The notes under the pieces were generated by a model. That model did not search any database, was not told the DNA's origin, and saw nothing but the letters and a program-made list of their open reading frames with translations. Positions 1 through 18,983 of a DNA stretch of 18,983 nucleotides are shown one piece after another (positions within the stretch are counted from its first letter, which is position 1; every line of letters begins with the position of its first letter). The DNA is from Candidatus Bruticola sp. (GTDB taxonomy: Bacteria; Vulcanimicrobiota; Xenobia; Xenobiales; Xenobiaceae), in assembly GCA_051874735.1 (NCBI GenBank), contig JBJEGD010000007.1, positions 1-18,983 on the forward strand. Direction: 5' to 3'. The position numbers were made by a program, and so were the translations under genes.

Positions 1-630
1 AAGATGTTCCCGAAAGATGGTGCAAATGTACCGGAAGTGCGCTTTAAAGGATTTACAGAGGCTTGGAAACAGCGCAAGGCTGCAGATATAGCTGATTATT
101 CAAAAGGAAATGGTTATTCCAAGAGTGATTTAACGGAAATCGGAACACCGATAATACTATACGGTAGACTTTACACGAAGTATAGATTTGCTATTGACGA
201 AGTAGATACTTTTGCCGCTCCCAAAGATGGCTCTATTTACAGTCAAGGCAATGAAGTAATAATACCTGCTTCAGGAGAGACCGCCGAAGACATTGCAAGG
301 GCTTCATCCGTTGAAAAATCAGGGATTTTGCTTGGTGGAGATCTGAATATTGTTCGTCCTTTTAAATTCATTAATCCTTTGTTTTTAACACTTGCCATTT
401 CAAGTGGTGAACCACAGAAAGAACTGGCTAAAAAGGCACAAGGGAAATCAGTTGTTCATATTCATAATTCGGATATTAAAGAGTTACTTATATGGCTTCC
501 AACAATAGCAGAACAACAGAAAATAGGTTCCTATTTTCGCAACCTCGACCACCTTATCACCCTTCATCAGCGCGAGTTGGAAAAACTGCAAAGCCTCAAA
601 AAAGCTCTGCTGGAAAAAATGTTTGTCTGA
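1..630 (+). CDS. hsdS: Type I restriction-modification specificity subunit, C-terminal half (5' end outside the window)
   Basis: The frame is open from base 1 (K-M-F-P). It has the central conserved region KMFP..VPEVRFKGFTEAWKQRK, one TRD, and the conserved C-terminus P..EQQKIGSYFRNLDHLITLHQRELEKLQSLKKALLEKMFV typical of HsdS. Confidence 0.95.
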   Translation, partial: KMFPKDGANVPEVRFKGFTEAWKQRKAADIADYSKGNGYSKSDLTEIGTPIILYGRLYTKYRFAIDEVDTFAAPKDGSIYSQGNEVIIPASGETAEDIARASSVEKSGILLGGDLNIVRPFKFINPLFLTLAISSGEPQKELAKKAQGKSVVHIHNSDIKELLIWLPTIAEQQKIGSYFRNLDHLITLHQRELEKLQSLKKALLEKMFV

Positions 631-649
631 GCTAGGAAGCAATATAATA

Positions 650-679
650 AAAAACGGGCGCACAATTGCGCCCGTTTTT
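650..679. terminator. Bidirectional intrinsic terminator between the convergent hsdS and RNase II genes
   Basis: Perfect 13-bp inverted repeat AAAAACGGGCGCA-caat-TGCGCCCGTTTTT with A and T tracts on the two sides. Confidence 0.9.
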
Positions 680-698
680 ATATGTATTAAAATGCTTA

Positions 699-2741
699 TT
701 ATACTATAGGGCTAAGACGCACCGTACAATCGCGAGGCCAGACTAAATCTATTTTAACATGAATATGAGTGCCAGGAGGCAGCGGACAGCCAGGCACATG
801 CGGACATTCATTTTCTAATAGACATCCGCAAAGCTGGACAATATGTTTATCAGGATGATTAGCCAAAACGATAGCTTCCATTTCTTCACCCGAATGCTCC
901 TCTAAGTAGCGCAAGATCCAGTAATTTTTACGTTCGCGTTCTAGCATATCAGCTACAGCCGACGACTGCTTAGTATAAGCCAATAAACGGCCTAGTTCTT
1001 CTTCACTGTACATAGGAGCCGCTTCTGAATCGTTGAGCATAGATTTAAGCTGACGCTGCATTAACAGGTCGTTGTAACGTCTGATAGGAGACGTCACCTG
1101 CACATAACTATCTAACCCTAAGCCTGTATGATGTGCTGGAACTAATCCCATAGAACCTTTTTTCAAAAAGCGGCGCGAATTATAAGCCTTAACCGGATCG
1201 AAATTTTCTACTAAATCGTCGAGCGGCTTTTCAGGCGCCTCCTGACTTCGGAAAATAGCTGGCGCCTTGTGTTCAGCTAAATAACTGCCGGCTATAGAAT
1301 TGGCTAAAATCATCAATTCACTAACTAAAAGCTGGGAAGGCGAATCGGGAGCTTTACGTTCAATAATTATTTGACTATTTTTGACCTTAACATTGACGCG
1401 AGGGAAAGGAACTACCATAGCTCCATTTTCACAGCGTTTTGCCTTTAGACGTTTTACTATATTGAGTAGCTGGCTCCAATGACCTTTTTCTAACTCTTCA
1501 TTGGCAGTATCGTAAGTGAGACGTTTATCAACCTTAATAACGCTAGAAACCATTCTAGACGAAGTTATATTAAATTCTCCATCAAAATTGATCAGAAAAG
1601 AGAATGATAAGCGTTTTTTGCCGGCCACTAAACTGCAGACGCTATCTGAGAGTATTTCAGGACACATCGGTACCTTTAAATCGGGTAGATAAATAGCTGT
1701 ACCGCGCATTAAAGCCGCATGATCGACTAAAGACTCAGGTTTCACATAATAAGAAGCATCAGCGATATGGATACCTACTCGGAAAGTTCCATCTTGGAAT
1801 TCTTCAAAGCTTATAGCATCATCTATATCTGTAGTGCTGTCGTCATCAATAGTGACACAAGGCAAATTCGTCAAATCGAGACGCTCGTCGTCTACTCGGG
1901 AGTTGCCCTCTTCATCTAAAAAGCGAGTACATTCCAAAGCCTCTTGCAATTCATCACTATCAAATTGCAGAGATATATTGTACTTGTATAAAGACAGATT
2001 CTCGTGTTCATTCCAAAGACCTGTCTTGAGCATAAACTGGAAGGGAGCATCTCGTCTAGTAATTTCAATAGACTTAAAAAGTTCATTAATTTCTTTATAA
2101 CGAGGTGATTCAGCTCCGTTGACCGCCACATCGGCGAACCCGCGCATCAGCCTTTTAGCTGATTGTTCAAACTCTGCCGGATAAGTGAGAGCGGTAGAAT
2201 CTGATATAGGATTATTCCAAATTCCGGAAACCCATTGACTCAAAGCAGATTGCTCTTTGCGGTTCAAAGCTTCAGCATCACGGCGCTGGAAAATTTCTTG
2301 CACCTGAGCAGATGTGCGCCGTATATAACCGCTGCCCTTGCGGTAAAAATAAATACTGTCGTTATCTAGACTGCGATAAGCGGCTGACATCGCTTCAGGA
2401 TCAGTACGGCTGAGCAGCAAATCGCATATTTCATCCAGTCCCCAAAGGCGATCGTCCTCTTCACCTTCCAAAAGCTCCCAAAGCTCCTCAGGCTTGAGCT
2501 GAGAGGCCAATTCTTCACGCTTGTTATGAGCTTTAGTCAAAGATTCGGCAAGAATATCGTAAGAAGAATTAGGATCGACAAACCCGGGAATAACAAACAT
2601 AGCTTTTGTATCAGCGATCTTTTCTTCCCGATTGCGAGCATTGCGGACAAAAATTTTGCCCGGTTTATCTTGACGAAGACATACAGCCGATAAAAGCTTT
2701 TTATCTTGAATATACTCTAAATATGAGCCTGGACTAATCAA
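699..2741 (-). CDS. rnb: Exoribonuclease II / RNB-domain protein (RNase II/R family)
   Basis: Catalytic motif TIDDDSTTDIDDAISF, plus HIADAS, RGTAIYLP, LVSELMILAN and TSPIRRYNDLLMQRQL. TTG start preceded by purine-rich AGAAAGAG. The N-terminus is not E. coli-like. Confidence 0.92.
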   Translation of the reverse strand: MISPGSYLEYIQDKKLLSAVCLRQDKPGKIFVRNARNREEKIADTKAMFVIPGFVDPNSSYDILAESLTKAHNKREELASQLKPEELWELLEGEEDDRLWGLDEICDLLLSRTDPEAMSAAYRSLDNDSIYFYRKGSGYIRRTSAQVQEIFQRRDAEALNRKEQSALSQWVSGIWNNPISDSTALTYPAEFEQSAKRLMRGFADVAVNGAESPRYKEINELFKSIEITRRDAPFQFMLKTGLWNEHENLSLYKYNISLQFDSDELQEALECTRFLDEEGNSRVDDERLDLTNLPCVTIDDDSTTDIDDAISFEEFQDGTFRVGIHIADASYYVKPESLVDHAALMRGTAIYLPDLKVPMCPEILSDSVCSLVAGKKRLSFSFLINFDGEFNITSSRMVSSVIKVDKRLTYDTANEELEKGHWSQLLNIVKRLKAKRCENGAMVVPFPRVNVKVKNSQIIIERKAPDSPSQLLVSELMILANSIAGSYLAEHKAPAIFRSQEAPEKPLDDLVENFDPVKAYNSRRFLKKGSMGLVPAHHTGLGLDSYVQVTSPIRRYNDLLMQRQLKSMLNDSEAAPMYSEEELGRLLAYTKQSSAVADMLERERKNYWILRYLEEHSGEEMEAIVLANHPDKHIVQLCGCLLENECPHVPGCPLPPGTHIHVKIDLVWPRDCTVRLSPIV

Positions 2742-2798
2742 TTGAATGTGCTCTTTCTAGCAGACGATTTACTCTGCAAAAATTAATCACGGAGCGAT

Positions 2799-2807
2799 AT
2801 TATAACA
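2799..2807 (-). promoter_or_regulatory. Extended -10 sigma70 promoter (TGnTATAAT) for rnb
   Basis: The minus strand reads TGTTATAAT, 57 nt upstream of the rnb start. No consensus -35 is present, as expected for an extended -10 promoter. Confidence 0.6.
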
Positions 2808-2816
2808 AAAAATAAG

Positions 2817-3752
2817 TTAAAAACCGCGAGCCCAGCAAACATCGTAAATAGTCTTGCCTTCAGGACTGATGCGCTTTAAGTTGTCGCCTACCAAATCAAC
2901 AGTATAAACGGCATTATCTTTGACAAAAGCCAAAGTATTTCCAGAAGGATTCCAAGAAGGTGAAGAACAGCCGTAATCGTGAACAATGGTGCGCGTTTTT
3001 TTACTGAACATATCGCAGATAACTACTTGACCATCGACAATAGCTGCCATGGAACTGCCGTTAGGAGCCATACAGGCCTGAGAAGCTCCCTTAACAATCT
3101 TCTTGGCCTCTTCTTCAGGGTGGGCGGAATCTACCGAATAAAGAGAGGCTTCACCTGCGGAATCGACATAAGAGAACAAAACATTTTTGCCAAAATTAGA
3201 CCAACTAGGCGGCCCTAAGCGACGGGCGTCCATAATACATACAGGTGATTTGCCTATTTTTTGAGTAAACAGGCGCTGTCTATCTTTAGTAGAATCACCA
3301 CGCAGATACACAAAATAATCGTCGTTATCGCGACTCAAGCAGGGAAAATAAAGGGGCTCCTGAGTTTTTACTAATCCTTCCTCTTCATTAGTTTCCAAGT
3401 TTATGAGGCGCAGCGAATTAGGCTCTGAGCATACATAGATCATAAGGCGACCATTGCGGGAAACACTTGGAGAAGAAGCTGAAGAACCATTTATTTCCGC
3501 TTTTTTTACAAGATGGCGGTATTTGCGTCGGCCAGCGCCATCGAGGCGAGAGTTTTCTCCCAAAGCCCCTACAACGTAAGTATTGTGCCCGCCGTCTTTA
3601 TCCATCCACTCTATACGCGATCTGCCACCTTCCACCACCGTGTAATATAGGCGTCCTTCTTCAGGAAGAGGTCCACGATCTGAACAGGCAGTGGCCCCTA
3701 ATCCTAAGGCCAGCAACGATGCAATAATGGTAAATTTTAATTTATTATGCAT
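2817..3752 (-). CDS. TolB-like beta-propeller lipoprotein (PD40/WD40-like repeats)
   Basis: Signal peptide with lipobox LGATA-C. Repeated blade motifs SPSVSRNGRLMIYV, FPCLSRDND.YFVY, PPSWSNFGKNVLFS and SPSWNPSGNTLAFV. Confidence 0.8.
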   Translation of the reverse strand: MHNKLKFTIIASLLALGLGATACSDRGPLPEEGRLYYTVVEGGRSRIEWMDKDGGHNTYVVGALGENSRLDGAGRRKYRHLVKKAEINGSSASSPSVSRNGRLMIYVCSEPNSLRLINLETNEEEGLVKTQEPLYFPCLSRDNDDYFVYLRGDSTKDRQRLFTQKIGKSPVCIMDARRLGPPSWSNFGKNVLFSYVDSAGEASLYSVDSAHPEEEAKKIVKGASQACMAPNGSSMAAIVDGQVVICDMFSKKTRTIVHDYGCSSPSWNPSGNTLAFVKDNAVYTVDLVGDNLKRISPEGKTIYDVCWARGF

Positions 3753-3773
3753 ATTACTACTTTCTTTCTGAAG

Positions 3774-5375
3774 TTAATGGACCGCTTTCAATTCACAGCC
3801 AGGATAATAGTGTTTAATAATATCGGTATAGCTTTGGCCAGACTTAGCCCTTCCTTGGGCACCTTCCTGACATAAGCCGACACCGTGTCCCCACCCACCT
3901 CCTTTGAAAATTATAGTGTCATTATCTTTGTAAACATAAAACAAGGTGCTCTTTAAACCTAAAGGATTAATTTTACCTCCCCCAATAATCCAGCGGATTT
4001 TGTCGCCGCTTATTGAAAAACTGCCTCGATCAGTGACAATAGATAATTCTGCAACTCGGCCGCTGCCTGTGCGCTTAACAACTTTGATATCTGTTACGCC
4101 ACCTATAGAAAAATCTTCGACTCCGCAGAGCACTGGCAAAGACTCCCTGATCATTCTTTGGAAATCTGCAGACGAGTAAGAAGCTTGCCAGCGGAAAAGT
4201 TTAGCTTTCATGCAATAAGACGCCAAAGGGTTATCAATAAAAGCTCTGAAACGCTTTTCAAGTTGAGGAGTATTTTCAACTATAGCTGAAGGGTTGACGC
4301 TACTGAAAGGTTCAGCACTAGGCTCTTGGTAATCACCTTCATATGATTCATAATAGCTGTCATACGTTTCTTCCCTGCCGCTATTCCAAGAAAGGCCGTT
4401 AACTGCATCGCTAGAAGTAGTTAGATAACTCGTTGGCTGAGCCTTATCCCATACATTTTCAATACTCTCACCCATACCCCCGCAAACAGCATGGTACCTA
4501 GTATCGGCTATCAACTTGCCGCTACAGACAATTAAACCTTTTGTAGCCTCAATCTGAGCATTGACATTAGCATTTTCCACCTTAGCCCCACCGTAAACGT
4601 GGCAATGCGTTCCTGCACAGAGATCGAACCCTTCCTTGCTATGACGCCCTAAATTAGCTAAAGTATACGAACGGGCTACACAAGCCATAGCTTTAAGCGC
4701 TTCATTGTCGAAAGAGGCAGGCACCTCGCTAGGCACCACCCCTTTCAAATAATCTTCTATAGTTACATTATTAACAACAGAAATTGTTGGGTTAGTCTCG
4801 TCAGGCTTAATAGCGAACGTAAGACTTCCACGATAAGCAGCCTGAGTTTTAGAATTAGTCTGCTCGTTTGACAAAGTGAGCGTACATATGCCGGGATCAT
4901 CTATAGATAAAGCTTCACCATCGGAGTAAGTTTCCGCAGGACGAAGCACTACCGGTTCCTCACTGTTAAAAAGCAGATGATCGCGTTCATCGTAAAATTG
5001 CATCTTGACTTTTTTGAACACGGTAGTAATCAACCTTATTTTTACCGCTTTAGCCTGACCCTTGGGATAAATAATACCATTAGAAGCGGTCAGATCAGCA
5101 CCGGAGATAATTTCAGGCAAACCGACTTTTATTTCCAATGAAGGCGAAAAGGCTTCCTTAGTATCCTGACTAGATTCTACATAAGAGGCCATCATATCGG
5201 CCTCTTCTGTCTTCTGGTGCTCCTTCTTTTCAGCTGTTTTTAATCTGCTCAGAGACTTCCCTGAAGAAGCCTCATAATCTCTTATAACTCCAGCATAAGA
5301 AGAATACGCAGCCACAATACAGGCAATAAGGATAAAAATAGAACAGTATATAAAACGCTGCCTTTTATAGTTCAT
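3774..5375 (-). CDS. SpoIID/LytB-domain peptidoglycan lytic transglycosylase-like protein with an N-terminal membrane anchor
   Basis: Motifs YRG, EDYLKGVVPSE (putative catalytic Glu217), EALKAxAxxARSY, CxxTHCHVYGG, GGGWGHGVGLCQEGA and HYYPG. Hydrophobic N-terminus. Overlaps the murQ stop by 11 nt. Confidence 0.92.
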   Translation of the reverse strand: MNYKRQRFIYCSIFILIACIVAAYSSYAGVIRDYEASSGKSLSRLKTAEKKEHQKTEEADMMASYVESSQDTKEAFSPSLEIKVGLPEIISGADLTASNGIIYPKGQAKAVKIRLITTVFKKVKMQFYDERDHLLFNSEEPVVLRPAETYSDGEALSIDDPGICTLTLSNEQTNSKTQAAYRGSLTFAIKPDETNPTISVVNNVTIEDYLKGVVPSEVPASFDNEALKAMACVARSYTLANLGRHSKEGFDLCAGTHCHVYGGAKVENANVNAQIEATKGLIVCSGKLIADTRYHAVCGGMGESIENVWDKAQPTSYLTTSSDAVNGLSWNSGREETYDSYYESYEGDYQEPSAEPFSSVNPSAIVENTPQLEKRFRAFIDNPLASYCMKAKLFRWQASYSSADFQRMIRESLPVLCGVEDFSIGGVTDIKVVKRTGSGRVAELSIVTDRGSFSISGDKIRWIIGGGKINPLGLKSTLFYVYKDNDTIIFKGGGWGHGVGLCQEGAQGRAKSGQSYTDIIKHYYPGCELKAVH

Positions 5376-6201
5376 GTTTTCCTCGCTTACTCAACTCCAA
5401 AAAGGCCAAAGCTTCACGCATATTTCCATGAGCTGCCTGAAGAGCCGATTTAGCTTCATTTTGACTAACTCCGGCCAAAGAAGCGGCCATTTCCGCCTGG
5501 CGCTTAATAAGCTTGGCATTGCTAGCTCGCACATCTATCATCATGTTGCCGCGGCAATGGCCTAAAGATACCATAATTCCTGTTGAAATCATATTTAAAG
5601 CCAATTTGGTAGCTGTTCCAGCTTTTAAACGTGTTGAACCGCGCAAAACCTCAGGACCGACGGCCAACAGCATAGGATAATCGGCCTCTTGAGCAGCAGG
5701 AGCTCCCGGATTACAAAAAATAGCTCCTACAGTAATGCCAAGCTGACGCAATTTTCGCAGCCCGCCTATCACAAAAGGGGTACTGCCAGAAGCGGTTATA
5801 CCAATAACAAAATCTTGAGCGCTAACAGATCTTTTTTGCAGTTCTTTAAAGGCCGCTTCTGTATCATCTTCGGCATTTTCTATGGCTCTAATTAGCGCCT
5901 CAGGACCTCCGGCTATAATAGCCTGAACTTGGCTCGGATCAGTGCCAAAAGTGGGCGGACATTCAGCAGCATCGAGCACACCTAAACGGCCGCTCGTACC
6001 AGCTCCCAAATAAAATAGACGTCCGCCTCCGCGAAGCTTAGCGGCCGCAGCCTCTATACATGAGGCTATCTCTGGCAGAGCCTCATGCACAGCTTTAACC
6101 GCTTTGCTGTCTTCACTGTTCATCAATTGAACTATTTCCAGAGAAGTCATACTGTCTAAATTTAAACTTAAAGGGTTGGAAGCTTCCGTTAAATTCTGCA
6201 C
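5365..6201 (-). CDS. murQ: N-acetylmuramic acid 6-phosphate etherase
   Basis: Motifs TEASNP, GAGTSGRLGVLDAAECPPTF, AEDD, ASGSTPFV, GPEV..GSTRLKAGTATKLALNMIST and GNMMIDV. GTG start with AAGGTG upstream. Confidence 0.97.
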   Translation of the reverse strand: MQNLTEASNPLSLNLDSMTSLEIVQLMNSEDSKAVKAVHEALPEIASCIEAAAAKLRGGGRLFYLGAGTSGRLGVLDAAECPPTFGTDPSQVQAIIAGGPEALIRAIENAEDDTEAAFKELQKRSVSAQDFVIGITASGSTPFVIGGLRKLRQLGITVGAIFCNPGAPAAQEADYPMLLAVGPEVLRGSTRLKAGTATKLALNMISTGIMVSLGHCRGNMMIDVRASNAKLIKRQAEMAASLAGVSQNEAKSALQAAHGNMREALAFLELSKRGKHEL

Positions 6202-6223
6202 CTGAGTTTACACACCTTCGAAT

Positions 6224-6253
6224 AAAAAAAAGTCCAGGCAGTTTCTGTCTGGA
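6224..6253 (-). terminator. Possible intrinsic terminator or attenuator just upstream of murQ
   Basis: The minus strand reads TCCAGACAG-AAA-CTGCCTGGA followed by C and an 8-T tract. The stem has one A-C mismatch. Confidence 0.45.
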
Positions 6254-6275
6254 AAAACTTTTCTTTGTCTTGACC

Positions 6276-7199
6276 CTACGACCAAGCATCTTTACGACGA
6301 GTTATTTCTTCTTTAGGAATAAAATCTTCCTTTATGCTCTTATTGAGTTCCGCACGAATCATAATCACGCAAAGAAAACCTATACAAATAATGCCAAAAA
6401 TATCAGTATCAGTAATTTTGCCTCTAAATAGCCACATTAAACAGATAAAAACTACACATAAGCTCACACCAGCCGCAATAATTTCCTTGCGCTCGGCGTC
6501 GCCATCTTTGATAAAGATATTAGTGATCTCCCTCAAATACCCGCCGCCAGGAATAGGATGTTCTTTCAAAAAAGTCCAAGGTAAAAGCTCACGAGCCACA
6601 ATAGCTCCCAAAGGTACCAGCAGAATAGAGATGACCCACAAAGGCCATGAACTATGATTAAAAAGTGCAGTTAAATAGATAAAACTACTTGATACACTTA
6701 ACCACATGATTCCCAAACTGACTAAGGCAGCTCCAGTCATGGTGTAATTAGTGACTGAACCATCTTTTATATGCGTCAGCATTCTCTCCTCTATGCCGAA
6801 ATAAGGCAGATAACGAATAGCCGCCACTGTCAAAATAATAGTTAAATCTATATATATAGCCAAAAGGGCGGCGGCAGCTATCATTACAGCCGACAGACTG
6901 GGGAAAGGGGTCCTAAAAAAGGCCAGCAAGTCTAGTCCCAATATAGCCACTGACCAAGACAAGATGTGATACACATAAGATTTGTTAACTCTTACACTGC
7001 ACCAAAAAAGGAAAGCTGCCGCAAAGATAAGCAGCACCCCTACATTAATTGACGTACTGTCAAAAGGCCAAAAATAATTGCCAACTTCTTTAAGCAGGTC
7101 TATATCAAAAGGATTTACCAAAGATCGCTGCAAACTCGGGTGAACAGCCAGATCCTGATAAGATTGACCAGCTGCCTGAGCTAGAAAAAATAAAGACAT
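6276..7199 (-). CDS. Hypothetical polytopic membrane protein (about 7-8 TM segments)
   Basis: 307-aa ORF with several long hydrophobic stretches and an AAGGGG RBS before the ATG. No family recognised. Confidence 0.8.
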   Translation of the reverse strand: MSLFFLAQAAGQSYQDLAVHPSLQRSLVNPFDIDLLKEVGNYFWPFDSTSINVGVLLIFAAAFLFWCSVRVNKSYVYHILSWSVAILGLDLLAFFRTPFPSLSAVMIAAAALLAIYIDLTIILTVAAIRYLPYFGIEERMLTHIKDGSVTNYTMTGAALVSLGIMWLSVSSSFIYLTALFNHSSWPLWVISILLVPLGAIVARELLPWTFLKEHPIPGGGYLREITNIFIKDGDAERKEIIAAGVSLCVVFICLMWLFRGKITDTDIFGIICIGFLCVIMIRAELNKSIKEDFIPKEEITRRKDAWS

Positions 7200-7250
7200 G
7201 GGATACCCCTTATTTTAACTATTGTGACAATCGATAGAAAGTACCAGCCT

Positions 7251-9293
7251 TTAGTCTTCATCTAGCACTAAATTAGGTATGTTTCCGTTCGCCCATTCTA
7301 AGACGGCCGTCCCTCCGGCCGGCATATCCAGCCAAACATGCTCTCTCCTATCGCTGCTTAACTGTTTAACTGAGGGAACTCCGGTTCCTTCAACCATCGT
7401 CCAAATAGGCATTTCTGCTTGCTTTGCTTCCAATTCCTGCATACGTGTTTTCACATTTTGATCAGCAATGGAATGCATAACCAGCCTAGCTTTACCATCT
7501 TTCATTTTTATCCAACGCCTGCCCACAGCCGGATCGACAACAATGGAATCTAAAATGGCCGGGCTCTTCATCAAAAGTCCAGCAAAACGAACTCCCACAG
7601 AATGAGGTCCCTGACGCAGCGAACGCGGACCATTTATAAAAGCGCTGTCCACAAAAGGATCATCGGTAGCTCCGCCTAAGTTAACTCTGAAAATCTGGTC
7701 TCCATCAATGCGCACCATAATGGATACTAAAGCTCCTGAAAAATTGCTCTTCAGGAAATCCATGGCAAAATAGTATAAGTCGTCGCGCTCTACATCGAAG
7801 CGCATCCAAAACATATTGTCACGTCCCACTACCACAAACTGGCCGGGAGTACCCCCAGGATAAGCGATATCAGAAGTATCAAAAGCTCTCTCGACCGCTC
7901 TGCCGGCTTCAAGTTCTACGGTGGTGCCTGCGAAAGGACGGCAGATATCTTTGGCCCCAATCCACTCTGAGCATCCGTGCAATGAAAGCAAATAATTGAT
8001 CAAGCTTTTCGCTTTGGCATTGGAGCTACTGTTGGAGAAATAATTAATATCTGCAGCTGCGGATCCGGCTAAAGTACCGTAAATATTATTGCCGGTGCAA
8101 TCTTTGAGAGCCAACAAATTTTCTACTACGGAAACTACGCCCAAAATAGAGCGAACCTCTTCTTCAGGACGAGGAGCCAAGCAGTAAGGTATTTTCCCAC
8201 TTAAGGCCAATTTAGCTAACAGTCCCAATCCCTCTTTTTCGGCAGACACTTTAAAATCGTCATTTTTGAGTATTTTATAAGCCTTAACCAGAGCCATAGC
8301 CACATATTGTCGTTCAGGATAAAGCGTAATACCAGCTACTTTTTTGTCAGATTGCGGAACTTGATAATTGCGCAAGCGGTTACTTTCAGTAGCATATGAA
8401 AGGTGAGCTCCGTAAGGATAGTGCTTTGTATCGGGACGAAGGCAAGTAGCTAAACCTCTAGCCAGCTTATCAATTTTGTCTCTCCGATCAGCAGACGGAT
8501 GATAGCTTTCTAAATAGCATAAAGCTAAAACGGCCTGCGAAGCGACATCTGTCCGTCCGAAAATCCAAGCTGGTTCAATGACGCCGTGAACCACACTGCT
8601 TCGTCCGTACACTTTAAGCCATTCATCGACAAAGGATAAATCTTGTTCAGCAGACTTAACTAGCTCATCTGCTAAAGCACCATGACCAGAAACAATCAGC
8701 GCAGCCCTAGATTTTATATGGGCTGCATAAGTTTTTAAAAACAAATCAGCGCCGTAGTCTTTACTACATAAACGCTCTAGCCTATTTAAAGCAGCTTTAT
8801 CAAGAGAGGCTCCGTTCTTACACTGAATTAAATTGTAATAAATGTCAAATAACTCTTGATAACCAGCATCAGACGTTTTTTCTGAGATGACGATCTGGTC
8901 GTTGGAAGAATCGTTAGGCTGCACTACTGCCTTCTTATTTATTGACTGAGCAGCTGGAGCAGACTTCGTCTGTACCGTATATTGCGGAGCGGTCTGGAGA
9001 TCTGACTCTGCAGAACGGGGCCCAGGAGCAGCTAAGGAAGAATCGGCTTTCTTACGACTGTCAGAACCAATTTCCGTTTCGCCGACAGGGGCAGACTCAT
9101 TTTTTTCAGGCAAACTACAACTTTCATCCGTGGGCGCTGCTGAAGTGCTATCAACCGCTTCATGAATACTGTTAACCGGATGAGGAGGAACAAAAAGTTC
9201 GTCATCGTTGTTCTGAGCTACTGCCCATCCAGAATCAGCTAAAACCAGGCCAAGGAAAAGAAAAGCATACTTGCAATATTTGTTCATTTTCAA
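7251..9293 (-). CDS. Secreted protein: low-complexity linker, six-hairpin-glycosidase-like helical domain, CBM6/CBM35-like beta-sandwich
   Basis: Signal peptide ending AVA-Q and an S/P/A/E-rich segment at aa 30-140. Helical repeats such as ALVKAYKILKND and LLALKDCTGNNIY. C-terminal ELEAG...VRIDG...LRQGPHSVGVRF...LDSIVVDP. The ORF is secure; the domain calls are inference. Confidence 0.7.
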   Translation of the reverse strand: MKMNKYCKYAFLFLGLVLADSGWAVAQNNDDELFVPPHPVNSIHEAVDSTSAAPTDESCSLPEKNESAPVGETEIGSDSRKKADSSLAAPGPRSAESDLQTAPQYTVQTKSAPAAQSINKKAVVQPNDSSNDQIVISEKTSDAGYQELFDIYYNLIQCKNGASLDKAALNRLERLCSKDYGADLFLKTYAAHIKSRAALIVSGHGALADELVKSAEQDLSFVDEWLKVYGRSSVVHGVIEPAWIFGRTDVASQAVLALCYLESYHPSADRRDKIDKLARGLATCLRPDTKHYPYGAHLSYATESNRLRNYQVPQSDKKVAGITLYPERQYVAMALVKAYKILKNDDFKVSAEKEGLGLLAKLALSGKIPYCLAPRPEEEVRSILGVVSVVENLLALKDCTGNNIYGTLAGSAAADINYFSNSSSNAKAKSLINYLLSLHGCSEWIGAKDICRPFAGTTVELEAGRAVERAFDTSDIAYPGGTPGQFVVVGRDNMFWMRFDVERDDLYYFAMDFLKSNFSGALVSIMVRIDGDQIFRVNLGGATDDPFVDSAFINGPRSLRQGPHSVGVRFAGLLMKSPAILDSIVVDPAVGRRWIKMKDGKARLVMHSIADQNVKTRMQELEAKQAEMPIWTMVEGTGVPSVKQLSSDRREHVWLDMPAGGTAVLEWANGNIPNLVLDED

Positions 9294-9306
9294 AGCAACT
9301 TTAGGA

Positions 9307-10146
9307 CTACAAATTAGGATAATCTAGGGGGTCTATTTGTTCAGCTGGCTGAGGGGATAAGGCTCCAGAATCGGGTTCTATCATTTTCGGTTGAGCTATT
9401 GCAGATTTCTGACTGTTTGAATCTGAACTTAAATTCTCACTCTCAATCAGAAAGCTGCCCACTACTCGCCCTGCAGCTTCTACTTGATTGGTGCTTAAAT
9501 TAACACGAACCCGCTCACAAGAGAGCCAATCACTTTCATCATCCTCTAAGCGCACATTACCAAAAAGCTCTACAGCAGCGCTGTTACGATCGTATTTGGC
9601 TTTATCAGCAAAAACCCGGCGTTTTCCCTGAATGAAACGAATGGCCCCCTTAGCGTAGCCTATACCTTGAGCCCAGCTATATTCAAATTCATCGGCTTCT
9701 AAATAAGCGGGTTCTGCTGCCCCTAACTCAGCGGTAGATTCATCTGAAGAATTTTTAAGCCTAAATTTTGTTGATACGACCTTAACTCCGCCTTTAAGGA
9801 CGGCCTTTTGATCGGCGTAGTAAACACGCATAGCCCGGCCGCTAACAGACGTGCCAGGCTGATATAACTTTATATTGCCTTGAAAATCGGCAACTTGAGT
9901 ATCGGTATGATACTTGGCAAAAGAAGAAGTCATAACCGCATCGCGGCATGTAAATTTCACATTGCCTATTAGTCTAACTAACTTCTCTTTCTCGCTGTAA
10001 TCACCACGGTCAGAATTTAAAGTAACGGATTGCTTACCCAGCGGAACACTTTCTCTGCTCGGATCAGCTGCTGCCGGGCTCAAACAGTAAAAGCTCAAAC
10101 TGCAAGCTGCAGCCAATGCTGCCAAACAAAGACGAATATTCACCAC
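9307..10146 (-). CDS. LptA/OstA-family periplasmic beta-jellyroll protein with tandem repeats
   Basis: Signal peptide and six repeats of the type (L/F)x(A/S)Dxxx(Y)......GN(V/I)x(L/F), e.g. LNSDRGDYSEKEKLVRLIGNVKF and VFADKAKYDRNSAAVELFGNVRL. GAGGG RBS. Confidence 0.82.
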   Translation of the reverse strand: MVNIRLCLAALAAACSLSFYCLSPAAADPSRESVPLGKQSVTLNSDRGDYSEKEKLVRLIGNVKFTCRDAVMTSSFAKYHTDTQVADFQGNIKLYQPGTSVSGRAMRVYYADQKAVLKGGVKVVSTKFRLKNSSDESTAELGAAEPAYLEADEFEYSWAQGIGYAKGAIRFIQGKRRVFADKAKYDRNSAAVELFGNVRLEDDESDWLSCERVRVNLSTNQVEAAGRVVGSFLIESENLSSDSNSQKSAIAQPKMIEPDSGALSPQPAEQIDPLDYPNL

Positions 10147-10271
10147 AAACCCTCACACTATAGACATAATACAGTCTAAAAATGGCTGGCTGTATTCGCC
10201 GTTAAAGCAGACATACCCCACTAAAAGACCAAATTAATTAAAATATTTGAAGCTGTCTGCCACAAGAACAT

Positions 10272-11069
10272 TCATTTAAAATGAGCCATACAGTACATTA
10301 TCACTGCCCCGGCAGCGGCTACATTGAGAGATTCACTTTTTAAAGCCAAAGGGATATGAACTTTTATATGCTCTTTACTGCGCCAAGATCTATCGACGCC
10401 CTTTACTTCAGCTCCGAGTATTAAAGCCGATTTTTCGGGAAAACTTACTTCATTGATATTGCGTCCACCGTGAGCTTCAGCAGTGATTAAAGAGAAACCG
10501 TTCTCTCTCAACTTCTGGCTCCAATAATCTAGTTCATCTTCAGCTGCCCGCAATACTGGGAGATGAAAAACTCCACCAGCCGCCGAACGCACAGCTCTAG
10601 CATTATAAGGATCAGCCCCTCCACAAACTAAAACGGCTTCAAAATTAAAAGCCAAAGCCGATCGAATTAAAGTGCCTACGTTGCCGGGATCTTGAATCTG
10701 ACTTAACACCAGCAGTCGAGATACCGAAAGAATATTTTCAGCTTCGAACTGAGGCAGTTCAGCTACCGCTAAAACTCCTTGACTAGTTTTAGCGGCAGAA
10801 AGATCTTGCATCAGGGAATCAGAGGCAATCCAAATAGAAGCTTGAGGACGCTGTTTTTTTACTTGCTCAGCCCACTGGAAAGCCTCTGAAGCTATTAAAC
10901 GCTCAGAAATAAGCAGATGCACAATGTCGAGATTAGATGAAAGCAGTTCTTCAACCACTCTTATCCCCTCGACTAAGAAGCGCCCTGTCTCCGCACGATG
11001 TCCGGGAGAATCGAGACGCTTAATTTCTTTTACTAAGCGGCTATGCCGCCCTATAATTTCAAATTCCAT
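10272..11069 (-). CDS. TrmH/SpoU-family RNA 2'-O-methyltransferase
   Basis: N-terminal FLVEG substrate-binding domain and SPOUT motifs QDPGNVGTLIRSA, ILGAExxGV and IP...SESLNVAAAG. Confidence 0.95.
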   Translation of the reverse strand: MEFEIIGRHSRLVKEIKRLDSPGHRAETGRFLVEGIRVVEELLSSNLDIVHLLISERLIASEAFQWAEQVKKQRPQASIWIASDSLMQDLSAAKTSQGVLAVAELPQFEAENILSVSRLLVLSQIQDPGNVGTLIRSALAFNFEAVLVCGGADPYNARAVRSAAGGVFHLPVLRAAEDELDYWSQKLRENGFSLITAEAHGGRNINEVSFPEKSALILGAEVKGVDRSWRSKEHIKVHIPLALKSESLNVAAAGAVIMYCMAHFK

Positions 11070-11072
11070 GTT

Positions 11073-11309
11073 TTACAAATAATCGGATACCCTATACAGC
11101 TTTCCTTCTACTGTTACCGTATCCGAAGGATTGAGATGGCGACCACGCTGCAAGCAGGGCTGCCCGTTAACTTCAACGCAGCCCTGCTGAATGAGCAGTT
11201 TCCCTTCACCACCAGTACCAACAATACCGGCTAGTTTGAGAAACTGCCCTAAACGTATGCAGACATCATAATCTGTAGACTCTTCCCAAGAAGAAAAATC
11301 TGTTTTCAC
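11073..11309 (-). CDS. S4-domain RNA-binding protein (YaaA/YbcJ family)
   Basis: IRLGQFLKLAGIVGTGGEGKLLIQQGCVEVNG..CLQRGRHL..SDTVTV. The start is placed at the in-frame GTG at 11309, 4 nt after the upstream stop, instead of 11369, which would overlap the upstream gene by 56 nt. Confidence 0.9.
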   Translation of the reverse strand: MKTDFSSWEESTDYDVCIRLGQFLKLAGIVGTGGEGKLLIQQGCVEVNGQPCLQRGRHLNPSDTVTVEGKLYRVSDYL

Positions 11310-11313
11310 GATG

Positions 11314-13014
11314 CTACTGTTCAGCCTCTTCTTCAATATAATCTTCGACGGGCAATCCAGCCTGCTCACGACAGGCTTTTACCAATTCATCAATTTCTCT
11401 AGCACCGCGCTGCACTCTAATGGAAGCATCGCGCAGGCCGCGCACTCCCTCTACCAAGTTAATAGAGTTGTGATCAGTTATGAAGAGGCGCAGACGCTCG
11501 ACAGCCTCGAGCATAGCCCTAGCCCCGTTATCTATTTCTGAACGGCTGCTAGCGATTTGGTTCTCAATAACGCGAAGCTGCTCTAACTCTTCTTCATTAA
11601 AATCGGAACTATCGAGTTCAGGCTCAGGAGGCAAATTAATAAGATTGTCTTCGATTAACTTGCAGAACCAATCGAGCACTTCGCCGTACTCTTCTCCAGT
11701 GATGCGCCCTTCAGCAACTTTGTTAACCGCTTCGAAAATAGTGACCAAATTTTTGGTCATAACTAACTCGCCGCCGTACTGCATTTGGCCGCTGTCTTCC
11801 TGGAAATCCATAGTTGAATTCTGCATACCGCTGCCGATAGTTGAACTGAGCATACGGGCACCACAATTAGAACAGGAGCGGTTGGCAGGATCGTTGTAAG
11901 TGCCGCAGTGGATGCAGGGAACTTTCTCAGCTTGCTCGCCTATCTTGTCAAAGTTCTCTTTACTAGCATAGAGAGCGTCGGCAGCCTTATTGAGCAGAGC
12001 CACAGCTTCGTAAAAATCGGCTTCTCCACCCTCAACTGCAGCTTCAAACATACTGATAGCCTTAAAATGATCGTCGAAAGCAGCCCGACAAGCCACCATC
12101 TGCTCACCGATTTCTTCACATTCGTTAGGGATGGAAGCTAGTGATTCGATTTCGCGACGCAAATCATCGATACTAGTGCGGAACTGCTCAAGCGATCTGA
12201 GGAAGGACTCTTTATCAAGGCGGCCATTCTTCCAAGACTTAGCCAAATTAATAATCAGGTTGACCTGAGGCAGTTTGCTATCCCCCTTAGTAGCCAGAGC
12301 CATAGTCAAACTCTCGACAGACTGACGCAAAGATGCACCAGCGTTCACAATATCTTCAATATAAGGCTGCATAGCTTCTGGACCATCGTCCAAAACTTGG
12401 CGGAGCTCCAAAACGGTATCTGCGAAGTCGCAGTAAGCACTCATTAAGCTCTCTTTTTGATAATCGCTGGCTTCTTCGTTAGTATTTACATCGTTGGCGG
12501 CCACTCTGGCATTAACGTAGATATTAACGATAGTGCGCTCGATAGCAGCTTTAGAAACGGCTTCCTGTACAAAGCCGTCGCAAAGACGAACCAATACATT
12601 TATCATGGGCATATTGGTCGGCCCCATCTCGCCTTCTTCTCGAGTATAACCTTCAAAGAGCAGACGTCCGTTGAGACCTACGCTCAAAATAGTATCGTAA
12701 GCCTGCTGGAACATATCATCGCTTTTAGTTTCAATATAGGTAAGAAGATCGCGAAGACCGGCACTATAATCTTCTAAAGCAGATTTGATCTCATTAATTA
12801 TCTCAGGGGGCACAGCCAGACATTCATTGCCGCCTTCTTCAAGTTTAGCTACCACTTCTTTTTTTGTTCTGTCAACGATAGCTAACTGCTCAACTGCAAT
12901 TAAAGCCAATGATTGAAACTCAAACTCACCAGCGCGAGCATGTTCCATTCTGTCTAAAATTGTATTGCAAACTGGGGAAACCGTAGGCGGGATATATCCC
13001 ATATTATCAGACAT
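11314..13014 (-). CDS. Hypothetical acidic all-alpha protein with four internal ~115-130-aa repeats and a CxxC-x10-CxxC zinc ribbon
   Basis: 566-aa ORF with an AGGAGG RBS and CIHCGTYNDPANRSCSNCG at aa 367-385. Repeat starts at about aa 9, 131, 244 and 416. No signal peptide or TM segment. Confidence 0.85.
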   Translation of the reverse strand: MSDNMGYIPPTVSPVCNTILDRMEHARAGEFEFQSLALIAVEQLAIVDRTKKEVVAKLEEGGNECLAVPPEIINEIKSALEDYSAGLRDLLTYIETKSDDMFQQAYDTILSVGLNGRLLFEGYTREEGEMGPTNMPMINVLVRLCDGFVQEAVSKAAIERTIVNIYVNARVAANDVNTNEEASDYQKESLMSAYCDFADTVLELRQVLDDGPEAMQPYIEDIVNAGASLRQSVESLTMALATKGDSKLPQVNLIINLAKSWKNGRLDKESFLRSLEQFRTSIDDLRREIESLASIPNECEEIGEQMVACRAAFDDHFKAISMFEAAVEGGEADFYEAVALLNKAADALYASKENFDKIGEQAEKVPCIHCGTYNDPANRSCSNCGARMLSSTIGSGMQNSTMDFQEDSGQMQYGGELVMTKNLVTIFEAVNKVAEGRITGEEYGEVLDWFCKLIEDNLINLPPEPELDSSDFNEEELEQLRVIENQIASSRSEIDNGARAMLEAVERLRLFITDHNSINLVEGVRGLRDASIRVQRGAREIDELVKACREQAGLPVEDYIEEEAEQ

Positions 13015-13023
13015 GCGATAGAA

Positions 13024-13036
13024 GCCTCCTGAGCTT
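13024..13036 (-). promoter_or_regulatory. RBS-containing 13-nt motif AAGCTCAGGAGGC (copy 1)
   Basis: Lies 9 nt upstream of the ATG at 13014 and is identical to 16027-16039. Confidence 0.7.
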
Positions 13037-13296
13037 TTTTGTTAACGTCGAACTACTGTCAACAAATTACACGATAAAAGATATTTTCCTGTTAAAACAT
13101 ATTCAATTATTTTTTATACTGCGCAGAGATATAAGCTTTTAAAGCGTTAATCACCGCTTTTTTCCCTGCTAGATACAAAATAGTGCGATTAGTTTCAAAT
13201 TATTTATTGTTTTAGTTATACAATGATAAACAGTTTTTAATGACTATTTATCAATTTTATGAAACAATTAAGCGGACAAAAAAAGGGGGGAATTAT

Positions 13297-14418
13297 ATGC
13301 AGCTTAATTTACAATCTGCTAAATACCAGACAAACTGCTCGCCAGATAAGTTAGCTATTTTATGGACGCTTTTATCCTCTGTTAAGGGCTTATCTGAAGC
13401 TAAGCTCAACAGATTAGCCGTTAAACTAGACTTTAATCCCGAACTTGTCAAAGAAGAACTGCAAAGACAAAACGAACAGCGTCCTGAGAGCCGCAAGTAC
13501 GTTTTTCCAACTTTTGATCAAGCCGCCAAACAATGGTACATTCACAGCCGCAAGTATAAAGTAATTTCCATAAATGATAGCAGCTATCCTCAACAGCTGC
13601 TCGATTTAGACGATCCACCTGTCTTGCTGTACTGTCGAGGCAGCGGTTCGTTAAACTTCAGCAGCGTTTCTATTGTCGGATCGAGGCAAGCAGATGGATA
13701 CGGTCAAGCTGTGGCCAGGCAGCTCAGTTCATCCTTAGCCCAATACGGTCTAACTATAGTCAGCGGCTTGGCTTTGGGAGTAGATACCTGCGCCCACCAG
13801 GGAGCTTTAGCGGTGCAAGGATCTACCGCTGCGGTATTAGGCTGCGGTATAAACATATGTTACCCAGTTATCAACCGCAATCTCAGTCAAGCTATCGAAC
13901 AAAACGGATTAATAATTTCCGAATATCCGGAAAATTATCGTCCCATGCCGTACAATTTCCCTTACCGCAATCGTATAATTGCAGCTCTATCAGGGGCGAC
14001 TTTAGTCGTTCAAGCTAAATATAAAAGCGGCGCCATGATTACTGCAGATATAGCCGCTAATTTAGGACGCCAGGTCTTGGCTGTTCCCGGTCAAATCAAT
14101 GTCAGTCAAAGCGAAGGGCCTCTAGAGCTGCTGGCCAACGGAGCTGGATTAGTCAGAAACAGCCTCGATGTTTTAGATAGCTTAGGCCTGATTCTGCCGG
14201 AAAAAACGGACGCTTCCTGCTCAGATCAGCTGATTTTAACTGCGATCGATTCTGATATACTAAAAGCTATCGATAGCAGCGGAACTGATACCAATACTAT
14301 TGCCGAACGTACCTCTTGTCCTATGGGATACTTGGTACTGTCTTTAAGAAAACTTGAATTAGGCGGATACGTGATGCGCTTACCTAACTCTCTATGGATA
14401 AAAACTGGGAGACTTTGA
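13297..14418 (+). CDS. dprA: DNA-processing protein DprA (Smf)
   Basis: Motifs YPQQL..LDDPPVLLYCRG, IVGSR, VSGLALGVDTCAH, FPYRNRIIAALS, SGAMITA and AVPG, with a C-terminal winged-helix-like end (LELGGYV). ATG 13297 is chosen over 13240 because GGGGGG lies 6 nt upstream. Confidence 0.96.
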   Translation: MQLNLQSAKYQTNCSPDKLAILWTLLSSVKGLSEAKLNRLAVKLDFNPELVKEELQRQNEQRPESRKYVFPTFDQAAKQWYIHSRKYKVISINDSSYPQQLLDLDDPPVLLYCRGSGSLNFSSVSIVGSRQADGYGQAVARQLSSSLAQYGLTIVSGLALGVDTCAHQGALAVQGSTAAVLGCGINICYPVINRNLSQAIEQNGLIISEYPENYRPMPYNFPYRNRIIAALSGATLVVQAKYKSGAMITADIAANLGRQVLAVPGQINVSQSEGPLELLANGAGLVRNSLDVLDSLGLILPEKTDASCSDQLILTAIDSDILKAIDSSGTDTNTIAERTSCPMGYLVLSLRKLELGGYVMRLPNSLWIKTGRL

Positions 14419-14422
14419 TAAG

Positions 14423-16018
14423 CTACTTCATAACACTTCTGGGAACTATATCTTCTAAACGTGGCATCTCTCCTATAGGCATAGTGGTAACGTATACAGA
14501 AGACGTAACGGTATTGCCGCTTTCTGCTTCTCGACAAATTATCTGAGCCCCAGTGGCGTCAAAAGAAGGAGCGTAGTAAATAGCGCTATTATCGCTGATT
14601 ACTTCCAGTCTTCCCTTTCCGTCGATAGACCACAAATAACGTTTTTTCCGCTCTGCTTCTCGGTTCTGCTCTTTTTGCTCATAGTCTTGAAATTTGGAGC
14701 CGTTTACTCCGTAGCGTTCATGAATGCGCTTAATTTGCTGTTCTGTTTTGCCAGGTAAAGCTTCAGCAGTTAAAATAATATGTTCCCCAGGGCGAAGCAC
14801 GCATGAGGCGGGCACAACTTTAAAAAGAGGCGTTTCAGCCACAGCATCGGCCAATTCTAAATCGGCGAATCCAGCCGGTTTAGCCGAAAGACGACCAGTA
14901 AGAAGGCAGCGCCGATCTTCATAGTCAACTAAAGCTTCCATTCCCCCGTAACGCACCATGAACCTATCTAAATTGGGTTTAGCTGTAGGGAGATTATTTT
15001 TATCCAAAGAGAGCGAGCATATTTGGTAAACGCCCGTAGGCAAATCGCGCATATCGATAGTGCGTATCCCCTGAGAACCTTCCAAAATCCAGGCTTTAGC
15101 AGCTTTCCCGCGATCGTCAGGAAGCTGAGGCATATGGAAAGCTAAAAGCAGCAGCTTATCTCCTTTTACAGAATTTATATTGTAACGAACTTTAGCTTTA
15201 GCATATTTGTTTATTTCTGCATTTTTAGCGCAGTTATCTATAAAATATCGCGGCGTAGTCTTTACTAAACTGCTGTCTTGCCAAAGTTCTTTAAGTTCCT
15301 GATCTGAGAGCGGATAACTTGAATTTTTAGTAACTGTCTGCACATTTTTAGGAACAAAAGGGACACTCAGAGCTTTCTGACCAGTTTGAGAAGCATTTTC
15401 CTTAGGAACGGAATTTACGGGCATTTCTGTAAGCTGCTCTTCCGGCGACCAATTATTATGGCGATCAGATTCGGAAGGGGCGACCTCAGTGAGGACACCG
15501 TTATCATATTTAAAATTAGGATCGCCCAAACTAGGCGCCGGAACAGACGGAGCTGGCATAACTACACCTGTAGGCTGCTCAGATTCTGGACTGGCAGAAG
15601 AATTTTTAGCTCCCAATTTAAAATGAACTTCTTCAGCTTTAACTTTTTGGGGACGGGCTTCAGGATAAGTGCCCTCATTTCCATCTTTGGGAGCCTGAAT
15701 ATCTTTAACACGAAAAGTTTCAGAGCGCTGTTTAGTGTAAGAGGCTTTAGGATAGGCTACTCTATTTTTAGGCCCACGCTTAACTGCCTCACTGTCTCTT
15801 GTTTCAGCGGCAGCCGAATCTGTTTCTGCAGCATCTCCTGAAGATTGATTAATGACAATATCAGTAACTTCAATACCGTCTTCATTAACTGAATGTTTTA
15901 TTACGGTATGCTGAGACAGGTCAACTTGCTTAGTACCGCCTTCCTCTGCTTCTGCTGTCACTGCCCACATACTAGACATAATATAAGCCAACAAAAATAA
16001 AGTTCGGCCAACACGCAT
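14423..16018 (-). CDS. Hypothetical secreted protein with a disordered N-terminal half and C-terminal Ig-like beta domain(s)
   Basis: Signal peptide (AVTAEA-E), AGGAGG RBS and a P/S/E-rich region. The C-terminus VVPASCVLRPGEHIILTA...YLWSIDGKG......AIYYAP...AQII...SGNTVTSSVYV resembles bacterial Ig-like domains. Confidence 0.72.
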   Translation of the reverse strand: MRVGRTLFLLAYIMSSMWAVTAEAEEGGTKQVDLSQHTVIKHSVNEDGIEVTDIVINQSSGDAAETDSAAAETRDSEAVKRGPKNRVAYPKASYTKQRSETFRVKDIQAPKDGNEGTYPEARPQKVKAEEVHFKLGAKNSSASPESEQPTGVVMPAPSVPAPSLGDPNFKYDNGVLTEVAPSESDRHNNWSPEEQLTEMPVNSVPKENASQTGQKALSVPFVPKNVQTVTKNSSYPLSDQELKELWQDSSLVKTTPRYFIDNCAKNAEINKYAKAKVRYNINSVKGDKLLLLAFHMPQLPDDRGKAAKAWILEGSQGIRTIDMRDLPTGVYQICSLSLDKNNLPTAKPNLDRFMVRYGGMEALVDYEDRRCLLTGRLSAKPAGFADLELADAVAETPLFKVVPASCVLRPGEHIILTAEALPGKTEQQIKRIHERYGVNGSKFQDYEQKEQNREAERKKRYLWSIDGKGRLEVISDNSAIYYAPSFDATGAQIICREAESGNTVTSSVYVTTMPIGEMPRLEDIVPRSVMK

Positions 16019-16026
16019 AGCCTTAT

Positions 16027-16039
16027 GCCTCCTGAGCTT
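16027..16039 (-). promoter_or_regulatory. RBS-containing 13-nt motif AAGCTCAGGAGGC (copy 2)
   Basis: Lies 8 nt upstream of the ATG at 16018 and is identical to 13024-13036. Confidence 0.7.
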
Positions 16040-16196
16040 ATCTGCAAATAGATATTAATTTATGTCAATAAACTTAACTTTTATGGACGGCAGAACAGAA
16101 TGAACATAATATTCCTGCCTTACAAAAGCAGGAAGGGAATTTCTATATAGATAAAAAAATCCTCCGCGCGTTAGCGCTGCCGCTCAAGCAGCGGTA

Positions 16197-16225
16197 CTGC
16201 CAGCACTATTATAAAGTAGTATAAT
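16197..16225 (+). promoter_or_regulatory. Putative sigma70 promoter for ispH
   Basis: CTGCCA (16197-16202), a 17-nt spacer, then TATAAT (16220-16225). Confidence 0.55.
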
Positions 16226-16254
16226 TACCAAATTTTTTTTATAGTAGCCATCTT

Positions 16255-17211
16255 ATGAAAGGCCTCAAACCGAATATGCACATATATTTGGCTCAACCCC
16301 GCGGATTCTGCGCTGGAGTCGATCGAGCTATTTCCATCGTTAATTTTGCTTTGGAAAAATTCCAAGCTCCAGTTTATGTACGCCACGAAATTGTCCACAA
16401 TTATCATGTAGTGAAAGAACTAAAAGACAAAGGTACAATATTTGTCGACGACATCGAAGCTATACCTGAAGGGGCGGTCACTATTTTTTCTGCTCACGGA
16501 GTTTCGCCCGATATTCGCGAAAAGGCCATTAAGCGCGGCTTGCGCATTATTGATGCTACTTGTCCACTAGTAACTAAAGTCCATTCTGAAGCTAAACGCT
16601 ACGCTAAAGATGGATACCATATAATTTTACTAGGTCACCGCAAACACGTAGAAGTAGAAGGCACTATGGGTGAAGCCCCCAACGCTATCACTCTTATCGA
16701 GACTATTGAAGACTTAGACAATGTTAGACTGCCGGAAGATAAGCCCATAGCTGTTCTCACCCAAACAACTTTAGCTATAGATGAAACCCAAACTATGATT
16801 GAAGCTATAAAAAAACGTTTCCCTTCCGTTATTCAGCCTAAGGCTAAAGATATTTGCTTTGCCACTACCAATAGGCAGAAAGCGGTTAAAGAACTAGCTA
16901 AAGTGTGCGATCTGATCTTAGTGGTTGGTTCTTCTACTTCTTCTAATTCCAACCGCTTGGCTGAAGTGGCTATTAGTCATGGAGTAAAGTCGCGATTGAT
17001 TAACGATGTAACTAACTTAACTATAAGTGAACTCCAAGGAGTCAAAAATTTAGGTATTACAGCCGGTGCTTCTGCTCCGGAGTTTGTAGTACAGAATTTG
17101 CTTACCTGGATAAGGCAACATTACGAAACGGAAGTACACGTTCTCGATGTAGGCTCAGAAGAGGCCAGCTTTGCTCTAACTAAAGATATACGAGTTATGG
17201 ACAGCATTTAA
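16255..17211 (+). CDS. ispH: 4-hydroxy-3-methylbut-2-enyl diphosphate reductase
   Basis: Motifs PRGFCAGVDRAI, IVHN, FSAHG, DATCPLVTKVH, QTT, DICFATTNRQ, SSNS and TAGASAP, with the three Fe-S cysteines present. The true start may be ATG 16276. Confidence 0.98.
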   Translation: MKGLKPNMHIYLAQPRGFCAGVDRAISIVNFALEKFQAPVYVRHEIVHNYHVVKELKDKGTIFVDDIEAIPEGAVTIFSAHGVSPDIREKAIKRGLRIIDATCPLVTKVHSEAKRYAKDGYHIILLGHRKHVEVEGTMGEAPNAITLIETIEDLDNVRLPEDKPIAVLTQTTLAIDETQTMIEAIKKRFPSVIQPKAKDICFATTNRQKAVKELAKVCDLILVVGSSTSSNSNRLAEVAISHGVKSRLINDVTNLTISELQGVKNLGITAGASAPEFVVQNLLTWIRQHYETEVHVLDVGSEEASFALTKDIRVMDSI

Positions 17212-17230
17212 TGTGCAACAAGTAAAAAAA

Positions 17231-17279
17231 TAAAAAAACTGAGTTTCTCTTTTGTTGGCTGAGAAACTCAGTTTTTTTA
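17231..17279. terminator. Bidirectional intrinsic terminator between the convergent ispH and obg genes
   Basis: Perfect 19-bp inverted repeat TAAAAAAACTGAGTTTCTC-(11 nt)-GAGAAACTCAGTTTTTTTA. Confidence 0.9.
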
Positions 17280-17292
17280 GTGCAGCGGCAGG

Positions 17293-18714
17293 TTAATATT
17301 TGCTTCGTCCTCTACCGCGCAGTCCAGCTAAGCTAGCTAGCGACTGGCGTTTCCCTCCGCTGGAAGATTTCCTTTCCAAACGAACCTTTTGAGAAGGACG
17401 GACGTCTGGTTCATCAATTTCTTCGGTGCTATCAAGCCAAACAGGAGCAGGATCATAGCTAAACTCGTGACCAGCAATAAAGACAGGATCGCCAGGAATA
17501 GCTCCGGCTTCTCCCAAACGCCTTTCCACTCCCCAAGCATTAAAGCGACGCTGCATACGGTTAACCGACTCTTCCTCGTCTAAATTGGTCATACGCACTA
17601 GCTTATTAACGCGCACGCCATCTACATGCCAGCCATCTTCTTCACGACTAATAACAAAATCTTCGGGAGCCGGCACTACTTCTGGAGTTATGGCAAAAGC
17701 GGGCAGCTCCGGAGCCTGCTGCACAGTTTCAAAAACGTGCAGCATAAGTTCTTCTAAACCTGCGTGAGTATAACAGGAAACAAGATGCAGCTTAATTCCG
17801 CGCTCTTGAGCGGCCTTCTGTACCGCTTCTAATTCTTGTTCCTTATCGGGAAGATCAATTTTATTGAGGGCTACAACTTCAGGACGCAAAGCTAATCCAG
17901 GATCATAGGAAGCCAGCTCCTTCCTTATTTGATCGTATTTAGCTAAAGGATCATCTTTATCGACGTCGGCCAAACTAAGAATCTGCAATAAAACTTTAGT
18001 ACGCGAAATATGGCGCAAGAAATCGTGGCCTAAGCCGGCTCCCTCAGCTGCTCCTTCGATAAGTCCGGGAATGTCAGCAAAAACTAAAGTACGATAATTG
18101 CGCTCCCATACTCCAAGCACCGGACAAAGCGTAGTAAAAGGATAATCGGCTATGGCCGGCTTAGCGTTAGTTACAGAAGACAATAAAGTAGATTTACCGG
18201 CATTGGGAAAGCCAATAATACCAACCTGAGCCACCACGCGCAGTTCTAAACGCAACCAGCGCTCTTCACCAGGCTCGCCCAATTCGTGATCGCGAGGACC
18301 ATTGTTTATTTCAGTTACAAAACGCGTATTACCTCGACCGCCCCGCCCTCCTTTAGCAGCAACAAACTCAGCTCCCGGTTCACTTAAATCAGCAATCAGA
18401 TCGCCACTGTCGTCAGTATAAACTAGCGTACCTACCGGAACTGGCACGCGCAGATCTTCTCCGTTAGCTCCAGTTTTATTAGAACTGCGCCCATAACCGC
18501 CCGGTTTGGCTTTGAAATGAGAGCGGTGCTTAAAATCTAAAAGACTGCTGCTATTTTCACAAGCGTAAAAAATAACGCTACCGCCTCGACCGCCGTCACC
18601 GCCATCTGGACCACCCATAGGCACAAATTTTTGCCTGTCAAAAGAACAGGCTCCGCGGCCACCTTTACCTCCCTGCACAAAGACACGAGTCTTATCTATA
18701 AAGTTTCTACTCAT
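17293..18714 (-). CDS. obgE: GTPase Obg/CgtA with a C-terminal OCT domain
   Basis: Gly-rich Obg fold (GGPDGGDGGRGG), G1 GFPNAGKS, G2 YPFTT, G3 DIPG, G4 NKID, and OCT motif GVERRL..AGA.PGD.V.IAG.EFSY. Confidence 0.98.
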   Translation of the reverse strand: MSRNFIDKTRVFVQGGKGGRGACSFDRQKFVPMGGPDGGDGGRGGSVIFYACENSSSLLDFKHRSHFKAKPGGYGRSSNKTGANGEDLRVPVPVGTLVYTDDSGDLIADLSEPGAEFVAAKGGRGGRGNTRFVTEINNGPRDHELGEPGEERWLRLELRVVAQVGIIGFPNAGKSTLLSSVTNAKPAIADYPFTTLCPVLGVWERNYRTLVFADIPGLIEGAAEGAGLGHDFLRHISRTKVLLQILSLADVDKDDPLAKYDQIRKELASYDPGLALRPEVVALNKIDLPDKEQELEAVQKAAQERGIKLHLVSCYTHAGLEELMLHVFETVQQAPELPAFAITPEVVPAPEDFVISREEDGWHVDGVRVNKLVRMTNLDEEESVNRMQRRFNAWGVERRLGEAGAIPGDPVFIAGHEFSYDPAPVWLDSTEEIDEPDVRPSQKVRLERKSSSGGKRQSLASLAGLRGRGRSKY

Positions 18715-18767
18715 ATTGATACCACTTTTTCTGACATATAGACTTATTGATAATAGCCAATCGCCAT

Positions 18768-18796
18768 AATGTACAATAATTCGCGCTAATTGTAAA
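18768..18796 (-). promoter_or_regulatory. Putative sigma70 promoter for obg
   Basis: On the minus strand, TTTACA (18796-18791), a 17-nt spacer, then TACATT (18773-18768). Confidence 0.45.
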
Positions 18797-18928
18797 ATAT
18801 AGCCAGTTTTTCCGCAACTCTGTACAGCTTAATAAGACGCTACCTTTAGTCAAATTCCAAATAGACAGAGTAAGGCAAACTAAATTCCGTTGGAGTTTCC
18901 ATCATTGACAGTACTATCGAAAAAAAAC

Positions 18929-18963
18929 AAAAAAAAACGCCCTGCTTTGTTAGCAGAACGCTC
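18929..18963 (-). terminator. Intrinsic terminator of a minus-strand gene lying beyond the window
   Basis: The minus strand reads GAGCGTTCTGCT-AACAA-AGCAGGGCGTTT followed by a T tract. The G-U pairs form only on the minus strand. Confidence 0.7.
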
Positions 18964-18983
18964 TTTTTTATTGAAAAACTTTT

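Follow-up and report, generated by a model that had tools for sequence, protein, structure and literature searches.

The question raised by this locus, which lies in an 18,983-nt stretch of DNA (the window), is what kind of protein is encoded by an open reading frame that a first-pass annotation had assigned to no recognized family, and what that protein may do in the cell. The features bearing on this question are collected in Table 1. The gene at 11314–13014 is real and strongly conserved: comparison with its orthologues gave dN/dS values of 0.03–0.07, which indicates strong purifying selection on the gene. The 566-aa product is acidic, with a pI of 4.38 and 104 Asp and Glu residues versus 52 Lys and Arg residues, and the median pI across its protein family is 4.65. 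Since the Kyte-Doolittle mean over 19 residues peaks at only 1.11, the protein has no membrane span, and its earlier description as acidic and cytoplasmic was borne out.

Table 1. Features of the gene, its product, and the adjoining genes (R, repeat; Zn, zinc ribbon; aa, residues of the 566-aa protein).
Feature	Position in the window	Strand	Basis
AGGAGG Shine-Dalgarno-like hexamer, 10 nt before the ATG	13025..13030	(-)	Read from the sequence
Whole ORF, 566 aa and TAG stop, architecture R-R-R-Zn-R	11314..13014	(-)	Open from ATG to TAG
Repeat 1, aa 8-124, four-helix bundle	12643..12993	(-)	hhalign and AlphaFold2 helices
Repeat 2, aa 125-242, opening with G131-P-T-x-x-P136-x-x-N139	12289..12642	(-)	hhalign, AlphaFold2, alignment
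Repeat 3, aa 243-362, opening with G244-D-S-x-x-P-x-x-N252	11929..12288	(-)	hhalign, AlphaFold2, alignment
C4 zinc ribbon, aa 363-388 (K364, C367, C370, N374, C381, C384)	11851..11928	(-)	Motif, invariant Cys
Disordered Gly/Ser/Gln linker, aa 389-411, with conserved S400-T401-x4-E406	11782..11850	(-)	pLDDT, alignment
Repeat 4, aa 412-552, terminal four-helix bundle	11359..11781	(-)	hhalign, architecture survey, AlphaFold2
Acidic C-terminal tail, aa 553-566	11317..11358	(-)	Low conservation, 0.70 bits per column
S4-domain (YaaA-like) gene, downstream, likely GTG start 4 nt after the TAG	11073..11309	(-)	Pfam S4_2, E 4e-20
SpoU/RlmB-like RNA 2'-O-methyltransferase gene, 3 nt after the S4 stop	10272..11069	(-)	Pfam SpoU_methylase, E 2e-33

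Four diverged repeats had been proposed to start at residues 9, 131, 244, and 416; the strings quoted for them were all located at these residues, and the four strings given as matching second halves share the same columns of the repeat alignment. The significance of the repeats was evaluated with hhalign, for which four repeat sub-alignments were cut from a 60-sequence family alignment. Each repeat-versus-repeat comparison gave a probability of 97.4–99.3% (E 1.5e-11 to 1.1e-20, 96–113 columns), whereas the controls gave at most 24% with a reversed partner (E 8e-4 or worse) and at most 1.1% with a column-shuffled partner (E 0.049 or worse). The AlphaFold2 model consists of four up-down four-helix bundles, with helices at residues 14–27, 33–60, 70–96, and 99–129 (bundle 1), 136–149, 155–177, 184–210, and 212–241 (bundle 2), 249–262, 268–293, 300–327, and 331–362 (bundle 3), and 421–434, 440–459, 474–514, and 517–551 (bundle 4). 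Its mean pLDDT and pTM were 90.2 and 0.61 when 60 sequences were used and 77.1 and 0.52 when 8 were used. Each of the four repeats is a four-helix bundle homologous to the others, and short conserved GPTxxP loops connect the bundles in the model. The motif at these junctions, G-P-T-x-x-P-x-x-N, marks the start of a repeat; it reads G131-P-T-N-M-P-M-I-N139, and its variant G244-D-S-K-L-P-Q-V-N252 opens the third repeat.

A CxxC-x10-CxxC motif followed by a Gly/Ser/Gln linker had also been noted, and it maps exactly, as C367-x2-C370-x10-C381-x2-C384 coincides with nt 11863–11916. Its position, together with the AlphaFold2 bundles, places a zinc ribbon between repeats 3 and 4, as had been annotated. 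Both CxxC knuckles are present and are predicted to ligate zinc; the four cysteines are invariant in 60 sequences, and the segment has a pLDDT of 84–87 with short strands predicted at residues 365–366 and 373–374. It is the best-conserved segment of the protein, with 2.51 bits per column versus 1.36–1.71 in the bundles. Residues 394–413 of the linker region have a pLDDT below 50, and S400, T401, and E406, each conserved at more than 3 bits, lie within this stretch. On the 566-aa protein, Pfam gave sub-threshold matches to PF13240 (Zn_Ribbon_1; E 5.9e-4, 20.0 bits versus a cut-off of 25) and PF12773 (DZR; 17.7 bits versus a cut-off of 27.3). The present ribbon shares with these families the CxxC-x10-CxxC spacing and the Gly that follows the second Cys in either knuckle, but it is flanked by helical bundles and its place in the architecture is fixed, and membership in PF13240 or PF12773 is uninformative on function.

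The protein is not an orphan, and 237 cluster representatives were recovered in an exhaustive search for its relatives. Among 157 relatives, the architecture was RRRZR in 117, RZR in 19, RRZR in 16, and another in 5, where R denotes the repeat and Z the zinc ribbon. Wherever the ribbon is present in these relatives, it directly precedes the last repeat, and a CxxC...CxxC pattern occurs in 154 of the 157 members; this ORF likewise has its ribbon and linker just before the last repeat. The same genomes, including that of the source organism with its 168-aa ZR paralogue, also encode stand-alone ZR proteins of 165–190 aa, which are 45–60% identical between taxonomic families of the phylum. Such short ribbon-plus-bundle paralogues align to profile positions 363–548, so that the zinc ribbon and repeat 4 represent the core ZR module of the family. 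Ten ORFs bearing the repeat were found in the 2.5-Mb genome of the source organism, and several ancient paralogues occur in each sampled genome of most Vulcanimicrobiota lineages, including this reduced gut genome. This large paralogous family and its fixed rule of a ribbon before the last bundle go beyond the first-pass annotation.

The protein had further been supposed to be lineage-specific, which agrees with its distribution. Full-length relatives occur in most taxonomic families of Vulcanimicrobiota (class Xenobia and others), and none was found in the largest sampled taxonomic family of the phylum or in 402 genomes drawn from two further phyla; they were found only in Vulcanimicrobiota, in part of the phylum. 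The orthologues form a clade of 18 rows from three taxonomic families with a support of 100. The gene is an order-wide conserved orthologue within a Vulcanimicrobiota-specific paralogous family of RRRZR architecture. Database searches agreed that no named family applies. Zinc ribbon apart, no family of Pfam, NCBIfam, or PDB covers the 566-aa protein, and among 60 relatives Pfam (E ≤0.01) detected DZR in 40 and Zn_Ribbon_1 in 32 and, zinc ribbons aside, no family common to them. The matches of a profile search in PDB were confined to designed helical bundles, a single coiled coil from a chemoreceptor, and the zinc ribbons of eL40, and look-ups in the ESM Atlas matched solely nameless clusters from Vulcanimicrobiota. 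A search for homologous proteins with the 60-sequence alignment returned only 7 close relatives; the search for related loci used an 8-sequence alignment. One further match in Pfam/NCBIfam, ZorA2 (E 0.0056), was at chance level and was rejected. As for the literature, the matches listed for Xenobia or Eremiobacterota included nothing on this protein, those listed for bacterial four-helix bundles, zinc ribbons, or tandem repeats included nothing relevant, and a query joining "vinculin-like," bacteria, and "helical bundle" gave no match. RRRZR/ZR is a newly defined protein family without an existing Pfam or NCBIfam model.

Vulcanimicrobiota (Eremiobacterota/WPS-2) are abundant in soils and are also present in animal guts, and we know of no cultured member of the class Xenobia. 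Conserved families restricted to one lineage usually mark lineage-specific cell biology. The family defined here is well conserved, its structural model is confident, and its architecture follows a strict rule. Its clear boundaries, conserved residues suited to mutagenesis, and candidate operon context make it directly testable.

The neighborhood of the gene, another subject beyond the earlier annotation, is a tight three-gene operon headed by the RRRZR gene, followed by genes for an S4 RNA-binding protein and an RNA 2'-O-methyltransferase, with spacers of 4 and 3 nt in the window. The S4 protein scores 55.6 bits against NCBIfam YaaA_near_RecF, below its cut-off. The methyltransferase also carries an MRM3-like substrate-binding domain of Pfam, and its best NCBIfam match, RlmB, is likewise below the cut-off. 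In the organism's own taxonomic family, the S4 gene lies downstream of the RRRZR gene in 17/17 loci and the SpoU gene in 16/17, mostly with 1–13 nt from the RRRZR stop to the S4 start. The order RRRZR-S4-SpoU is kept in all five sampled genera of this family, down to 26–37% identity, and the identities of the RRRZR protein and the methyltransferase run in parallel (88/86, 80/82, 57/56, 47/50, and 37/39%). A scan of positions 9200–13400 detected no terminator between the three genes and no excess of promoters (6 versus 6.6 in shuffles). The three genes are almost certainly co-transcribed in the organism's taxonomic family.

This linkage ends at the boundary of the taxonomic family. Neither S4 nor SpoU was found within 1.5 kb in any of 13 loci of two sister families, where the RRRZR gene neighbors genes for a DnaJ-TPR protein, an adenylate-kinase-like protein, and MetH, and where SpoU was located approximately 2.2 kb off on the opposite strand in 3/3 records. 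The DnaJ-TPR and adenylate-kinase-like genes are located elsewhere in the source organism's own genome. No common partner was found among 77 ORFs near eight paralogue loci of this genome, and no Pfam family was common to the 120 neighbors of 30 paralogue loci in other genomes. These 30 were obtained from 35 fetched loci by excluding L081, L091, L096, L111, and L112, in which the family gene had been lost by a crude ORF caller. Prediction of a complex between the 566-aa protein and the S4 protein (14 alignment rows each) gave a score of 0.00 in both runs, which carries no weight either way.

We tentatively favor the reading that the RRRZR protein is a soluble scaffold or adaptor that mediates interactions, has no enzymatic activity, and has as its core the module of zinc ribbon and last bundle. 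Signs of catalysis or cofactor binding were absent, as the only invariant residues among 60 diverse members are N139, N252, and the four zinc cysteines, and zinc ribbons are all that these members have in common in Pfam. An ancestral ZR module of ribbon, linker, and bundle would have given rise to the longer forms by duplication of N-terminal bundles. The conserved docking core would comprise the ribbon plus the initial helices of the final bundle, the S-T-x4-E motif of the linker could serve either docking or Ser/Thr phosphorylation, and the three acidic N-terminal bundles with their rigid GPTxxPxxN junctions may constitute an extended platform. Because the gene is almost certainly co-transcribed with the S4 and RlmB-like methyltransferase genes in the organism's taxonomic family, the process served may be related to ribosomes or RNA. 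Against the scaffold reading stand the loss of the S4/SpoU linkage outside the taxonomic family and the lack of a shared Pfam family among the paralogue neighbors. A generic four-helix bundle is also silent on function, and "scaffold" is in part the label given by default when a helical repeat protein lacks catalytic motifs.

The operon itself could be taken further, with the protein acting directly as a factor of ribosome biogenesis or RNA metabolism, either by its acidic bundles chaperoning or holding basic proteins that bind RNA or belong to the ribosome, for example the co-encoded S4 protein, or by its ribbon contacting rRNA while the 50S subunit matures, jointly with the RlmB-like methyltransferase. 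The tight packing of the genes, their order retained across five genera, the YaaA-like and RlmB-like nature of the neighbors (below the NCBIfam cut-offs), and the strong acidity of the protein are consistent with this, as is the presence of ribosomal protein eL40 among the best PDB sequence matches of the ribbon (E 2.9e-5, 24 residues). However, the eL40 match reflects only the generic zinc-ribbon motif, the linkage is lost in the sister families, and the other paralogues lie in unrelated gene contexts, which leaves such a factor rather unlikely. It is less likely still that the protein is a regulatory factor whose ribbon docks on a large assembly, for example RNA polymerase, with the paralogues providing different specificities. 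Anti-sigma factors and DksA-type proteins are zinc-finger or helical-bundle regulators to which it may be compared. The ribbon is indeed the most conserved and an obligatory part of the family, the small ZR paralogues are of typical regulator size, the linker motif could be a phospho-switch, and proteins combining a zinc ribbon with FHA are encoded in the organism's genome. Nevertheless, sigma factor and RNA polymerase genes were absent from all sampled neighborhoods, neither anti-sigma nor DksA families were matched in Pfam or NCBIfam, and the zinc-binding pattern is that of a plain C4 ribbon.

The resemblance to vinculin/talin-like rods suggested by the first-pass annotation held only as regards the ranking of structural matches. 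With both AlphaFold2 models, Foldseek ranked vinculin and alpha-catenin first (6bfi, E 0.019 and 1.1e-3; 6o3e, E 4e-3), but the best row (E 1.1e-3) has a TM of 0.17 and an rmsd of 35 Å for a query model whose pTM is only 0.61, and these rows span TM 0.13–0.18 and rmsd 20–35 Å overall. VIA-align lists talin, vinculin, and FAT bundles at Z 9–10. Its rows covering several bundles have an rmsd of 14–23 Å, and a multi-bundle superposition on the vinculin type gave Z 10.4 and 23.5 Å, again for a model of pTM 0.61. Since none of these matches is significant, the resemblance appears to be that of a generic string of four-helix bundles. The rods of vinculin, alpha-catenin, and talin (6bfi, 6o3e, 5xfl, and 8vdo) are likewise soluble and built of consecutive up-down four-helix bundles. 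The RRRZR protein differs from them in showing approximately 11% identity and no sequence relationship, in joining its bundles by short GPTxxP loops, in having its chain broken by a zinc ribbon and a disordered linker, and in being bacterial and confined to one phylum, whereas they are eukaryotic. To our knowledge, Vulcanimicrobiota have no actin, talin, or cadherin partners.

A cytoskeletal or membrane-associated rod, whose bundles would open in the manner of these proteins, bind amphipathic helices of partners, or polymerize, appears improbable, even though the many paralogues per genome could make a modular set of rods. Pfam Vinculin matched neither the protein (E ≤0.1) nor 60 relatives (E ≤0.01), single-bundle Z values reach at most 12.5, below the level that VIA-align itself treats as meaningful for helical bundles, no membrane-binding segment exists, and the conserved neighbors include no cytoskeletal or division gene. 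Nothing was found in support of the cytoskeletal or membrane-remodeling role that had been suggested. It is similarly a long shot that the RRRZR and ZR proteins are phylum-specific modular cytoplasmic rods, a bacterial counterpart of vinculin/talin/catenin adaptors, of which several ancient paralogues per cell assemble via the ZR module and a phospho-regulated linker into a new scaffold or cytoskeleton-like system. The least probable reading, and a very doubtful one, is that of a small-ligand sensor in which one or more bundles bind a metabolite or metal, like the periplasmic four-helix-bundle domains of chemoreceptors or copper-storage bundles. The ligand-binding domain of PcaY_PP is among the VIA-align rows at Z 9.5, as are copper-storage proteins at Z 9.1–9.6, but these values are inside the generic range for helical bundles and Pfam gave no match to a 4HB_MCP-type sensor; the bundles carry no conserved clusters of Cys, His, Asp, or Glu in the 60-sequence alignment, and none of 157 members has a signaling output domain.

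Single bundles superpose on generic or designed four-helix bundles (6egc and 6w6x) and FAT-type bundles (3t6g, 6jmu, and 4xev), with Z 10–12.5 and rmsd 2.2–3.1 Å over 105–143 residues. These share no sequence similarity with the protein, their Z values lie in the tool's range for unrelated helical bundles, and no function can be transferred from them. EzrA of Bacillota is a cytoplasmic interaction platform of approximately 560 aa with tandem helical-bundle repeats; these are spectrin-like and three-helical, the N terminus carries a membrane anchor, and a zinc ribbon is absent. Compared with EzrA by this description, the RRRZR protein has neither a membrane span nor three-helix repeats.

The RRRZR gene, named for the order of its four-helix-bundle repeats (R) and C4 zinc ribbon (Z), is preceded by AGGAGG 10 nt upstream of the ATG, as read from the sequence. 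It encodes a soluble, acidic protein in which four homologous bundles follow one another, with a pI of 4.38, 104 D+E against 52 K+R, and no membrane span (highest 19-residue hydropathy 1.11), in agreement with the acidic protein described in the first-pass annotation. The gene is real and under strong constraint: dN/dS by the Nei–Gojobori method was 0.03–0.07 against orthologues at 77–88% identity, the least saturated pair giving dN 0.015 and dS 0.47. Identities to orthologues ran in parallel for the RRRZR protein and the neighbouring SpoU-family methyltransferase (88/86, 80/82, 57/56, 47/50, and 37/39%).

Each repeat string quoted in that annotation was located at its residue, and the zinc ribbon was found as Cys367-x2-Cys370-x10-Cys381-x2-Cys384 (nt 11863–11916), followed by the Gly/Ser/Gln stretch. 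The significance of the repeats was evaluated by splitting a 60-sequence family alignment into the four proposed repeats and comparing them profile to profile. All six pairs gave probabilities of 97.4–99.3% (E 1.5e-11 to 1.1e-20) over 96–113 columns, so that the four repeats are homologous. The same profiles gave at best 24% (E 8e-4) when one partner was reversed and 1.1% (E 0.049) when its columns were shuffled, which indicates that the signal is not explained by helical composition alone. The AlphaFold2 model consists of four four-helix bundles of the up-down type, with a small ribbon at 363–388 and a disordered segment at 394–413; the mean pLDDT was 77 with 8 sequences and 90.2 with 60 sequences (pTM 0.61). 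These results bear out the first-pass description of the repeats and the ribbon.

An exhaustive HMMER search over 1.84 billion cluster representatives gave 237 matches at E ≤1e-3, 113 at 1e-10, and 24 at 1e-30, mostly collinear and 500–600 aa long. When 157 relatives were scored with an HMM of one repeat and for the presence of CxxC...CxxC, 117 had the RRRZR architecture, 19 RZR, 16 RRZR, and five others, with the ribbon, where present, always located before the last repeat. The C4 ribbon is obligatory, its pattern being detected in 154 of these relatives (median pI 4.65), and it is the most conserved segment (2.51 bits per column versus 1.36–1.71 for the bundles). The disordered linker also bears a conserved motif, S400, T401, and E406 each exceeding 3 bits. 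Among 60 diverse members, N139, N252, and the four ribbon cysteines are invariant, and G131, P136, P245, N374, and G523 nearly so. When aligned jointly, 240 repeat segments shared a start pattern, G-P-T-x-x-P-x-x-N-x-L, a Gly approximately 12 residues past it, and corresponding hydrophobic positions.

The first-pass annotation recognised no family, and Pfam and NCBIfam likewise yielded only sub-threshold zinc ribbons. Ribbons were also the only Pfam families common to 60 relatives (DZR in 40, Zn_Ribbon_1 in 32), and a PDB profile search retrieved designed bundles and eL40 zinc ribbons. The proposed likeness to vinculin or talin rods was borne out in so far as sponge vinculin and then alpha-catenins headed the Foldseek rows, but no match reached E 1e-3; vinculin gave E 0.019, and 1.1e-3 with the better model, at a TM of 0.17–0.18 and an rmsd of 32–35 Å. 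VIA-align against 48,161 chains gave Z ≤12.5, where values under about 13 are common among unrelated helical bundles according to the tool itself, and always with single bundles, the designed protein 6egc scoring highest; rows covering several bundles (vinculin, catenin, talin) had an rmsd of 14–23 Å. These results indicate a generic four-helix bundle that is like vinculin in general build only, and a cytoskeletal rod is considered improbable. The bundle and the ribbon are parts of known kinds. Neither the family nor its fixed architecture or junction motif is present in the Pfam, NCBIfam, and PDB libraries searched or, judged by search listings, in the literature searched.

The RRRZR/ZR proteins are an ancient family, present in multiple copies and restricted to a part of a single phylum. 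Among named relatives, the closest, at 88%, belongs to Candidatus Bruticola of the class Xenobia (Vulcanimicrobiota), and 17 public records with full-length relatives were UBP9, Xenobia, or Eremiobacteraeota MAGs, or were unlabelled or evidently mislabelled. The family profile matched 85 of 201 Vulcanimicrobiota genomes, a number that includes the unpublished genome G127 with a single weak match. Among the numbered families of these genomes, every genome of f1–f14 and f16–f19 matched in several strong places, which are not copy numbers; matches were found in only 10 of 114 genomes of f15, the largest family (near E 1e-4), in 6 of 15 of f20, and in none of the 3 of f21. The RRRZR protein itself matched all genomes of f1 (18), f2 (5), and f3 (16) at E ≤1e-10. 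As a control, the profile was applied to two sets of 201 genomes each, one drawn from the phylum to which a Ruminococcaceae record belongs and the other from that of a Desulfobacterales record. No match exceeded 29 bits, and nearly all lay within profile positions ~345–400, the zinc ribbon, which upholds the lineage-specific character proposed earlier. Orthologues of 80%, 37%, and 30% identity are present in records L055, L060, and L067, whose titles, Candidatus Riflebacteria or Burkholderiales, look wrong; the S4–SpoU order of Xenobia genomes is present in L055 and L060 and absent in L067.

The gene is not an orphan. A six-frame search of the 2.47-Mb own assembly gave ten ORFs with the repeat, listed below, and two more matching through zinc ribbons only; the paralogue neighbourhoods are unrelated housekeeping genes. 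In a FastTree of 47 members, a quick tree with several rows on long branches and some trimmed ORFs, the RRRZR gene grouped with the orthologues of f1, f2, and f3 in a clade of 18 rows (support 100). The remaining paralogues form distinct clades that likewise span families, indicating that the paralogy is old. The 168-aa ZR protein (ribbon, linker, and last bundle) has 76 relatives of 92–294 aa, those named being Ca. Bruticola, Ca. Xenobium, or Eremiobacteraeota, and is 45–60% identical across families of Vulcanimicrobiota.

Features of the window and paralogues in the own genome (L-numbers, retrieved loci)
Feature	Position	Strand	Remarks
RRRZR gene	window 11314–13014	-	566-codon ORF
S4 gene	window 11073–11369	-	longest ORF 98 aa from GTG 11369; 56-nt overlap with end of RRRZR gene
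Large protein, N-terminal hydrophobic leader	window 7251–9293	-	680 aa; no Pfam family
Large protein, N-terminal hydrophobic leader	window 14423–16018	-	531 aa; no Pfam family
Multi-span membrane protein	window 6276–7199	-	307 aa; no Pfam family
5'-truncated ORF	window 1–630	+	ends in helical sequence
Second RRRZR			paralogue
R-R-R-Z-R variant			paralogue, 636 aa
RRZR	L014:6152–7402	-	paralogue, 416 aa
Zinc-ribbon protein	L014:5500–6177	-	225 aa; directly follows RRZR
Tandem pair, first	L019:5848–7044	-	paralogue, about 400 aa, ending in ZR
Tandem pair, second	L019:7096–8310	-	paralogue, about 400 aa, ending in ZR
Three ZR proteins			paralogues, 165–190 aa
Repeats-only protein			paralogue
ZR paralogue of divergent pair (one of the three ZR proteins)	L017:6131–6637	-
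Signal-peptide protein of divergent pair	L017:6855–7643	+

Together with two RNA-related genes, the RRRZR gene forms an operon at the level of its family. The downstream S4 gene matches Pfam S4_2 (E 4e-20), and the SpoU gene, beginning 3 nt beyond the S4 stop, matches SpoU_methylase and an MRM3-like substrate-binding domain; the best NCBIfam models, YaaA_near_RecF and RlmB, respectively, were both below cut-off. The Pfam S4 match starts at residue 37 of the longest ORF, and a possible GTG start at 11309, 4 nt past the RRRZR TAG, fits because the resulting 78-aa protein compares with orthologues of 68–87 aa. Within the own family, S4 lies downstream in 17/17 loci and SpoU in 16/17, down to 26–37% identity, with gaps from stop to S4 start of mostly 1–13 nt. 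A dedicated ribosome or RNA factor would suit these partners, and yet it appears unlikely: neither gene lies within 1.5 kb at any of 13 sister-family loci, where the gene is instead flanked by genes for a DnaJ-TPR protein and an adenylate-kinase-like protein, and for either MetH or Leu/Phe-tRNA protein transferase. SpoU is ~2.2 kb off on the opposite strand in three f2 records.

The lack of a catalytic or cofactor signature, together with peak conservation in the ribbon, linker, and last-bundle start, makes an interaction scaffold the most likely role, which we propose tentatively, as somewhat short of an even chance. Its core would be the ZR module, and the N-terminal bundles may have arisen by duplication and act as a platform. 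A regulator that docks on a large machine through its zinc ribbon is rated as low as the cytoskeletal rod, and a ligand sensor is very improbable; a remainder of the probability is assigned to no reading. RRRZR is a clean, testable, lineage-defining family, with no surprising mechanism in sight yet.

Other associations were observed around the paralogues. At 20 of the 30 loci L114–L143, from many Vulcanimicrobiota families, the short, highly conserved ZR paralogue and a gene encoding a signal-peptide protein of ~262 aa are divergently transcribed, and the signal-peptide protein has a weak Pfam LolA_like match (E 1.5e-6, below cut-off). At several paralogue loci from six other families (f9, f11, f12, f17, f18, and f19), a common gene adjoins the RRRZR paralogue 5' on the same strand (L097, L102, L103, L106–L109, and weakly L104), e.g., L102:1995–3149:+ before L102:3550–5187:+. 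It encodes 360–425 aa, in which a glycine zipper at the N-terminus and a middle rich in Gly/Met/Tyr/Gln precede a C-terminal WGDPH-motif domain; in four of seven scanned, this domain matches Pfam DUF1521 at E 8e-6 to 7e-4, reaching the cut-off in two. DUF1521 is the domain by which rhizobial NopE1 cleaves itself upon induction by metal. The own genome has no homologue of the upstream gene. Within the window, the two leader proteins gave no credible NCBIfam match, the single one being at chance level (E 0.072, 531 aa), and the helical end of the 5'-truncated ORF appears to resemble the C-terminal half of HsdS, the specificity subunit of type I restriction systems.
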